NCBI GenBank assembly: GCA_964473825.1 | Contig: CAYYQL010000004.1 | Coordinates: 1-64,000, forward strand | DNA length: 64,000 nucleotides | DNA from: an uncultured archaeon | Lineage (GTDB): Archaea > Asgardarchaeota > Thorarchaeia > Thorarchaeales > Thorarchaeaceae | Direction of reading: 5' to 3' | Shown: piece after piece, positions 1 through 64,000 of the stretch | Numbering within the stretch: position 1 is the stretch's first letter | Layout of the letters: every line of letters starts with the position of its first letter | Made by a program: the position numbers and the translations under genes | The notes under the pieces: generated by a model | What the model was told of the DNA's origin: nothing | Seen by the model: only the letters and a program-made list of their open reading frames with translations | The model's database searches: none

Positions 1-57
1 GACGAGAGCGAGGAAGAACGTCGGCGGAGAGCACGAAGGCTATTCTTTGGAGCCTGA
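1..57 (+). CDS. 3' end of an upstream CDS (partial)
   Basis: Frame 1 reads DESEEERRRRARRLFFGA-stop; the start lies outside the window. Confidence 0.6.
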   Translation, partial: DESEEERRRRARRLFFGA

Positions 58-181
58 ATGACCTCAGATTATCGCACGATTGTGAGCCTGCGGATCCGGG
101 GAAGCAAAAACCCGAGTAAGATCTATCAAACCCAATCAGTCGGGTCGCCGGATTGATTCCCCTATTCGAAGGAGGTCATTC
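56..181 (-). ncRNA. Candidate structured non-coding RNA (~126 nt)
   Basis: Perfect 10-bp terminal inverted repeat GAATGACCTC (56-65)/GAGGTCATTC (172-181). Internal GGGGAA/TTCCCC helix and further hairpins. Minus-strand TATA-like TTTAAG at 211-206, about 25 nt upstream of 181. Confidence 0.35.
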
Positions 182-205
182 GTGGCCTTCGTATCTTACG
201 TCTGA

Positions 206-212
206 CTTAAAG
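206..212. promoter_or_regulatory. Putative bidirectional TATA box (CTTAAAG)
   Basis: About 25 nt from both the ATG at 236 (leaderless spacing) and the end of the inverted-repeat element at 181. Confidence 0.35.
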
Positions 213-235
213 GCTCGGCTCCAAGATTACGTCTT

Positions 236-1075
236 ATGAAAACATCTGTTGAAGTCGCCATCGGTGTGAGGAGAACTCCGTGGGAGACCCTTCGCGCCGC
301 TCTTTCCAGACTCTCATCGCCAATTCGCCTTGATGCTCCACTTAGTCAGGTATTGATCAAACCGTCCATTTATGCCCCGTCGCTACCCGGCAACACATCC
401 CTAGAGATGGCAATGGCTGTTGCTCGAATGTTCAAGCATGCAGCCAATGTATCCATAATCGAGAGTGATAACCCGAAACGAACGGCTGAGGATGCCTTCA
501 AACAGATGCAGTATACACAGCTTCAGCTTGAGGGCTTTAGATTGGTGAATCTATCCCACCTCGATACAGTTCCTGCAACATTCTATGGTCATGCCTTTTT
601 CGAGAAATCCATCCCTGATATTCTTGCTCTCAACCCCTTCATTGTCAATGTTTCGACTGCCAAGACCGACTCCTCAATCGGGCTTGGTGCATCGATAAAG
701 AACCTATTTGGACTTCTTCCTGAGCAGGATAAATCGAAGTATCATGAGTGCCTGACCGAGGTGCTTCTCGATCTGCTTGTCGCTTTCAGGCCGGCTCTGA
801 CGATTGTCGACTTGACAGATGTAGTCGTGGGGGACCGTGTTGATCGAAATGAAGTGCACGTCGGTGGTGTCATTGTGGGAGAAGACCCCGTGGCAGTTGA
901 CGCTTTCTGTGCAGGGCTATTTGGACTAGATCCCATGGATGTGCCCTATATCCGAAGGGCTCATGAAGAGGGGCTGGGTGAGGCTATGCCCGATCGGATA
1001 AGAGTGCTAGGCACCGAAAACCAGAAAAAAATACTGTTTGAGAGCTTTTCAGAGCACGTACGCATCCACAAGTAA
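236..1075 (+). CDS. DUF362 domain-containing protein
   Basis: VLIKP, SIKNLFG and DPVAVD motifs and the terminal GLG segment are typical of DUF362. Confidence 0.8.
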   Translation: MKTSVEVAIGVRRTPWETLRAALSRLSSPIRLDAPLSQVLIKPSIYAPSLPGNTSLEMAMAVARMFKHAANVSIIESDNPKRTAEDAFKQMQYTQLQLEGFRLVNLSHLDTVPATFYGHAFFEKSIPDILALNPFIVNVSTAKTDSSIGLGASIKNLFGLLPEQDKSKYHECLTEVLLDLLVAFRPALTIVDLTDVVVGDRVDRNEVHVGGVIVGEDPVAVDAFCAGLFGLDPMDVPYIRRAHEEGLGEAMPDRIRVLGTENQKKILFESFSEHVRIHK

Positions 1076-1150
1076 TATAACGGTTCTTCATAGGGCTGTT
1101 ATGCTGACAATGGTATTCCTCCCGCTTGTCAGTAATGCGGTGAGAAGCCG

Positions 1151-2356
1151 ATGGATTGGACCTCGCATCATATGCAAAGAATCCCCGCATCGGGAACCCT
1201 GCGGATGTTTGAGCTAGCATCTCGCTTAGAGGCAGAGGGCCGAAGAATCTACCATTTTGAAGTTGGCCAGCCCGATTTTCCTACTCCTGAGAATATCACC
1301 AATGCTGCAATTGGTGCTTTGAAAGCGGGGGTCACGAAATACGTTTCCTCGCGTGGCATACCTCCCTTACTGGATGCCATATCTGATTTGTATGCTGAGA
1401 GGGGAATCGGTATTGCTGGACGAAAGAACGTTATTGTGACACCGGGGGCCAAGATGGCCCTTTTCATGGGTATACTCTCAGCCATCGATGCTGGTGATGA
1501 CGTAATCATGCTGACTCCTGCATGGCCAAGCTATCGAGTTATGATACGCAATGCCGGCGGAAGTCCTATCGACGTAACTACAGACTCCCGTTATACATTC
1601 AATGTTGAATCACTGAAGGAGAAGATAACACCAGACTGTAGGGGTCTGGTTATCAATAGCCCAAACAACCCCACTGGTGGTGTTCTGAGTCGCCATGATC
1701 TACGAGCAATCCACGAGCTTGCCTGCGACCACGATTTTGTCGTGTTCAGTGATGAGATATACGAGAGTCTGATCTACGAGGAAACTGAGAGAGTGTCCAT
1801 GTTGGAGATTGATCCAGCCATGGAACGCACCCTTGTGGTCAACGGCTTTTCCAAGACATACTCGATGACTGGGTGGCGATTGGGTTATGCGGTGGGAAAT
1901 TCGGAAACAATCGACAATATGGTTCGAATCCAACAGAATACGACCTCATGTGCAACCTCATTTGTGCAGGTTGCTGGAGTTGAGGCACTCACTGGCGACC
2001 AGAGTTCTGTCGAGATGATGCGGCAAGAATACCAGCGGAGGAGAGACCGCATGAAGAACATCTTCTGCGGTATGGGTGATGTGACCTGTGTGAATCCACG
2101 TGGGGCATTCTATGTGTTTCCTGATTTCTCAGCCTATGGAATAGGTAGTGAAGAGCTTGCCGAACGCATTCTGAGAGAGACTGGTGTTGTATGCACTCCT
2201 GGGAGAGCATTCGGGGCCGATTTCGACCATCATCTGCGGTTCACCTATGCCGCGTCGATGGAAGAGATGGAGGAGGGTCTGGCCATTCTTGAGAACTACC
2301 TCAGAACCCTCAGGAAAGGAGTTGCGGCATCTGTCATCCCGACGACCCCCTCTTGA
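1151..2356 (+). CDS. aspC: PLP-dependent aminotransferase class I/II (aspartate aminotransferase-like)
   Basis: GQPDF, NSPNNPTG, SDEIY and SKTYSMTGWRLGY motifs. Confidence 0.9.
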   Translation: MDWTSHHMQRIPASGTLRMFELASRLEAEGRRIYHFEVGQPDFPTPENITNAAIGALKAGVTKYVSSRGIPPLLDAISDLYAERGIGIAGRKNVIVTPGAKMALFMGILSAIDAGDDVIMLTPAWPSYRVMIRNAGGSPIDVTTDSRYTFNVESLKEKITPDCRGLVINSPNNPTGGVLSRHDLRAIHELACDHDFVVFSDEIYESLIYEETERVSMLEIDPAMERTLVVNGFSKTYSMTGWRLGYAVGNSETIDNMVRIQQNTTSCATSFVQVAGVEALTGDQSSVEMMRQEYQRRRDRMKNIFCGMGDVTCVNPRGAFYVFPDFSAYGIGSEELAERILRETGVVCTPGRAFGADFDHHLRFTYAASMEEMEEGLAILENYLRTLRKGVAASVIPTTPS

Positions 2357-2933
2357 TTCCAGTCTCCGTTTTGAATGCCAGCAGTGCGGTGCCTGTTGTC
2401 GAGATGAAGAGATAGTTGTGACTGTGACAGCATTCGATATCGCACAGCTTTGTCAGGGTCTGGGACTTGACACAGACGGCCTGCTTCGCGCCGTAGACTT
2501 CTATGTGCTTCCAGAAGGAAGAGAGGTTCCAGAGGGGCTTCGTGATTTTCCGGCCATCAATACAGAACAAGGTTCTGCATACATCGCACTGAAGAAACAA
2601 CCCAATGGGGACTGCATCTTCCTTGATAACAACATCTGCATGATACACCCAATTCGACCGATGGCATGTAGGGCCTTCCCATTCTATTTCTCTGTAGAAG
2701 ACAAGACACTTCATTGGGGCCTGAACGCCAAAAGTGACATTTGCCCCGGTCTGGGGACGGGGTCAAAGGTTTCTCGTGAAGAATTGGAACGATTAGGTAC
2801 AGAGATTACGACTGTACTTGGGAATCATCGGGCTGTTGTCAGGAAATGGAATCAGAGTGAAGAGGGTCCAACGGCTGCTGGCTTCATCCGCAGCATTCTC
2901 TTACTGCTACCTAACTGTTCCAGCAAGACTTAA
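2322..2933 (+). CDS. YkgJ family cysteine-cluster (CxxCxxCC) protein
   Basis: FECQQCGACC ... CIFL ... CMIHPIRPMACRAFPF ... CPGLG. The start is uncertain; the listed ORF overlaps the aminotransferase. Confidence 0.8.
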   Translation: MRHLSSRRPPLDSSLRFECQQCGACCRDEEIVVTVTAFDIAQLCQGLGLDTDGLLRAVDFYVLPEGREVPEGLRDFPAINTEQGSAYIALKKQPNGDCIFLDNNICMIHPIRPMACRAFPFYFSVEDKTLHWGLNAKSDICPGLGTGSKVSREELERLGTEITTVLGNHRAVVRKWNQSEEGPTAAGFIRSILLLLPNCSSKT

Positions 2934-2967
2934 GAAAACGGAGCATTCTCCAGATTTGGGAAACAGA

Positions 2968-3915
2968 ATGGCAAATATTCTGGTCACTGGCGGAGCTGGT
3001 TTCATTGGAAGTCATCTTGTGGACCGGCTTGTGAAGAAACACGATGTGACAGTCCTTGATGATCTGTCTGGAGGGTCCCTTGACAATATCAAGAATCACT
3101 TGGACCGACCTGGTTTTGTCTTCATTGAGGGTTCAATCTCAGATTCAGAAACGGTCGAGGAAGCAATGGGTGGTGTGGACCTGGTATTTCACCTCGCCGC
3201 TCAACCTGACGTTCGCCTCAGCGTGGAGCATCCTCTGTCGGACTTCTGGATCAACGTTGCAGGTAGCATGCAAGTACTCGAGGCAGTGCGGAAATTCGAT
3301 GTACAACGTATCCTCTTTGCATCGTCTGGTGGAACAGTCTATGGAGAGACCGCCGTCTTCCCCACCCCTGAAGACACTCCTTTCAGACCCATCAGTAACT
3401 ATGGTGCGGCCAAAGGTGCTTTTGAGATGTACCTGAATTCCTACTCGGAGCTATATGGAATCGATGCAGTAAGTCTTCGCTTCGGTAACATAATCGGTCC
3501 CCGTTCTACTCACGGAGTCATATATGACTTCTTCATGAAGTTACAGCACGACCCCTCGAGACTAGAGGTCTTAGGCGATGGAACTCAAGAGAAAGCGTAC
3601 ATGTACGTGGACGATACCATTGATGCTATGATTATGCTGGGTGAGACTGCCACGCAGGGTCATCTGCCCATCAATGTCAGTTCTGGCGAGCGTCTTAGAG
3701 TTTCACGAATTGCCGAGCTTGTGATTGATGAACTCGGATTAGATGCAGACATCCAATACACCGGTACCGAGAGAGGATGGGCTGGGGACGTTGTGATCAC
3801 TGATATAGACGTTTCACTTCTGAAGTCGATGGGCTGGGAAACCAAGACACCTCTGGAGAGAGGGGTACGAGAATACGTTCGGTGGCTTTCATCTGAGTTC
3901 GGCACGTCCACATGA
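2968..3915 (+). CDS. NAD-dependent epimerase/dehydratase (UDP-glucose 4-epimerase-like)
   Basis: ILVTGGAGFIGSHL and the YGAAK (YxxxK) motif of extended SDRs; ATG at 2968. Confidence 0.9.
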   Translation: MANILVTGGAGFIGSHLVDRLVKKHDVTVLDDLSGGSLDNIKNHLDRPGFVFIEGSISDSETVEEAMGGVDLVFHLAAQPDVRLSVEHPLSDFWINVAGSMQVLEAVRKFDVQRILFASSGGTVYGETAVFPTPEDTPFRPISNYGAAKGAFEMYLNSYSELYGIDAVSLRFGNIIGPRSTHGVIYDFFMKLQHDPSRLEVLGDGTQEKAYMYVDDTIDAMIMLGETATQGHLPINVSSGERLRVSRIAELVIDELGLDADIQYTGTERGWAGDVVITDIDVSLLKSMGWETKTPLERGVREYVRWLSSEFGTST

Positions 3916-3936
3916 GAAACATGGCCGCCGTCCAGA

Positions 3937-4812
3937 CTAGAGTCTTGATAGAATCTGGAGTATATTGCCAAAGTTGTGCTCGACTGTGCGGCTCTTCTCA
4001 GCGTAGGATTTGAGTCCCGCAAAGCGCTTGTCCTTTCTTATCAAGGCATTGAACCTATCTGATAGAATCTCCTCATGGATTCTCTCGTTGATATTTAGTA
4101 TCTCATCCGATGTCTTCAAAATGAAGGACAGCATTTTGAGAAGGAGATTGAAGTCATTGACAACGCGCAATAACAGAGTCTGGCTGTAGAACTGATACTC
4201 AAGACGAGCCAGCTTCTCTCGCATCTCGACTAACTCCAGCAACCATTGGTCAGCCTCCTCCGACCTCAGCTCATTTAGCAGATTGGAGAATCGGTTCTGC
4301 TGTTCCATCAGCTGGACCAGATATCCTCGAAGGAAGGCGAAGTGGTCAGTGTCCTCCGCGATGTCCTTCTCCTCGCCAATCATTTCTATCTGGTCATCCA
4401 TTTGGCTGTGTTTGATTGCTATCATAAGGGAGAATTTATCCACATACCTCTTGATCTCGTCAGTCTTTTCCTTCCGAGTCATTGCGTCTGCAAATGTGTC
4501 TGCAAGCGTGAGGAGGAACTTGTACAGGCATTCTGAGCATATCTCCGCGCTATCATTCAAATCTTTCGTGGAGAGGAATTGTAGGGCATCTTCTAGGTCT
4601 GAGGCTGGTACGTCCTTTCCATGAATCCGGATGACCCAGCCCTGTGAGATGCAGTATACTCTATTGTCTGGATGGTTGATATAGATCGAGCAATAGCAGA
4701 TGTCGTCTTCCTCTGCCCTTTCTTGTTCCATTCCCTCCTTGTCTGTATGAAATGCAAACAGACTGGGATGGGTTGGTATGACATTCATCTCTCTGATGAT
4801 GTCATCATTCAC
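3937..4812 (-). CDS. Hypothetical protein, paralog A of a tandem pair (Cys-conserving N-domain, helical C-terminus)
   Basis: 291-aa ORF that shares CY..I, YCxSQ, CSxCLYK and EKT...YV..F motifs with 4929-5906. Confidence 0.8.
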   Translation of the reverse strand: MNDDIIREMNVIPTHPSLFAFHTDKEGMEQERAEEDDICYCSIYINHPDNRVYCISQGWVIRIHGKDVPASDLEDALQFLSTKDLNDSAEICSECLYKFLLTLADTFADAMTRKEKTDEIKRYVDKFSLMIAIKHSQMDDQIEMIGEEKDIAEDTDHFAFLRGYLVQLMEQQNRFSNLLNELRSEEADQWLLELVEMREKLARLEYQFYSQTLLLRVVNDFNLLLKMLSFILKTSDEILNINERIHEEILSDRFNALIRKDKRFAGLKSYAEKSRTVEHNFGNILQILSRL

Positions 4813-4928
4813 ACAGAGTTTCTCGTCCCCGAAGACCTTGTAGCATGGGCACCCTCGAACCAGCCTAATGGACTCAGTCTTCTGGGGTTCATTCTCTCCT
4901 AAGACTATCGCTCTGACCTCCTCTGTGC

Positions 4929-5906
4929 CTATGGTCTTTTTACATCCAGCGTATTAGGACTTTTGCCTGTGTCTGAAAAGCCAGCTCTGGAGAGCATACT
5001 GCTCAGACCCCTTAGTTGTCGGGTGTTTCTCTCTGCCTCATCTCGCTTCTGAGAGAGCAGATAGAATGCATCACCAACGTCAAGGTTCTCATCGCTGATT
5101 GACTCTGATATCTTTCTGCAGGCCTCGTCTGCGGTAGACATCAGACTCTTTGTTATGCTGTTGAGAACATGAAGCCCCTCTACCATATCGGCAGGATCTC
5201 TGGTTTCCCAGACGTCTAGAACGTGGTAGTAGAAAACGGACTCAAGACGAACGATGCTGTTCAATACGGCAAGGACTTGCCCTCCATTGTCGGCGCCCAA
5301 GGCTCGAGCCGAGATTACCTGTTTCTCGATTCTGAGTTCTTTGATGCGTTCTTCGACTGTACTCGCACTGGGGTTGTCTGGAAACGAATTGATGTTGGTT
5401 GCTCCAGAGGCCATCATGGTTGCGAATCTCTTGACATATCCGCACAGGGCCTCAGTCTTCTCCTCATCAGAAATAATGCTGCCGAAATTGCTGCTCGTGG
5501 TCTTCAGATACTTGTAAAGGCATGTAGAGCATAGGACGCCATCATCGGTTGGCTCAGTTCTTGCCACGAACTCGAGCCCCTCCTCTATGTCTGTAGTCTT
5601 GACCGGCGTCTTGTTTATTGTTATGATACGTGACTGACTGACACAGTATGCTGTATCATCACTGTCTTCGAGATGAATCAGAAGATAGCAGGTCTCTCTA
5701 TCTTCTCCATTGCCGTCCAAGATATCTCTCAACGTATATGAGTTGATTATGAGTGAAGGGTCTACTTCTATCGATCGTATAGGGCTTATGGTGTCGCTAT
5801 TGATGCAGACCTTCTCCCTCCCGAATTCCATGTAACAGGGACATCCTCTCACTAGGCGCATCAGACCATTTTCTGACTGGACGAGCAGGGACTTGGTCGC
5901 GTTCAT
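4929..5906 (-). CDS. Hypothetical protein, paralog B of the tandem pair
   Basis: 325-aa ORF with the same motifs as 3937-4812. Confidence 0.75.
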   Translation of the reverse strand: MNATKSLLVQSENGLMRLVRGCPCYMEFGREKVCINSDTISPIRSIEVDPSLIINSYTLRDILDGNGEDRETCYLLIHLEDSDDTAYCVSQSRIITINKTPVKTTDIEEGLEFVARTEPTDDGVLCSTCLYKYLKTTSSNFGSIISDEEKTEALCGYVKRFATMMASGATNINSFPDNPSASTVEERIKELRIEKQVISARALGADNGGQVLAVLNSIVRLESVFYYHVLDVWETRDPADMVEGLHVLNSITKSLMSTADEACRKISESISDENLDVGDAFYLLSQKRDEAERNTRQLRGLSSMLSRAGFSDTGKSPNTLDVKRP

Positions 5907-6045
5907 AGCTAGGAACTCAATAGCATTCTGGCATGGGCTCTCAACTGAGATTTCTGAACCCCACCAGATATACTATGAGCTAAGATATACTATTAATATT
6001 TCCTAGTTCAGCATTCCGTAAGCTATGAATGGCCCCGGTTGACGC

Positions 6046-6186
6046 CTAGCCCCAGAGTTCTCTCTTTAGCAGATCTCTTATGGCTATCCTAATGGCCTCC
6101 GACCTGTTGGGGTAGAGGTTGCTGTCAACAAGCTTCTCTAGACCGTCAATGTACGTCTCAGGTACGTGTAGTGTCACTAGCTTCAT
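6046..6186 (-). CDS. Small ribbon-helix-helix (CopG-type) regulator, CdrS/aCcr1-like; not in the ORF track
   Basis: Manual translation MKLVTLHVPETYIDGLEKLVDSNLYPNRSEAIRIAIRDLLKRELWG (46 aa) with the PNRSEAIRxAxRD signature; AGGTGA ribosome-binding site upstream. Confidence 0.88.
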   Translation of the reverse strand: MKLVTLHVPETYIDGLEKLVDSNLYPNRSEAIRIAIRDLLKRELWG

Positions 6187-6472
6187 ATTCTCTCACCTAA
6201 TGTTCGGGGTGGCCTTCACAAGGAAGCACCATTGAGGGGTCACCCCGATACTCATCTGGGTCTTATGACAGTCATACTCCAATATGGATGCTAGTAATAC
6301 TGGGTTAACACTCGGTCTTGCTGAGAACAAAATCACGAGGTATGTACAGCCCAGATTTGTAGAAGACGGTCACCTCTTCATGCATTCAATCTTGTTTGAT
6401 TACATAGCCGTCAGGATAGAAGTTATATCTGCAATTCATTGGCACTTCGTATGTGGTATCGTTCAATAGGTT

Positions 6473-8599
6473 GTGTCGGACGTGAACAGGCAAGAAGGTA
6501 TTGATGTTTTATTCAGTCCCCGCTCGATAGCAGTGATTGGTGCATCTTCAACAAAGGGCAAGCTCGGTAATGATGTCGTCCGAAACATTATTGACAGCGG
6601 ATTTGACGGCAGGTTGTATCCTGTGAACCCAAAGGGGGGAGAGATTCTTGGTCACCAAGTGTATCGCAAGGTGGCTGATATCTCCGGTGACGTAGATGTG
6701 GCTGTAATAGTCATTCCCGCCAAGTTTGTGTTGTCTGTTATCGAGGAGTGTGGAAAGAAGGGGGTAAAGGCTCTAGTCATAATCTCAGCTGGATTCAAGG
6801 AGGTTGGCCACGAGGGACAAGAGGCAGAGAAGAAGATGGTAGAGTTGGCTGAGAAATACGGTATGGTCATTCAGGGTCCGAATTGTCTTGGGTTCATGAA
6901 TATGCATCGACCATACAATGCCTCGTTCTCCGCCGGAACCCCTCAGAAGGGGAGCATTGCGTTTGCCTCGCAGTCCGGAGCTCTTATGACAGGAATTCTC
7001 GACTGGAGCCTTATGGAGAAGATCGGGTTCTCGAAGTTTGTCAGCTTAGGTAATAAGGCCCATCTGGACGAGGCCGACTTTGTAGAGGCCTTTGGACGTG
7101 ACCCAAATTCAAGCTTCATTCTTCTCTACATCGAATCGGTTGTTGATGGAAGGAAGTTCATGGAAGCCTGTAGAAAGGTGGTTCCCAAGAAACCAATCTT
7201 TGTGGTGAAATCTGGAGTGAGCAAGGCAGGGGCGCGAGCCGCCTCGTCCCACACCGGTTCTCTGGCCGGAAGTGATACTGCCTATGCAACGGCATTTAAG
7301 CAAGTGGGAGTGAGCCGAGCAGACAGCATGTCTGAGCTCTTCGACGTTGCCAACGTGTACGATGAGATGTCTCTTCCAGCAGGAAATAGGGTTGCCATTG
7401 TGACCAATGCAGGCGGCCCAGGGATATTGACTACTGACGCGTGTGAGGCCAGTGGGTTAGAGGTTGCACAGCTCTCAGAAATCACAATCAAACATCTCAA
7501 AGAGAATCTCCCTCCTGCAGCTGCAGTGTACAATCCTATTGATGCTCTCGGGACTGCAAGTGCAGAAGACTACAAGCTCTGTGTCGAGGCAGCGCTCAGA
7601 GATGAGAACGTTGATTCAGTTATTGTTCTGCTTACACCTCAAGCTATGACTCAGGTGACTGAAACAGCTCAGGCACTGGTGGAAGCCAACCAGAAGTATC
7701 CAGACAAGCCGCTGCTTGCAGTATTCATGGGCGGGAACTCCATGGTCTATCCGCGGATAGTATTGACCGATGGAAATATTCCCGATTTCGATTTCCCGAG
7801 GAGGGCTGTCAATGCTCTTGCTGAGTTGTATCACTACACAGTGAGGCGCGATAGTCTGAAGGACGAAGCAATTCCACATTTCAAGGCCGACAAAGAGGCG
7901 GTGAGATCCGTAATTGAGAGCGTCCGCGAAGATGGACGGCGTGTTCTGCTTGGAAGCGAGGCTCATGCCATTGCTGAGGCATACGGCATCTCAGTTGCGA
8001 AGATACACCTGGCAACCAGTTCGGAAGAAGCCAAGGAGATTGCTGAGGAGTTGGGTTTCCCTGTTGTCATGAAGATTGCAAGTCCAGACATTGTACACAA
8101 GAGTGACATAGGCGGGATTCGAATTGGGCTTAAGACTCCCGAGGAGGTTGAGGATGCTTTCCGTCAGATCTTCAACAACGCCAAGTCACAACGGCCAAAG
8201 GCGATTATCTATGGAGTAGATGTACAGCAGATGGCTGAGCAGGGCAAGGAACTCATCGTTGGATGCTCTCGCGACATTCAGTTTGGACCCCTTATCATGT
8301 TTGGAGCCGGAGGAATCTTTGTGAACTATCTGAAAGATGTAGCATTCCGTCTTGCTCCTATGACTCGTAGCGATGCTGAGGAGCTAGTGGATGAGACGAA
8401 GATTGGAACTCTCCTGAAGGGTGTTCGAGGAGAGCCTCCTAGTGATCTCAAGGCTCTACATGACACGATACTGAGGATCAGTCAGATGGTGACCGATTTC
8501 GAAGAGATTGTCGAACTAGACATCAATCCTCTCTTTGGTTACGAACAAGGAAAAGGAATCTGTGCGGTTGACGTGAAGATAACAATCGGGGGCGAATGA
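6473..8599 (+). CDS. acdAB: Acetate/acyl-CoA ligase (ADP-forming), fused alpha+beta
   Basis: CoA-binding SIAVIGAS, GPNCLG, SQSGA and SHTGSLAG (phospho-His); C-terminal ATP-grasp HKSDIGG and ELDINPL. Confidence 0.9.
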   Translation: MSDVNRQEGIDVLFSPRSIAVIGASSTKGKLGNDVVRNIIDSGFDGRLYPVNPKGGEILGHQVYRKVADISGDVDVAVIVIPAKFVLSVIEECGKKGVKALVIISAGFKEVGHEGQEAEKKMVELAEKYGMVIQGPNCLGFMNMHRPYNASFSAGTPQKGSIAFASQSGALMTGILDWSLMEKIGFSKFVSLGNKAHLDEADFVEAFGRDPNSSFILLYIESVVDGRKFMEACRKVVPKKPIFVVKSGVSKAGARAASSHTGSLAGSDTAYATAFKQVGVSRADSMSELFDVANVYDEMSLPAGNRVAIVTNAGGPGILTTDACEASGLEVAQLSEITIKHLKENLPPAAAVYNPIDALGTASAEDYKLCVEAALRDENVDSVIVLLTPQAMTQVTETAQALVEANQKYPDKPLLAVFMGGNSMVYPRIVLTDGNIPDFDFPRRAVNALAELYHYTVRRDSLKDEAIPHFKADKEAVRSVIESVREDGRRVLLGSEAHAIAEAYGISVAKIHLATSSEEAKEIAEELGFPVVMKIASPDIVHKSDIGGIRIGLKTPEEVEDAFRQIFNNAKSQRPKAIIYGVDVQQMAEQGKELIVGCSRDIQFGPLIMFGAGGIFVNYLKDVAFRLAPMTRSDAEELVDETKIGTLLKGVRGEPPSDLKALHDTILRISQMVTDFEEIVELDINPLFGYEQGKGICAVDVKITIGGE

Positions 8600-8600
8600 A

Positions 8601-9665
8601 GTGGCAAAGAGCATAGTGATCAGCGGTGAAACCCTTAGCGGGAAGACTCTTGTTGCGTTGGCTGTTGCGAAGATGCTGGCTGATCAGGGGAAGAGAGTGT
8701 CATATTTCAAGCCCGCTGGCGAGAAGAGCTATCGTCTGAGTGATACAAAGCATGCTGTTGACGAAGACGCGGCTCTCATGAAAGAAGTCCTCGAAATGGA
8801 TGAAGACCTGCATTGTATCTGCCCGATTGTACGTAGCCTGTCCAGTTACGACGAGTTGCTACGAGTGGGGCATGACGAGCTATTGGAGAGAATACTGGGG
8901 TGCTACGAGAAGGTCTCCAAGAGTGCAGACTATGTCCTTGTAGAGGGAACGGCTGCCCCCTGGGATCTTCTCCACGTTGGACTCTCAACTCCCCAGATTG
9001 CCAGTAATCTAGATGCCTCAGTGGTCTGTCTTGTTCACTTCCCAGATATCAGTGCAATCGATGATGTGCTCTTGCAGCGGGACTTCTTCAGACTGCATGG
9101 CATAGAAGAGATTGGCGTAATTCTCAACATGGTCCCGCCCATGCTCAAGAATACTGTGACTGAGAAGATCAGCAGATTCATGGAAGATAGTGGTGTTCAT
9201 TTCTGCGGCGCAATATATCATCAAAAGGAGCTGTTTAGCCCTTCAGTTCGGGATATTCTTCGCGCTCTTGATGGCCAGATGATTCTGGGTGAAGACAAGC
9301 TGGACGTTCTGATTCCTGAGTTTATGGTGGGAAGCATGATTCCTGAGAATGCGTTGAAATGGTTCCGACGGGCAAAAGACAAGGCTGTTATAACCAGTGG
9401 AGATCGGGCTGACATCTGTCAGGCAGCTTTGGAGACTGATACGAACCTCCTCATTCTGACTGGTGGTCTTGGGCCTGATTTCTCTACCGTGGCTCGAGCC
9501 CGTGAGCTTGGTACACCGGTGATGATGACAGACAAGGACACCTATTCCACAGGCCAGATCGTGGATGGTCTAATAGGCTCTGTTCATCCCGCGGATAAGG
9601 AAAAGATTGCTGTAGTTCAACGGATAGTGGGTAATGCAATCGACTTCAAATGCTTCGGTATATAG
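8601..9665 (+). CDS. Phosphotransacetylase-family N-terminal protein (BioD-like AAA_26 + DRTGG), lacking the catalytic PTA domain
   Basis: SGKT P-loop, YFKP, VLVEG, and GDRAD...ILTGG (DRTGG). Confidence 0.85.
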   Translation: MAKSIVISGETLSGKTLVALAVAKMLADQGKRVSYFKPAGEKSYRLSDTKHAVDEDAALMKEVLEMDEDLHCICPIVRSLSSYDELLRVGHDELLERILGCYEKVSKSADYVLVEGTAAPWDLLHVGLSTPQIASNLDASVVCLVHFPDISAIDDVLLQRDFFRLHGIEEIGVILNMVPPMLKNTVTEKISRFMEDSGVHFCGAIYHQKELFSPSVRDILRALDGQMILGEDKLDVLIPEFMVGSMIPENALKWFRRAKDKAVITSGDRADICQAALETDTNLLILTGGLGPDFSTVARARELGTPVMMTDKDTYSTGQIVDGLIGSVHPADKEKIAVVQRIVGNAIDFKCFGI

Positions 9666-9870
9666 TTCCTGCCGCATCAAGACTGAACAGGATAGTCCTG
9701 TTTTTCAAAAATAAGCAGAGCGCACAGGGCCGGGAGTCCGGTGCACTCCGAAGAAACGACCTTCTCGCTCCATATTTCAGCTTGTGTAGTTGAACCAATA
9801 CTCTACCCATATTCTCGGCAATACCTCCATCCGGGTCTCTGTCATTCTTTGAAATATTGGGAAATTCCAT
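9646..9870 (-). CDS. Small hypothetical protein
   Basis: 74-aa ORF with a perfect AGGAGGT ribosome-binding site 6 nt before the ATG; no recognisable motif. Confidence 0.35.
   Translation of the reverse strand: MEFPNISKNDRDPDGGIAENMGRVLVQLHKLKYGARRSFLRSAPDSRPCALCLFLKNRTILFSLDAAGTIYRSI
9686..9705 (+). terminator. Hairpin + T-tract after the acd-pta operon
   Basis: AACAGGA-TAG-TCCTGTT followed by TTT. Confidence 0.4.
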
Positions 9871-10006
9871 GTTTCGACCTCCTTTCTTCTTCTGACCGCG
9901 AGTGTCAACCGCGTAGCCCCCTCACTGGCCTCCTCTCGATATACATTTATGTGCCCTCGTAGAACGAGGAATTATTCGACTAGATACACAAAGGTGGTCT
10001 TATCAT

Positions 10007-10774
10007 ATGTCTGGAGGAACCACAGAGAAAAAAACGGACTCTTCAGGAGAACCCATTGATGACACGCAGACCGTTCAGGAGCTTGATTCGGTCCGGCTTG
10101 TCCGAAGCAGGCGTTCCATCCGAGAGTTCACAGGTGAGAAAATCCCGGATGAACACATTGAGATGATTCTTGATGCGGCGCGGCATGCGCCAAGTCCGGA
10201 GAATATGTTGATGATCAGGTTCGTTGTGATTCGCGACGACCAAGAAACAAAGGAATTCTTGGCCGACATCGCCCAAGAGATGGCACAGACGGCCTTTGGC
10301 GGAGCTCCCTTCGAGCTCACAAGCGGCCGCAACTGGTTCATCACCGATCCCTATCGCGCTGCAGTATATGCTCGCCTCAGGGATGGTGAGCTCTTCCGCT
10401 ATCCCGAAAAGAGCGATACATGCATTGTGGTGTGTGCGAGTGATTCTTGGCATGATGCTGGCTATCTCTATCCCAATGAGCTCTTTGGATCGGTCGTTGC
10501 GGGAATGGCTGTTCAGAATATGTGGCTAGTTGCCACTGAGCTCGGCTATGGTTGTGGATATGAGGCACTCATTTGTTCGGATCCAAGACATGCTGAACTT
10601 GTCCGTGATCGTCTTGGGCTCCCACCTATCTGGACGCCCTTGACAGCTTTCTGTGTTGGGGTCCCGATACAGGCACGGCAGCTTGGCCCAAGCAGACCTC
10701 CACTGGAAGGCCTCATGTACCAAGAACGTTGGGGCTATCCATACAAGCGGATGGCATTCAGGAAGGAGGAATGA
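10007..10774 (+). CDS. Nitroreductase family protein
   Basis: RRSIREF, ARHAPS.EN and AVQNMWLVATELGYG motifs. Confidence 0.88.
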   Translation: MSGGTTEKKTDSSGEPIDDTQTVQELDSVRLVRSRRSIREFTGEKIPDEHIEMILDAARHAPSPENMLMIRFVVIRDDQETKEFLADIAQEMAQTAFGGAPFELTSGRNWFITDPYRAAVYARLRDGELFRYPEKSDTCIVVCASDSWHDAGYLYPNELFGSVVAGMAVQNMWLVATELGYGCGYEALICSDPRHAELVRDRLGLPPIWTPLTAFCVGVPIQARQLGPSRPPLEGLMYQERWGYPYKRMAFRKEE

Positions 10775-10776
10775 GC

Positions 10777-11034
10777 ATGGAAGTTGACTTTGACAAAGAA
10801 ACAGAGGCTAAGATGGTAGAGCTAGCTGACGAGGCAAATCTTACGCCGGAGGGCTTCATTGAAGTCGTAATGAATATGTTTTGCAACAACACTGGATCCC
10901 GTGTCTACACGGGCAGGTGGTCGAAAGGTGAAGTGGATGACGTGAAAGGTATGCGCTACGTTGTGCAATGGCCGTTCAGGCCGGGCTTCATGGAAGCCAC
11001 TGGCGACCTAGTTGCTAAATGGAGGAAAGAATAA
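10777..11034 (+). CDS. Small hypothetical protein (possible N-terminal RHH-like fold, C-terminal WPFxP)
   Basis: GGAGG ribosome-binding site; tightly coupled within the operon. Confidence 0.7.
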   Translation: MEVDFDKETEAKMVELADEANLTPEGFIEVVMNMFCNNTGSRVYTGRWSKGEVDDVKGMRYVVQWPFRPGFMEATGDLVAKWRKE

Positions 11035-11306
11035 TGGCGAAGTACAGAGATCATCCAACCGGAGAATGGCCATTCTACCCAAGACTTGAGGAAGGCGACA
11101 TTGAGCACGAGTACTGGACCACAAAGAAGATGGCTCATCAGGCCTTAATCAACGACCGCAAGGGGCGAATTGTCTTACTCATGGAAGGAGACAAGTATGA
11201 CGCTTTCCTTGATAAGGTCAAGGAACGTATGGGAAACATGTGGGCAAGTTCAGTAGATGCTGCTGTCCACGCGGCAATTGAAGACTGGATGCAGAAGGAG
11301 GAATGA
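11034..11306 (+). CDS. Small hypothetical protein (N-terminal WPFxP, possible C-terminal RHH-like fold)
   Basis: TAATG stop/start overlap with the previous gene; GGAGG upstream. Confidence 0.7.
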   Translation: MAKYRDHPTGEWPFYPRLEEGDIEHEYWTTKKMAHQALINDRKGRIVLLMEGDKYDAFLDKVKERMGNMWASSVDAAVHAAIEDWMQKEE

Positions 11307-11671
11307 GAAAAGTGACACAATTACAAGAATTCTTCCAATTCCTGATGGCACAGGTCCGCGACAAACCGAATCTCAAGGAAACGCTGGCAGAATGGGTAGG
11401 ACCATACGATGGTAAGGTACTACAGCTTCAAACCAACGAGGGCGATCAGTACATAGTCATCACGAAAGATGGGATGACCCTCCATGATGGTATGTATCCA
11501 AGCCCCGACGTGGTCTACAAGGCCAGCGCAGAGACTATCTTGGGAATCTTCACAGGAGAAACTCCGTTCAGAGATACCATGAAGGATGGCAGTCTTGTTG
11601 TCATCGGCAATGCTCATGAAAGCAATCCTTTAGCAAATCTCATCCTTGAAGCCATGACCGGCGCGTTCTAG
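11303..11671 (+). CDS. SCP2 sterol/lipid carrier domain protein
   Basis: PDVVYKASAETILGIFTGE...MKDGSLVVIGN matches the SCP2 C-terminal pattern. Confidence 0.75.
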   Translation: MRKVTQLQEFFQFLMAQVRDKPNLKETLAEWVGPYDGKVLQLQTNEGDQYIVITKDGMTLHDGMYPSPDVVYKASAETILGIFTGETPFRDTMKDGSLVVIGNAHESNPLANLILEAMTGAF

Positions 11672-11674
11672 GAG

Positions 11675-12808
11675 GTGCTGAGCGTGGATGTCAAACGCAT
11701 TGCCGTCATAGGTTCCGGGCTCATGGGTTCGGGAATTGCCTATGTCTCGGCGTGGCAGGGTTACGATGTCACACTGGTGGACATTAAACAGGATATACTG
11801 GACAAGGGCATGGAGCGGATCCGCTCTGATGTCATGACGGGCATTGAGAAAGGCAAGATTAGCCTCCCTGAGGCTGAGAGCTTGATGAGCAATCTCCATG
11901 CGACGACTGACACAGGAGAAGCAGTCAAAGATGCAGATCTCGTGATCGAGGCCATCTTCGAGAACATGGAGGTCAAGAAGAAGGTCTTTGCTGAGGTTGA
12001 TGAGAAGGCTCCCGAAAAAACCATACTTGCCACCAATACCTCTTCACTCAGTATAGATGAGCTAGCTAGCGCGACGGAGCGACCAGAGAAGTTCATTGGT
12101 ATGCACTACTTCTCCCCGGTCGCAGCCATGAAGCTCATAGAAGTGGTGGTTGGCGAGAAGACCAGTGATGAAACAATCGAAACTGCCATGGCTGTGGGCA
12201 AGAAGCAGGGGAAGATTCCTGTGAAGGCCAAGGACAGCCCGGGCTTCATTGTGAATCGTATTCTCATGCCCGTTCTTAGAGAGGCAATAATTCTCTATGA
12301 GGATGGGGTGGCAACCAAAGAGGAGATCGACTCCGCCATGACCACAAAGGCAAAGTTTCCAGCTGGTCCATTTACCTTGGGTGACTTCGTGGGGCTTGAT
12401 ATTGCCTATCATGCCATGAGCACTCTATATCGAGAGCTTGGTGACTGCTTCAAACCACCTGATACTCTGAAGGAGCTTGTTGACAACGGTCATATTGGTA
12501 CCAAGTCAAAGAAAGGCTTCTACGAATATGGTGGAACACAGACTGAAGCCCCTGAACCAAAAGGTGTCGACCCCGACTGGTTGGTGGACAGAATCACCAT
12601 ACCTGTCATCCGCGAGGCGATGATTCTCGTTGACGAGGGCATTGCCGCCAAGGAGGACATAGACAAGGCCATGAAACTTGGTGCCAGCTTCCCCAAAGGC
12701 CCCTTTGAGATGGCCGAAGAATATGGGCTGGACACTGTGAAGAAGAAGATTGCGGAACTCGAGGAAAAACACGGCGAGTGCTACAGCGTTCCGAAGATGT
12801 TGCAGTAA
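11675..12808 (+). CDS. hbd: 3-hydroxyacyl-CoA dehydrogenase (duplicated C-terminal domain)
   Basis: GSGLMGSGIA, EAIFE, NTSSL, GMHYFSP and PGFIVNR; the 3HCDH C-domain occurs twice (FPAGPF/FPKGPF). Confidence 0.92.
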   Translation: MLSVDVKRIAVIGSGLMGSGIAYVSAWQGYDVTLVDIKQDILDKGMERIRSDVMTGIEKGKISLPEAESLMSNLHATTDTGEAVKDADLVIEAIFENMEVKKKVFAEVDEKAPEKTILATNTSSLSIDELASATERPEKFIGMHYFSPVAAMKLIEVVVGEKTSDETIETAMAVGKKQGKIPVKAKDSPGFIVNRILMPVLREAIILYEDGVATKEEIDSAMTTKAKFPAGPFTLGDFVGLDIAYHAMSTLYRELGDCFKPPDTLKELVDNGHIGTKSKKGFYEYGGTQTEAPEPKGVDPDWLVDRITIPVIREAMILVDEGIAAKEDIDKAMKLGASFPKGPFEMAEEYGLDTVKKKIAELEEKHGECYSVPKMLQ

Positions 12809-12817
12809 TCCTCTTTA

Positions 12818-12852
12818 GGTAGGGATTATTCCCTACCGTTTCCCTTTTTTTC
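12818..12852 (+). terminator. GC hairpin followed by T-tract
   Basis: GGTAGGGA-TTAT-TCCCTACC, a 7-nt spacer, then T8, directly after the hbd stop. Confidence 0.6.
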
Positions 12853-12906
12853 TGTGAACTCTTTATAAGTGGCGGTTTCAAATGCAAGAATACAGTTTCC
12901 AGGAAG

Positions 12907-13728
12907 GTGGTTACAATACCAGAGTTTGAGACAATGCTATACGAGAAGGCAGGTTCTTTTCTTTCTCCTGCCAAGAACACCGCTGTAATCAAGTTCAACC
13001 GAGTTGATGCGTTGAACGCAATCAATGACCAATTCATTGAGGACCTAGTAGCTGCCCTCGATGAGGCCGAAAAGGATCCCGAGGTCCGTTCTGTGGTTCT
13101 TGCTTCTGCACATGCCAAAGTGTACTGCACAGGTGCAGACCTCAAGATGGCCCAAGGTCTCCTCGGGAAGCCCGATGAAGTCAGGGACCTGGTAGCACAG
13201 GGACAGAAAGCAATCGATAAGATTGCCACCCTCAGCAAGCCGGTCATTGCTGCCATCCATGGTCTATGCCTAGGAGGTGGCACAGAGATCGCCCTCGCAT
13301 GTGACATCAGAATCGCCGACGAAGAGGCAAAGATTGGCACTCCTGAAGTAAGCCTAGGTCTTATCCCTGCATGGGGTGGTTGTGTGCGTTTGCCACGCAT
13401 CATCGGTCTTGGCAAGGCTATGGAGCTCATCCTGACAGGTGGCCAGATAACAGCCCAAGAAGCACTCGAGCTCAATCTTGTGAGCAAGGTCACATCGCCT
13501 GAAGAGCTGATGAGCCAGGCCATGTGGTATGGTGCGAAGCTTGGCGGTAATGCACCTATTGCACTGAAGTATGCTAAGAAAGCCACTCATATGGCCTTTG
13601 AAGAGGAATATGATGACAATCTCGAGTTCGAGGTTGAGGCAGCAGTTGAGTGTTTCAAGACGAAAGATTTGGCAGAAGGCATTTCAGCCGTGTTTGAGAA
13701 GCGTCGCGGCAAATTCACCGGCGAATAG
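12907..13728 (+). CDS. Enoyl-CoA hydratase/isomerase
   Basis: YCTGADL, GGGTEIALACDIR and PEVSLGLIP (both catalytic Glu present). Confidence 0.92.
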   Translation: MVTIPEFETMLYEKAGSFLSPAKNTAVIKFNRVDALNAINDQFIEDLVAALDEAEKDPEVRSVVLASAHAKVYCTGADLKMAQGLLGKPDEVRDLVAQGQKAIDKIATLSKPVIAAIHGLCLGGGTEIALACDIRIADEEAKIGTPEVSLGLIPAWGGCVRLPRIIGLGKAMELILTGGQITAQEALELNLVSKVTSPEELMSQAMWYGAKLGGNAPIALKYAKKATHMAFEEEYDDNLEFEVEAAVECFKTKDLAEGISAVFEKRRGKFTGE

Positions 13729-13737
13729 AGCCCTTCC

Positions 13738-13773
13738 GATCCCGCTGAATGCGGGATCCGTCCTCTTTTTTTT
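13738..13773 (+). terminator. GC hairpin followed by T-tract
   Basis: GATCCCGC-TGAAT-GCGGGATC, a 7-nt spacer, then T8. Confidence 0.6.
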
Positions 13774-13784
13774 GGTGGAACTGT

Positions 13785-14102
13785 CTAACGATTCCGTTCA
13801 TACTCTTTTAGGGCCTTGTTGGCAGCTCTCTTGATGGCCTTAAACATTTTATCAAATATTGGCTTGAACGACTCTTCTTTGCATTCGCCATATCCATGAG
13901 GATGAAAGAAGGCCACCAGCTTTCCGTCTGAGTCTAGGATCTGGAAGGTCGGTCTAGGTAGTGGGCCCGGAATCTTTTCCTCTAGCTCTTTTGGTTCTAT
14001 CTTCTTCATTTGGAATTGTGCCGTTTTGAATTTCTCAAATGCAACTGGAATCTCTCTCTGCCTTGCGTTATCCATTGCCTGAAATCGAGGAGGTTTGACC
14101 AT
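13785..14102 (-). CDS. Hypothetical protein
   Basis: 105-aa Lys-rich ORF in a gap between + strand genes. Confidence 0.7.
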   Translation of the reverse strand: MVKPPRFQAMDNARQREIPVAFEKFKTAQFQMKKIEPKELEEKIPGPLPRPTFQILDSDGKLVAFFHPHGYGECKEESFKPIFDKMFKAIKRAANKALKEYERNR

Positions 14103-14425
14103 GTCAATCGGTCAGTCGAACGAGCTTTGTTCACTTCACTCTTCCGTTTTGGTTGCTGCTAGTTCTGCTCACGTATCTGGTATAGGCTACTATTCCTTAC
14201 TGAGTTGTCTTTATTGAGAAAATAGCTGGAATCTACGCAGATTGACTCGTCCCAGCACAATCCCGAATTCATGTGAAGTATCGATAGCAAGCTCTTTCCT
14301 GATAGAATGGATGAGCTCTATCCACCTGACTCTTCCGTCAACCTTAAGACCTCTCCGTCAAACCTAGCCTAACTCTATAATCACATATCCGGGGCACGAC
14401 CTAAGTTGCCCATGGAGGTAGAAAA

Positions 14426-15592
14426 ATGGCGAGAAAAGTAGCTGTTGTAGCTGGAGGCCATGCGAAGTTCGGTAAACGTCTGGATGCAACCATGCGTGAG
14501 CTGAGTGCCGAGGCCTACAAGCCAATCTATGATGCAGGAATAACTCAAGACATGATTGATGCGACTGTTCTCTCCTATGCGGCATCCCAATTCACGGGTC
14601 AGGGTGCAGGCTCTGCCCTGATTGCGGACTACCTGGGTCTTCACGACAAGCCGCATCTGAGAGTGGAATCTGCTTGCACTACCGGTACCGCTTCCTTACG
14701 GGCGGCGTGGGGAATGGTAGCTTCAGGCCTATATGACGTGATGCTTGTACTTGGTGTCGAACAGATGAATCGTGTTTCATCGTCCACGGCCACAGAATAC
14801 ATGTCACAGGCCGGAGACATGAGGTGGGAATACCCCTATGGGATCTCGTTTCCCGCCTTCTATGCGTTGATGGCTTCAAGATATATGGCGGAGTACGATA
14901 TGCCTCATGAGGTTCTGTCGAAGATTTCAGTGAAGTCCCATCACTATGGGGCACAGAACCCAAAGGCACATCTTCCTCGAGAAGTATCCCTCGAGGAGGC
15001 AAACAATGCCATCCCAATCTGCAGGCCTCTGAATCTATACGACTGTTCTCTCATTAGTGATGGTGCAGCGGCTGTCGTAATTGCAGCGGAAGACAGAGTG
15101 AAAGAATTCACAGACGAACCCATGTGGATCAAGGGTATTGGTGCGGGAGCTTCCTCCATGATGATCCAAAGCCGTGAGAGTCTGACGTCGATACCTGGTG
15201 CGAAGAGAGCAGCCAAGGCGGCTTACAAGATGGCTGGCGTCGAGCCCAAGGATATTGACATGGCAGAAGTACACGACTGCTTCACGATTGCCGAGCTGAT
15301 TGCCTATGAGGACCTTGGTTTCGCAGAACCCGGCAAAGGTCGCGAGCTCATCGAGAACAAGGAAGTCTATCATGATGGCAAGATACCGGTCAACTGCGAC
15401 GGAGGGCTGAAGAGCAAGGGTCACCCCTTGGGTGCGACAGGCGTGTCCATGACATATGAAATAATGAAGCAGATGAGAGGGGAATCTGAGGCGCCATCTC
15501 GGCAGATTGATGACGTTAAGCTGGGACTGGCCCACAATGTGGGTCAATCTGGACAGTTCGTCAACATCTTCATCTTTGAGAGGGGTTGGTAA
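14426..15592 (+). CDS. Thiolase (archaeal/SCP-x type acetyl-CoA acetyltransferase)
   Basis: ESACTTG, EVHDCFT, GGLKSKGHPLGATG and AHNVG motifs. Confidence 0.92.
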   Translation: MARKVAVVAGGHAKFGKRLDATMRELSAEAYKPIYDAGITQDMIDATVLSYAASQFTGQGAGSALIADYLGLHDKPHLRVESACTTGTASLRAAWGMVASGLYDVMLVLGVEQMNRVSSSTATEYMSQAGDMRWEYPYGISFPAFYALMASRYMAEYDMPHEVLSKISVKSHHYGAQNPKAHLPREVSLEEANNAIPICRPLNLYDCSLISDGAAAVVIAAEDRVKEFTDEPMWIKGIGAGASSMMIQSRESLTSIPGAKRAAKAAYKMAGVEPKDIDMAEVHDCFTIAELIAYEDLGFAEPGKGRELIENKEVYHDGKIPVNCDGGLKSKGHPLGATGVSMTYEIMKQMRGESEAPSRQIDDVKLGLAHNVGQSGQFVNIFIFERGW

Positions 15593-15594
15593 GA

Positions 15595-16026
15595 ATGGCA
15601 GAGAAAGATATGGACATCTACCTTGGTTATACAACTGACAAAGCCGTGACACCGTTCTATCGGAAATTCTTGTCCGCATTGGACGACAAGAAGCTCATGA
15701 AAAGTGTGTGTCCGGAGTGTAACACGGAGTATCTTCCCCCACGCGAGTATTGCCAGAAATGCATGACTAAGTCAGAGCTCAAGGAGTTCACCGAGAGAGA
15801 GGCAAAACTCTACAGCTATGTTATTGTAGACTTTCCACCCGAGAGCATGTCTTCACGTGCACCCTATGTGGTGGGCATCGGAGAGTTCCCATCCGGTAAA
15901 CGACTGACTGCGCACATTACTAATCTCATGAGTCAGCCTGAGGTCGGAATGGATCTGAAGCTTGCCTTTGAAACCGTGGAAGAATCTGTGGGCTCGAAGA
16001 AAATCACATACAAATGGCTTGTCTAG
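15595..16026 (+). CDS. DUF35 Zn-ribbon/OB-fold thiolase partner
   Basis: CPEC...PPREYCQKC plus an OB fold; directly downstream of the thiolase. Confidence 0.9.
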   Translation: MAEKDMDIYLGYTTDKAVTPFYRKFLSALDDKKLMKSVCPECNTEYLPPREYCQKCMTKSELKEFTEREAKLYSYVIVDFPPESMSSRAPYVVGIGEFPSGKRLTAHITNLMSQPEVGMDLKLAFETVEESVGSKKITYKWLV

Positions 16027-16031
16027 TTCAA

Positions 16032-16062
16032 TGAAGGGGACCTCCCCTTCAACCACTCTTTT
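16032..16062 (+). terminator. Hairpin + T-rich tract between convergent genes
   Basis: TGAAGGGG-ACCT-CCCCTTCA followed by ACCACTCTTTTT. Confidence 0.45.
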
Positions 16063-16408
16063 TCTCTATAGATGATGATTCTAAGATATTTGCCCACTTG
16101 GAAAACAGAGCCACATCACGTAACGTCTGAAGGTAGAGCGCGGTTCCACCCCTGAAATCACAAGAGTCCAGCTCCCCGATTGTTTCGTCAATAATTCGAG
16201 TGATATCCCGCATCCGTCGCCACCCTTCATTTCTTCGATAACCACAGAAGACGATATCTTGTGCTCGGCCGGGGCATTCCGGTTTCCAGGCGTCGACGAA
16301 GAGTTCCTGCTCAGACGCCGATGTCTGCAACTGGTATGTTGACTCAATGGCGTTTTTCATCGCGAGCAGCGACTCTTTCCAGACCTGTTGCCTTCTCGTG
16401 TGATACAT
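16049..16408 (-). CDS. Hypothetical protein
   Basis: 119-aa ORF filling the gap. Confidence 0.6.
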   Translation of the reverse strand: MYHTRRQQVWKESLLAMKNAIESTYQLQTSASEQELFVDAWKPECPGRAQDIVFCGYRRNEGWRRMRDITRIIDETIGELDSCDFRGGTALYLQTLRDVALFSKWANILESSSIEKKSG

Positions 16409-16560
16409 CTCTTGTCACCGTAGTTTCTCTTGTCGCTGGCTGCAAACTGATACATAAATCTGACCTTGATTGTTGGAACACATGTTCTAAGGGATTGTCG
16501 CGAAGCCTTATTACCCAGTAGAACAGGATTCTTGCCTGTAATCCCGAAGAGGAGTGGAAG

Positions 16561-17346
16561 ATGACAGAGGATGACGTTCTATACAAGATAGATTCTGGAG
16601 TGGCGACTATCACTATCAACCGACCGATGAAGTACAATGCATTGAACTCTACTGTGGTCAATAGGCTAACCGAGTTGATGAAGAGTGCAGAAGCGGACGA
16701 TTCTGTGCGTGCGATAATCTTGACAGGAGCAGGGGAAAAGGCCTTTGCTGCTGGTGCTGACATCTCTGAGTTCAAAGGCAAAGATTCCGCCAGCGTACGA
16801 CCCTTGGCCGAAAATGGGCAGAATCTGTGCAAGTATATTGAGTCTATGTCCAAACCAGTCATTGCAGCAGTTAATGGCTTTGCATTGGGCGGCGGCTGTG
16901 AGATTGCAATGTCGTGCGATATCCGATATTCATCAGCTAATGCCAAGTTCGGACAGCCTGAGATCAACCTTGGAATCATACCCGGATTCGGAGGAACCGT
17001 GAGGCTTCCGAGATTAGTCGGGCTTGGCCTGGCTAAAGAACTGGTCTACACTGGAGATCAGATAGATGCCCACGAGGCTTATCGAATAGGCCTAGTCAAC
17101 AAGGTCTTTGATGATTGTGAATCGCTGTACGAGGCCACAGAGGCACTGGCCAAGAAGCTTGCTCGGAAGGCGGGTGTCGCATTAGACTTCGCTAAGGCGT
17201 CACTCAATAGGGCCTGGGCATTGCCATTGGGCGACAACCTCGAGTTCGAAGTTGATGTCTTCTGCAAGACCTTCGATACCGAGGACATGGAGGAAGGTGT
17301 GGACGCTTTCTTGGAGAAGCGAAAACCCGAGTTCAAACACAAGTAA
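16561..17346 (+). CDS. crt: Enoyl-CoA hydratase (crotonase)
   Basis: AFAAGADI, GGGCEIAMSCD and QPEINLGIIPGFGGT motifs. Confidence 0.92.
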   Translation: MTEDDVLYKIDSGVATITINRPMKYNALNSTVVNRLTELMKSAEADDSVRAIILTGAGEKAFAAGADISEFKGKDSASVRPLAENGQNLCKYIESMSKPVIAAVNGFALGGGCEIAMSCDIRYSSANAKFGQPEINLGIIPGFGGTVRLPRLVGLGLAKELVYTGDQIDAHEAYRIGLVNKVFDDCESLYEATEALAKKLARKAGVALDFAKASLNRAWALPLGDNLEFEVDVFCKTFDTEDMEEGVDAFLEKRKPEFKHK

Positions 17347-17377
17347 CTACTCTGACGATGAGCTCTCCTCGAGCTCA

Positions 17378-18367
17378 TCACTTCTTGTGTGTGAAAAGAA
17401 TCCCACTATTATCCTTCTCAACAAGACCTCTCGCAGTGAGTTCCGAGATGTGTTTCTTCAACATGAATTCCTCAAAGATGTAGAAGAGCTTGTGAGGAAT
17501 TCGCGGGTAGATGGTTGGACGCTGCTTCAGCTTTTCAATGGTGTCATATCCCTCGTCTATTGCCTTCAGGATTCTTCTATCTCTGTTGTCGAAATCAAGC
17601 AGGTAGCATTGTAGGCGTTCAATCAGGCCGTCCGTCACGGGGTCCATCAAATGACTGCTTATTCCCATCACGGGCTTATGGTCGATAATCCTTCGTATTG
17701 ACCTGCGGAAATCAGCAATATCACTCACGGTGTTTCCATACCACGCTCCAAATCTGGTCAAGTCAATGTCGACAAGGAAGATAGTCTTGGTGTCACCTAT
17801 GCCGAAACATGTATGATCTAAGGTGTGTCCTGGAGTATGCATTGCGATAAGGTCGATGGCCCCACAGCTGATCCGGTCTCCTTCCTCAAAAAAGCCAGTC
17901 ACAACATAGTCTGAGGTCACATGTGGCAACCGCTTCTTCAGATAGGACTCCCATTCATCGAAGTACTCGTGGCCCGAGATGCCATAGAAATCAACCATTC
18001 CATCGAAGGTTGTCACCGCCTTCTCCCCGCTGGGATGACAGAGCACTTCACAATCAGCCACTCGCCTTATCTCCTCTGCGTGGCCCTTGTGATCGATATG
18101 AAAGTGGGTCAGCAGTATCTGTTCGATATCCCTCAGTTCGTAACCCAGATCATGCAGTGTTCTTTCAATATGATGCAATTCGGCTCCTGCGTCTATGAGG
18201 GTTAGAACCTCATCATCGATGAATAGCGAGTTCGCCTGGGGGAATCTGGCTCTATCCGCGCCTCGTATCAGGTGTACTCCGCTACAGACCTCTTTGTGGA
18301 CATCGTATGGGGGCATCGGGAGAGTATCATCTCCACATGCTGATAATATCTCTGGCGGTTGATTCAT
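17378..18367 (-). CDS. MBL-fold metallo-hydrolase
   Basis: THFHIDH, HTPGHT and a downstream D and H; C-terminal wHTH-like tail. Confidence 0.88.
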   Translation of the reverse strand: MNQPPEILSACGDDTLPMPPYDVHKEVCSGVHLIRGADRARFPQANSLFIDDEVLTLIDAGAELHHIERTLHDLGYELRDIEQILLTHFHIDHKGHAEEIRRVADCEVLCHPSGEKAVTTFDGMVDFYGISGHEYFDEWESYLKKRLPHVTSDYVVTGFFEEGDRISCGAIDLIAMHTPGHTLDHTCFGIGDTKTIFLVDIDLTRFGAWYGNTVSDIADFRRSIRRIIDHKPVMGISSHLMDPVTDGLIERLQCYLLDFDNRDRRILKAIDEGYDTIEKLKQRPTIYPRIPHKLFYIFEEFMLKKHISELTARGLVEKDNSGILFTHKK

Positions 18368-18407
18368 ATTGGGGGCTCGTACTGATTCTATACCATAACA
18401 TAGCCTG

Positions 18408-19874
18408 GTGAACGTAATGAGTCAGAGGGTCTTTGCTGTTTTTGACATTGGAACCACAGGCACAAGGTCTTGTCTTGTGGATGAAGAGGGTCGTGAGTTG
18501 GCCAAGGAATATGAGGAATATCCTCCAATCCCACGATCTCTGAAGACGCACGAGCAGCTAACTGAAACATACTGGAGAGCAGCCTGCAATACGATGCAGA
18601 GAGCCCTCTCTGACTATGATTCGGGTGCTGACGCCGTAGTGGGCGTAGTAGTTGCAACGACGCGCGATTGCATAACGCCGGTGGACAAGAACGGTGACCC
18701 CCTTGCTCCGACCGTCACTTGGGTTGACAACAGGTCAACTGAGAAGGCCAAACAGATGGCCGAAGAGATAGGTCCCCGAAAGAGCGTCAACAAGATTATG
18801 TGGTTCGCAGAGAACCGTCCAGAGATATTTGAAAAGGCACAAAAATTTGTGACACTCGATGCCTTCATCAACCATCGTCTGTGTGGTCAGATGCTTACGG
18901 AACCTGCCAATGCAAGATTCGGCCCCATTGATCACTCTTCGCTGGAATGGTCTGAAAATCTCTGCGAGTTGACAGGGATTCCGATGGACAAGCTTGCTGA
19001 GATATCCTCCCCAGGGAGCATCATCGGTGATGTGACCGGAACAGCGGCCGATGCCACAGGTCTTCGAAAGGGCACAGTAGTCATCATGGGAAGTGGAGAC
19101 CAGCAGTGTTCTGCACTGGGCACCGGCACTATCAAGCCTGGAATTGTAAAGGCAACCACAGGAACCGGGACGTTTGTGATAACGCATACCGACGAGCATA
19201 TTGAAGATCCGTATGTGATGTTCAGCAATCCATCCGCTATTCCCGGCAAATGGATTCTTGAAGGCGTCATTCCCGGTACAGGATTGGCGTACAAATGGTA
19301 CCGAGACAACTACTGTCAGAGAGAGATGGATCTCGCCGCCAGAAGCAATCAGGATGTGTACGAGCTCATCGAGTCCAGTGCAAGCGAGATACCTGCAGGG
19401 AGTGATGGGCTTGTTGTGTTTCCTTTCATGGCCTATAATAAAGGGATAATCTACAACCTAGGCTTTGGTCATACAAGAGCACATGTGGCCCGAGCGATCA
19501 TGGAGGCAAACGGTTACGGCATACGGATGTATTTGGAGATGATGGAGGGTATGCTTGAGATTGAATATGATGAGCTTCGTGTCGACGGCGGCGGAGCCAA
19601 CTCCACACTCTGGCGGCAGATCATGGCCGACTGTACAGATAAGAAGGTGGTTCTTCCAAGGTCTCGGGACTCTACTGTGATTGGGGCTGCGATACTGGGT
19701 GCCGTTGGATCTGGAGTATACGGTTCTTTTGAAGAAGCAAGTTCCAATATGTTCAAGATTGAAGAGAAGCGCGAACCCATTCCAGAGAACGTTGAGACTT
19801 ATAGCCATCTATTTACGGTCTTCAACAAGCTCATGATTGCCGAGATGCCTGACATACTGTCTCTCACCTCATGA
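18408..19874 (+). CDS. FGGY-family carbohydrate/polyol kinase
   Basis: FDIGTTGTR, GDQQ, TTGTG and VDGGGANS motifs. Confidence 0.88.
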   Translation: MNVMSQRVFAVFDIGTTGTRSCLVDEEGRELAKEYEEYPPIPRSLKTHEQLTETYWRAACNTMQRALSDYDSGADAVVGVVVATTRDCITPVDKNGDPLAPTVTWVDNRSTEKAKQMAEEIGPRKSVNKIMWFAENRPEIFEKAQKFVTLDAFINHRLCGQMLTEPANARFGPIDHSSLEWSENLCELTGIPMDKLAEISSPGSIIGDVTGTAADATGLRKGTVVIMGSGDQQCSALGTGTIKPGIVKATTGTGTFVITHTDEHIEDPYVMFSNPSAIPGKWILEGVIPGTGLAYKWYRDNYCQREMDLAARSNQDVYELIESSASEIPAGSDGLVVFPFMAYNKGIIYNLGFGHTRAHVARAIMEANGYGIRMYLEMMEGMLEIEYDELRVDGGGANSTLWRQIMADCTDKKVVLPRSRDSTVIGAAILGAVGSGVYGSFEEASSNMFKIEEKREPIPENVETYSHLFTVFNKLMIAEMPDILSLTS

Positions 19875-19921
19875 CCACAGTGGTTGCACTGTTCCAAGAC
19901 CGTTCTCAGAAGAAGAGCGCT

Positions 19922-20167
19922 CTAGTCTTCTTCCGCTGTGTTTCCCCAGAACCGGCCGAGGAAAACTAACGCAAATACCAGTTCTGAGCCACTCAGTCTT
20001 TCGGCAAGCCATTCGATACGTTTGCTGATAGTGTCCTCGAACTCCCAGGCGCTACGTGAAATCTCCACAAGATGCTCGAACCTCTCTTCTGGGATTCCCA
20101 AAGCGATAGTCAGCTTCTCGGCATCGTGTTCGGTTATGGCTAGCGTGCCTAGATTGTATGTTGGCAT
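19922..20167 (-). CDS. Small hypothetical protein
   Basis: 81-aa ORF with a GGAGGT ribosome-binding site. Confidence 0.7.
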   Translation of the reverse strand: MPTYNLGTLAITEHDAEKLTIALGIPEERFEHLVEISRSAWEFEDTISKRIEWLAERLSGSELVFALVFLGRFWGNTAEED

Positions 20168-20382
20168 TGGTAATCTACCTCCAAGAAAGTTCGGCTCCTT
20201 CCCCGGTTTTCAGAGCCGCAACCACGGCCTGGCTCTTTTAATCTATCTTGTTTCTCCTCATCGAGTCCAACACGTTGGTCTATGACATATTCATTCCGAA
20301 AGAGTTGTATTGGTTGAGAGGTTCAATCTGATTCACAGAGGTTCTGGTTACTAGTTCGAATCAACTGGAGAATGAACTATTC

Positions 20383-22041
20383 ATGACCGAATACGACTAT
20401 GATGTCATCGTCATTGGCGGTGGTAGTACAGGAACAGCCGTGGCTCGAGATTGCGCCATGCGAGGTCTCAGGACCTTGTTACTCGAGCGTGATGACATCG
20501 CCTCAGCCACCGTGGGAACCTGTGCTGGTATGATTTCGTCAGGTCTCAAGTATATGGAGGAACCTGAGATTGTTGACATGTGTTCTGCTGAAGTGGTTCA
20601 CTTCAACCATATCGCACGACACATCATCGCAAAGAACCCGATTCTAACACCAATGCTTCAGATGAGTGACCTCTCAACTGGAGGCAACTTTGCAGAGGAA
20701 TACTCAAAGAGAGCTGCGGAGAGAGATGTCCCACCTGTCCTGTTCCTAACTCCCGAGGATTCTCTTGAGATTGAACCGATGCTCAATCCAGAGATCATCG
20801 CTTCAATGTATTTCGAGGAGTTCTTCATCGATCCCTTCAGATTATGTTTGCTTCAGGCCCTGGATGCAAAACAACACGGTGCAGATATCAACACCTATTC
20901 CGAAGTCACGGAGATATTGGTGGCTGACGGGACGATTCGAGGTGTCAAGGCATTCGACAGAACAACTGGAGAGGTCGCCCCGTTCACATCAGCCATTGTC
21001 GTGAACGCTGCAGGCCCCTGGGCGCACAAGATTGCAGCTCTTGCAGAGGTGCCACTTGGACTACGGTTGAATAAAGGCGCTCATGTCATCCTTGATAGAA
21101 GAGTGGTCAACGTTGGAGTAGTCACCAAGGCCGTTGATGGGCGTATGATTTACCTTTTCCCTCATGAGAATACAGTATTGCTGGGAACTACTGCACTGGA
21201 CACATGGGAAGACCCCGATACGTTGACTGCTTCTCACGATGAGATTGAATACCTGCTCAAGAGCATCGAGTGGGTGGTACCTTCTATCAGAGAGGCCAGG
21301 ATAATACGGACCATGGAAGGTGTCCGGCCGCTCGTTGCTGACTGGAAGATACCTGAAGATGATGTGACTCGTGGGTACGCGATTGTGGATCATGACACAG
21401 ACGGTGTTTCGGGGCTGCTGAGTTTTACCGGGGGGAAGCTTGTCATGTGTCGCCAGATGGCCGAAGATGTGACGGGTATGGTCTGCCAGAAGCTCGGAAT
21501 TGAGGCCGATTGCCGAACCCACAAGGAACCTCTGCCCGGCAATGATGGTGATGTTGACGTTCTTGCTCTTGCTGAGAAGTATGCTGTTTCTCAACACACT
21601 GTCGAGCGAATGAGGGCACGGCGAGGAACCGAAACAGAACAAGTCCTTGAGCTCACACGAGATCACCCCTCATGGAAAAGCACTATCTGCACGTGTGAAC
21701 CGGTTATCGAGGCTGAGCTCCGTTACAGCATACGCAACGAGTTTCCACAGACCATCAATGACTTGAGACGCCGTCTGAGAGTGGGAACGGGACCATGTCA
21801 AGGGACTTTCTGCACCTTCAAGGTTGCGGGGATTCTCGCAGAGGAGAATAACCTGGATGCGCCGAGTGCCTATCTTGAGGTGCTGAGCTATCTTGCTGAG
21901 CGGTGGAAAGGTAAGCGACCTCCCATGCGGGGAGAACAACTTGCCCAAGAGGAGCTGGTTCAAGGTGTCTATGCATGTGTGGCCAATTTGGATCGGACAG
22001 TGACAGACTACGAGCCTAGTCCGTGGGAGGAGGATGCATGA
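20383..22041 (+). CDS. glpA: Anaerobic glycerol-3-phosphate dehydrogenase subunit A-like
   Basis: IGGGSTG FAD motif, GVRPL and GGKL; C-terminal BFD-like ICTCE...GPCQGTFC. Confidence 0.88.
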   Translation: MTEYDYDVIVIGGGSTGTAVARDCAMRGLRTLLLERDDIASATVGTCAGMISSGLKYMEEPEIVDMCSAEVVHFNHIARHIIAKNPILTPMLQMSDLSTGGNFAEEYSKRAAERDVPPVLFLTPEDSLEIEPMLNPEIIASMYFEEFFIDPFRLCLLQALDAKQHGADINTYSEVTEILVADGTIRGVKAFDRTTGEVAPFTSAIVVNAAGPWAHKIAALAEVPLGLRLNKGAHVILDRRVVNVGVVTKAVDGRMIYLFPHENTVLLGTTALDTWEDPDTLTASHDEIEYLLKSIEWVVPSIREARIIRTMEGVRPLVADWKIPEDDVTRGYAIVDHDTDGVSGLLSFTGGKLVMCRQMAEDVTGMVCQKLGIEADCRTHKEPLPGNDGDVDVLALAEKYAVSQHTVERMRARRGTETEQVLELTRDHPSWKSTICTCEPVIEAELRYSIRNEFPQTINDLRRRLRVGTGPCQGTFCTFKVAGILAEENNLDAPSAYLEVLSYLAERWKGKRPPMRGEQLAQEELVQGVYACVANLDRTVTDYEPSPWEEDA

Positions 22042-23390
22042 TGAATCTGGAGGCCGATGTTCTTGTCATCGGTGGGGGAATGGCTGGGCTTGCAGCAGCA
22101 TGCGCAGCTGCTGAGGCGGGAGCAAGCGTTACTGTAGTTCGCAAGGGACACGGGGCAACCTCCGATTCATCGGGCGCCATTGATATTGCTGGTTATCTAC
22201 CCGGAGGCAATACGCCCTTTGAGTCGGCACGCGAGGGCATTCACGCATTAGTTGGACTGTTCCTGTATCATCCATATTCAGTATTGGAGCGGGGGACAGC
22301 TGGTACTGACTCAGCATTTGAGCGAATTGAGGAGTCCGCCACGATGTTGAGGAAGTGGCTTCTAGGGACTCCTGCAGAGATTACAGGGTCATTGGAGCGC
22401 AATGTCATGCCGGTGACAGTACTAGGGTCTTCCAAACCCACAAGCCTCCTTCAGAAGACCATGGTGCCTCCAGATTGGGATGATGACTCTACACTTCTTT
22501 TTGCTGGGTTCACAGGCAATCCCGATTTCAATGCCTCCCTCGCTGCGAAGGGTTTCATAGCCGAAAGGATCCAACTGGGCGACCCACCGAGAAAGATTGC
22601 GGATGCTGAGTTGCGAGTGGCTCCTTTCGGGAAGCCCTACAATGCATCATCGGTTGAGATTGCCCGCCATCTGGATCATCCTAATGGTCCTGATACTCTC
22701 ATAGAGGAGCTGACCCCCCACGTAGAGAGGATTGGAGTGACACATGTTGCTCTGCCGCCTGTCTTGGGTCTGAAGGCACCAGCTCGGGTTCATCATATCT
22801 TAGAGGAACAGCTCGACGTGAAGGTATTTGAGCTTCTTTCCTTTCCACCTTCTGTACCGGGACTTCGTCTACTGAAATCGCTTGACAGCAATCTTGTGAG
22901 TTGTGGCGGTCGTATTCTCGAGGCACATGAAGCTATAGACTGTGAGAGGGAAAATGACCAGCTGGTGCGAGTCCGATGCAGGACCCATCATCGTTCACTG
23001 GATATACTTCCGGGTTCCGTTGTTCTGGCAACCGGGAAGTTCGTTGGCGGAGGTATTGCTGGTACGGAAGAGGGACTCTCCGAAGGGATATTCGATTTAC
23101 CCATTGTTTCAGAAGACTGGACTTCAACGGGTAGTCTTCGCCCCCAGAGGCTGACAGGACCCATATCAATCAATAACAGAGGACATAGGCTCTTTGCCTG
23201 TGGAATTGCTATCGACGACCTTCTGCGGCCACTGGACCAGTCAGGAAACCCATTTGCAGAGAATCTGTTCTCTGCTGGTAGTATTCTTGCTGGATACAAC
23301 TACCCCGTGGAGAAGAGCGGCCTAGGTGTGGCCTTGGCCACCGGTGTTGCCGCAGGGATGAATGCGGTTGAGAACTCGGAAGAGGGCTAG
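22038..23390 (+). CDS. glpB: Anaerobic glycerol-3-phosphate dehydrogenase subunit B-like
   Basis: GGGMAG, SSGAID, PPSVPGLRL, LATGKFVGGG and GLGVALATG motifs. Confidence 0.88.
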   Translation: MMNLEADVLVIGGGMAGLAAACAAAEAGASVTVVRKGHGATSDSSGAIDIAGYLPGGNTPFESAREGIHALVGLFLYHPYSVLERGTAGTDSAFERIEESATMLRKWLLGTPAEITGSLERNVMPVTVLGSSKPTSLLQKTMVPPDWDDDSTLLFAGFTGNPDFNASLAAKGFIAERIQLGDPPRKIADAELRVAPFGKPYNASSVEIARHLDHPNGPDTLIEELTPHVERIGVTHVALPPVLGLKAPARVHHILEEQLDVKVFELLSFPPSVPGLRLLKSLDSNLVSCGGRILEAHEAIDCERENDQLVRVRCRTHHRSLDILPGSVVLATGKFVGGGIAGTEEGLSEGIFDLPIVSEDWTSTGSLRPQRLTGPISINNRGHRLFACGIAIDDLLRPLDQSGNPFAENLFSAGSILAGYNYPVEKSGLGVALATGVAAGMNAVENSEEG

Positions 23391-23392
23391 AC

Positions 23393-24625
23393 ATGAGTGA
23401 AGAAGAAGCCTATGAATTTGTCAAGGGCACACTGAAAGAAGAGGGAATTGTTCCATTCCACGCTGACGAGCTGGAGGTCGTGAAATCCATTGAGAACTGT
23501 ATCAACTGCGGTCTCTGTATCAACCACTGTCCTGTGGTCGCCTCGGTTGGACTTGATCGATTCAGTGGGCCTAGGAGTATTGCTGTTCAACTAACAAGAG
23601 CACCTCCTGAGTACTGGGCAACAGCGGATACAATCTACCTGTGCACAGGCTGTGGGACATGTCGAGAGGTCTGTCCCAAGAACGTAAATGTGCCCGAGAT
23701 AGTGAACATTGTAAGGGCCCGAATATTCAAGACCCGTCGTGACCTCGTGCCAAAGGGTCTCTTCGGTGTGCATGAAGTTCTAACAGAACACAGTACCGCC
23801 TTTGAGCCTTGGGATGAGCCCGAAGAGAAGGAGGCAAGTCGCGATATGCGAATTGAAAGACTTGGTCTCAGATTCGTTCCCGATCGAATCAAGGACAGCG
23901 CCGAGGTCCTATTTTATCCCGGTTGTCAGGCTGAAGAACGCGCTCAAGAAGTTAGAGAGGCTGGAAAGATGATTCTGCATCATTTCAAAGTCGACTACAC
24001 GCTGCTTGAGAAATTCAATTGCTGCGGTCTTCCTGCCCGACTCATGGGCGATGACGATACGGCACGTGCCCTCGCTGCAGACCTGAAGAGAAAAGTCAAG
24101 TCGCTTGGAGTATCAAAGGTAGTGACAACCTGTGCTGGGTGTACTTCCAGTCTCAACGACATTGCTCTACGTGATGATTGGGGAGTTCCTGTTTATCACA
24201 TGGTTGAGTATCTCGTACACGAAATAGGTCTAAATCGAGTGGTTTCTGCTATGCAGGCAGACAGTGGAGACGGTCTCAAGGTGGCTGTACACGATCCATG
24301 TCATCTCATTCGGCATACTTCACGCCAGACAATGCAAGATGCACTTGACCTACTCCGTGCAGTACCTGGGGTTGAAGTCATCTCATCCGGCGTGTCAGAT
24401 TCATGTTGTGGTGGTGGCGGACTGGTGGCGTACCATTCCAAGGATGTGGCCTCTGCAGTCACCAGAGAGAATGTAACGGGCATAACCGCCTCGGATGCAG
24501 AAAGGATTGTTACACCTTGCCCTCTGTGTACGGCGCAGATTGAAGCCAGTCTATTTCGCGGCGGCAGCTCGATTGAAGTCGATGATCTAAGCGTCTTTGT
24601 TGCCCAGCGACTGGGTAGGGAGTGA
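23393..24625 (+). CDS. glpC: GlpC/HdrD-like Fe-S protein (2x[4Fe-4S] + 2 CCG domains)
   Basis: CINCGLCINHCP, CTGCGTCREVCP, two CCG motifs and HDPC. Confidence 0.8.
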   Translation: MSEEEAYEFVKGTLKEEGIVPFHADELEVVKSIENCINCGLCINHCPVVASVGLDRFSGPRSIAVQLTRAPPEYWATADTIYLCTGCGTCREVCPKNVNVPEIVNIVRARIFKTRRDLVPKGLFGVHEVLTEHSTAFEPWDEPEEKEASRDMRIERLGLRFVPDRIKDSAEVLFYPGCQAEERAQEVREAGKMILHHFKVDYTLLEKFNCCGLPARLMGDDDTARALAADLKRKVKSLGVSKVVTTCAGCTSSLNDIALRDDWGVPVYHMVEYLVHEIGLNRVVSAMQADSGDGLKVAVHDPCHLIRHTSRQTMQDALDLLRAVPGVEVISSGVSDSCCGGGGLVAYHSKDVASAVTRENVTGITASDAERIVTPCPLCTAQIEASLFRGGSSIEVDDLSVFVAQRLGRE

Positions 24626-24631
24626 TTTGAG

Positions 24632-26059
24632 ATGGTGGACACTGAGACTCTGTCAACACTGGAAGCCCGCCTCTCAGATGTTGTGGGCGAGGCAAACATC
24701 AGCAGGTCAGTTTCGGATATGATTCTGAACGCGCATGACGCTTGGCCGCTTAGCGAGGCGAGAATCCGAGCGGGTGAGATGCTGCCAACCGCGGATATGA
24801 TTGTTTTTCCTGCGACAACCGAAGAGGTTGCCGACGTTCTCAGAATAGCCAATGAGACCTGTGTCCCAGTTATCCCTGTCGGTGGTGGTGCAGGGACATG
24901 CGGTGGAACTCTCCCCGTCTACGGTGGTATTCAACTGGATATCAAGAGGATGGACCAGGTGCTGCGGATTGACCACGAGTCCCTTACTGTCACTGCAGAA
25001 GCAGGTATTGTCGGGATTGAGCTAGAAGAAGCTGTGAATCGTCATGGTTACACAACAGGTCACACACCCACTTCTCTGAGAGCCTCGAATCTTGGAGGTT
25101 TCATTGCAACTCGTTCGGGGGGATCAATGTCCTCTCTCTATGGAAAGATTGAGGATCTTACTCTGGGTCTGGAAGTCGTCTTACCCGATGGAAGCGTAAT
25201 CCAATGCAAGGCTCTCCCAAGACACTCTGTTGGTCCGGACCTCAAGAATCTGTTTATCGGGTCCGAAGGAACATTGGGGGTCATAACACAAGCAACGATG
25301 AAGATCTTCCCCATCCCTGAGAAACGGTCTTTTCGCAGTATGTGCTTCCCTGATGTCCATAGCGGACTTGGTGCTGTCAGAGAGATCCTCCAGAGTGGTA
25401 TCTCTCCCTCAGTAGTACGGCTCTATGACCCCAATGATACAGCCATGAGTGTTAGCGTGCATTTTGATGTGGAAGAGGGAGATTGCATGCTGATGCTTGC
25501 ATTTGACGGAATCTCTGAGAAGGTGGATTTAGACGAACGTATATCCGCCAAGATATGCCTCGAACATGGAGCGAAGGACTACGGTGAGGGGCCCGCCAAA
25601 CGCTGGTGGGGGCATCGCTACGATATGTACTATCCTACCAAGTTCACAACTGCTGGCTATTCCATAGGCGATACAATCGATATTGTGGCTACATATGACA
25701 AACTGGAAGATGTCTATCACTCTATGAAGACGGCCATGGAAGCGCATGATGCCGTGGTCATGTCCCATTTTTCGCACATGTATCCGAATGGAGGAAGCAT
25801 CTACATGATATTTTTCACCTCTCAGCCCACTGCTGAAAAAGCCTGGTTAATCTACAAGAAGATCTGGGATGATGGGATTGAGGCCTGCTTGAAGTCAGGT
25901 GGAGCCATGAGCCATCAACACGGTGTCGGGCTGTCTCGGTCAACCTATATGGAGGGCGAATGGGGCTCGGCCTTCGGCGTGATAAAGCAGATCAAACGTG
26001 TCCTTGACCCCAATGGAATCATGAACCCCGGGAAGCTCGGATTGGGGGTGCGAGAATGA
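24632..26059 (+). CDS. FAD-linked oxidoreductase, alkylglycerone-phosphate synthase (AGPS)/YgcU-like
   Basis: VAO-family motifs GHTPTS, GGFIATRSGG, YGKIEDL, PRHSVGPD, GSEGTLG, SHMY and SHQHGVG. Confidence 0.8.
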   Translation: MVDTETLSTLEARLSDVVGEANISRSVSDMILNAHDAWPLSEARIRAGEMLPTADMIVFPATTEEVADVLRIANETCVPVIPVGGGAGTCGGTLPVYGGIQLDIKRMDQVLRIDHESLTVTAEAGIVGIELEEAVNRHGYTTGHTPTSLRASNLGGFIATRSGGSMSSLYGKIEDLTLGLEVVLPDGSVIQCKALPRHSVGPDLKNLFIGSEGTLGVITQATMKIFPIPEKRSFRSMCFPDVHSGLGAVREILQSGISPSVVRLYDPNDTAMSVSVHFDVEEGDCMLMLAFDGISEKVDLDERISAKICLEHGAKDYGEGPAKRWWGHRYDMYYPTKFTTAGYSIGDTIDIVATYDKLEDVYHSMKTAMEAHDAVVMSHFSHMYPNGGSIYMIFFTSQPTAEKAWLIYKKIWDDGIEACLKSGGAMSHQHGVGLSRSTYMEGEWGSAFGVIKQIKRVLDPNGIMNPGKLGLGVRE

Positions 26060-27177
26060 TAGAGCCTGATAAGATTCCAGAGCAGGTTCGAATGTGTGCG
26101 GCCTGCCCAAAGATGTGTCGTCATGTCTGCCCCACATTCTTTGCCTGGAGGTCTGATTCCCCTACTCCTCATGGCCGTGCACTTCTCATCCATTATGACG
26201 GCACTGGTTCTCAGAAGCTGGATCCCAGAGGCATTGAGATTCTCTATCAATGCCTTGAATGCAGCCATTGTCTTACGTGGTGTCTTCCAGAGATTGACAT
26301 TGCCAATATCGTTGAGGCAACTCGACGACACATTGTTGAATCCGGCACTCAACCAGAAGGGCTTGTCAGAATGGTGGATTCAGTACGGACCCATCATAAC
26401 CCCTTTGAGGAATCCCACTCTGAACGGAACTCATGGGTTAACTCCAAGACCATGAGTGGAGAGTCTGTCATCTATTTTGCAGGATGCACAGCATCATACA
26501 GGGAGCAGTCCATTGCTGAGAGCACATTGTCAGTCCTTTCAGATGGTCTTGGCTATAATGTCTTGGTCAGTGACGATGAGTGGTGTTGTGGTTCTCCGCT
26601 ATTCCGAACAGGTCACTATGACACTGGTCTGGAGACCGCTCGACATAACGTTGAACTGCTGAACTCCATAAACGCCGAATGCATTATCGTGAGCTGTCCC
26701 GGATGCCTGCGTGTACTAACTCAAGACTATCCAGAGAATGGGCTTGAGCTCAACAAGCCAGTATTCCATATCTCACAAGTGCTTGAGGACAGACTTGAGG
26801 TTCTATCTGATAGAACAATAAATGGAACGGCCACCTTTCATGACCCATGTCATCTCGGAAGGCACTGCGGTATCTATGACCCTCCGAGAGCCATCGTTAA
26901 ACACTTGCTTGTTGGTGGTCTTGTCGAGATGGAGCACAATCGGGATGATGCCATGTGCTGCGGTAATGGTGCAGGTCTTCGAACACTATTCCCAGACAAG
27001 GCGAAAGAGATCGGAACTGAGAGAGTTGAACAAGCAATACGAACCGAGGCCGACTTTCTGATCACAGCCTGCCCATTTTGTAAGAACCTGCTTGAAGCAC
27101 AGTCAATGGGTAAGATTGAGGTACTTGACTTACCCGAGCTTGTGCAGTTGGTGAGGCAGCATGAAGGTGAAGAGTGA
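26056..27177 (+). CDS. Fe-S oxidoreductase (HdrD/GlcF-like, CCG domains)
   Basis: CAACPKMCRHVCP, CLECSHCLTWC, WCCG, HDPCHLGR and CCG. Confidence 0.85.
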   Translation: MIEPDKIPEQVRMCAACPKMCRHVCPTFFAWRSDSPTPHGRALLIHYDGTGSQKLDPRGIEILYQCLECSHCLTWCLPEIDIANIVEATRRHIVESGTQPEGLVRMVDSVRTHHNPFEESHSERNSWVNSKTMSGESVIYFAGCTASYREQSIAESTLSVLSDGLGYNVLVSDDEWCCGSPLFRTGHYDTGLETARHNVELLNSINAECIIVSCPGCLRVLTQDYPENGLELNKPVFHISQVLEDRLEVLSDRTINGTATFHDPCHLGRHCGIYDPPRAIVKHLLVGGLVEMEHNRDDAMCCGNGAGLRTLFPDKAKEIGTERVEQAIRTEADFLITACPFCKNLLEAQSMGKIEVLDLPELVQLVRQHEGEE

Positions 27178-28334
27178 ATAGGCTTCCAGCAATATGCCAA
27201 CGTGGGACGAATACAATGACCCCTGAAGAACTGCTCCGTTTGAAAGTGCGTCTACTTACTGAGGGCGCTCATTTACCTGAGAGCGAGTGGTCTGGAAGGA
27301 GCGGTGGCGCCGGACCTGTCGGAGGAAGGTATTTCATTCTGCCGAACGGAAATCCGGTTGGCATTCCAATTAGGAGAGGCGAGAGAGCTCGGCGATATGG
27401 TTCGAAACCGCTGGTGCCCACCGAGAATCCTTCAATCTGGTTGTATGATGATAAAGTAGAACTCCGAGTGGTTCCTAGACCGCACTTCTATGATCGGGTC
27501 ACCGAAGATGGCATTCGCTACAGTCAGATTGCACTTCTACACGGCGTCGGTACTCTTGCGACTACCGCATATCAGGCCTGTAGATACTGGTCAGATGGGA
27601 CCCAGTGCAAATTCTGTACCATACCCCACTCGTGCTCATTAGGGGATACCATACTTGAGAAGACGCCAGGACAGATTGTGGAAGTACTGCAGGCCGCATT
27701 GGATGAAGAGGTAGTTGACAACGTGCTCATAACAACTGGAACCCCTGACACGCCAGATGCAGGGTCTTCAAGGCTTGTGCCGATAATTAAGGCAATCCGT
27801 GAGATTTCAGATATCCCGGTTGCAGTTCAGTTCGAACCCCCTGTCCACGAAAGACACATCTCAGAGATTGCAGCAGCCGGAGCTAACGCAGTGGGGCTTC
27901 ACATCGAGAGCGCCGATGAAGATGTTCGAGAGATGTTTTGCCCTGGAAAGACTGATTATGCATCTCTTGATATGTACCGACGGAGCTGGAGTTTTGCTCT
28001 TGATTACTTCGGAAGAGGGAATGTGAGTACATTCATCCTTCAAGGCCTTGGAGAAGACCGTGCGAAGACTCTCTCCCTCATAGAGGAGCTCGCAGCTGAG
28101 GGTGTTTTACCCGTCGTCGCGCCGGTTCGTCCGTCCGAGAAGAGTCAGTTGGCAGACTTCGTGCCGTCGTACATAGGTTCGTTCAAGGACTCGATAGCAT
28201 TCTATAAGCAGGTGGGACGAATCCTCTTGGAGTATGAACTCAATCCTGCAACCACCGCTGCTGGGTGTCACAGGTGTGGTGGCTGTACTCCTGACCAAGA
28301 GGCATATGATTGGGCGAAGGCACATAATACCTGA
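27174..28334 (+). CDS. Radical SAM protein, MSMEG_0568-like
   Basis: Expanded CX8CX2C motif (CRYWSDGTQCKFC), N-terminal GGAGP, IALLHG and C-terminal GCHRCGGC. Confidence 0.8.
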   Translation: MNRLPAICQRGTNTMTPEELLRLKVRLLTEGAHLPESEWSGRSGGAGPVGGRYFILPNGNPVGIPIRRGERARRYGSKPLVPTENPSIWLYDDKVELRVVPRPHFYDRVTEDGIRYSQIALLHGVGTLATTAYQACRYWSDGTQCKFCTIPHSCSLGDTILEKTPGQIVEVLQAALDEEVVDNVLITTGTPDTPDAGSSRLVPIIKAIREISDIPVAVQFEPPVHERHISEIAAAGANAVGLHIESADEDVREMFCPGKTDYASLDMYRRSWSFALDYFGRGNVSTFILQGLGEDRAKTLSLIEELAAEGVLPVVAPVRPSEKSQLADFVPSYIGSFKDSIAFYKQVGRILLEYELNPATTAAGCHRCGGCTPDQEAYDWAKAHNT

Positions 28335-28417
28335 ACTGAGGTAGCTGATGGCCGCCACGAAGAGATTTATGAAAGGGGTTGCCTAGAAACAACTTGGTAA
28401 AGAAAGAGGCGCTTAGC

Positions 28418-28906
28418 ATGGCGGACTGGCCACCTGAGGAGATCAGGATTGTAGAGTTTCAAGAAGAAGATGCTGAGGAGATATCAGAGCTCTTCAGGGA
28501 AGTGTGGCCAAGCGCAACTGATTACCCAGAATCTTGGAGGAAGAAGCGGCAGTATTCGCCTGAACAGGTTATCGAAGATATGCGGGATGGATACCACTAT
28601 TTTGGTGCACGACTTGAAGGCCGAATTGTGGGCGTCTACAAGGCCAAGATCACGGATAAGGGTCTATATGGAGAGCATCAGACAGTGGTTCCAGGGTGCA
28701 GAGGAACTGGTCTTGCCTCGGCCATGTATCGTCAGTTTGCAGAGTACGGCCAAGCTCACGGATGCAAACGGAACTACTGCAATATTCTTGTTTGTCAAGA
28801 TACTGCATTACGATTGATGGATAAGTTTGGTTTCCGGCCGTGGGGGAAGCCATACGAACAAGATGAAGGAATGCTTGTCCAGATGTATGAGCGACCATTG
28901 GAATAA
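28418..28906 (+). CDS. GNAT family N-acetyltransferase
   Basis: Acetyl-CoA motif A (VVPGCRGTGLAS) and KFGF. Confidence 0.85.
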   Translation: MADWPPEEIRIVEFQEEDAEEISELFREVWPSATDYPESWRKKRQYSPEQVIEDMRDGYHYFGARLEGRIVGVYKAKITDKGLYGEHQTVVPGCRGTGLASAMYRQFAEYGQAHGCKRNYCNILVCQDTALRLMDKFGFRPWGKPYEQDEGMLVQMYERPLE

Positions 28907-28975
28907 TCTCACAAACGAAAGACTATTAGACCGACTGCACGGCCTCAACGATTAACACCTTAACGAGGGAGCCAT

Positions 28976-30643
28976 GTGGAAGTCTTTCCGATTATTGTAG
29001 ACGGTGAAGAGGTCGATACCGGGCACTATGTGTCTTTTCCGGATATGGACAAGGTCTCGGTTGATCCGGGTCTGGCAATAGCACTTCAGCTTCATGAGGC
29101 TTCAGGAACACAGCGTTTGGTTTTCGCAAGGTTCCCCCGATTGATCCCCACAAAGTCCGCTGAGATGCGATACCTTCGCGACTATCGTAACGCCCATGGT
29201 GTGCCCAAGTATTCCAATGATGAATTGGAGGAGGTAACCTACGCAAAGGTATCTTTAGCACGCGAAGAGGACATTAAACGTGCTCTTCTGTCAGGCCTCA
29301 GGGATCATGACAAGCTCTTCAATCCATTCCGCGTTGAGGGCATGGGAGTCACACTAGATGATAGGGTCGATGCTCTCTACAAAGCAGGTCTGGCTGTCAA
29401 AGACCGGTTCAAAGAAGTCAGGGACATATCCGTTAAAGAAGGTGTGCCAATCAAGACCTTTGAATGGACTTGGAGTATGTTCACAGAGTATCTGGAACGA
29501 GAGACGTTCGAACTCTGGGGGGAGCATCTGGATGTTGTGGCTGACCCTGGTCGTGATGGCGGAAGGAACTATCGATTTAGAGAACCATTTGGTGTTGCAT
29601 GCCTCTTCACTCCCTACAATTCGCCTCTTGCCCTGGGCATCCTCAGTATCACATCATCAATACTTGCAGGAAATGCGACCATTCTGAAGCCACCCAGCAA
29701 AGTTCCACTCAGCACTATTCTACTCACCAAGATATTCTCTCAGACCTTTACAGAACTCGGATTACCCAATGCAATGATCCAGACACTAACTGGCGGAGGT
29801 AAGAAGATGATGCGCCGTCTGATGAATGACCCCGCAGTAGGCGCATTGGTCTGGTACGGAGATAGCGATACAGGTATCACTCTCTGGTCCCAAGCAGTTA
29901 CTAATAGGATCCAGATGGCTCCTGAACTGGCTGGAAGCGATGCTTGCCTTGTGTGGGGGCGCGATGTGGATCTCTCGTCTGCAGCCAAGATGATTGTGAA
30001 GGGTAGATTCCTTGGTAGCGGCCAAGCATGCATGGCCGTTAAACGACTTCTTGTGCAAGAGGAACTCCATGATGAACTTGTGCGTCTTGTAGTGGAGGAG
30101 ACCAAGAAACTCAAGGTGGGTCGCCCGTCGGACAAGGAAACGAGCCTTCCGCCGATAGGGCTTACCGCGCTATATCTTCTCATCGACCAGTTGGCAGATG
30201 CACTTGCCAAAGGCGCCAAGATCGAAACTGGCGGGTACCGTTGCAACTACCTAGGAGAGCATGACCCTGCAGGAGTATTCTTCAAACCCACAGTCATTAC
30301 CGAGGCTTCACTTGACATGAGAGTAATGCAGGAAGAGGTCTTTGCCCCAGCTCTTCCTGTTCGAAGAGTGCAGAGTGTCGAGGAGGCCATTGAGATTGCC
30401 AATATGTCACGTTTTGGTCTAAGGTCTTCAGTCTTCACTGATGATGTCGAGGTGAGGATGAAATGGGTCAAGGGCGTGGAGGCTGGCGGTGTTACCGTCG
30501 GACAGGATCATCTCTATTTCGACCCCTACATGCCTCATCTGGGCGGATACAAGGACTCAGGCATAATCGGTGGCAAGTACTTCCCCGAGATGCTGACACG
30601 AATGAAATATGTGCATGCAGGTCCGGATGTAGAGCTCGTATGA
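28976..30643 (+). CDS. Aldehyde dehydrogenase family protein (divergent, with N-terminal insertion)
   Basis: TPYNSP, ILKP, ELAG, GQAC (catalytic Cys), EEVFAP and GGYKDSG. Confidence 0.88.
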   Translation: MEVFPIIVDGEEVDTGHYVSFPDMDKVSVDPGLAIALQLHEASGTQRLVFARFPRLIPTKSAEMRYLRDYRNAHGVPKYSNDELEEVTYAKVSLAREEDIKRALLSGLRDHDKLFNPFRVEGMGVTLDDRVDALYKAGLAVKDRFKEVRDISVKEGVPIKTFEWTWSMFTEYLERETFELWGEHLDVVADPGRDGGRNYRFREPFGVACLFTPYNSPLALGILSITSSILAGNATILKPPSKVPLSTILLTKIFSQTFTELGLPNAMIQTLTGGGKKMMRRLMNDPAVGALVWYGDSDTGITLWSQAVTNRIQMAPELAGSDACLVWGRDVDLSSAAKMIVKGRFLGSGQACMAVKRLLVQEELHDELVRLVVEETKKLKVGRPSDKETSLPPIGLTALYLLIDQLADALAKGAKIETGGYRCNYLGEHDPAGVFFKPTVITEASLDMRVMQEEVFAPALPVRRVQSVEEAIEIANMSRFGLRSSVFTDDVEVRMKWVKGVEAGGVTVGQDHLYFDPYMPHLGGYKDSGIIGGKYFPEMLTRMKYVHAGPDVELV

Positions 30644-31989
30644 GTTCCAGTAGAGAGAAGGTTGAGAGATCATCTGACTCAAGGCGGATAAGGGTACTTG
30701 CCATAGAGCTACTCACACAGTATGATCAATCCGACTCCTCACTGAAAGATATCCTTCGAAGGTCTAGAAATGCCCAGCAGATTGGGGAACAGAACATAGG
30801 GGGGGTTGAGGCACTCTGTCTTGGAGTTGTCCGATTCTTGAACACAATAGACTTTCTCATTGCTCGGTGCTTGACCGGCGTCCCCCTGAGTCGACTCACT
30901 AGGAGAGAGAGAAACGCGCTGCGGCTTGGCGCATTCGAGGTCGTCTGGAAGCACAGGGACTGCAGCGAGATAGCTGAAGGTTATCTATCCAGGTATGCAG
31001 ATGCGAAAGAAGCCCTTGCATGCATAGGTCAGGTCCATCTGGAAGAATACATGGGAGGTCTGACTATCTCTGAGCGGTTGAGTATTGAATACTCTCATCC
31101 TAGTTTTCTCGTGGAAGTTCTTCTGAAGCATCTTGGAGAATCCTCGGCTATCGACTTGATGAAGGCGAACAATAGGCCGCCTGCTAATTATGTTCGACCC
31201 AATCTTCTCCTTGACGCCGCAAGTGCAGGAATTCGTGAGATCATCGATGAAGGTGTTTCTCTTCGAGAGGATAGTGATTTGGCCGGTCTGTACCGTTTGA
31301 GTGATTCGGCAGAGAGTGTCATCCGATCTGAGGGCTATAGATCGGGGTATGTGCTTCTACAAGACAAGAGCAGTGTGTTCGCAGTTCATGCATTGTCTCC
31401 CCAGGGTGGGGATATCGTCTGGGATGCTTGTGCGGCTCCTGGCATGAAGACACAGCTTATCTGGGAACAGATGAACGAAAAGGGACGCCTCGTGGCTACC
31501 GATCTCAGTGCCAGCCGACTGCGAGTATCTGTGAGACGGTCCCAGAGACTCGGTTATGAGAAGGTGGCATTCTTGAGGGCAGATGCCACAAGACCAGTCA
31601 TATCTGATGCGGAGAAGATACTCATTGATGCGCCTTGTACTTCTACTGGTATCCTATCAAACAACCCATCATTCAAGTGGCGGTTGAACAAGAAGACTCT
31701 ATTCGATCTCATGGCCATTCAGAATAAGATGCTTGATGCTATACTCTCCGCCTACTCCGAACGACCTGGAACGGAGATAGTATATTCAACATGCTCACTG
31801 CTCCCCCACGAGGGCGAATCGCAAATCGACTCAGCACTAACGAGGCACTCAGTCGAGCTGGTCGATTTACCTGCTGTTGGTGAGAGGGGCTATCGAGGGT
31901 TCAGGTGTTCTCCCTGGGTGCGTCGTTTCTTTCCTCATCTTCATGACACCAACGGATTCTTTGTTGCGAAACTGCGAATCACCCGCTGA
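30640..31989 (+). CDS. RsmB/NOL1/NOP2/Sun RNA m5C methyltransferase with NusB-like N-domain
   Basis: WDACAAPGMKT, IDAPCTSTG and VYSTCS motifs. Confidence 0.9.
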   Translation: MSSSREKVERSSDSRRIRVLAIELLTQYDQSDSSLKDILRRSRNAQQIGEQNIGGVEALCLGVVRFLNTIDFLIARCLTGVPLSRLTRRERNALRLGAFEVVWKHRDCSEIAEGYLSRYADAKEALACIGQVHLEEYMGGLTISERLSIEYSHPSFLVEVLLKHLGESSAIDLMKANNRPPANYVRPNLLLDAASAGIREIIDEGVSLREDSDLAGLYRLSDSAESVIRSEGYRSGYVLLQDKSSVFAVHALSPQGGDIVWDACAAPGMKTQLIWEQMNEKGRLVATDLSASRLRVSVRRSQRLGYEKVAFLRADATRPVISDAEKILIDAPCTSTGILSNNPSFKWRLNKKTLFDLMAIQNKMLDAILSAYSERPGTEIVYSTCSLLPHEGESQIDSALTRHSVELVDLPAVGERGYRGFRCSPWVRRFFPHLHDTNGFFVAKLRITR

Positions 31990-32947
31990 CACGCCTGTAC
32001 ACAAAATCCATGACCCGTCTGCCGAATTCCTTATCATCTTTGAATGACCAAGGGATTCTGAGAAACAGTTTTCTCGCTTTGTTTATTGCTTCCTCATCTC
32101 TGCTGACATGTGCTCTGAAGACCAGTTTCGCCCACTGGAAGCAAACACTCTCTTGGAAACGGTCTCTGAAGCCGGAATTTGCCGCTGTCTCTGTCAGGTA
32201 TGATATTCCCTCCTTTGGTTTACCTAGCATGAGGTCAGCTAGGGCTCCAAGACATGCAAAAGTCACTGCATTTTGGACTACTCCGGAGGCGACGAAAGTG
32301 TCGGCACCCTCTTTATACTCCCTTGCTTTCTTGTTGTATAGCTGCCTTCCCTCGACAATAACCAGCTCGTTCTTCATTTCATCTCTCTTTACTCTCTTGA
32401 GGGCAGCCCCACCTAGTACGGCCGCCTTCAGTTCCGCCTGCATCACTTGTACATCATCATCTTCAGCTGATTCCCTGGCCTTGGCCACCATCTTTTCTCC
32501 CGCCTTTACTAGTTTCTCTCTTAGTGAGGATTCTGATAGGGCCGGGTCTTCGGTGGCAGTCCCTTTTTCGTAGACTGATCGGCCATAGCGGAAGACCTCA
32601 TATGCTCTCTCAATCAGACCATTCTTTGTGGCAAGTTCAATGGCACGGATACAGGCAAGGATTGCATTATCTGTTTCTGCTAGGTTCTCGAATTGAGTGG
32701 CCGATTCAATGAACCAGAGAATAGCATCTGTGCTGTTATCATCTGCTAGCTCTTTTCCCTTGTATAACGAGCTATAAGCGTCAATGCAGATCAGTGAGCG
32801 GTCGAACCTAGTGCACTTGGCTTCCACTTCCGGACGTGGAAGTTCTTGCTTCCTCATCTCACAGTAGTTGCTCGAATCGTCTGACCTCAACCATGAACAT
32901 GTTTCTTCTTCTGTCAAGAGACAACCTCCCGAGTGTATCTGATTCAC
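31979..32947 (-). CDS. Alpha-helical repeat protein, possibly SNAP (NSF attachment protein)-like
   Basis: TPR-like Ala-rich helices; the C-terminal F.ES.....K....AH...D.E pattern resembles alpha/gamma-SNAP. Confidence 0.6.
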   Translation of the reverse strand: MNQIHSGGCLLTEEETCSWLRSDDSSNYCEMRKQELPRPEVEAKCTRFDRSLICIDAYSSLYKGKELADDNSTDAILWFIESATQFENLAETDNAILACIRAIELATKNGLIERAYEVFRYGRSVYEKGTATEDPALSESSLREKLVKAGEKMVAKARESAEDDDVQVMQAELKAAVLGGAALKRVKRDEMKNELVIVEGRQLYNKKAREYKEGADTFVASGVVQNAVTFACLGALADLMLGKPKEGISYLTETAANSGFRDRFQESVCFQWAKLVFRAHVSRDEEAINKARKLFLRIPWSFKDDKEFGRRVMDFVYRRVSG

Positions 32948-33023
32948 TGTTCATTTGGAATCTCTCAGTTGTCCCTAAAAAGGCAATGCTAGTTGTATCG
33001 ACATATTTAACTGAAAACGCAAT

Positions 33024-33440
33024 GTGCCTCGTTCTGAGGGAATACTCCTGAACGATGATGACGAACTCTCGATGATTCGGAGGAGAAAGATGGCTCAGCT
33101 GATGAAGAAGCAGGAGCAGCTGGAGGCCGACAGAGAAAAGAAGGAGAAAGCCTCAGAGCGGCAAGAAGCGATTCTAAAGAGATTCCTTGCCCAAGACGCA
33201 CAAGAATATCTCAAGACCCTAAAAGAATGCGAGCCTGCTGTTGGAGCGCGAGTTCAAGAGATCATTCTGTATCTGATAGTCTATCGCGAAATACGACAGG
33301 TCTTCTCTCAGATTGATGTAAGGTATATTGAACGCCAGATAAAGGGTGAGGAACCAAAGATTCGTGTTCACAGGGACGGGGAGACCTCAGACTTCGGGGA
33401 GTATGTTCGTGATGCAATCAAGAAAGATTCCAACGACTAA
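33024..33440 (+). CDS. PDCD5-like double-stranded DNA-binding protein
   Basis: DDELSMIRRRKMAQL N-terminus and helical core; C-terminal KIRVHR. Confidence 0.75.
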   Translation: MPRSEGILLNDDDELSMIRRRKMAQLMKKQEQLEADREKKEKASERQEAILKRFLAQDAQEYLKTLKECEPAVGARVQEIILYLIVYREIRQVFSQIDVRYIERQIKGEEPKIRVHRDGETSDFGEYVRDAIKKDSND

Positions 33441-34336
33441 CCGAGTGCCATTGCCCTTTGCTTCCACTCCCTGACTTTGTATTGTAACCCATCAATGTCC
33501 GCCGGTTTGGATTTCCATTTGTTGGCTGTTCGACGCATCTCAAAGATCAATGCTCCTCCTCGAGCAAGTTTCTGTTCTAGGATGTCCACTGCCTTTTCAA
33601 CCGCTTCTGCTATGTTCTCATGCCCCTCGGTCTTGCTTATTATCGTCCCGAGCTCATCAAAGATTTGAACGGGCTCTGCGGTCTTCCACTTGTCCAATGG
33701 AATCGGTGCTACCCGATACTTCTTGCTAGGGATCACCATCTGACCATCTTGGACTTCTATCTCCTCTGCATTCTGTAACTTGTCGATTATGCCCAGGGTC
33801 TCTGACATATCTGCAACTATGACTGCAGCAATCTCTTCGATGCTGATTTTCCTCTTGTTTAGAACGAGGTTGAGGACTTTGTACTTGGGATCTCCAACCT
33901 CCATGACCGTTTCTCTAAGCTTCTCTCTTGCCCCCTCTTCATCATTGAGCAGAGCCATTGCAGCACCGGAGAGCTTCTGAAGATCCTCCGAAAGCATGTC
34001 CGCCTTCCTCTTGGTCGCCTGCAGGCTTTCTTCCAACGTATGATTGCTCTCTGCTGGGCTTTTTTTGGAGTAGCTCTCTTTCTGACTCGATCTTATGTCA
34101 CGCATCTGCTGACCTACGCTATCTAGAGCGTCCTTTGTGCGACTTAGTTCGGACTGCAAGATTCGGATTTCATCGTCCTTTCTCTCAATAGTACGTTCCA
34201 ACTCTTCCACTTGCTGACCAAGAGCATGCGCTCGCTTCTGACTTCCAGAGAGTTGTGCTTGTAGCACCTCAAGCTTCTGATTCAATGATGCAATCTGCAG
34301 TGTCTTCTCTTTTAGTCGGTCATTGGAATCTGACAT
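33437..34336 (-). CDS. Coiled-coil + winged-helix + helical bundle protein
   Basis: About 140 aa of heptad repeats, then DPKYKVLNLV...ISIEEIAAVI...IIDKLQNAEEIEV (wHTH-like). Confidence 0.75.
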   Translation of the reverse strand: MSDSNDRLKEKTLQIASLNQKLEVLQAQLSGSQKRAHALGQQVEELERTIERKDDEIRILQSELSRTKDALDSVGQQMRDIRSSQKESYSKKSPAESNHTLEESLQATKRKADMLSEDLQKLSGAAMALLNDEEGAREKLRETVMEVGDPKYKVLNLVLNKRKISIEEIAAVIVADMSETLGIIDKLQNAEEIEVQDGQMVIPSKKYRVAPIPLDKWKTAEPVQIFDELGTIISKTEGHENIAEAVEKAVDILEQKLARGGALIFEMRRTANKWKSKPADIDGLQYKVREWKQRAMALG

Positions 34337-34420
34337 TTCGCCTTCCCAGTGTTTAGGACACCGGTGACGATAAAAAGGAAATTGCGTGTGTATTCATAGG
34401 ACCTTGAGAGCGTTAATGAA

Positions 34421-35188
34421 ATGCGGCTATTTGACTCACATACACACTTAGATATGAAACACTACCAGCATGACCTCAATCAGGTCATTGAGCGTGCTGT
34501 CAATGCAGGCGTGGTCGGAATGGTCACGAGTTCAATCGGGCCCGGATCTTTTCGCCGCACCCTTGGTATCGTTGAAAAACACCCGGGTCTGGTCTATCAT
34601 ACTGCAGGGACATCTGTCTCGAGGCTCACTCGCGAAGAGGCCGATAAGATCATACATCTCGCCAAGAAATACCGAGATCAAATCATTGCAGTGGGCGAGG
34701 TCGGTCTTGACTATCACTGGGTAAGGGATGACGCAGGTCGAAGGGCTCAAGAGCCGCTGTTTGAGAGTTTCATTGATTTGGCAATGGAGTTGGAGTTGCC
34801 ATTGGTGATTCATTCCAGGAAAGCTGAGGCTCGGGCAACTGAGTTCATAGAGAAACGGTTTCATGGTTCAGTTTTGATGCATTGCTTCGAGGGTTCAGCA
34901 GAAGATACCAGACGCATCAGGGACAACGGTTGGTCGATTACGCTACCGGCGAATTTTGCTAAGTATAGAAAACGAGTGGAAGCAGCCAAGATTCTTCCCC
35001 TTGAACAGATCATGCTTGAAACCGATGGCCCGTATCTCTCTCCTGTCGAGGGGCGAAACGAACCCGCCAACATAATACATGGATGTGAGAGTCTTGCTGC
35101 GATACTAGACCAAGATATGAGCTTTATCGCAGAACAGACTACACGTAACGCTCTTTCCTTTTATGGTATCAAATCGGGCAACCGATAG
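34421..35188 (+). CDS. tatD: TatD family nuclease
   Basis: DSHTHL, GEVGLDY, IHSR, MHCF, LETDGPYL and NEP motifs. Confidence 0.92.
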   Translation: MRLFDSHTHLDMKHYQHDLNQVIERAVNAGVVGMVTSSIGPGSFRRTLGIVEKHPGLVYHTAGTSVSRLTREEADKIIHLAKKYRDQIIAVGEVGLDYHWVRDDAGRRAQEPLFESFIDLAMELELPLVIHSRKAEARATEFIEKRFHGSVLMHCFEGSAEDTRRIRDNGWSITLPANFAKYRKRVEAAKILPLEQIMLETDGPYLSPVEGRNEPANIIHGCESLAAILDQDMSFIAEQTTRNALSFYGIKSGNR

Positions 35189-35219
35189 TGCAATAACTGG
35201 AGTCGTCATAGGATAACCT

Positions 35220-36029
35220 ATGAATAACAGGAACCATCTCTACTCGCGGAAGTACCTAGATGTAGACTCATCCTCGTTGTCGAATCCTGTTGTCGTAATG
35301 GGTCTTCCGGGCATTGGAAATGTAGGCAGGATTGCTGTTGAAACCCTTGGGCAGATCATCGACGCACAGTTATTCATGGAAGTCTTTAGTCCAGATAATC
35401 CTCCAAAGGTGTTCGTGAAGGATGGTCTGTCACATTTCCCCAGGTCCTCCATCCATCTTTATAGGTCCGCCCCCGATGAGGAGCACGACCTACTGATTGT
35501 CATGGCTGATTTTCAGCCTGCAGGTGGCAGAGGCGTTTTCGAATACGCGGATTTCATGGCACAGCAATTCACGTTCTTGGGTGTAGAACAAGTGTACGCT
35601 TTGGCTGCGTATGAACAGGACTACAAGAGCTTCTTTGCTTCATACCCCTCTCAACCCAGAATCTTCCTGTCTGCGAGTGAGCAGGCGATCCTCTCCTCTC
35701 TGTTAGAGCTATCAGATACTGTGAAGACAGAGAACGGTATCATTACAGGTGCAAATGGAATCGTTCCGGTATGGGCATCAACTATGTACAACATGGAGAG
35801 TGCCTGTCTTCTTGGCGAGACAATCGGTATGATCAAGATGGATTATCGCTCTGCTAAGAAGGTCTTGGAGACCCTGTGTTCTCACCTTGGAGTCAAGGCT
35901 GACATCAGTGTTCTCGATGAAGGGGAAGCCAAGGTTGAGAAGTTCATCGACTGGGCCAAGAGTGAAATGGAAAACATAGAGTCTGTTTCGGAATCCGAGG
36001 AAAGCCCCTCAGATCGTTATATCGGCTAG
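35220..36029 (+). CDS. PAC2 family (proteasome assembly chaperone-like) protein
   Basis: GLPGIGNVGRIA, CLLGET and the C-terminal YIG tail. Confidence 0.85.
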   Translation: MNNRNHLYSRKYLDVDSSSLSNPVVVMGLPGIGNVGRIAVETLGQIIDAQLFMEVFSPDNPPKVFVKDGLSHFPRSSIHLYRSAPDEEHDLLIVMADFQPAGGRGVFEYADFMAQQFTFLGVEQVYALAAYEQDYKSFFASYPSQPRIFLSASEQAILSSLLELSDTVKTENGIITGANGIVPVWASTMYNMESACLLGETIGMIKMDYRSAKKVLETLCSHLGVKADISVLDEGEAKVEKFIDWAKSEMENIESVSESEESPSDRYIG

Positions 36030-36030
36030 A

Positions 36031-36225
36031 CTAGCTCTCCACCGAATCCGGATGCAGTATATCCGTTACCCAAGCCCTGCTATCGAGGTTCACATAGAAG
36101 TAGTGATCCTTGTGGACTACCTTCACGGTAAACGGAAATCGAGTTGCATTATCCGTGATATTCTCAGGTATCCTCAATACAGTCTTGGCACCACAGACAG
36201 GACAGTCGGCATATCTATCGGGCAT
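36031..36225 (-). CDS. Small zinc-binding protein (CxxC...HxxH)
   Basis: CPVC ... RFP ... HKDH, 64 aa. Confidence 0.7.
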   Translation of the reverse strand: MPDRYADCPVCGAKTVLRIPENITDNATRFPFTVKVVHKDHYFYVNLDSRAWVTDILHPDSVES

Positions 36226-36262
36226 TTAGCTCACATCGGTCCATTTCTCACTAGTGTTAAAC

Positions 36263-36667
36263 TCACTCAATGACCACAGAGGTTTCACTGATGACTAGTC
36301 TTGCATCATAGGAGGCGGGGTCTTCTAGGGGCTCCGTAAAGAGTTTGATGATGTCTTCAGGATTCCCCTCGCTCACAGCTTCATTGTCCGTCGCAACTAT
36401 TCTCAGGTTTTCGTAGACTTTCGCTTGAGCAAGAATCCTATAGGAGTCTAATCCGTTCTGGATCGATAAGATCAGATATCTATCGAAGTCCTTGAACTCA
36501 CTCTTCGGTCCCTTCAGAGTTGCCTTCATTCTATCGATGGCACCACTGGCTGTTATACGCTCAAGGAGGTATGCTCTCACAATCTGATTGCCCACTTTCT
36601 TCCTGATATCAATGAAGGTCTCTTCTTGACCATCTGCTCTCGTTAGGGTCCATGTCTTTCTAGTCAA
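36263..36667 (-). CDS. Hypothetical protein
   Basis: 134-aa ORF co-oriented with the zinc protein. Confidence 0.7.
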   Translation of the reverse strand: MTRKTWTLTRADGQEETFIDIRKKVGNQIVRAYLLERITASGAIDRMKATLKGPKSEFKDFDRYLILSIQNGLDSYRILAQAKVYENLRIVATDNEAVSEGNPEDIIKLFTEPLEDPASYDARLVISETSVVIE

Positions 36668-36815
36668 GGAATCATCAATCCTATGATTACATCGATGAGA
36701 TTAGACAAAACAGGTTATAGGAATTGCTTGCACTTATGTCTGTTATTACGCGGAATATCTTTATTTGTCGGTAACTCCTCATTTCTTCAGGTCCATCCTG
36801 TTAGGTGAAAGTCAG

Positions 36816-37535
36816 ATGATGCAGACAATTGACATGGCTATCCGAGAAGCCCATATCGGGCTTTGGTTTTTGGTCGTTGGTTACTATTTCTTCTTGTTCA
36901 TATTCCTGCTATTCTTTAGATGGCGGAACACAAGGAATCCCTTCCAATTCGCAATGGCCCTGTTCTTTCTGCTTCTGGCTCTTGGACGTGCTTTCTACTT
37001 CGTCGGTGACTTCTATGCAGACCCGACTTCCCTTTATGGAGGTCTTCCCGACCTTGGTGTCACTGTCTTCCTTCCTGATGCATCACCGTGGCTAGCTATG
37101 GGTGCTTTCCTCCAATGGATGGCCTTGGCAACCCTGTCTGCAACAGCAGGGTTCATGATATTCGGGAAGAGATGGGCGGAGATAGCTTTCGCTATTCCAG
37201 CGATTCTGATCGGTGTAGTTCTTGCTGCTGTACCTCTTGATTACTGGACAAGAACATCTCTAGCCGGGCTCGCCGGACTCGTCTATGCTCTCTTCATACC
37301 AGGCCTCTTCTGGTATCTATCATATGTTTCTGGAGGCCTCCTCCGAAGATCCAACTTTATGTTAGGTCTTGGATTCATGGTGCTCTTCGCAGGGCGGGTT
37401 GTGCATGCAGGACGACACTATCTTGCGGATATGATATTCGGCTCGTACACCGTTCCCGGTGTGCTTGCACCAGGCCTGATAGTCATTGCTCTCATTCTCA
37501 TAGCAGTAGGAAATGAGTGGTCCACAAAAGGATAG
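36816..37535 (+). CDS. Stand-alone 7-TM membrane protein
   Basis: About seven hydrophobic segments; AGGTGA ribosome-binding site before the ATG at 36816. Confidence 0.8.
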   Translation: MMQTIDMAIREAHIGLWFLVVGYYFFLFIFLLFFRWRNTRNPFQFAMALFFLLLALGRAFYFVGDFYADPTSLYGGLPDLGVTVFLPDASPWLAMGAFLQWMALATLSATAGFMIFGKRWAEIAFAIPAILIGVVLAAVPLDYWTRTSLAGLAGLVYALFIPGLFWYLSYVSGGLLRRSNFMLGLGFMVLFAGRVVHAGRHYLADMIFGSYTVPGVLAPGLIVIALILIAVGNEWSTKG

Positions 37536-37609
37536 GCATCTGCAGAATTGGCCGTCCTTGTAAGTTGAAAGGCCAAGCGGCTGACCTTGCACATGATAGT
37601 TGCAAGAAT

Positions 37610-38227
37610 TCATTCAGAACCGATTTCTTTCCATTCGAGCATCTGCATATCTTCCAAGTCGTGAAGAGCTTTCTGGACATCTCTTAGATGTTTACCAATC
37701 TGGTCGGCAATAGCACGAGTCGTCAGTTTTCCCTTGCACATCTCCGCCACCTCGAAAGTGGACTGCTCAAGCTGACCGAGCCTGACCAGCATGGGTGAAA
37801 CCCGCCCCTTGAGAACTGGAACTAGCACCTTCTTCTCAGAGGCTTTCCCCATCTTGGTTATCTCATCAATCTTGTCGGTGAATAGGTCAAAACGCTCAAG
37901 GTCTCCGTCCCAGTCCTTGATATCCTCCCCGTATTTCCGGACAAACGCGTTGTTCACATCGGCCAAGATGGCCATAGCTGCATTAGTGTCATCTGTCTTG
38001 TCAACAGAACCGGCCACAATCACGTCATTTCTCAGTGAAAGGCAGATATCGAAGGCCCCAAAGTCAATCACGTGGACTTTGTTGCCTGAGCTCAGCTCAC
38101 GGCCAAACTGAATGAGGGCTGTCAGAAATCCGCTGATCAGATTTGGATCCATTGTTGCTTCTCCATACTTCCGGTCAACAACGCACAACCCGCTCTCTGC
38201 AACTAGGACATATACTGCCTGAATCAA
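37610..38227 (-). CDS. Longin-like domain + C-terminal winged helix (NPRL2-like architecture)
   Basis: SGLC..DRKY...DPNLISGFLTALIQFGREL longin signature; C-terminal VPVL...CKGKLTTRAIADQIG...VQKALHDL HTH. Confidence 0.75.
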   Translation of the reverse strand: MIQAVYVLVAESGLCVVDRKYGEATMDPNLISGFLTALIQFGRELSSGNKVHVIDFGAFDICLSLRNDVIVAGSVDKTDDTNAAMAILADVNNAFVRKYGEDIKDWDGDLERFDLFTDKIDEITKMGKASEKKVLVPVLKGRVSPMLVRLGQLEQSTFEVAEMCKGKLTTRAIADQIGKHLRDVQKALHDLEDMQMLEWKEIGSE

Positions 38228-38346
38228 TGAGTTAGTCTCCGCTCACTGGCTTGTCTTACGAGTATCGCATTTCGGTATATATCAGTTCGTGTGCTCTATT
38301 GGTTTGAAGAGCTAGCCTTATTATCCCATCAAGAGGGTAATGGTCG

Positions 38347-39054
38347 GTGACTTCCTTGGACACTGCAAAGGACGCGCGAGTTCTGGTCTTGGAAGAGTCT
38401 CTTGCGAGACTCAATGACATGATTGGAAATAGGAAGCTGAAGATGCATATTGACTACTCCAATCTCGCTGAATTGCTGAGCAGAGCAGGTCGTTTCCTCT
38501 ATGAGGTGAAGTATTCTTATCTTTCTGCGTCAGAGCTTGCTAACTTGGATGCTACGCAGCAGATGGTCTGTGCAGTCACGGAAATTGGGGAGCGATACAA
38601 TGATGCGGTTTCAACTACGGGTTTCAAACCCAAGACGACAAGAGAACGCCTTATCCATGCAGAAATGAACTACTGTATGCGTATCGCAAAGGGGTTTCAG
38701 AGACGTTTGAAACAGTACGATGATGATCCAGGACGTGCTGTTGATATCTTGGCGGTGGAGGTAAGCCAGGTGAAACCTGTGGCTGGCGCATCAAATCTGT
38801 CAGAATGCCGATGTACAGACGGAAAGAGAATCTGGAGTATTGTCACAAACATCTCTGGAGTCAAGTCATCGTTCGTTTTGGCATGTGCAGTTCTTCCTCC
38901 AGTTGAGATGATGGATAGTGTTAGCGAGGCAATGTTTCTGGGTGGTGAGCCACTTTCCGAGTCTATACCCTTAGGAATACTTGACCAGCCTTCTGAGAAG
39001 TACCTTGCTCAGGCTCGAGCTCAGGTCATGGCAATCATAAAGAGGATGAAGTAG
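38347..39054 (+). CDS. Archaeal tRNA-binding protein with C-terminal EMAP/Trbp OB fold (COG2517-like)
   Basis: DTAKDARV, VKYSY, IVTN and LPPVEMMDSVSEAMF motifs. Confidence 0.75.
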   Translation: MTSLDTAKDARVLVLEESLARLNDMIGNRKLKMHIDYSNLAELLSRAGRFLYEVKYSYLSASELANLDATQQMVCAVTEIGERYNDAVSTTGFKPKTTRERLIHAEMNYCMRIAKGFQRRLKQYDDDPGRAVDILAVEVSQVKPVAGASNLSECRCTDGKRIWSIVTNISGVKSSFVLACAVLPPVEMMDSVSEAMFLGGEPLSESIPLGILDQPSEKYLAQARAQVMAIIKRMK

Positions 39055-39393
39055 ATGCATCTCAAGGACATTCAAGAGAGAATCCGCCAGTTCGATGAAG
39101 AGCGGGGATGGCAGAAGTTTCCTGCTTCGCAGGTCTTCGCCCATCTGATTGAAGAGCTAGGTGAGATATCCCGTCACATCACGGTTGAAGAAGGATACAA
39201 GCTGATTGGCCTAGGTCATGAGGCGCCTAACAGCGGCGAGATATCGCGAGAGTTCGCTCAGGTATTCTCATTGTTCGCTCAGCTTGCTAATCATTTCAAC
39301 GTGGACGTAGAAGAGAGTATTCTTCACGAACTTGAGATTATGGAGAATCGATTCCCGGCAAAGGAGTGGGCAGAAGAGATGAACAAGCGCTAA
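39055..39393 (+). CDS. MazG-like nucleotide pyrophosphohydrolase
   Basis: ERGW, LIEELGEI and EFAQV...LAN motifs. Confidence 0.85.
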   Translation: MHLKDIQERIRQFDEERGWQKFPASQVFAHLIEELGEISRHITVEEGYKLIGLGHEAPNSGEISREFAQVFSLFAQLANHFNVDVEESILHELEIMENRFPAKEWAEEMNKR

Positions 39394-39644
39394 TCATGTC
39401 TGAGTGATTGAATCCCAAACGTTACCACAGTTCTTAGTACTCCTTCTGTACCCCTCACTTCGCTGTTTACAAACTCGTTTATCGTTTCTGTGTCTTCGCT
39501 CTTTACGATCAGAAGTACGTCAAACTCTCCTGTGGTCAGCCACGCTTCATCAACAATATCGTGCTTCACGAAATCTTTGACTATCTCCTCATCTGAACCC
39601 GGTGTGACTGACATACTCACAAACGCAGTAATCATGATGTACAA
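39390..39644 (-). CDS. Lrp/AsnC ligand-binding (RAM) domain protein
   Basis: TTGEFDVLLIV and GVLRT motifs; no HTH. Confidence 0.85.
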   Translation of the reverse strand: MYIMITAFVSMSVTPGSDEEIVKDFVKHDIVDEAWLTTGEFDVLLIVKSEDTETINEFVNSEVRGTEGVLRTVVTFGIQSLRHD

Positions 39645-39759
39645 AACCCCTTCTCTTGCAAACAGTGTGCACGCTCTAAATGCTATCTCATACCCTTACT
39701 AAACTTGTCCTGAGGGCAAGACACAGCTCATGGCTAGCAACAAGAAGAGCGAAGCGCCT

Positions 39760-40308
39760 CTATTTCATCTTTCGTTGCGCGTCGAGAGCCTTCTTGGCCA
39801 TTTCTTCAAGGTCTTTGGTTGCTGCAAGAAGTCCGAGTGCCTTGTTCTGAACAACCGTGATGTTCTTCTCATTGGCCCATTGAGCAAGACCCGTGACCAA
39901 TGGTGCAAGTGCTGTTCGCGCAGACTCAACTGTTCCAACAGCCTTCCCGAGGAGTTCAAGTGCGTCTTTCGGCTTCATCCCAGCCTCGGCTACTCTTAGC
40001 CAGACAAGGGCGTGGATCATGTAGAGTGAGTCCAGCATCAGCGTGGGCGATTTAGGATTCTCCTGAACCTTCCTGATTAGACGGTCCTGTCTGCTCTCAA
40101 AAACCTCTTTAAAGTAACCAAAAGCCTTCTTTTCATTCCCTTTATCCAACTCGATGATGCCTTTCTGTAGCTTCTCGTCGGTTTCACTCAACACTACTGC
40201 ACTCCTAAAGGCGAACCTCAACCTGCTGAGAAAGTCTACGGCATTATTATGACTTTCTACTGTAAAGGGCTTGCTGCCTTTGAGTATAGTCATGACAACA
40301 TCACTCAA
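39760..40308 (-). CDS. Hypothetical alpha-helical protein
   Basis: 182-aa ORF with typical composition. Confidence 0.7.
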   Translation of the reverse strand: MSDVVMTILKGSKPFTVESHNNAVDFLSRLRFAFRSAVVLSETDEKLQKGIIELDKGNEKKAFGYFKEVFESRQDRLIRKVQENPKSPTLMLDSLYMIHALVWLRVAEAGMKPKDALELLGKAVGTVESARTALAPLVTGLAQWANEKNITVVQNKALGLLAATKDLEEMAKKALDAQRKMK

Positions 40309-40373
40309 AACGTTTATTATTGGCGTTTCATTCGAGCGTTCAGAGTGTCGAAAATCAGTTCGGAGGCTGTCGA

Positions 40374-41966
40374 ATGACCAAGACCACGTTTACGTTCAAG
40401 GAACTGAAGAGAACAAATCATAGAGAGATAAAAGAACTCCAAGACAAGAAGTTCAAGGCCTTCATACGCTATCAGGTCTGGCCTAATCATCCCTATTATC
40501 GGCGTCTTTTCAAGGAGAATGATATTGATCCCTACAATATCACATGCATCGAAGACTGGGAAAAATATCAGGTTCCACTTATCAGGAAGGTTGACTATAA
40601 AGACAACCTCAGGGAGTTTGTGCTGAATCCCTCGGAGGTAGATGGTCAGGACCGCCCTCCAGCTGAGATTGTGAGGAACGTAATGGCCTATTCTAAAGCT
40701 GCAGGCTATAATGAGCAATACAAGATGCTACGGAATAATGGCATCAAGACAAAACTGAAGATTGGTGCCGAAGCAGCGAAGGAGCGAATCAAGGACCGCC
40801 TGACCTACAACTATGCACCTCTTCAGTTCTGGCTGAGTTCGGGTAGAGCATCAGGTCTTCCTGCTCCTGTGTTCCTGACGCGTCATGATAATGACCTGTT
40901 ATTCAAGAACTGTGTCAAGGTGGGTCAGATGGCTGTCGATCCTTGGGCAGCTGAAGGTTGGGAGCTTATCAGCATGAATCTGTTCCCATACGCGCCGCAT
41001 CTTGGATGGCATGCTGTGAATCTCGGTCTGAAGCAGATGTCGAAATTCTATGTCGCCACCAGTGCAGGGGGTGCTATTCCGAGCGCGAAGCTTGTAGAGA
41101 TCGCCAAGGGTTTCCATGTTAATGGCTTTGCAGGCATGCCCTCCTATCTACGAAATCGATTCTTCCGAGAGATGAAAGAAGCAGACTATGAGGCGCCAGA
41201 GAAGATAGTTCTTCTGCTTGCAGGTGAGAAGATTTACGGCCCAGTTGTCGATGATATGATAGAAACTCTTGAGAGCAAAGGCGCCAAGGAAGTTCGCGTC
41301 ATCGGTGGTTACGCCTCATCAGAGAGTAAGATATCCTTTGGAGTTCAGTGTTGCTACGATGGCCCCTACCACAACGTCAGTCCTCTGATGCTTTCATTCG
41401 AGTTTGTCAGGGTCAATGATGACGGGAGCTGGGAGTTCGTGGATGAAGATGAGTCTGGTCATGTCACGCTGTTCCATCTCGATGGCACCGGTACAATCTT
41501 CGAAGGCTTCCTCTTGGGTGATGTTGCTTCACGACACGAGAATGGTAAGTGCCCAATGTGTGGAATGGACGGCCCCTTCTTCTGGGATATCGGTCGACAG
41601 AACGATGCCCAGGCTCAGATAGAAATCATGGGCCTTAGCGAAAAGAAGGTCAAGGGTGCAACCGTCAACCTTACAGCACTGCGGAGCGATCTTCTCCAGC
41701 TAGGAGAGGTAGAAGAGATCCAAGTGGAAATTGCAAAGGAAGACATGGACGATCCATACAGCATGGATGTTCTCAATGTATATGTGGCTCCTAAGGGTTC
41801 AGCTGACGCCAACTACGATTCCTTGATTTCTGAAATCAAGCGGATCACCAAGAACTCGACAGAAGTGACTCCTAGTGTCTTCATCATGCCATTTGAGCAG
41901 TTGATGGAGAAGGCTGGTGGGATGAAGTTCATGGAGATATCCGATGTTCGGCCTAAGCCGGCCTAA
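40374..41966 (+). CDS. Phenylacetate-CoA ligase (PaaK)-family adenylate-forming enzyme
   Basis: HPYYRRLF, P-loop-like SSGRASG, GMPSY, AGE, YASSE, GD and KVKGATV motifs. Confidence 0.78.
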   Translation: MTKTTFTFKELKRTNHREIKELQDKKFKAFIRYQVWPNHPYYRRLFKENDIDPYNITCIEDWEKYQVPLIRKVDYKDNLREFVLNPSEVDGQDRPPAEIVRNVMAYSKAAGYNEQYKMLRNNGIKTKLKIGAEAAKERIKDRLTYNYAPLQFWLSSGRASGLPAPVFLTRHDNDLLFKNCVKVGQMAVDPWAAEGWELISMNLFPYAPHLGWHAVNLGLKQMSKFYVATSAGGAIPSAKLVEIAKGFHVNGFAGMPSYLRNRFFREMKEADYEAPEKIVLLLAGEKIYGPVVDDMIETLESKGAKEVRVIGGYASSESKISFGVQCCYDGPYHNVSPLMLSFEFVRVNDDGSWEFVDEDESGHVTLFHLDGTGTIFEGFLLGDVASRHENGKCPMCGMDGPFFWDIGRQNDAQAQIEIMGLSEKKVKGATVNLTALRSDLLQLGEVEEIQVEIAKEDMDDPYSMDVLNVYVAPKGSADANYDSLISEIKRITKNSTEVTPSVFIMPFEQLMEKAGGMKFMEISDVRPKPA

Positions 41967-42034
41967 GATCCCTCGTATCGCTCTTCGCAGATGATATAAC
42001 CGGAATGTACTTGCATACAGAGAGGAGAAGAAAA

Positions 42035-42982
42035 GTGGCACTAGAATCAAGTCCGGGTGCTAGACCCGTCGATAAAGTCCCAAGAGAGTATAGGCTTTCC
42101 GCGTTAGGTCTTGTTTCAAGGACGCTTTCCCTATACGGACGACGGATCTTAGAATATATCCTCCTGATAGGATTGCTTGGAATAATGTATACGCTTCTGA
42201 GTTATGCTGTTCTGTGGATCATATTCCCATCTCAGGCGCTCGATTTAATTGATCTGGTGGCAACGGACCCACTCAGTGTGGTACTAAATCTATTGCTATT
42301 TGCTGTAGCCCCCGAGGAGAGCGCGGCCATTTTGCTCATCCTGATGGTCGCTGGTATGATTATCTTAGCTGCTTCTGCAGGTGCAGCAATCCGCCTCACT
42401 CTATCCGACTACGCAGATCCCGGTTCTAGCTCAGTGAGCGGCAGTCTATCCTATTCCATTTCTCGTATAGCTCCATTGATTGGAGTACAGCTCGTAGTCG
42501 GACTTATCTCCCTGGCGATCTTCTTACCGGGAATTCTCTTTGCCTTCGGTATTTTGTTCTTGGTCCTTATCGGGCAGCAAGTGTCTATCGAGCTTCTTCT
42601 GCTAGCTGTGATCGCACTTATCGGATCATTGATAGTCGTCGTCTATGTGAATGTCCGATTGTCTCCAGCACTAGCTGTCTGTGTTGCTGAGAATAATGGG
42701 ACAGTGGACTCAGTCAAGAGGGCGTGGGGTCTCACAGGCGGCAACTTCTGGCATATAGTAGGTGCCCGTCTACTCCTTGGTCTCCTTATCGGTATGCTAG
42801 GGGCAGTAATTGCTTTCTTTTTCAATGAAACAGGAGTTCTTGGAGAATGGAGTTCCATAACATCTTCTCTTGTTGTAGCCTTGTTTTTCAACCCGATTGA
42901 TTATGTCTTTCAGGCTGTGCTGTATCGAGACCTCGAAGCTAGAGAATCCACTGAGCTCGAGCGGACCCAAGATTGGTGGTAA
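42035..42982 (+). CDS. Multi-pass membrane protein (GPDPase membrane-domain-like)
   Basis: About six TM helices; SVKRAWGLTGGNFW and LYRDL motifs. Confidence 0.75.
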   Translation: MALESSPGARPVDKVPREYRLSALGLVSRTLSLYGRRILEYILLIGLLGIMYTLLSYAVLWIIFPSQALDLIDLVATDPLSVVLNLLLFAVAPEESAAILLILMVAGMIILAASAGAAIRLTLSDYADPGSSSVSGSLSYSISRIAPLIGVQLVVGLISLAIFLPGILFAFGILFLVLIGQQVSIELLLLAVIALIGSLIVVVYVNVRLSPALAVCVAENNGTVDSVKRAWGLTGGNFWHIVGARLLLGLLIGMLGAVIAFFFNETGVLGEWSSITSSLVVALFFNPIDYVFQAVLYRDLEARESTELERTQDWW

Positions 42983-43048
42983 AAACGAGCGTCAGTGGAA
43001 AGACCATGCACGGTGCCTCTCACTGGCTCTATTGTCCAATTTTCATTT

Positions 43049-43432
43049 CTATCTGAAGACGCCCTTCGTGTTCGGTTCATTCAGATATATCACGATGATC
43101 AGGGACACCACGACGCTCCAGATACTGCCACCGATCAGACCTATTAGGATTCCCAAGATGTTCAGTATCATTGCCCATATCCAAGCCCAGGATTGGAGGT
43201 TCCAAAGGCCCAACCCTATATAGAACGAGAATAGGCCAATGAGTACTATGAATGCCCCTAAGGCTGTTCCTATAATCGGTAGAACAATACTCCCACCGAT
43301 CAGAACGACAACACCCGCCAGCAGCAGCGTTATTGCCTGCAGGAATTGGAGTAGGGCCAGGATGGTGACACCAAGAGGTCTTTCTCTGTCTGGCCGCTTG
43401 GTTGCATCTCCAGGTAGTGGTATCTCTGTCAT
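43049..43432 (-). CDS. Small 4-TM membrane protein
   Basis: RPLGVTILA...GLWNLQSWAW...IYL..P..K..F pattern. Confidence 0.8.
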   Translation of the reverse strand: MTEIPLPGDATKRPDRERPLGVTILALLQFLQAITLLLAGVVVLIGGSIVLPIIGTALGAFIVLIGLFSFYIGLGLWNLQSWAWIWAMILNILGILIGLIGGSIWSVVVSLIIVIYLNEPNTKGVFR

Positions 43433-43510
43433 TTTTCAGTCTCCTTCATACCATGTCTGTTGAGCTATACCGATGCAGCTGCTAATATAGCATCTTCTTA
43501 TGCATCTCGC

Positions 43511-43545
43511 AAAGAAAAGAAAGGCATCCCGGGGGATTCCCGGGA
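43511..43545 (-). terminator. Hairpin + T-rich tract after the COG2403 gene
   Basis: TCCCGGG-N5-CCCGGGA, followed on the minus strand by TGCCTTTCTTTTCTTT. Confidence 0.5.
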
Positions 43546-43555
43546 CTGCAATGAA

Positions 43556-44890
43556 TTATCTGAGATTGTGTTTCTCAACGAACTCCTTGAGAATGTCCTC
43601 GAGATCGGGCTTGCCGATTTCTTGGAGGTCATACCGGACTCTGGTATTGGGCTTCTTGATATCGATCAGTTTCGCCAGGTCGATAGGAGTTCCGACCACA
43701 ACGGCATCTACATCAGCCTTGTCGATGGTCTTCTCTAGCTCTTTCATCTGTTCCTTGCCATAGCCCATGGCAGGCAGAACGTTCTCAAGGTGGGTGTACT
43801 TCTCGAAGGTGTCCTTGATACTGCCCACTGCAAAGGGGCGTGGGTCTACAATCTCGGCTCCAGCCTTCCTTGCTGCGATGTATCCTGCCCCGTAGGGCAT
43901 CTCACCGTGAGTAACAGTTGGACCATCCTCTATGACCAGCACTCTCTTACCTCGGATGATTGACATGTCATCCAATCCCACTGGTGAGGCCGCATCAACA
44001 ATGATGGCATCGGGATTGACTCTCTGAACATTCTCCCGTACCTTCTGTATGTTCTCATAGTCGGCTGTTTCTACTTTGTTAATGATGACCACATCTGCCA
44101 TCCTTAGGTTGGTTTCGCCTGGATAGTATGAGGTCTCGTGTCCCGGTCTGTGCGGGTCAACAAGAACTATCAACAGGTCCGGCTTGTAGAATGGGAAGTC
44201 ATTGTTGCCTCCATCCCATGTGATTATGTCTGCCTCCTCTTCAGCCTGTCTGACTATCTTCTCGTAGTCCACGCCAGCATAGAGGATTACTCCCATATCG
44301 ATCATGGGCTCGTACTCTTCCCGCTCCTCGATTGTGCAGTTGTACTTGTCCATGTCCTCTAACTTCTCGTAACGTTGGGCAATCTGTGTCGTGAGATCGG
44401 GATCGTACGGCATCGGGTGACGGATGTTCACCGGCTGCAGCCCCATGTCAACAAGAATCTGGTTCACACGACGTGAAGTCTGACTCTTCCCGCAACCCGT
44501 TCGAACAGCACACACTGCCACAACGGGCTTCTTGCTCTCAAGCATTGTCGTTTCCGTACCCATCAACCTTAGGTCTGGTCCCAATGAGTTGACCCATGCA
44601 GTCTTATGACCAACGTAGTCATAGGGAAGGTCTGAGTATGCAAGGATGCATTGCTCTGGCTTGAATTTCTCGACTAGTTCCGGAAGCTTCTCCTCCGGGT
44701 AGATCTTGATTCCGTCTGGGTATAGGTCACCACTGAGTTCAGGTGGATAGTCCCTATCACCAATTCCAGGAATCTGCTGTGCAGTGAACGCTACAACTTC
44801 ATAGTCTTCGTTATCACGAAAAAAGCTGTTGAAATTGTGAAAGTCCCGGCCCGCCGCGCCCATTATGATTACCTTTTTCCTGTTCTTCAT
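43556..44890 (-). CDS. COG2403 P-loop protein (cDPG synthetase-related; arginine synthetase ArcE-like)
   Basis: MGAAGRDFHNFN, RTGCGKS, RHPMPY, TIEEREEYE, WDGGNND and EDGPT motifs; start at ATG 44890. Confidence 0.8.
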   Translation of the reverse strand: MKNRKKVIIMGAAGRDFHNFNSFFRDNEDYEVVAFTAQQIPGIGDRDYPPELSGDLYPDGIKIYPEEKLPELVEKFKPEQCILAYSDLPYDYVGHKTAWVNSLGPDLRLMGTETTMLESKKPVVAVCAVRTGCGKSQTSRRVNQILVDMGLQPVNIRHPMPYDPDLTTQIAQRYEKLEDMDKYNCTIEEREEYEPMIDMGVILYAGVDYEKIVRQAEEEADIITWDGGNNDFPFYKPDLLIVLVDPHRPGHETSYYPGETNLRMADVVIINKVETADYENIQKVRENVQRVNPDAIIVDAASPVGLDDMSIIRGKRVLVIEDGPTVTHGEMPYGAGYIAARKAGAEIVDPRPFAVGSIKDTFEKYTHLENVLPAMGYGKEQMKELEKTIDKADVDAVVVGTPIDLAKLIDIKKPNTRVRYDLQEIGKPDLEDILKEFVEKHNLR

Positions 44891-45044
44891 TGAAATCACC
44901 GCAAAGAAGCATGGTAGTACTGCTTCCAAGAAGACTTGGAGTTTCTTAATAGCCTTACGGTATAGAGGAATCAAATTGAGAAGCATTTCAGCTTCCGCGT
45001 TCAGGCACATCACAACAGAACTGGAATCGGCGAGTGCCCCCGGA

Positions 45045-45581
45045 TTACTCTCCGCGCATCAAATGATTCAAGGCGCGCATTCTCATGTGAGGCCCTGTTG
45101 TTATACTTAGCAGACCAAGGCGGACAGAGCGGGGCAGGATTTTGTAGACCAGTTGGTTGAGTATTGCAATCACTCCACTTATCCTTGCCTTCTCCCCGAT
45201 ATTCACCATCCTCGGGTCCGAGTTCATGAAGCCGTACGGTCTAAGGGGTCTTGTCCCATGCAGTTTCGATGAGTACGTCACATTGTCCGAGTCATCCGGT
45301 GGGTCGATGAGAACTAGATCATACGTATCATCAAGGTTCGACCTGACCTGCCTCCTATCAGTCACATCCAGGCAGAAGGTCGGGTTCGCCTCCGGCTTGA
45401 TGTCCACCGTGTGTAGGGTCGGACGCTTCACCACACTCCCTCCGAAGGGGAACAGCATCATGGTCTTGTTGGGGTCGAAGTCTGGAACCAGCTGGAGCAC
45501 CAACAGGAGAGTTCCGAACCTCTCGATAAGCCAGCGGGGAACCTCCCACGATACGGTCCCATCGCCCCTCCGAATACCCAC
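45045..45581 (-). pseudogene. Degenerate virus-type amino-methyltransferase
   Basis: LFPFGG (motif I-like), TVDI and DLVLIDPPD (DPPY with Y replaced by D). Confidence 0.55.
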
Positions 45582-46325
45582 CTACCATCTATGATGGGGT
45601 GCTTGCCGATGGCTGGATGCTCGCGAAAGCCCGTGACAGCGTGTTCTGCTTGAGCTGTTCCACACACTTCGGGTCGGGTGTCGGTCTCCCTCAGAGGTCG
45701 CTAAGTTCATACTCGTACATCCGCGAACCAGGCGGGGTCGGTCTTGGTGTCCGGGATATCGCCGCTCAATCACTAGACCCTGATCCAGAGGCGTAGTCCT
45801 AAGCCCGTATAAGCGCATCATGCATGGTTCTGTGAGGAAGCTCGACTCTCCTCCCATCCGAGACCGTGTCCTTCACAACCTTGAGAGGTACGAGGAGCTT
45901 GGCGGGCGTTCCGTTCGCAGAATGGTGACGGTGACTCTCAGAGATTGCTCAGAGCTGTGGGACTCCCAAACTGACCTCATACACTTGGAGTCGGTCTTCG
46001 AACAGCCCCTTCGGTTCCAGGTGACAAACCGCCTTCATCGACATGATCAACCTCGACGTCTGCGAGCCCCTACCCACCAACACCACCGGGAAGCCCTCTC
46101 GGAACTGGAAGAGTGCTGGTCAGCTCTATCCGAAAGGGGTGTGTATCGGTCACTGCTGGTCGCGCTATCATCAGTGTGTCTCTTGTGTGAGGTGCTGGTG
46201 ATGGGGCTCTCAGACTATGACCAACTGGCTCTCGTTCCAAGGACAAGAAGGGCATAGGCCGCAGACACAATCAAATGGAGGGTTTGTGAGCAAACTCTGC
46301 TGACAAAGAAGCGACTGGTATCAAC

Positions 46326-46502
46326 TCAAGTCAAGCAGGATGAGCAATGGATAAGAACAACAGCGATGTTAGCTACTTGTTTGCAGTCCTCACAGAGTCG
46401 GCTGAAGCGAAAGAGCCTGGGCCAGCAGTCGAGGCACCTGCACTGGTCCACGGGTTGCCCGGTGTTCTCGCAGCGATGACTGGATGAGGTGTCATCGTTC
46501 AC
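46326..46502 (-). CDS. Small Cys-rich (zinc-finger-like) ORF, not in the ORF track
   Basis: Manual translation (GTG start) NDDTSSSHRCENTGQPVDQCRCLDCWPRLFRFSRLCEDCKQVANIAVVLIHCSSCLT, with 8 Cys and three CxxC; GAGGAG upstream. Confidence 0.4.
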   Translation of the reverse strand: MNDDTSSSHRCENTGQPVDQCRCLDCWPRLFRFSRLCEDCKQVANIAVVLIHCSSCLT

Positions 46503-46939
46503 GGCCTCTCTCCTCCTCGTCCATCGCTCAGTCTTCTGACAGTTCTCACATGGATAGCAGGCGCTTGCCTGTTTCCATCCCGCTGAGGATAGTCTTCAGG
46601 GTCATACTTGTTCGACTCATCCGTAATCCGCCGGATCGCATCCATGACAGCTGGTGTCTCCTCTTCAGTTCTGACCGGTCGGGACGCATTCCCAAACCGT
46701 GGGATAAGAATGGGTGGAAAGTATCATAAGTTGTACGTCGAACAGGTCCGGGCTCTCTTGGCGGTCTTCTCGATGCACACGAGGGTCAGGGCGTCGTGTT
46801 ATGGCTATGACGGCCTAAGAGTGCTCTGGTCGTTACAGATAATGTGGATAACCCTCATTACGTTCCTACCTTGGACAAAGGTATACACAACACGACCAAA
46901 TCCGATCATCTCCCGTGATGTCCGAAGAGAAGGTCATAG

Positions 46940-47548
46940 TCAGGGTGTCCTGACCAACCTTGTCGTGGTGTACGACAGGATGGGAAAGAGCGATGAGGTG
47001 ATAGCCATGTAGCGGCGGGCGGTCGGGTTGGAGTGCGAGAACCCGGAGGTCTGGTCGTACCTAGGACTTTTTCTCACAAATGCTCGCGAGGACGCTGAGG
47101 CTGACCGTGTGCTACACGAGGGCATCGAGTTGGATCCATCGAGCCATCGGCTTTCTACTGGCTGGCCTGCGTGTTGGAGCGGTTCGAGGAGTACGAGGAG
47201 GCACTGGACTGCATCACCGCGGCTATCGAGCTGGATCCTGACGAGCCAGAGTATCGACTGTTGCTTGCAGAGTGGTTGATGGCTGCTGGAGAGTTCGACG
47301 ATACTAAGGCACAGATGGCAATTGTACTATCGATAGATGTCTACAACCGCGAGGCAAAGGAGCTTGGGGACAGGGTGCGTATCCGTCGAGTCGCCGGGGG
47401 CGACCCGAACTTGACGGTCTTTGTGCATGACCGGTCTGAGCAGTTGATTGATCTGCTAAATCTCTTGATGAGGTGTCAGGCTATCATTGTCAGAGGGTGT
47501 GGACAGGTGGAGTTTGAACTGCTGACCGAAGGTGGAGAAGCGGATTAG
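46940..47548 (+). pseudogene. TPR-repeat protein pseudogene
   Basis: TPR consensus runs through an in-frame TAG (47010-47012) and a frameshift near 47150 (IELDP repeats in two frames). Confidence 0.75.
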
Positions 47549-47832
47549 GCCCACTATGCGGTGACTGGGATCTCACTACGGGGGCATCGCCCTATGGAGG
47601 ACATCCCGAACGACCTACATACTCTTCTGGGCGACCGGACGGGCCCACACAAACTGAGCAGAGAAGGTTCAGTCTTGGAGCTGGTGGTAAGCATGCGGGA
47701 TTATTGAACTCCCTCCCTGCACTCTGAAGACTCATGTACCAAAATGGCTTCCCACTATGAAGAAAAAAAGTAGTCTTATTAGATACTCCACGATGAATGT
47801 AACACATCCACTGATCTGACAGGGGTTTATTC

Positions 47833-48951
47833 ATGTTACAGAGAGAAACGTGGCTCGTCTGTGTTATGTTCGGTATACTTGTGGCGTCGATGGCCTTTGT
47901 TGGAGCGAATAGCATCCCAACGGAGACCAAGACCGGCTCTCTACCGATACATCAGACCGCCTTTGCAGATTATGTCAATGATTCCGCACGTGTGTTCCAA
48001 TTTCAGGACTTGGTCATCGATAACGGTTCATTCATTGTCGTTGATCCTGGTTCTGAGTACTACTCCATCAACGAGAGCCAGGCTCGCGAGAACGCAATAT
48101 CGTTCTTCCAATTGAACTACCCGGAGTGGGACTGGTCCTCATTTCATCTTATATATGCCAGTAGGGTCTCCCATATACCTGCGTGGCGCTTCTTCGTCCT
48201 GGAGAAGAGCATCTGGGTACAGGTGAGCGCGGCCTCAGGGGAGGTAATCATGTTTGAGTGTACAAGTGGCGCTCTCAGAGGTGTTCGGGAGAATCAGACA
48301 GAACCAATCACACTACCTGCTGCGGAGGCCTCTGCAATGGCCTTCCTCAGTCTGAACAACATCACATTGCCGGCGGATGCACACTACTGTGGGGCCATTC
48401 AATATCATCCATCCGATAACTACCGGATTGCGTTCGAACACATCTCTAATGGGATTCCTATCAAATCTCCTCCATCATTCTCATTGGGGTGCAGCGGGGA
48501 TGGCATCGTTGTTGAGGTCGATGCTCTGACAGGGCGGGTCTGCGGGTTCTATTACGTCTGGCGCAATCTCGGCGTTGTCACACTCAGTCGAACGATAAGT
48601 AAGTTCAGTGCGTATGACATAGCAGAACAGGTTACTGGGAAACGCGTTGTCATGTGCAACCTCACTGTGAGCGATACGGTGGACACAGACAATGTGTCAC
48701 ATCATATGCGCCTTGTCTGGTATGTTGTGACTTCTGGTAATGTATCACGATGTGATATGCTCATTGATGCGCGCACCGGTGAAGTCGTGCAGACTATACC
48801 GTACCGCGAGAGCCTGGACCTGGCAATCTTGGAGCGCCCCTCCGAAATGCTCTGGATTCTCTTTACGGTGACAAGTATAGCGGTTGCTGGTGCCGTGGCC
48901 CTCTCCACAGAGTACGCTCTAAGAAGATCCAATTGCCTAGTGGAAGCGTAG
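47833..48951 (+). CDS. Secreted/membrane-anchored protein with PepSY/YcdB-like repeats
   Basis: Signal peptide, three (V/I)xAxxGx(V) motifs (VSAASGEV, VDALTGRV, IDARTGEV) and a C-terminal TM helix. Confidence 0.7.
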   Translation: MLQRETWLVCVMFGILVASMAFVGANSIPTETKTGSLPIHQTAFADYVNDSARVFQFQDLVIDNGSFIVVDPGSEYYSINESQARENAISFFQLNYPEWDWSSFHLIYASRVSHIPAWRFFVLEKSIWVQVSAASGEVIMFECTSGALRGVRENQTEPITLPAAEASAMAFLSLNNITLPADAHYCGAIQYHPSDNYRIAFEHISNGIPIKSPPSFSLGCSGDGIVVEVDALTGRVCGFYYVWRNLGVVTLSRTISKFSAYDIAEQVTGKRVVMCNLTVSDTVDTDNVSHHMRLVWYVVTSGNVSRCDMLIDARTGEVVQTIPYRESLDLAILERPSEMLWILFTVTSIAVAGAVALSTEYALRRSNCLVEA

Positions 48952-48979
48952 TAGTCGACAGTTCTCTGGGGTGCCAAGG

Positions 48980-49423
48980 ATGAACGCTCACGATGAAGAC
49001 CTTGACCTGCATAGGACCACCCTGCAGGTCTATCGTTGGCTCATCACACAGAGCGAGGGTAGGACCCGTCGCGAGGTGAGAGACGGGGCGCAACTGTCTA
49101 GCGTCAGCCTCGCATCGTATCACCTAAAGAAGCTGGAGTCTCTAGGGCTTGTGACTGAGAATCAGCTTGGCCGCTATTCGGTTGTACGACTGATGCCTCT
49201 GGGAGAGCTCAGGTTTTACCTTCTTCTGGGCAACAGGCTCGTACCGCGTTTCGTCTTGTACTTCTCTTTCTACGGCACCTTTCTCTTGCTCTACTTGTTG
49301 TTCATGATGCCATATGTCCCCATCGACTTTACAGCTCTGATGGCTGTCCTAGCACTATTTGGAGTTATCACCTCCGCAATTGAGATATACATACTCCTCA
49401 GGTCGAAGGTCGGTGGAATATGA
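48980..49423 (+). CDS. Membrane-tethered winged-helix transcription regulator
   Basis: TTLQVY...REV...LSSVSLASYHLKKLESLGLV HTH followed by two TM helices. Confidence 0.8.
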   Translation: MNAHDEDLDLHRTTLQVYRWLITQSEGRTRREVRDGAQLSSVSLASYHLKKLESLGLVTENQLGRYSVVRLMPLGELRFYLLLGNRLVPRFVLYFSFYGTFLLLYLLFMMPYVPIDFTALMAVLALFGVITSAIEIYILLRSKVGGI

Positions 49424-49437
49424 GGGGTGAGAATCTC

Positions 49438-50170
49438 GGCTCTGTTACGAAACTGATGTAATACTCGGATAGAAGGAGGGGGGTGGGACTAACCCTGATC
49501 AACCATGACCCTGTCCTACGACCAGGCCTATGATATGGCAGTCATCCACCACTATGACGTTGTTCCCTCCCTCCTTATGTGCCTTTGTACTACCCTGTCT
49601 CTTCCAGCGAACCACACCGGCCGTCCTCGGGTCTATCCCCTCTCCGCTCTCATTGTCCTGCTGGCACTCATGGGTCACTCTGGCATGACCTATCGAGAGT
49701 TCTGTGCTCTTACCAACAGAGATGAGCAGCTGCTCGCTCAACTGAACATCCCTCGTGCGCCCCACTACTCCACGCTCAATCGCGCCATGGACAGAGTCCC
49801 TCCTGAAGTCCTTCACCGTATGGTCAGCCTGATCGCATCCACGCACCCTCCTCCTCGAAGAGTGGCAGTGGACTCCACCGGGATGAGTCACACCACCGGA
49901 GGCGAGTGGTTCTCTGTGAGGTGCCAGGAGGCCCGTAGAAGGCGTTTTCACGGCCTCCACGCAGCTGTTGATGTTGACACCCTGATGGTGGCCTCGGTCA
50001 TGGTGAGAGAGCGACCTGGAGGAGATGCAACGATGCTGGTCCCCCTGCTCAAGGGGATGTGGACAGATGCCCTTCAAGTGGTGTACGGTGACAAGGCGTA
50101 CCTGTCGAGGAGCAATGTGACCTACATTCACAGGCTGGGAGCACGAGCTGTGCTGGAACCGAAGAGGGGG
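49438..50170 (+). mobile_element. Truncated IS5-family insertion sequence
   Basis: Putative left end GGCTCTGTTACGAAACT at 49438; transposase 49505-~50170; no right end found. Confidence 0.75.
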
Positions 50171-50203
50171 ATTACAGTAGCGCATCAATCCATGAATGTA
50201 TGA
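49505..50203 (+). pseudogene. IS5-family DDE transposase, C-terminally truncated
   Basis: PHYSTL, VDSTG, LHAAVD and GDKAY motifs; the region carrying the third catalytic Glu is missing after EPKRG. Confidence 0.8.
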
Positions 50204-50661
50204 CAACTTCGCATCTATATGACTTCCACGAATTTGCGACTCAGAGATTCATCCGTATGGAGCCGCCAGTGCCGTACACAGCTGATGTGCTGTGGAAAAC
50301 TGTTCTGTTACCACTGTATGGAAGACTGGGTGAGTATGAACTAAGAACTGAGTTGAACTACGCGGACATTATAGATGAGGCGAAGACCCAAGTTCGCAGC
50401 TGGGTGACAGACAGCGAGCATTTGGTCAGAGGATTTGTGAACAGCGCTCTGAGTTTTCTCAATGACATAGGATGGGCGGAATACTTCGGTCCAGAGAAGC
50501 CGGTTGTGTTCTATCCAAACAAGGGGATAGGACAGGGAGATCTCAAGGAGTTATTCTGTGAGAAATGGTACAATTCAAAGACTAAACAAAGAAGACCCAT
50601 TTCGTCAAAGAAAGAAGTAGACTATCTACAGCTTACATTTGACACGGATGAGGGTGGATGA
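50170..50661 (+). pseudogene. C-terminal fragment of an unknown gene joined to the IS
   Basis: The frame is open upstream of ATG 50200 back to the IS junction; composition shifts to AT-richer sequence. Confidence 0.5.
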
Positions 50662-50744
50662 AGCCATATGGGTTATGTCATCGGTTGATAGAACAATCAA
50701 ATATGGATGGGTAACGATAGCTGAAGCCGAACTCATGGTTTTCC

Positions 50745-51101
50745 TTGTTCACCACCGATGAAGGAATCCTCCTCGGAGAAGATCTGTCAAAGCCACACGC
50801 CTTTGTCGTCAAAGGAAGCCTCTTCTCCATTCCCTTGCGGGAATTCACTGAGCGAGCGAGGAAGATGATCAGCAGTGGCGAACTACGCACTATGATTCCT
50901 GCGGAGCAACTAGATAGCCAAGACGAGAGAATGCTTGATTGTCTGGAGATGTTCCTATTTTCAGAAGGGAATCAGGAAACGGAATCGGGGATGGAATCTC
51001 TTTTCGGAAAGGAGGACGTTCCACAGTTCCTGCAGAGGCACCCGATATTGTCCGTTTCCATCGAGAGAATCAGACTTGGAAGGCACGCCAAGACAAACTA
51101 G
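50745..51101 (+). pseudogene. Hypothetical protein fragment
   Basis: 118-aa ORF with no clear start; its 3' end runs into the next, GC-richer segment. Confidence 0.35.
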
Positions 51102-52303
51102 CGGTTCTGCAGGAATATGAAGGGGAGGATGTAGATACACTGCTGAAGAGATACGCCAACAATCTCAGCCTGCACACCGTACCGGCTCTGGCTGTGATGG
51201 TGTACAGACAGGACCCCACTATCAGGATGGACACCCTCAGTAGGCTCAGGAACCTCCTGTTTGCAGACAGCATGTACCTCAAGATGGAGTATGACTACGA
51301 CTACCTCGATACTTATAATGAGATCACCATCGACCTTGAGCAGGAGGGCGAGCGACTCAAGCCCTACATGTTGGCCCTGGGCGTGGGAATGATGGCGTCA
51401 ACCCCTCTGAACCCTGCAATGGCCGTCTGGGGCTTCGACATAATTTCCCAGACCCTTTGGAGCACGTCGGTCTGGGATACGGCAGCCCATGGAGTCATGC
51501 GCTTTGCCAACTGGCTCACACAAGGCAGGGCCTTCGACGAGCACTACATCGGCAACTTCAGCCTGTTCCACATCACCCACGACGAGGGCCTGAACCTGTT
51601 CCTGCAGGAGGCCCTGTCAGAGGTCCTCTCGTTCGGTATCAGCGCTGCGGCGCGGTATGTGGGCCACAGTGTCAAGGCACGGTGGTTTGGTATCGTGGAC
51701 GACGCCATGGACTCCTCCGGAAGTAGATGGTCGAGGATCCTGGGGAAGGGTCTTGCAGGAGACCTCTACAATGTCCTGACCAGTGACACCCCATGGTATC
51801 GAAAGGCCCTATGTGCGGCATGGGCCCTGACCAAGGAGTACGTCGAGCTGGTGGGGGAGGTGGTGTTCGAGATGTCCTTCGACAACATGCTGCGCCTGGA
51901 CCCGTCCGAGCGGCCACTGGGCGGGGGCGAGATGTTCCTCACCCTCATGACCCTGTACACCGTGACTCGCGCGGGCATCGATGGTCGCTTCGAGCCGGGC
52001 TCTCTTGACACGCCCGACCTGACCGCCGGGAAGAGGGCCCTGGATGTGTTCAGCAAGGGGCTGCTGGTGGGCCAGATGTTCGGCATGACGCCGGTCCTGC
52101 TTGCCAACTCACCGCAGCTGGGTATTCCGACCATGCTGTTTGTGACGGGCGTGGGCCTTATCCCTGTACCCACCCTATCGGGGATCGACATCCGGACAGA
52201 TTTCAGGGTGCTCTACCACGGCCTCGGAGGGACGATCTTACTGCCGATGTACTATCTCGATGACATCTTATTCACCGGGAGCCCCATATTCGTTGGAGGA
52301 TGA
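50939..52303 (+). CDS. Hypothetical hydrophobic helical protein, probably the C-terminal part of a larger gene (genuine from ~51080)
   Basis: Long GC3-rich frame; the listed N-terminal ~45 aa overlap another ORF and look non-coding. Confidence 0.55.
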   Translation: MSGDVPIFRRESGNGIGDGISFRKGGRSTVPAEAPDIVRFHRENQTWKARQDKLAVLQEYEGEDVDTLLKRYANNLSLHTVPALAVMVYRQDPTIRMDTLSRLRNLLFADSMYLKMEYDYDYLDTYNEITIDLEQEGERLKPYMLALGVGMMASTPLNPAMAVWGFDIISQTLWSTSVWDTAAHGVMRFANWLTQGRAFDEHYIGNFSLFHITHDEGLNLFLQEALSEVLSFGISAAARYVGHSVKARWFGIVDDAMDSSGSRWSRILGKGLAGDLYNVLTSDTPWYRKALCAAWALTKEYVELVGEVVFEMSFDNMLRLDPSERPLGGGEMFLTLMTLYTVTRAGIDGRFEPGSLDTPDLTAGKRALDVFSKGLLVGQMFGMTPVLLANSPQLGIPTMLFVTGVGLIPVPTLSGIDIRTDFRVLYHGLGGTILLPMYYLDDILFTGSPIFVGG

Positions 52304-52376
52304 GGGCCGTGTACTCAGGTCCATGTCCAGCTGAGCTTATATCTTCCTGCGAGAGACTAGGGTATGTGGTGATACG

Positions 52377-53120
52377 ATGAGGCCCGTGTCCAGGAAGCAT
52401 GCTGCACTGGTTGTCATGGTCATCGTGGTGATTGGAGCGGGGTCATTCTGTTTGTACGAGTCGAACCGCACCACTTTCCACTTCGAGGAGGAGTACTACG
52501 GGGGCAGACCGGCCCGTATCTTCATGTACATCAGGAGTCTTAAGGATGCCAACGTCACCATCTCCTTCGTGAACAACACCTCCTTGATGTGCCGGGTGGA
52601 TGTCGAGCTCTACGACCCGCAATCGGGATCAGTCAGGTTTGTGCGAGAGGTGGGGAATCAGGTGAACCTGGAGTTCACAGGGCGGCAGAGGCGTGTTGAC
52701 ATTGTTCTCGGAACCGCCGTACAGTACGACCTTCTCATCCATCTGGGAGAGAACCTGAACACTACCGTCTGGTTCGGCAACGGTGCAGTGCTGAACAACA
52801 CATCTCTTGAGGCATACCAGACAGGTATCATCAGGATTGCTGTGGACGAGAACGACGGGCTCACCACTCATGGCTCACTGAGTATGGGCGGAGGCATTCC
52901 ACGGTTGGCTGAGGGTCCCCTTCATGTCCTGTTGGACATAGACCTTCCAGAGGGCTACGGGGGCAGACTGACCACCTACGGCGCTCCCATCTCCTTCGTG
53001 GAGCGGGTGGGCTGGGGGTTCTATGGCAACGGGGTCTTTGCCACAGCAGCCACCGTGGAGCATCCCAGGGTGACTGTTGGATTCAGTTGCACCTCCATCA
53101 TCGCCCGCCTCATTGACTGA
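52377..53120 (+). CDS. Signal-anchored extracellular beta-rich protein
   Basis: N-terminal TM helix, beta-strand pattern and several NxS/T sequons. Confidence 0.75.
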   Translation: MRPVSRKHAALVVMVIVVIGAGSFCLYESNRTTFHFEEEYYGGRPARIFMYIRSLKDANVTISFVNNTSLMCRVDVELYDPQSGSVRFVREVGNQVNLEFTGRQRRVDIVLGTAVQYDLLIHLGENLNTTVWFGNGAVLNNTSLEAYQTGIIRIAVDENDGLTTHGSLSMGGGIPRLAEGPLHVLLDIDLPEGYGGRLTTYGAPISFVERVGWGFYGNGVFATAATVEHPRVTVGFSCTSIIARLID

Positions 53121-53182
53121 TTACCTAAGCGACCCTCATCGAGTACATACGGGCATGGATTGCCGACACGACACAAGACAGC

Positions 53183-53577
53183 ATGAGGCATGTATCGTTA
53201 CTCAAGAAGCACGGTTTCAGCCCGACTGACACACAGCGGGCGGTATCCCGCATCGCCCACTTGGAAGATGTGACGGAGAGGGGCGACTTTGCCGTCTTTC
53301 TCCATCAGGAACACGTTATCGCACAGCACAGGGACAAGTGGTTCTCGACGCGTCCGGACGACCCCCGCAGGCCCTTCCTGAACCTGAACTACGCCATGAA
53401 TCAAAAGAACATATCGCGCCTTGTCCGCCGAAACAGGTCATTGACTTCCTGAAGCACTGGAATGGCTGGACCTGCATGAAGTGTGAGAGGCTGTTTCCTA
53501 TCAGTGAGAGCGAACAGGTGATGACAGCAGACTTCAGGAACGTGATTGTTGTACATCTCCCCGGGGACTATGGGTAA
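53183..53577 (+). pseudogene. Frameshifted hypothetical gene (CxxC-containing)
   Basis: Two overlapping + frames (53183-53452 and ~53420-53577) that read as one broken gene. Confidence 0.4.
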
Positions 53578-53945
53578 TTTCTTTCCGGCTCGCTCCACGG
53601 AAACCTATCTTGTGCTGGGTCAGATTGCAGACCAAAGGGTACTGAGTTGTGCAAGGAGTTCGTCTGGATTGCGGTTTCTCAGTGTGCTGTCCCACAAGAG
53701 AAGACGGGGGACTGCCCTTGAGGAGTGGGCATACAAAATCTCAAGAATAGGAGAGGTCTATGCGCTTGAATGAGTGACCCCGCGTCAGGTTATGGAATTT
53801 GCGGTACAGTAGAATAAACTTGGAATGCCCTCCAAAGACAGACCCTAGAAACTGATTGTATTCCAAAAAAAGCAATAATCGAAAACATTGACTAAAAATC
53901 GAATACATGATTATATGGGCAGTCGTTCGAAAAATCGGGACATAA

Positions 53946-54026
53946 CACAAAGGTTTAAGTTTCAGATATGCGATACTAATTAGACGCGACTCAACTTAGT
54001 CTGAGAAAGGCGCGGATTCTGGGGTG
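53946..54026 (+). promoter_or_regulatory. Promoter/RBS of the E2F-like gene
   Basis: Purine-rich BRE-like sequence plus TTTAAG (53954-53959); GGGGTG ribosome-binding site at 54021-54026 before GTG 54032. Confidence 0.5.
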
Positions 54027-54031
54027 CAACC

Positions 54032-54583
54032 GTGAAGCTGATCACTCTCGCCCGGGAGGCAGTTAGGATACTGAAGGAGAGTGGGGATGATGGTATTCGT
54101 AGCGACGAGGTCGCTGAATTTCTTGATGTCCCCAAGAGACGAATCTATGATGTTGTGGCTGTGCTAAGAGCATTGGAAACGGTCTCAACGACACGCAAGT
54201 TCGATGGTACGACTATCACATGGATTGATCGTTTCGAAGACTACATTCCTCGAAGTGAATATGATGCTGTTCGAAAGCAGCTGGATGAGGTCCTTGCTGC
54301 GAAACGAGAACTTCAAGTTCAGGTTGCCGAACAGAAACAACAACTCAGAAACATACGTGGCAGATTCAAGCATGATGGGGTGCCTGTCGAGAAGACCGAC
54401 AAGACCCAGTTCAATACCACTCAGCTCCGTGTGCGATGCCACTCGGGAACTGGTTTCAAGAGAGTGGTGGATTCAGGGGTGGAAGTACTCATTGAGACTG
54501 AGCAACCCGGCATGACTGTGGATCCGACTGAAACGGAATATGATGACAGTCGTGAGATACTGAGAAGCATACAGAAGATGTGA
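54032..54583 (+). CDS. E2F/DP-like winged-helix transcription factor with coiled coil
   Basis: KRRIYDVVAVL (RRxYD recognition helix), wing ending in ITW, a heptad coiled coil, then a beta-rich segment. Confidence 0.8.
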   Translation: MKLITLAREAVRILKESGDDGIRSDEVAEFLDVPKRRIYDVVAVLRALETVSTTRKFDGTTITWIDRFEDYIPRSEYDAVRKQLDEVLAAKRELQVQVAEQKQQLRNIRGRFKHDGVPVEKTDKTQFNTTQLRVRCHSGTGFKRVVDSGVEVLIETEQPGMTVDPTETEYDDSREILRSIQKM

Positions 54584-54961
54584 CTACCGCAATCTGATTG
54601 TGACTTGGCTTCCCCGTCGAACACTCTCCAGCTCATCTAGCAGACTGTCGGGGGATTTTACACTTCCAAGTAAGTTGACGGGGCTGAATGTCTTCATGTC
54701 CCTCACATAAATACAGAGCGAGTCCCCGAGGGGCATATATGCTACCTGTTCTCTCTTGACTTCCTTCGTGGCCTTTACATTACCTTTGCCGATTCCGAGA
54801 GTGATTTTCATCTCGCCCTTGATGAAGGCTGCCTTTCCTTGAATGGGCATTTTCGCTTTCATCTCTTCGACAATCAGGGGACCAAGAACTCTGTCGAGTA
54901 CTACGTCGAGCTTAAGCCCCCCTTCAAACTCGAGTACGATATTCACATCACTCTCGCTCAT
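54584..54961 (-). CDS. Cyclophilin-like fold protein (TM1367/DUF369-like)
   Basis: VAYMPLGDSLCIY...SPVNLLGSV pattern. Confidence 0.75.
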   Translation of the reverse strand: MSESDVNIVLEFEGGLKLDVVLDRVLGPLIVEEMKAKMPIQGKAAFIKGEMKITLGIGKGNVKATKEVKREQVAYMPLGDSLCIYVRDMKTFSPVNLLGSVKSPDSLLDELESVRRGSQVTIRLR

Positions 54962-55039
54962 GATTCCACCAAAGGTGATACCAGGAATCCGCTATTAAAA
55001 CTCTCCCCATTCTCTTCTGAAAATGCTTAATTGGTGCTC

Positions 55040-56197
55040 ATGGAGTATACTAGTAGGAGTGATTCGAGGCTGCCACTAACACGTCTAGAAGTTGCATTTG
55101 TTGTTGACACGACCGGGTCCATGAAAGACGACATCAACGCGGTGCGCGACAGTCTGTTCGACATCGTCGATGACATCGTCAAGAAGACTTCGGAACTGGA
55201 GATTCGCTTTGCCGTAGTATCGTACAGGGATCATCCTCCTGAGGATAGGACCTATGTGACTGATGTCTTCGATTTCACTGACAATGTGAAGGACATTCAC
55301 CGCCGTATAGGCCGACTGAATCCGTCCGAGGGAGGCGACACTCCCGAAGCTGTTGCCGATGGCCTCGCCGATGCGAGAAGACGGCTTAGCTGGTCGCGTG
55401 ACGCCTACAAGATCTTGCTGTTGGTCGGTGATGCCCCCCCTCACGGAAGAAATTACAATACTCTAGGGGACGACCATTGGCCGGATGGTTGTCCTGAAGG
55501 CTTGGATCCAAGGGATGAGGTCAGAAAGATGAAGCGTGAGCACGGAACGAGTTTCTTCCTGTTTGCCTGTGGATGCAATCCGTTGGTTGAAGACTCATTC
55601 AGATCTATAGCCGAATCCATTAAGGGTGGGAAATACTACTCTCTGGTGGAGGCTCACCAACTGCCCATAGCTATCCTTGAGATTCTAGAGGGTGTGAGTG
55701 ATCTTATCGAGGGCGATAGACGAGTACTTGACATCTACAGAGCTAATGATGGTTCCTTTGATATCGCTGAGGCGGCCGCCCAACTCGGAATGGAACTGAG
55801 AGAGATGAAGACCTCATTGTCGCGTCTGCTGGAACTGGGTAAGATCTCACGGTGGCCAAGAGGTCGTCCTTTGAGTCATGATCGCCTTGGAGTTGAGGTG
55901 GTCCTTGGAGATATTCCTTCGGCCATTCTTCCAGGAAGGGCCTTCAATTACGAGATCCGTGCGAAGAATCCTAGCAGAACCACCGTGGGGATACGAATAG
56001 TCATATCTCTGGTTACCTCCGAAGGTGTCTCTGAGGTCACAAATGAGAACCATGACATTGCACCGCGAAGTGACAGGATTCTCAAGCTGCGCTTGACCCC
56101 CATGGTGGACGTCCCTGGAAAGGCGACAATCGGTGTTGAAGTTCTTCATGGCTCTATGTCAATAGAAACAGCAACATATCCTGTAAGGATTCACTGA
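55040..56197 (+). CDS. vWA domain + winged helix + Ig-like domain protein
   Basis: MIDAS DTTGS, YRDH, GGDTPEAV and GDAPPHG; HTH DGSFDIAEAAAQLG...LSRLLELGKI; beta-sandwich tail. Confidence 0.85.
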   Translation: MEYTSRSDSRLPLTRLEVAFVVDTTGSMKDDINAVRDSLFDIVDDIVKKTSELEIRFAVVSYRDHPPEDRTYVTDVFDFTDNVKDIHRRIGRLNPSEGGDTPEAVADGLADARRRLSWSRDAYKILLLVGDAPPHGRNYNTLGDDHWPDGCPEGLDPRDEVRKMKREHGTSFFLFACGCNPLVEDSFRSIAESIKGGKYYSLVEAHQLPIAILEILEGVSDLIEGDRRVLDIYRANDGSFDIAEAAAQLGMELREMKTSLSRLLELGKISRWPRGRPLSHDRLGVEVVLGDIPSAILPGRAFNYEIRAKNPSRTTVGIRIVISLVTSEGVSEVTNENHDIAPRSDRILKLRLTPMVDVPGKATIGVEVLHGSMSIETATYPVRIH

Positions 56198-56199
56198 GG

Positions 56200-57369
56200 G
56201 TGGGAGAACTGGAGATGCAGGCAATCCGAGGGAAGGACCAAAGAGGAATATCATTTGTCAGGCCAGAAGACTGGCTGTCAGATGATAAGGTCGCCAGTAT
56301 CTCCTGTCAAGGTCGCACCGTCTACACCGACATCAGAACGGCCCAGGCAGTACCCTTAGGCCATATCGTGATTGACTCCAAGTTATATGACAGCCTCTCG
56401 TGTTCAGGCAAAGATGGAGTCGAGGTCATCCCAGAGAGTATAGCGCCATCGGTCTGCAAGACTCTCACGATTGAAGTTCAGTCTCTTGCTGGAATAGGCA
56501 GCCGCAGGGTCAAAGAGGCAGTTTCCGAACGAATCCGCGACTTCGGTCCACATCTTGATGACCTCCTAGTCACAGAGGGTCAACAACTCAATCTACAGTC
56601 ACTCAATCTTCGTCTCACAGTTCTGGGTCTCTCCCTGTTTGATTCGCGCGGCACGATTGGACGAATCAGATGGCCTCGCTTGGAAAAGATTGAACTAGTT
56701 GGGGGCGAGACTCCCGATATGTGCGCATTTGTGATTCTGGTTGAAATGTCGCGCATCAGAGGTCTCCAGGATGAGGATGATGCTGCACAGTCTGGTGCGT
56801 GGGCCTCCACTCCGTTCTCTGAGATCTTGATACGTCTTCTTGCAGGTCTGAGAGCATTCTCTGCATCAAATCCAACCAACGTCGTTGTGTCAGTGATTGC
56901 ATATTCTTCTCAGACAGATATCTTCTTGACATACGAGCCGGATTCTGGACAGAAACGAAAATGGTCCGAGATTGATATGGAAGGTTATCTTGAAGCCCTG
57001 CAGAACTGGCTTGCAGACCAAAAGGGCATTCATGATTCGCAGCCTTCTGATCCAGGACTGGCACTGCAGACAGGTTTTGCCGTCGTAGATGAGATGAGAG
57101 ATGATGGTCTGTACCCCGTCTGTATCGCGCTGCTCTCAACAGGTCGGTATTCGATAGGACAGAATCCTGTTTCTGTGGTGCGTCGACAACCCGGTAATAT
57201 CACCACGTTTTCGCTCGGGCTTGAATCTGCATCTGATGAAGATATGCTCAAGGCGATTTCAGAAGCTGGACGGGGGAGAGCAATCATGATGTCTAGGATA
57301 ACTGACATGCAATTGATGGTTGAGGACATGATTCAGATGATGGGGCGTGAGGTGGCTGCAGATGACTGA
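56200..57369 (+). CDS. CDC48-N-like + degenerate vWA protein
   Basis: Aligns by eye with 63136-64000. vWA elements VSVIAYS, DPGLAL, LLSTG, SLGL and LKAISEAGRG are present; the MIDAS is lost. Confidence 0.7.
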   Translation: MGELEMQAIRGKDQRGISFVRPEDWLSDDKVASISCQGRTVYTDIRTAQAVPLGHIVIDSKLYDSLSCSGKDGVEVIPESIAPSVCKTLTIEVQSLAGIGSRRVKEAVSERIRDFGPHLDDLLVTEGQQLNLQSLNLRLTVLGLSLFDSRGTIGRIRWPRLEKIELVGGETPDMCAFVILVEMSRIRGLQDEDDAAQSGAWASTPFSEILIRLLAGLRAFSASNPTNVVVSVIAYSSQTDIFLTYEPDSGQKRKWSEIDMEGYLEALQNWLADQKGIHDSQPSDPGLALQTGFAVVDEMRDDGLYPVCIALLSTGRYSIGQNPVSVVRRQPGNITTFSLGLESASDEDMLKAISEAGRGRAIMMSRITDMQLMVEDMIQMMGREVAADD

Positions 57370-58561
57370 AGAATTCATAGAACTGCTTCAGACCATGCAG
57401 TCCAATGGCACACTTGAAGGGTTCCTCTGCTCCCAGATTCCAAGCGGCAGACTATCCTCTGGATGGATTGAGAACGGTCTTTTGTTCACGAGTATGGAGA
57501 CTTCACTTCGTTCAGAAGCAGTCACAACCACGTACATGATTCCAGCAGACCGATTTGTACGGTTCTTCAAGCAGCTGGATTCCTCGGCCAAATCGAGCAT
57601 ATGCTTCAGCATCACGGGCCCGGCCGGTCTTCGAGAGGAGAAATCGCTCGTGTTGGTTGGCGAGGTATGTCAATCAGGATCCCCCCAAGTTCTGGCAGCC
57701 AGATTCTCTTCGTCGACTGCCACAGAGATATGTCAATTCATTGCTTCTCAACTGCTGCGCATACCATCGGATGAGGATCACTGTGAGCCTTGTTTAGATT
57801 ATCTGGAAGAACTCAGAGAGTTGGTGTTGAGCGAGGAGACCAGTGCGGCCTTGTGCCTGAGCATCCCCAAAGCAACCACACTCGTAAGAGAGGTATTCTC
57901 GCAGGATTCTGATCAAGAGTCCATTGAAGGGATTCTACTGCGTTTGGGTCAGATATCTCAGCTTCAATCGTTTGCAACCAAGGCTGTCACTTGGCTTGAC
58001 CGAACAAAGAAGTTCCAGGGCCAATCGAGCGAGGCGGCAGCAATTGTGTTACGAACGTCTCACCGACTCCTCCTCTGTCTGTGGGACGGACCAAGAGGCG
58101 TAGTCTCTTTCGCTGACATGACAGGTATGTCTCTTGAGAAAATGTCAGTTTCGTTGCTCCTTCCCCTTTGGATTGTTAAAGGTGAGACGATGGATCTTCA
58201 GGACTATGCCCCTCGTGTTCTCATTGATAAAGAAAATGAGGGCATCAAATCTGGGGAAAGGGATGCGACCCCTATACGGCGCGTCGAGAGTTTCGAAACC
58301 ATATCTCAAGAACTTGCTGCCTTAGAAAGTCGTTTGAACAGTGTTTCCCTTAGAGACCTCAGCAAGAGAGTGATGGATTTGGAGGATCGGTTTGATAGTA
58401 TCAAAAGGTTTACACAGAATGCTTCGTCTGATGAGAAGCGAATCAGTGCTGCTTATTCGAATATCGATGACCTTATATCTCGTCTGGAAAAAATATCTGG
58501 GCGGCTTGATAAGATAGCAGACGACCTCGAGATAGTCAGCGATCGACTGAAGGAGGAATGA
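57362..58561 (+). CDS. Hypothetical protein with C-terminal coiled coil
   Basis: GAGGTG ribosome-binding site; overlaps the previous stop; heptads in the last ~90 aa. Confidence 0.75.
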   Translation: MTEEFIELLQTMQSNGTLEGFLCSQIPSGRLSSGWIENGLLFTSMETSLRSEAVTTTYMIPADRFVRFFKQLDSSAKSSICFSITGPAGLREEKSLVLVGEVCQSGSPQVLAARFSSSTATEICQFIASQLLRIPSDEDHCEPCLDYLEELRELVLSEETSAALCLSIPKATTLVREVFSQDSDQESIEGILLRLGQISQLQSFATKAVTWLDRTKKFQGQSSEAAAIVLRTSHRLLLCLWDGPRGVVSFADMTGMSLEKMSVSLLLPLWIVKGETMDLQDYAPRVLIDKENEGIKSGERDATPIRRVESFETISQELAALESRLNSVSLRDLSKRVMDLEDRFDSIKRFTQNASSDEKRISAAYSNIDDLISRLEKISGRLDKIADDLEIVSDRLKEE

Positions 58562-58839
58562 CATACTTGTCGGGTTTAGAGGATCAATTGGAGCAGCTCC
58601 GAACGAAGCTGATGATGATTGAGTCTCTCGGCAACCGGATTAAGGACCTCGAAAGACATCTTGGGCCGATCGAGAATACCAGGGCTGAGAACCAGAGTGA
58701 TGATGTATACGAGTCAAGAATCTGGCGAGAACTTGATGAGCTACGTGGGTTTGTCGAAAGGCTATCTATTGCAGTCACTCAACTTGAATCTGAAGTTCAG
58801 ACGATGGCTTTGTCTACAAGTCATCTTGAAGATGATTGA
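58558..58839 (+). CDS. Small coiled-coil protein
   Basis: ATGA overlap, GGAGG ribosome-binding site and two heptad helices. Confidence 0.7.
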   Translation: MTYLSGLEDQLEQLRTKLMMIESLGNRIKDLERHLGPIENTRAENQSDDVYESRIWRELDELRGFVERLSIAVTQLESEVQTMALSTSHLEDD

Positions 58840-61445
58840 CCCCTGTCTAAACGGCGAAGAGCACTTGCTAACTCCTCTACCAGTTTCTGGACTGAGAGTG
58901 CATCCAGACTCACCGTACTTCTGTTCGCTGTCCTTGGCGAGTCAACGGAGCTCCGTGTTTCGAGTCTTAGAAGTTCAAAGCATTGGCTAGGAAGCACATC
59001 GATGAATCCCTGAGCCGCGTCATCTGAAGTGTCCCCTGAATCTCCGATGAGAATTGCCAGTGTCGGGCGCGACATACCAAAGTCATCTGTGTATTCGCCA
59101 ATCGCCCGATACGAGTTGGCAATTGCCTGGTCAGATTTCTCCTCTTGTAGGGCATCAAGTACGAATAGCTTCAGCGCGGTCTTCACCTCAGGGGACTCCA
59201 AATCTCTGTCAAAGTCGACGAAATCCTGAATGTCTTGGCCGTGTTGAATAGAGAACTTCCTCAGCCGCTCTCCGGCTATGCAGAGACCTAACCTTCCCTC
59301 TGACCTGTTCTCCTCTAATGATCCAAGGATGAGCAGTGCCGATACTACAGCTCCTTGGAAACGAGATGTATACGCTTCCGAAATGTCGAGAAGATCTGAG
59401 TAGCTTCCTAACCCCTGAAGGATGTCTTTGAGTTTCAAGGAAACAGAATATGGAGCCTCTATCCTCAAATCCTTGACAGTCATCTGTCTACTGAGCGCGA
59501 TACAGATTATGACATCAACATCCAGAAGGAATTCAGGCTGTGTGACAACTATTTCTGCCTTTGTCAAATCTGCCGTTTCGCCTGTCTTTATGGGGGGGTT
59601 CGTTCTGATCAGCTCAAGCGACAGACTTTCCCGAGTTGTAAACGGGTACACCTTACTGCCCCTTCCCAGAAGAAGCGGTCGGATAGTTTCTTCTGTCTGG
59701 TTTGATTGCAGATGAAGATATGACGACATCTCTCCTGGATCTACATTTTCTTGCGCTCTTGTGACGAAGATAGCTCTGTCAACCTTGGTTATGTTCTCCT
59801 GATATTCGGTTAGATCTATCTCCTCGCCAGACTCCAGACCGAGGCCTCTTCGATCGTCATCGGAGATAACTGCTGTTCTAGGTGCTATATCATGGCCCGG
59901 CAGACTTCTTGCCACCCACCATTGCCCCTTTCTCTGACTCTGGGCCAGAAGATTGTCTGCTGTCCTGCCAAGCGCGTCGATGTTCACATCAGCAAGACGC
60001 AGATATCCGCGCGGTACATCGCCGGTATCGAGTCGATATCTCAATGCAGCCAGTAGCTCCTGTGGTCTTCTAACGTTGAGGCATTTGGTCAGAGCGGTAA
60101 CATACGCGTTGAGTTGAATTGGCGAATCAAACACGATTGACGAAGTTCTAGAGTGCGATTTCACGAGGGTTCTCAAAGCGTTCGGGTCTTCAGAAACATC
60201 CGCCACATCAAACCGAGGACTCCAGGTGCAGATCTCAAGGCTACTGTTCGGATTCTCTCTTACAATCAGTGTTGTCCCACTCTTTGCCTGTTCATCCAAG
60301 AGCGTAAGGACATAGGTTGAGGTGTCAACTGTCCCTGATTCTTCATCATACAAGTAGTTGAACGATTCGAGTCTGTAATCTCTGCTAGAGGTGAGTATCT
60401 TAATCACTCTCTGCAGTTCTTGCATGGCAGGCCTACCTAGATGCCCTTCTGCAACTACACCCCCCTCTCGATCTTGGTATTTGAGATGTGGCGGTCTGAG
60501 TGGGATAACGGACAGAATGTTTCCGCTGAGCATTCGCTGGATGTCTTCTGGTGATGCATCGAGGTTCTTGCTCAGAAGATAGCTGAGTATCTCAGGTATT
60601 CCATCCCCCACGTTGGTCTCAGGGTAGTTCGTTCCAAATATTATGCGTTCAGACCAGCGGTTTCCGAGCTTCGTTTTCAGGGCTCTAATCAGTGAAGAGA
60701 GAGAAACAATGGTTGCCCCTGCTGTCAATATACGTGAATTGGGGATCTCAACAAGTTTTTCGATTTTATCAGCCCACTTCTTATGGTCGAGAACGTGAAG
60801 GATTACTGCTGGAGTTCCCAGCTTGGCGTCTTTCAGGAGGATGAGCCACTTCAGAACCTCATCCAGTTCATCAGACTCATCGAGTTGGATGAGTATTGCC
60901 CTTCCCCTCTTAACTAGACGAAGAATGTCGTTCCGGTATGCACCCTCCATCGTCTGCGCGATTTCGTTTGCTCTAACTGAGCTAGTGAAGCCCTCCTGCG
61001 ATCCTCTCTCCCTGGTCTCTTGAATTCTGAAGAATCGTCCTCCGTATTGGCCGTCTCTCGTTAGTTCTCTCACCATTCTTGAACTCTTCTCTTGGTTCCT
61101 CCTTGATAGATCCAGACCTCCAACGCTAAGAAGTGGTTTGACGGAGAACTGATCGACAAACCATTCGGTATCTCGTGCTCCAGCTGGTCCTCCGCACAGG
61201 CGAGCCAAGAAAGGTGGTTTCTTGAGATGGGCATAGGCCCTTCGAGGTAGATAACGGTACGAATGCTTGTAGTTGGCAACCAAGGAAAGAAGCTGTCCCT
61301 CCACTCGCGACACGTATGCAAGAGCTCTGTCAGGGTCGAAAGTCTTCTCGTGGCTGTTGAGGCTGACTACACCGAGCTGCATACAACCATCTACGACAAG
61401 GAACCGATAGATCTCTCTTGTCTTGAGGTCTTCAACAACCAGCAT
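58821..61445 (-). CDS. Fusion protein: inactive amidohydrolase-like barrel + linker domain + CDC48-N-like + degenerate vWA
   Basis: The N-half aligns with 61591-63078 (FGTNYP...YLLS...DIQRMLSGNI); the C-half aligns with 63136-64000. Confidence 0.75.
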   Translation of the reverse strand: MLVVEDLKTREIYRFLVVDGCMQLGVVSLNSHEKTFDPDRALAYVSRVEGQLLSLVANYKHSYRYLPRRAYAHLKKPPFLARLCGGPAGARDTEWFVDQFSVKPLLSVGGLDLSRRNQEKSSRMVRELTRDGQYGGRFFRIQETRERGSQEGFTSSVRANEIAQTMEGAYRNDILRLVKRGRAILIQLDESDELDEVLKWLILLKDAKLGTPAVILHVLDHKKWADKIEKLVEIPNSRILTAGATIVSLSSLIRALKTKLGNRWSERIIFGTNYPETNVGDGIPEILSYLLSKNLDASPEDIQRMLSGNILSVIPLRPPHLKYQDREGGVVAEGHLGRPAMQELQRVIKILTSSRDYRLESFNYLYDEESGTVDTSTYVLTLLDEQAKSGTTLIVRENPNSSLEICTWSPRFDVADVSEDPNALRTLVKSHSRTSSIVFDSPIQLNAYVTALTKCLNVRRPQELLAALRYRLDTGDVPRGYLRLADVNIDALGRTADNLLAQSQRKGQWWVARSLPGHDIAPRTAVISDDDRRGLGLESGEEIDLTEYQENITKVDRAIFVTRAQENVDPGEMSSYLHLQSNQTEETIRPLLLGRGSKVYPFTTRESLSLELIRTNPPIKTGETADLTKAEIVVTQPEFLLDVDVIICIALSRQMTVKDLRIEAPYSVSLKLKDILQGLGSYSDLLDISEAYTSRFQGAVVSALLILGSLEENRSEGRLGLCIAGERLRKFSIQHGQDIQDFVDFDRDLESPEVKTALKLFVLDALQEEKSDQAIANSYRAIGEYTDDFGMSRPTLAILIGDSGDTSDDAAQGFIDVLPSQCFELLRLETRSSVDSPRTANRSTVSLDALSVQKLVEELASALRRLDRGQSSSR

Positions 61446-61590
61446 TAATCGTTCCCTCTTATCACTACGTATTTACTCTGGGCTCTACAGATATATGCAT
61501 AATGCGGGTGTTTAAGGAGCAATTCTTTGGAACGTACAGTAACAGTTTATGAGGGTCATCTACGTGCATCTCTACGGAGAGAAACTATCG

Positions 61591-63078
61591 ATGCTCATCG
61601 TCCGAGCTGTAGAGAATATCCCAGAACATGGTATCAAGCGAGACGACGAGTTCTCTTTGTATATAGTCGATTCTCACCATCATATGGGCCGCGAAGGTGG
61701 CCATCAGAACACCCCTTCTTCTGCCTACGAATTCTACACGTTGCTCTGGTTTGAACTGAAGAGCGCCGCTGAGAAGTACATGGATGCTGACTCTCTTCTT
61801 TTCGAACCGGTTGGCACAACACCTGTTCCTCTGACAGAGCAAGTACTCCAGGCAAGGGAATCTTGGTCATCTATGGGCCATGGTTGGCTTGTGGACCGAA
61901 CCGTCGTGTTTCCCTTTACTGATGACTACGCCAAATCAGGAGTGCCCGATTCTCCATCGTTCAGTGTATCTAATAACAAGATCTCGGGTTGGACCAGCCG
62001 TGCTCCACATTCTAGTCGTCTCATCGGCTTCGGCAGAGTCGACCCCACTGATGCTAGATATGGGAAACCCAACATCGCGGTGAGCGAGATCGAACGATGC
62101 CGAGATGTGCTAGGCCTTAGAGGTCTCAAACTACATCCACTTGCCCAGTTGTTTGTTGAGGAGATTGAGAATGAATCGACACGGGAAGTTGTTATGCGTG
62201 CTACCGAACTCTTCATGCCCATAGTTTTCGACACAAGGAATTCTAAGACTGTTGAACGAATCATGCGTCTAACTGAGGATATCATATCGACAGAGAAAGT
62301 GGGGATTCCCACAGTCATACTGGCTCATTGTGGGATGAGTCCCGGGAGTGAGTTTCTCTACGACGCCCTGTCAAGAACGTCTCTTTACGGTGACACATCA
62401 TCGCTACATGGAAATGATGTACCGGTGCTCTTCGAGACTGCCCACGAGCGGATCAAGTCTGATGCCTTCCGATGGTCTGAGAAGCTTCTATTTGGAACTG
62501 ATTATAGTTTCTTGACTACACAGGCGATAGATGTCATATTGTACCTCCTATCGAGAGACTTTCCCGGCACTCCAGCTGATATTCAAAGGATTCTCGGCGG
62601 CAACATCATGGGAGTCATCAACAGACCGTATCACACTAGGCATTACAGCAAAACTAAGCCTCGTCATCTCATCTCGACGAACTACCAGACGTCTCGTGAT
62701 GTAATCCAGAGGGCTTTGTGCAAGCAGCTGTCTGATGGTGATGTTGAGCTTCTGTCCATTGACTATATGATTCCACCCAAGCATACCTGGCCTGATATAC
62801 CAACGTCTAAGATGGGAAATGGGTTTCATCTCGACAACCTCTTCATCACCGTGCGTGCTGCATCGTCTGATGCTGTGATACACATCTGGTTGCGTCGTCT
62901 CCCTGATGATACAATGAGTCTTGCGTTAATAGACAGTGGGAGTGAACTCTCACCACGGACTCTTGAACTATCATCAGAAACAATGCCTCTGGCGCTAGAA
63001 GAGTGGCTCTTCGAGAAAGTTGAGAGGGCTAATGAGCATCAAGAATTGAACTCCCTCCTAGAACAGGCTCTTGCATAG
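61591..63078 (+). CDS. Amidohydrolase_2 family metallo-hydrolase with extra C-terminal domain
   Basis: DSHHH, GLRGLKLHP, ILAHCG and LLFGTDY motifs. The start is set at MLIV by alignment with the paralog and a GGAG upstream. Confidence 0.85.
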   Translation: MLIVRAVENIPEHGIKRDDEFSLYIVDSHHHMGREGGHQNTPSSAYEFYTLLWFELKSAAEKYMDADSLLFEPVGTTPVPLTEQVLQARESWSSMGHGWLVDRTVVFPFTDDYAKSGVPDSPSFSVSNNKISGWTSRAPHSSRLIGFGRVDPTDARYGKPNIAVSEIERCRDVLGLRGLKLHPLAQLFVEEIENESTREVVMRATELFMPIVFDTRNSKTVERIMRLTEDIISTEKVGIPTVILAHCGMSPGSEFLYDALSRTSLYGDTSSLHGNDVPVLFETAHERIKSDAFRWSEKLLFGTDYSFLTTQAIDVILYLLSRDFPGTPADIQRILGGNIMGVINRPYHTRHYSKTKPRHLISTNYQTSRDVIQRALCKQLSDGDVELLSIDYMIPPKHTWPDIPTSKMGNGFHLDNLFITVRAASSDAVIHIWLRRLPDDTMSLALIDSGSELSPRTLELSSETMPLALEEWLFEKVERANEHQELNSLLEQALA

Positions 63079-63135
63079 AGATTGATGCCACCACTCTTTA
63101 TAACGACACAGGCACTATTCAAGACGAATTCGACT

Positions 63136-64000
63136 TTGGAGGCCGCAGCAATAACGAGAAAAATCGAAGTTGAGATTCTGGACGGTGGTAATCAAAGAGG
63201 CTTTGCCCTGCTGAATCCAGAAACCATGAAACAGTTGGATGCTGAGATTGGTTCAATAGTCCTGTTTGAAGATCCTCAGAGCAGTTTCTGGGGAGCAGCT
63301 GAGGTTAGAAAGAATGAGGATCTGGATGAAGGGAAGATAGAGGTCGACACTCTTGTCTTGGAGGCATCTCTCTTGATGGAAGGAGATTTGGTCGATCTAC
63401 AACTCTATGATGAAGATATGATCGCGCTAGAATACGTCGAGTTCGGGCTCAAACCCTTGACCGAGGATGCAAACACTGATGACCTTGTTTCTCGAGCATC
63501 TAAGAGGGTGAAGAGTCTAGAGCAGTTGGTGGGTGGGCGTCTCGTATATCCGGGAATGTCGTTTAGCTGGCCTGAAATGGAAGTTAAAGTTGAGATTCTG
63601 AAGACTCGTCCCTCATTAACAGGCAAGAATTTCGCAAAGCTCGCCTTTGAGGCTCTGAGAGAGAAGACTGGCTACCAATTCAAGACCGTTGGCATTGCTA
63701 GCCCATTCAATGCTATTCTCTGCATTGACACAAGTGGGTCAATGAAGACAACTGATGTACCCGTTCAGGACATAGCTCATGCAAGAGAGGGTCTGAAAGA
63801 TTTGGCTGGTGATAATCCAGAGGTCCATAGTTTTCTGAACCGCTTCGATGAAGGAGCCAGAGTGAGCCGGGCTGAGGCGGCAGCAATGGCTGTCTTGCTG
63901 TATCTGGCAGAGAAAGTTGGGCGAGGTTACGGTGAGAAGGTGGGAGTCATCACGTTCGAAAAAGAAGTGAGCGAGATGACCTTCCTTGACTCCGAGACTG
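63136..64000 (+). CDS. CDC48-N-like + vWA protein with intact MIDAS (partial, runs off the window; not in the ORF track)
   Basis: Manual translation ...NQRGFALLNPETMKQLDAEIGSIV...GKIEVD...EGDLVDL...ILKTRP...AILCIDTSGSM...VGVITFE; open to the end of the window. Confidence 0.85.
   Translation, partial: MEAAAITRKIEVEILDGGNQRGFALLNPETMKQLDAEIGSIVLFEDPQSSFWGAAEVRKNEDLDEGKIEVDTLVLEASLLMEGDLVDLQLYDEDMIALEYVEFGLKPLTEDANTDDLVSRASKRVKSLEQLVGGRLVYPGMSFSWPEMEVKVEILKTRPSLTGKNFAKLAFEALREKTGYQFKTVGIASPFNAILCIDTSGSMKTTDVPVQDIAHAREGLKDLAGDNPEVHSFLNRFDEGARVSRAEAAAMAVLLYLAEKVGRGYGEKVGVITFEKEVSEMTFLDSET

Follow-up and report, generated by a model that had tools for sequence, protein, structure and literature searches.

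The E2F/DP–Rb system is the core switch for S-phase entry in eukaryotes, and the thymidylate synthase gene is a target of eukaryotic E2F. A protein with an E2F-like DNA-binding domain (DBD) is encoded in the genome of an uncultured Thorarchaeota archaeon, within a window of 64,000 nucleotides (64 kb). This locus raises the question of whether the protein is a dimeric E2F-type factor, how the part behind its DBD is related to that of E2F and DP, and which genes it may control. In the reading favoured here, which we consider rather probable, it is a small three-part homodimeric transcription factor that reads E2F-type sites and controls a few DNA-metabolism genes. The narrower description as a dimeric E2F-type DNA-binding protein is held with greater confidence, and the naming of the thymidylate synthase gene (thyA) and an RdgC-fold gene as the targets with less.

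E2F homologues in Asgard genomes are mentioned in a review of the archaeal cell cycle. In the supplement of Eme et al. (2023; Nature 618:992, Suppl. 4.1.5), Asgard "E2F/DP" proteins are described across most groups with conserved base-contact residues, the homology is confined to the DBD, and the dimerization domain is stated to be absent from these proteins; the first mention is credited there to de Mendoza and Sebe-Pedros (2019). The entries under "E2F/DP PF02319" in the ESP file of the same study (supplementary file 5) include Thorarchaeia orthologues with a mature part of ~183 aa, which share with the present protein the motifs PKRRVYDV, FDGTT(V/I)TWID, TEFNTTQLRVRA, and GIEVLIET. Hence, the family was already known; the gene belongs to a published Asgard family (arCOG02749) and is not in itself news. 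No paper on the tail or the target sites of Asgard E2F-like proteins was found in the literature searched, and no candidate target sites were found in the text of Suppl. 4.1.5 of Eme et al. (2023). Three predictions go beyond this record, namely, a self-pairing tail, a similarity to E2F that extends into the coiled coil, and conserved sites at thyA and at the RdgC-fold gene. The RdgC fold of the product of the latter gene is also new to our knowledge.

Gene Structure and Genomic Setting

The gene, its ribosome-binding signal, and its neighbor are located as follows.

54032..54583, forward strand: E2F/DP-like gene, 183 aa, GTG start, stop included (open reading frame list and translation)
54021..54026, forward strand: GGGGTG Shine–Dalgarno-like box, 6–11 nt before the start codon
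54584..54961, reverse strand: cyclophilin-like gene (Pfam PF04126), tail-to-tail with the E2F-like gene

The open reading frame lies exactly where the peptide quoted in the preliminary description had been placed, and its translation matches. The GTG start was considered sound because the orthologues begin alike, sharing MKL(V/I)xLA at the same position in an alignment of 30 orthologues, and because the GGGGTG box stands upstream. The spacing of this box was equal in most of the orthologous Thorarchaeota loci in the upstream comparison. The Rfam scan of the 64-kb window gave zero matches.

The window opens a 149-kb contig, one of the 103 contigs that make up a 3.27-Mb genome. This metagenome-assembled genome (MAG) is 95.7% complete and 4.4% contaminated, and the genome search returned a single E2F_TDP match, at 40.1 bits. 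Among 5.8 billion proteins searched, 165 homologues were found, nearly all of 180–201 aa and all with PF02319; those with names were assigned to Candidatus Thorarchaeota archaeon, and their identity ranged from 93% to ~50%. The domain was present in 124 of the 301 sampled Asgard genomes (123 above the cut-off), in 68 of the 76 genomes of the GTDB family of the source genome, and in the majority of genomes in roughly a dozen further Asgard families. Some large Asgard families gave no match (0/68, 0/28, 0/21, and 0/11), and neither did the control genomes (0/14) or three Thorarchaeota genomes that are 91–92% complete (G063, G093, and G131).

Eukaryotic or viral contamination of the contig, which had been named beforehand as a result that would speak against the assignment, proved not to be the case and is regarded as extremely improbable. 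The length of the contig, the completeness of its MAG, the orthologues in the same family, and the nearest named homologues all argue against it. Furthermore, a prokaryotic-style promoter and the Shine–Dalgarno box precede the gene, and synteny with the cyclophilin-like gene and the VWA gene that lies beyond it is kept. The cyclophilin-like and E2F-like genes were adjacent at every Thorarchaeota locus compared, as well as at three loci from another Asgard family.

The region upstream of the gene contains three further elements.

54006..54019, no strand assigned: AAAGGCGCGGATTC, a GGCGCG core with a 3′ flank like that of the thyA-type sites, 13–26 nt before the start codon
53940..53959, forward strand: ACATAACACAAAGGTTTAAG, a conserved block with a TATA-like TTTAAG, putative promoter
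53926..53938, no strand assigned: TTCGAAAAATCGG, conserved, just upstream of the TATA block

The ACATAACACAAAGGTTTAAG block was conserved in six of the orthologous loci (L001, L003, L004, L006, L012, and L013). The TTCGAAAAATCGG element has no GCGC core and hence is not E2F-like; orthologous loci from several Thorarchaeota genera contain it in the form (T)CGAAAAATCG(A). All genera share a TCGAAAAATCG element and the TATA block ahead of the E2F-like gene. Autoregulation was considered and rejected: in the comparison of orthologous loci, AAAGGCGCGGATTC, with its E2F-type core just ahead of the start codon, was conserved within the genus only, and no family-wide site was present.

The DNA-Binding Domain

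The N-terminal part of the protein includes the following features.

54044..54226, forward strand: E2F_TDP winged-helix domain, residues 5–65 (Pfam PF02319)
54137..54151, forward strand: RRIYD DNA-contact motif, residues 36–40, at the start of the recognition helix and followed by VVAVL
54221..54223, forward strand: wing tryptophan W64, invariant in the 30-orthologue alignment

The identity of this domain was evaluated via profile searches. Residues 5–65 matched Pfam E2F_TDP (PF02319) with 38.4 bits and an E-value of 1e-9, compared with a gathering score of 25.7, and the domain was above the Pfam cut-off in 30 of 30 orthologues. The E2F_TDP part of the HMMER check proposed in the preliminary description was therefore passed, and both the Pfam match and the Thorarchaeota homologues agree with the archaeal E2F/DP-type winged-helix protein put forward there. 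The top sequence match in the PDB was E2F8 (4yo2), with E-values of 5e-5 for the single sequence and 2.5e-7 for the profile. The family profile also aligned to E2F4 (1cf7) over the RRIYD recognition helix; RRIYD of the E2F-like protein was aligned to the RRIYD of both E2F8 and E2F4. Moreover, the profile retrieved eukaryote-type E2Fs bearing E2F_TDP and E2F_CC-MB when 1.84 billion proteins were searched. The pLDDT of the winged helix in the AlphaFold2 (AF2) model was 85–92.

Residues P34, K35, R36, R37, Y39, D40, A43, and L45 were invariant across the 30 orthologues. The RRxYD..NVL signature with a wing tryptophan, as initially reported, was recovered in part: RRIYD and W64 are present, whereas NVL is not, and the recognition helix reads RRIYDVVAVL. 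A43, which stands in place of the N of NVL, is invariant in the Thorarchaeota family, and the N of the recognition helix is kept in some other Asgard lineages (loci L005, L010, and L011). As judged from these sequence comparisons, the DBD of the Thorarchaeota protein is homologous to that of E2F.

The contrary outcome, a TrmB-like protein with no E2F_TDP match, did not occur at the profile level. TrmB (PF01978) scored 15.5 bits on the E2F-like protein, below its cut-off of 25.6. Sub-threshold similarity to TrmB was seen in 24 of the 30 members, and eukaryotic E2Fs likewise match TrmB weakly. Searches with the fold of the monomer model (Foldseek against the PDB; VIA-align wide) returned generic winged-helix proteins only (MarR, ArsR, and Z-alpha). 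Hence, the fold cannot separate E2F from other wHTH families.

Predicted Self-Pairing of the Tail

Three elements follow the winged helix.

54251..54373, forward strand: long helix, residues 74–114, predicted to form the parallel in-register coiled coil of a homodimer
54395..54529, forward strand: conserved beta module, residues ~122–166, predicted to form an inter-chain antiparallel sheet
54545..54577, forward strand: short C-terminal helix, residues 172–182 (AF2 secondary structure)

The AF2 monomer model was built from the 30-sequence alignment and bore out the order of DBD, coiled coil, and beta module that had been proposed. The heptad repeat of ~35 aa noted earlier corresponded to the helix of residues 74–114, which was modeled confidently, with a core pLDDT of ~96. 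The strands of the beta module were placed at residues 125–127, 131–134, 152–155, and 161–163, and F127, T130, R135, K143, E151, G160, D164, and P165 were invariant in the 30 orthologues. As a monomer, the module was modeled with low confidence (pLDDT 43–59), which is expected if its folding needs the dimer. The protein stops at residue 183, 17 residues past the beta module, in line with the earlier observation that a long Rb-binding or transactivation region is missing from the C-terminus. A search for relatives among longer proteins gave none at E <= 0.01, which is weak evidence against fused or long forms.

Self-pairing was explored via a two-copy complex test. Among 30 proteins solved as one-chain pairs, 20 reach the pass mark of this test, as does 1 among 23 solved single chains; these counts serve only as a rough guide here since a custom alignment went in. 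Coiled coils may score as dimers in such a test for generic reasons. The E2F-like protein scored 0.58, whereas the best of three controls scored 0.00; at least 84% of the contacts agreed between runs, and the partner pLDDT was at least 78. The closest of the predicted helix contacts were 84:84, 91:91, and 94:94, and the contacts were in register over residues 77–101, which points to a parallel coiled coil. Furthermore, strands 132–134 were paired with strands 152′–154′ of the other chain, indicating an inter-chain antiparallel sheet. The pass may also reflect the likeness to E2F–DP because solved E2F–DP complexes exist. The homodimer that had been suggested at the outset is thus predicted by the complex test and is consistent with the single E2F_TDP gene in the genome; in the model, the E2F-like protein pairs with itself.

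Relationship of the Tail to the E2F Dimerization Region

The relationship between the tail and the coiled coil–marked box (CC-MB) region of E2F was evaluated via an hhalign comparison of 43 Asgard sequences with 13 E2Fs. At full length, the probability was 99% and the E-value 5e-18, and the aligned columns 3–114 comprised the DBD and the coiled coil. In the eukaryotic-type matches, the similarity continued from the winged helix into the coiled coil and ended at profile positions ~106–131. The coiled coil alone scored 22.4 with the E2F coiled coil (E-value 1.5e-4, probability 52%), a figure to be read with the fact that coiled coils can converge. Heptad-block shuffles of the coiled coil scored 13.1 +/- 2.3 with a maximum of 19.7, so that 0 of 100 reached 22.4, and the reversed template scored 14.9. 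These values lend modest support to a sequence similarity that reaches past the DBD into the coiled coil, for which homology with the E2F coiled coil is plausible.

The beta module gave a different result. Its hhalign score with the marked box was 8.5, compared with 8.1 +/- 1.8 for column shuffles, 33% of which reached it, and 8.6 for the reversed template. The view that the beta segment is a marked-box dimerization domain was therefore not upheld at the sequence level, as no similarity was detected in this comparison. The accompanying search for Pfam E2F_CC-MB (PF16421) or DP (PF08781) also failed, with no match at E-values up to 10 in the protein and the 30 orthologues. The other Asgard-type relatives retrieved by the profile search of 1.84 billion representatives were 113–183 aa long and had the same plan. 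In two short Asgard forms (P0160 and P0163), the beta module lies directly behind the wing and the coiled coil is missing, which indicates that the two parts are separable. Two possible "missing links" (P0169 and P0164) were set aside because the contigs that carry them measure 694 and 1604 bp and are of uncertain origin.

Two accounts of the tail have to be weighed against these results. In the first, to which nearly even chances are given, the winged helix alone is common to the Asgard protein and E2F/DP, the tail is an independent Asgard oligomerization module, and eukaryotes fused the CC-MB later. The beta module without a sequence signal and the variation of the C-terminal parts among Asgard lineages (forms of 113–183 aa, only some of which have the coiled coil) are as this account would have them, and Suppl. 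4.1.5 of Eme et al. (2023) agrees with it. It does not readily accommodate a coiled coil that aligns to that of E2F, at the same place after the wing and above the shuffled and reversed controls; moreover, the published statement that the dimerization domain is lacking is at odds with the predicted homodimer.

In the second account, the whole tail shares ancestry with the CC-MB of E2F/DP, and the protein resembles the homodimer that existed before E2F and DP were duplicated. The marked boxes of E2F1–DP1 (PDB 2AZE) are interlocked, and the predicted inter-chain sheet resembles this arrangement. The order of the parts also matches, with a wing, a coiled coil of ~40 residues, and four to five short strands; the E2F alignment is collinear through the coiled coil and beats the heptad-block shuffles, and there is one such gene per genome. 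A winged helix with a coiled coil is, however, a frequent archaeal layout, as in the TrmB family. The beta module lacks marked-box similarity, its score being reached by a third of the shuffles (33%), none of the 30 members matched E2F_CC-MB or DP at E-values up to 10, and the beta module persists in the short Asgard forms that lack a coiled coil. The restriction of the homology to the DBD in Eme et al. (2023) likewise goes against shared ancestry of the whole tail, which is considered doubtful.

Candidate Sites at thyA

Candidate target sites were explored in the source genome (G000) and in related genomes. A strict TTTSSCGC copy, 1 of 34 intergenic copies, lies ~100 nt before the thymidylate synthase gene (G000:C28:2747-3370). 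Of 30 Thorarchaeota genomes from 16 genera, 27 had TTSGCGC in the 250 nt that precede thyA, compared with a background of 3.2% of all upstream regions of the source genome. The consensus of the thyA sites was ATTTGGCGCG(A/G)(A/T)T, with 15 bits, and five of the six matches of at least 18 bits obtained with the corresponding PWM on the source genome were intergenic, whereas intergenic DNA accounts for 13% of the genome. A site before a 129-aa gene (G000:C6:68148-68537) was tried and rejected; it was conserved mainly within the genus, with 6 of 30 at a PWM score of at least 14.

TTTSSCGC was not enriched between genes (15.7% intergenic compared with 13.1% of the genome; controls 10–14%), and the palindrome TTSGCGCSAA showed no intergenic excess in the source genome (2 intergenic and 9 coding copies). 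Any regulon would therefore be tiny. Outside Thorarchaeota, a thyA-like upstream site was found in 0 of 7 cases in E2F-positive families, in 0 of 19 in family f9, which is without the E2F-like gene, and in 1 of 12 in other E2F-negative families. The thyA site is thus specific to Thorarchaeota, and its presence or absence across families does not discriminate. It was present in G093, where no E2F_TDP match was found.

Candidate Site at the RdgC-Fold Gene

The second-best PWM match was a perfect palindrome, ATTTCGCGCCAAAT (G000:C67:3512-3527). A palindrome of the ATTTSGCGCSAAAT type lies ~207 nt before the start of a 252-aa gene in 29 of 29 Thorarchaeota genomes from 16 genera, 29 being the Thorarchaeota genomes with enough sequence upstream of this gene. 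Its core was nearly invariant, whereas the flanking alignment averaged 50% identity. Conserved ATAC/GTAT repeats, a TTTATATT TATA box, a TTCCAnTGGAA palindrome, and an SD-like GAGATGAG follow in this order on the 3′ side. The distance from the palindrome to the TATA box is ~120 nt, which is far upstream for an archaeal activator. The Rfam scan of the leader of the gene gave zero matches.

The product of the 252-aa gene had no Pfam match. Its model was confident (pLDDT 84) and had the RdgC fold, with a Foldseek E-value of 6.5e-8 to RdgC. Outside Thorarchaeota, the site was found at RdgC-like genes in 0 of 8 loci of the E2F-positive families f19 and f2, and it was also not found in the E2F-negative families f27 and f5. 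In G063 and G131, in which no E2F_TDP match was found, the palindrome at the RdgC-fold gene was retained.

These distributions bear on the possibility that the E2F-like protein has other targets or is a general nucleoid protein and that a different factor reads the sites at thyA and the RdgC-fold gene. Such a division of roles would account for the sites that remain in G063 and G131, for their absence at thyA-like and RdgC-like genes in the E2F-positive families outside Thorarchaeota, for the lack of genome-wide motif enrichment, and for the A in place of N in the recognition helix. On the other hand, the sites agree with the E2F consensus of eukaryotes down to its degenerate S positions and its T and A tracts, RRxYD is invariant, the dyad symmetry suits the predicted homodimer, and the MAGs without an E2F_TDP match are only 91–92% complete. 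A different factor at these sites is thus judged unlikely. From the same three features, namely, the identity of the sites to the E2F consensus, the invariant RRxYD, and a dyad symmetry that fits the predicted homodimer, we infer that the E2F-like protein binds the candidate sites.

Proposed Mechanism

In the favored reading of a homodimeric E2F-type factor, the winged helix with RRxYD would read the GCGC core. The coiled coils and the interlocked beta modules of two copies would hold a symmetric homodimer, which would stand in for the E2F–DP heterodimer of eukaryotes. The two RRxYD winged helices may sit on the two halves of TTTSGCGCSAAA, and the candidate bound DNA would comprise ATTTGGCGCCAAAT and the thyA site. 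A symmetric dimer would fit the dyad-symmetric E2F-type ATTTSGCGCSAAAT upstream of the RdgC-fold gene, and ahead of thymidylate synthase stands a related, likewise conserved candidate site, TTTGGCGCG(G/A). Only a few promoters would be controlled in this way, among them the thyA and RdgC-fold gene promoters. The protein may also be a cell-cycle regulator, as the preliminary description conjectured. The direction of regulation is probably activation because the candidate sites lie upstream of the TATA box.

If the tail dimerizes and the TTTSGCGC(SAAA) sites are targets, a minimal E2F circuit on DNA-metabolism genes would have existed before eukaryotes. A more far-reaching version is put forward tentatively as a rather unlikely one. 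In this version, the protein is an ancestor-like homodimeric E2F whose coiled coil, possibly together with the beta module, comes from the region ancestral to CC-MB, and it drives thyA and the RdgC/CENP-L-fold gene, as genes of DNA synthesis and of the chromosome, by way of dyad-symmetric E2F sites of canonical form. If this were true, the dimer architecture would be older than eukaryotes, and so would the connection of E2F to DNA-synthesis genes, against the published view that is restricted to the DBD.

Comparison with Known Systems

The Thorarchaeota protein resembles the typical E2F (E2F1-6) and DP proteins in its RRxYD winged helix, its wing tryptophan, and a predicted coiled coil directly after the wing. 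The dimeric reading of a GCGC core is predicted to be alike, the candidate sites correspond to the eukaryotic E2F consensus TTTSGCGC, and the thymidylate synthase gene is a candidate target here as it is a target in eukaryotes. In contrast to typical E2F (PF02319 with PF16421 or PF08781), the protein has AVL rather than NVL, is 183 aa in all, and has neither marked-box sequence similarity nor a transactivation or pocket-protein-binding tail. E2F–DP (structures 1CF7 and 2AZE) consists of two paralogous partners, whereas the Thorarchaeota protein is encoded by one gene and is a predicted homodimer; the single E2F_TDP gene argues for a homodimer rather than a heterodimer.

In the atypical E2F7 and E2F8 (4YO2), two like DBDs act without DP, as is proposed for the Thorarchaeota dimer. 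The DBDs of E2F7/8 stand in tandem on one chain without a coiled coil, whereas those of the Thorarchaeota dimer would come from two chains. The TrmB family (PF01978) also has an archaeal winged helix followed by a dimerizing helix, a layout shared by the Thorarchaeota protein; unlike the TrmB sugar regulators, the latter has RRxYD and no sugar-binding C-terminal domain. Finally, in contrast to the account of Eme et al. (2023), the coiled coil and the beta module are predicted to homodimerize, and the former can be aligned, with modest support, to its E2F counterpart.

E2F-type motifs and conserved leader elements

The occurrence of the E2F-type core motif TTSGCGC was evaluated upstream of thyA, the thymidylate synthase gene. 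The motif was found at this position in 27 of 30 Thorarchaeota genomes, against a background of 3.2% over all upstream regions of the present genome (G000), where the gene and its site are as follows.

G000:C28:2747-3370, thyA, thymidylate synthase gene (locus L025)
G000:C28:2638-2653, minus strand, CTTTGGCGCGGTTCC, E2F-type site about 100 nt upstream of thyA

The leader of the RdgC-fold gene (L125:1215-1515, alignment A2) contained several conserved elements besides its E2F-type palindrome. A TATA box, TTTATATT, was conserved approximately 120 nt downstream of the palindrome, and a second palindrome, TTCCAnTGGAA, was conserved near the likely transcription start. Moreover, the ATAC/GTAT repeats formed one more conserved block, and the conserved GAGATGAG preceded the TTG start. 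The search of this leader against Rfam gave no matches.

Genomic context of the E2F-like gene

The region upstream of the E2F-like gene carried TTCGAAAAATCGG followed by ACATAACACAAAGGTTTAAG at positions 53926-53959, both of which were kept across Thorarchaeota genera; they probably represent the binding site of a different regulator plus a TATA box. The gap that separates the E2F-like gene from its upstream neighbour (positions 53121-54031, about 900 bp) was unusually long for a window as gene-dense as this one and contained only short, overlapping, unsupported ORFs.

The GC content was 0.52-0.54 at positions 44001-54000, whereas it was 0.48-0.50 on both flanks. The higher-GC segment also encloses one transposase gene.

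49505-50203, DDE transposase gene

Because of its higher GC content and the transposase gene inside it, positions 44001-54000 may be an inserted segment with an end near the E2F-like gene.

On the downstream side, a cyclophilin-like gene on the minus strand lay directly against the E2F-like stop codon and, together with a VWA gene, made up a conserved neighbourhood (positions 54584-56197). The E2F-like and cyclophilin-like genes were likewise adjacent at loci L005, L010 and L011, which belong to a different Asgard family. Three consecutive plus-strand genes at positions 55031-58561, which may form an operon, encoded one VWA-domain protein and two proteins of about 390-400 aa, both without Pfam matches.

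Domain composition of related proteins

Short Asgard E2F-like proteins, namely P0160 (119 aa) and P0163 (113 aa) (see also locus L002), lacked the coiled coil and kept the small beta module, which followed the wing immediately. Hence, the beta module, being kept without the coiled coil, accompanies the DNA-binding domain more widely than the coiled coil does. Two E2F_TDP genes per genome were present in some Asgard families (genomes G044, G048, G053, G058, G061, G148, G181, G235 and G250), so heterodimers are possible there.

Matches to E2F domains were found in two proteins on contigs too short to place their origin. P0169 (locus L014, 694-bp ENA contig) was a complete protein of 180 aa with E2F_TDP and a bona fide E2F_CC-MB match (6.8e-10), and P0164 (locus L015, 1604-bp JGI contig; 388 aa) had two E2F_TDP domains but matched CC-MB only weakly. 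Both could be minimal E2Fs, from either protists or prokaryotes.

Follow-up and report, generated by a model that had tools for sequence, protein, structure and literature searches.

Three genes near the end of a 64,000-nt stretch of Thorarchaeota DNA (the window) encode proteins in which a Cdc48-like N part and a vWA domain had been recognised by eye, raising the question of whether they represent an archaeal counterpart of the GATOR1 scaffold DEPDC5/Iml1 or serve a different system. Here, we analysed the relationships of these proteins, their predicted fold and the genes that accompany them in Asgard archaea. The features discussed are listed in Table 1.

Table 1. Features of the Cdc48N-vWA locus, with positions in the window.
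Feature	Positions	Strand	Basis or remark
P0006, canonical vWA protein, intact MIDAS (DTTGS), no Cdc48N domain	55031..56197	+	Pfam VWA_4, VWA
P0001, fast-evolving Cdc48N + pseudo-vWA paralog without MIDAS	56200..57369	+	hhalign, N-domain profile
P0004, C-terminal coiled coil; start overlaps P0001 end	57347..58561	+	coiled-coil matches
P0002 C-half (residues ~460-874), Cdc48N + pseudo-vWA	58824..60068	-	hhalign
Degenerate MIDAS position of P0002, VIICIALSRQM	59481..59513	-	aligns to P0007 ILCIDTSGSM
P0002 N-half, pseudo-amidohydrolase, P0005 paralog	60471..61445	-	BLASTP, alignment
P0005, Amidohydro_2-family metal hydrolase, complete ligand set	61549..63078	+	Pfam PF04909
P0007, MIDAS-bearing Cdc48N-vWA protein	63082..64000	+	open at window end
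Two-lobed Cdc48/p97-type N domain of P0007 (double-psi barrel + second lobe)	63160..63684	+	
MIDAS motif DTSGS of P0007	63727..63741	+	

The original prediction had related P0001, the C-half of P0002 (gene 58821-61445, 874 aa) and the ORF at 63082/63136, here P0007. Direct pairwise BLASTP among the three proteins gave nothing significant, so that profiles were needed to show their paralogy. Comparison of the three family profiles with hhalign identified them as paralogs over ~360 columns, with E-values of 4e-12 to 1.6e-26 (P0001 family against P0007 family, 4.4e-24; P0002 residues 460-831 against the P0007 family, 1.6e-26). Moreover, the N-domain profile matched P0001 at 56311-56697 (E 1.6e-10), and BLASTP between P0007 and P0002 orthologs of other genera gave E-values of 1e-16 to 6e-19. 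P0007 is 452 aa long, with candidate starts at ATG 63085 and TTG 63136. Its gene ends at contig position 64440, outside the window, which carries the first 306 residues; the further MIDAS residues T342 and D372 thus lie beyond it.

In each paralog, a two-lobed Cdc48/p97-type N domain is directly followed by a vWA domain, as had been proposed, and the claim that only the last copy keeps the MIDAS also held. The motif is intact in P0007 and invariant in 22 Thorarchaeota members; among 50 members from across the Asgard archaea, its D, S and D never vary, and the second S and the T hardly do. In the P0001 family alignment DxSxS is absent from every member, and no aligned member of the P0002 family carries it at the MIDAS position. 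Between genera whose neighbouring genes share only 25-65% identity, P0007 retains ~80%, and only three close homologs of P0001 were found (identity 54-100%). P0001 is a Thorarchaeota-specific copy without MIDAS, encoded beside canonical vWA and coiled-coil proteins, and P0002 is an ancient single-chain (Rosetta-stone) fusion of a hydrolase with Cdc48N-vWA in which both metal sites are lost, kept in 74/81 genomes of the order. In the tree, a branch (SH-aLRT 90) has the fused forms of Thorarchaeota and of other Asgard families on the same side, and all MIDAS-bearing members stand apart from the fused forms (SH-aLRT 96). The three paralogs need not occur together: certain genera (G001, G007) retain the dead fusion alone, and others have neither P0001 nor P0004. 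With its fused copy lacking metal sites and its fast-evolving copy lacking the MIDAS, the Thorarchaeota locus is a clear example of how pseudo-subunits originate.

The family extends well beyond the window. P0007 had 124 homologs at E <= 0.001, with identities of 64-97% among the 120 listed, and all those with a source name were labelled Thor-, Loki- or Promethearchaeota. The family profile retrieved 602 representatives at E <= 1e-3, the named ones from Odin-, Hermod-/Prometh-, Heimdall-, Sigyn-, Hel- and Korarchaeota-labelled assemblies, and strong matches of the N-domain profile came from at least 9 of 25 sampled Asgard families. No member scanned had a Pfam AAA-family match, and the longer relatives scanned carried an added ubiquitin domain, zinc ribbon, second vWA domain or amidohydrolase. 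Among the papers searched, none linked Asgard with vWA and Cdc48, or Asgard with Iml1. No RNA run was listed among the public sequencing runs containing the sequence; the DNA runs that contain it are metagenomes of microbial mats, from which the assembly may itself derive.

The structure of P0007 was predicted from an Asgard-wide alignment (pLDDT 91.3, pTM 0.84). The model shows a double-psi beta-barrel as the first lobe, a second beta/alpha lobe packed on the barrel, and a vWA fold with a DxSxS...T...D metal site. A Cdc48-type N fold is thus predicted, and in this P0007 model 5epp_A, the complete p97 N domain of 170 residues, aligned over 186 columns with a TMt of 0.71 and an rmsd of 4.1 A. 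In a Foldseek search of the PDB, DEPDC5/Iml1 chains took ranks 1-7, 10, 11 and 13, i.e. 10 of the top 13 (E 5e-14 to 8e-11), at query-normalised TM-scores of 0.36-0.42 over 420-497 aligned columns, with p97 N-D1 just behind (E 8e-12 to 1e-9, TMq 0.27-0.32). Given that a high-confidence model matches DEPDC5/Iml1 best in the PDB, the predicted NTD-SABA-like architecture is a real resemblance: as in DEPDC5/Iml1 (Sea1; GATOR1/SEACIT), a Cdc48/NSF-type N domain is directly followed by a vWA-like domain within ~430 residues, without an ATPase. The DEPDC5 NTD has itself been likened to Sec18/NSF, and its SABA domain to Sec23 (PMC8534245). An earlier P0007 model, for which the alignment was confined to Thorarchaeota (pLDDT 63), was replaced; its Foldseek search had p97 N-D1 on top and no DEPDC5 among the matches listed.

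By sequence and fold, the two-lobed N domain is also that of Cdc48/p97/VAT (N-D1), NSF and PEX1, and in Cdc48/p97, too, a three-layer alpha/beta domain follows it. However, the second domain of the archaeal protein is a vWA domain with a MIDAS rather than AAA+ D1/D2, and no hexameric unfoldase role is implied. TFIIH p44/Ssl1 and p34/Tfb4, Rpn10 and archaeal ArnB/ArnE are intracellular vWA proteins that, in contrast, lack a Cdc48-type N domain. ArnB/ArnE have been described by their authors as having a Sec23/24-like core, and ArnB has an inserted beta-sandwich and a helical bundle under phosphorylation control (PMC12852372).

The gene context pointed to enzymes. P0005 matched Pfam PF04909 (Amidohydro_2, E 1.2e-8), and its D41, H43, H45, H196, H260 and D318 were invariant in 13 sequences from several Asgard families; from knowledge of the enzyme family, we take its metal and catalytic residues to be the HxH, two further His and the strand-8 Asp, and placed them on strands on this assumption. 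The nearest solved enzyme was one weak match, 3nur (E 0.0066). The N-half of P0002 is related to P0005 (BLASTP E 9e-12; Pfam Amidohydro_2 weak, E 0.026), with VVDGCMQ for DSHHH and FGTNYPE for FGTDY, and throughout its family the HxH is missing and the strand-8 Asp is replaced by Asn, Ala, Ser or Gly. The paralogs had been said to be linked to an amidohydrolase pair; this was confirmed in a conserved cluster, the pair consisting of one active-type protein (P0005) and one dead one (P0002).

Within the Thorarchaeota family synteny is general and takes in unrelated genes (E2F, a cyclophilin-like gene, DUF92), and adjacency within that family is therefore weak evidence. The adjoining E2F-like regulator noted originally was indeed a neighbour in 20/20 loci (19 of the window's family and one of a sister family), but it says little, because nearly everything else at these loci is also syntenic. 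Across families, an Amidohydro_2 gene lies beside a Cdc48N-vWA gene in at least five (f6, f7, f18, f21 and f25), and hydrolase, Cdc48N-vWA and GCS2-like ligase genes are adjacent in G084 (f6), G085 (f7), G114 (f18), and G158 and G167 (f21). G114 has two separate triads, and in G158 and G167 the triad lies on one strand, with an overlapping stop and start in G167. On a Heimdall-labelled contig, the ligase is one gene away from two Cdc48N-vWA genes, and no hydrolase homolog was found at that locus. The GCS2-like ligase has 1000-1400 aa and is encoded ~4.4 kb downstream within Thorarchaeota; in the source genome it lies at contig positions 68887-72315, where its GCS2 match (E 0.0011) is below Pfam's cut-off. 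This cross-family linkage of hydrolase, GCS2-like ligase and Cdc48N-vWA protein constitutes an undescribed enzyme-adaptor module.

From the computed paralogy, folds, metal-site loss and cross-family linkage, we infer binding, a hetero-oligomer and a chemistry for this module. We favour, with a probability of roughly 0.55, the reading that P0007 is a non-catalytic docking subunit of a hydrolase and GCS2-like ligase module, with P0001 and P0002 as pseudo-subunit scaffolds or regulators. The three ORFs are paralogs in an Asgard-wide family of ATPase-less Cdc48N-vWA proteins, of which P0007, conserved and with its metal site kept, would dock substrates for the Amidohydro_2 hydrolase P0005, encoded just upstream, and the giant GCS2-like ATP-dependent carboxylate-amine ligase. 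The Cdc48-type N domain may hold a peptide or protein ligand, as Cdc48-N does with its cofactors, and the MIDAS metal may bind an acidic side chain or carboxylate. Once a substrate is docked, the ligase would form an amide bond on it and the hydrolase would remove that bond; in this way the module might install and take away an amide-bond modification, although a small-molecule pathway would suit the two enzymes just as well. In their scaffolding or regulatory role, P0002 and P0001 would most likely bind to the active proteins. The Pup system, with PafA/Dop, combines an ATP-dependent enzyme of carboxylate-amine-ligase fold with a second enzyme that cleaves amides and a recognition factor that has no catalytic activity. 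The likeness is a functional analogy only: ligase, amide-cleaving enzyme and non-catalytic factor recur, whereas the Asgard hydrolase is a TIM-barrel amidohydrolase rather than a ligase paralog, and no tag gene was identified.

Of the archaea known, the Asgard lineages stand nearest to eukaryotes; longin, roadblock, Rag-like and NPRL2-like proteins are on record in them, but a counterpart of DEPDC5 is not. The proto-GATOR1 scaffold of the original prediction would consist of true DEPDC5/Iml1 NTD-SABA homologs that organise longin/roadblock proteins and small GTPases in archaeal nutrient signalling. This we regard as very unlikely, despite the Foldseek ranking and an N-domain profile that reaches DEPDC5 residues 35-123 (E 4.6e-4). 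That signal is confined to the barrel and does not exceed those to human p97 or NSF, and yeast Cdc48 is matched at E 2.8e-7; Foldseek places a non-homologous p97 D1 alignment nearly as high, indicating that its E-values are inflated by general alpha/beta similarity. A vWA-only profile had no DEPDC5 among its best 60 PDB matches, nor did PDB sequence searches with the P0001-family profile and a merged Thorarchaeota profile give a DEPDC5 match. Neither the six cluster proteins nor any of 50 family members matched Pfam IML1 (PF12257) at E <= 1; the best match of this model in the genome lies on another contig (C5), in a protein without a Pfam family and at noise level (E 0.11), and at that loose threshold 4/14 control genomes also gave matches. 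The archaeal protein differs further in its full, invariant MIDAS and in lacking SHEN, DEP and CTD, P0007 ending ~5 residues past the vWA domain. Its neighbours are a hydrolase and, across families, a ligase instead of NPRL2/3 or Rag partners, and the cluster contains no longin, roadblock or Rag/GTPase gene. Most Thorarchaeota genomes are reported to encode NPRL2-like proteins, with no DEPDC5 homolog seen (preprint 10.1101/2020.10.19.343400); Pfam NPR2 had no match in the source genome, in a search that was also empty in every control genome. Thus, although the fold is like DEPDC5 NTD-SABA, the surrounding genes give no sign of a GATOR1-like role, and such a function is not supported. Common descent with DEPDC5 is not established either, given the missing IML1 signal, the missing vWA-profile match and the missing SHEN, DEP and CTD. 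That the NTD-SABA half of DEPDC5/Iml1 descends from the Asgard family is a possible but doubtful proposal. If true, the GATOR1 scaffold would derive from a docking subunit that once served an Asgard ligase-hydrolase module and then lost its MIDAS, in parallel with the two losses among the Thorarchaeota paralogs. The abundant, strongly conserved Cdc48N-vWA protein offers a concrete candidate origin that can be tested by structure and phylogeny.

Two further readings were weighed. CoxE-, CobT- and ViaA-type vWA proteins serve their enzymes, and P0007 could likewise be a maturation factor that supplies metal to, or activates, the amidohydrolase, with ligase and hydrolase forming a small-molecule pathway. 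The family's association with a metal-dependent hydrolase, as a paired gene and as a fusion, is constant, and VWA_CoxE matched 17/50 members (best 1.6e-4). However, known vWA maturation factors act together with MoxR-type AAA+ ATPases, none of which is linked here, and we know of no part for a Cdc48-type N domain in metal delivery. A dead fusion without metal sites that is nevertheless kept so widely in the order fits a structural role better than maturation, which we consider improbable. It also appears unlikely that the proteins are ubiquitin-like/Cdc48 adaptors, in which an N domain resembling Ufd1/Cdc48-N and a vWA domain resembling Rpn10 would pass tagged substrates to Cdc48 or the proteasome. 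The family member P0211 does end in a ubiquitin domain (PF00240, E 9.4e-6), with a JAB/MPN gene two genes away, Rpn10 and TFIIH p44/p34 are among the high-scoring matches of the vWA domain, and the Tfb4 Pfam model matched 8/50 members. But this ubiquitin fusion occurs in one lineage only, bacterial and extracellular vWA domains score equal to or above Rpn10, and neither the cluster nor the triads of other families contain an E1, E2, ubiquitin-like, Cdc48 or proteasome gene.

A hetero-oligomer of one active and two pseudo-vWA subunits had been proposed, and complex prediction of the P0007/P0001 pair gave this weak support. The pair scored 0.56, with a best control of 0.00, contact agreement between runs of at least 67% and partner pLDDT of at least 80. 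The mark for this score is passed by 58/80 solved complexes and 2/110 mismatched pairs, and scores of 0.60 or less comprise only 7/80 solved complexes together with both passing mismatches. The weak P0007/P0001 score could come from a general tendency of family members to self-associate.

P0001 lies in a gene run, P0006-P0001-P0004. Nothing beyond the coiled coil was found for P0004 in Pfam, a PDB sequence search or the protein atlas. In G029 and G019, the P0001 ortholog has a coiled-coil tail in place of its vWA half, and these loci showed no P0004 ortholog as a gene of its own. P0006 (VWA_4, 1.1e-13; VWA, 4e-11) opens the run and is syntenic in 18/20 loci examined.

The window opens a 149-kb contig, of which it covers 64 kb, in a 3.27-Mb Thorarchaeota assembly; six genes lie within 55031-64000. 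Three of them, P0001, P0002 (its C-terminal half) and P0007, had been proposed from motifs aligned by eye to be paralogs that join a Cdc48-type N domain to a vWA domain (Cdc48N-vWA). Pairwise BLASTP of the three ORFs gave no significant match. We gathered orthologs from 20 related genomes and built one alignment per family for profile-profile comparison, in which the P0007 family matched the C-half of P0002 at E 1.6e-26 over 368 columns and the P0001 family at E 4.4e-24 over 367 columns, and P0001 matched P0002 at E 4e-12 over 359 columns. These values bore out the paralogy, and at the level of sequence profiles the homology clearly spans both domains. P0007 also matched P0002 orthologs of other genera by BLASTP alone (E 1e-16 to 6e-19), and P0001 orthologs at E down to 3e-10. 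The motif pairs picked by eye between P0007 and P0002 fall opposite each other in the profile-profile alignment, and the MIDAS is indeed kept in the last copy only, its residues being invariant across the P0007 family and missing throughout the P0001 and P0002 family alignments.

Genes of the Cdc48N-vWA region and its flanks
Feature	Position	Strand	Remarks
E2F/DP winged-helix protein	window 54032-54583	+	PF02319, E 1e-9; upstream of P0006
Cyclophilin-like protein	window 54584-54961	-	upstream of P0006
P0006	55031-56197	+	canonical vWA, MIDAS intact
P0001	56200-57369	+	
P0004	57347-58561	+	coiled coil at C-terminus
93-aa ORF	58558-58839	+	between P0004 and P0002 3' end; no Pfam match
P0002	58821-61445	-	874 aa
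P0005	61549-63078	+	Pfam Amidohydro_2, E 1.2e-8
P0007	63082 to contig 64440, past window end	+	452 aa, ORF completed from contig
HEAT-repeat protein	contig 64442-65725 (L001:4442-5725)	-	highly charged repeat tail
CPBP/Rce1-like membrane protease	contig 65847-66710 (L001:5847-6710)	+	

A first model of P0007 used only Thorarchaeota sequences and was of middling quality (pLDDT 63). An exhaustive profile search revealed a Cdc48N-vWA family much wider than Thorarchaeota, and the model from an Asgard-wide alignment of 50 sequences reached pLDDT 91.3 and pTM 0.84. The N-domain profile matched NSF at E 1.2e-4 and, more strongly, yeast Cdc48 (E 2.8e-7); Pfam CDC48_N was found in 28 of the 50 family members and Molydop_binding, which is also a double-psi barrel, in 22/50. 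The same profile detected open frames of ~740-780 aa in other Asgard genomes (E 1e-6 to 1e-9), presumably Cdc48/VAT ATPases.

When this better model was searched with Foldseek against the whole PDB, the top matches were chains of the GATOR1/SEACIT component DEPDC5/Iml1 (9o5e_H, 9xzy with tandem DEPDC5, 9v0j_C, 9o5a_B, 8fw5_A, 7t3a_A, 8ae6_W, 8adl_W, 7t3b_A and 9h4q_X); these alignments cover 420-497 columns, with E 5e-14 to 8e-11 and TMq 0.36-0.42, and p97 N-D1 came next at E 8e-12 to 1e-9 and TMq 0.27-0.32. The N-domain profile also matched DEPDC5 residues 35-123 at E 4.6e-4. Given these ranks and this match, the resemblance of the predicted P0007 architecture to DEPDC5 is real, and over the whole modelled chain no solved structure fits better. 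That part of the original prediction stood, but membership in the DEPDC5 family was not supported: Pfam IML1 was absent from all 50 family members scanned, the vWA profile of the family had no DEPDC5 among its best 60 matches, and the SHEN, DEP and CTD domains of DEPDC5 are all absent from P0007. The barrel signal of DEPDC5 is no stronger than that of human p97 or NSF, and much of the Foldseek significance comes from alpha/beta similarity in general, because p97, whose D1 is not a vWA domain, ranks almost equal. Common descent of the P0007 family and DEPDC5 is rather unlikely in our judgment. A review likens the DEPDC5 NTD to Sec18/NSF and the SABA domain to Sec23 (PMC8534245), and a preprint reports NPRL2-like proteins for Thorarchaeota, naming no DEPDC5 homolog (10.1101/2020.10.19.343400). 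Searched over the window's genome, IML1 gave its best match elsewhere and at noise level (C5:98051-98488, L055:295-2031; E 0.11, 12 bits), in a 578-aa ORF without a Pfam family.

The whole neighbourhood is syntenic across the window's Thorarchaeota family (20 loci examined, 19 of this family and one of a sister family), in the order E2F-like gene, cyclophilin-like gene, P0006, P0001, P0004, P0002 (opposite strand), P0005, P0007, HEAT-repeat gene (opposite strand), CPBP protease gene, two further genes and a GCS2-like ligase. This synteny argues only weakly for a functional link because unrelated genes are conserved too, and the evidence from other Asgard families is stronger. MIDAS-invariant P0007-like proteins occur in Odin-, Hermod-/Prometh-, Heimdall-, Sigyn-, Hel- and Korarchaeota-labelled assemblies. 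A homolog of the hydrolase P0005 adjoins a Cdc48N-vWA gene in five Asgard families, in four of which a GCS2-like ligase of 1000-1400 aa is adjacent too. Such triads lie in the genomes G084, G085, G114, G158 and G167, on one strand in the last two and with a stop/start overlap in G167. The hydrolase residues D41, H43, H45, H196, H260 and D318 are kept in 13/13 aligned sequences. One Heimdall-labelled contig, on which no hydrolase homolog was found, carries three Cdc48N-vWA genes, with a ligase one gene away from two of them.

P0002 is, by sequence, a fused copy of the hydrolase-adaptor pair. Its N-half is a P0005 paralog (E 9e-12) without the HxH motif and catalytic Asp, and its C-half a Cdc48N-vWA module without MIDAS; P0005 keeps the ligands, and the suggested linkage to an amidohydrolase pair held. 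Of the 81 genomes in this order, 74 carry the fusion, and comparable forms of ~850-895 aa occur in three other Asgard families. In a maximum-likelihood tree, a branch with SH-aLRT 90 has every fused form on the same side, the MIDAS-bearing members all fall into a separate group (96), and the P0001 family is a long-branched, Thorarchaeota-only group (100). Given this grouping and the presence in three other families, the fusion and metal-site loss are old.

We propose that P0007 would be a non-catalytic docking subunit serving hydrolase and ligase, with an amide bond formed and removed on the docked substrate, a chemistry suggested by the enzyme families alone; P0001 and P0002 would be pseudo-subunit scaffolds or regulators. 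The P0002-type fusion implies contact between hydrolase and adaptor. For the hetero-oligomer of the original prediction, complex prediction of P0007 with P0001 scored 0.56 against 0.00 for the best control (contact agreement between runs at least 67%, partner pLDDT at least 80). The score mark was reached by 58/80 solved complexes and 2/110 mismatches, and scores up to 0.60 came from 7/80 solved complexes and both passing mismatches, so that the prediction weakly supports this association. Less probable alternatives to the docking role are a GATOR1-like scaffold, a metal-delivery factor for the hydrolase, and a receptor of Cdc48 or of a ubiquitin-like tag. In favour of the receptor is the relative P0211 (570 aa; L037:265-1977), in which a C-terminal ubiquitin-family domain follows Cdc48N-vWA (PF00240, E 9.4e-6); a JAB/MPN gene is found two genes away from it on the opposite strand (L037:3174-4004). 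Within the literature collection searched, no paper describes the Cdc48N-vWA architecture or the ligase-hydrolase module in Asgard archaea.

Gene content varies around this core. The E2F/DP and cyclophilin-like genes are syntenic in 20/20 loci; the HEAT-repeat and CPBP genes come after P0007 in most Thorarchaeota loci and were not found beside triads of other Asgard families. G001 and G007 (L028, L029) keep the dead fusion adjoining the HEAT-repeat gene and lack P0006, P0001, P0004, P0005 and P0007 at the locus; G037 (L030) lacks P0005, P0007, HEAT-repeat and CPBP genes and has the ligase near the fusion. The single 3.58-Mb contig of G114 holds two separate triads (L040, L041), together with a fused form of 893 aa and a Cdc48N-vWA gene that stands alone.

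P0005 ends in TAG, with a possible in-frame TTG or ATG start of P0007 one codon on (GCA TAG AGA TTG ATG, window 63076-63087), an arrangement common to 3/3 genomes of the genus (also L014:7287-7293 and L015:7405-7411). It could reflect plain translational coupling, or read-through yielding a P0002-like fusion. The spacer is ~25-260 nt in other genera, and one genus has overlapping ORFs.

P0001 is fast-evolving, as judged from its within-genus identity of 54% versus 91% for P0007, and both P0001 and the coiled-coil protein P0004 are missing from 4 of the 20 loci. At the G029 and G019 loci, where no separate P0004 ortholog was found, a 317-aa P0001 ortholog (L016:7649-8602; L017:11571-12527) keeps the N domain and carries a coiled-coil tail instead of the vWA half.
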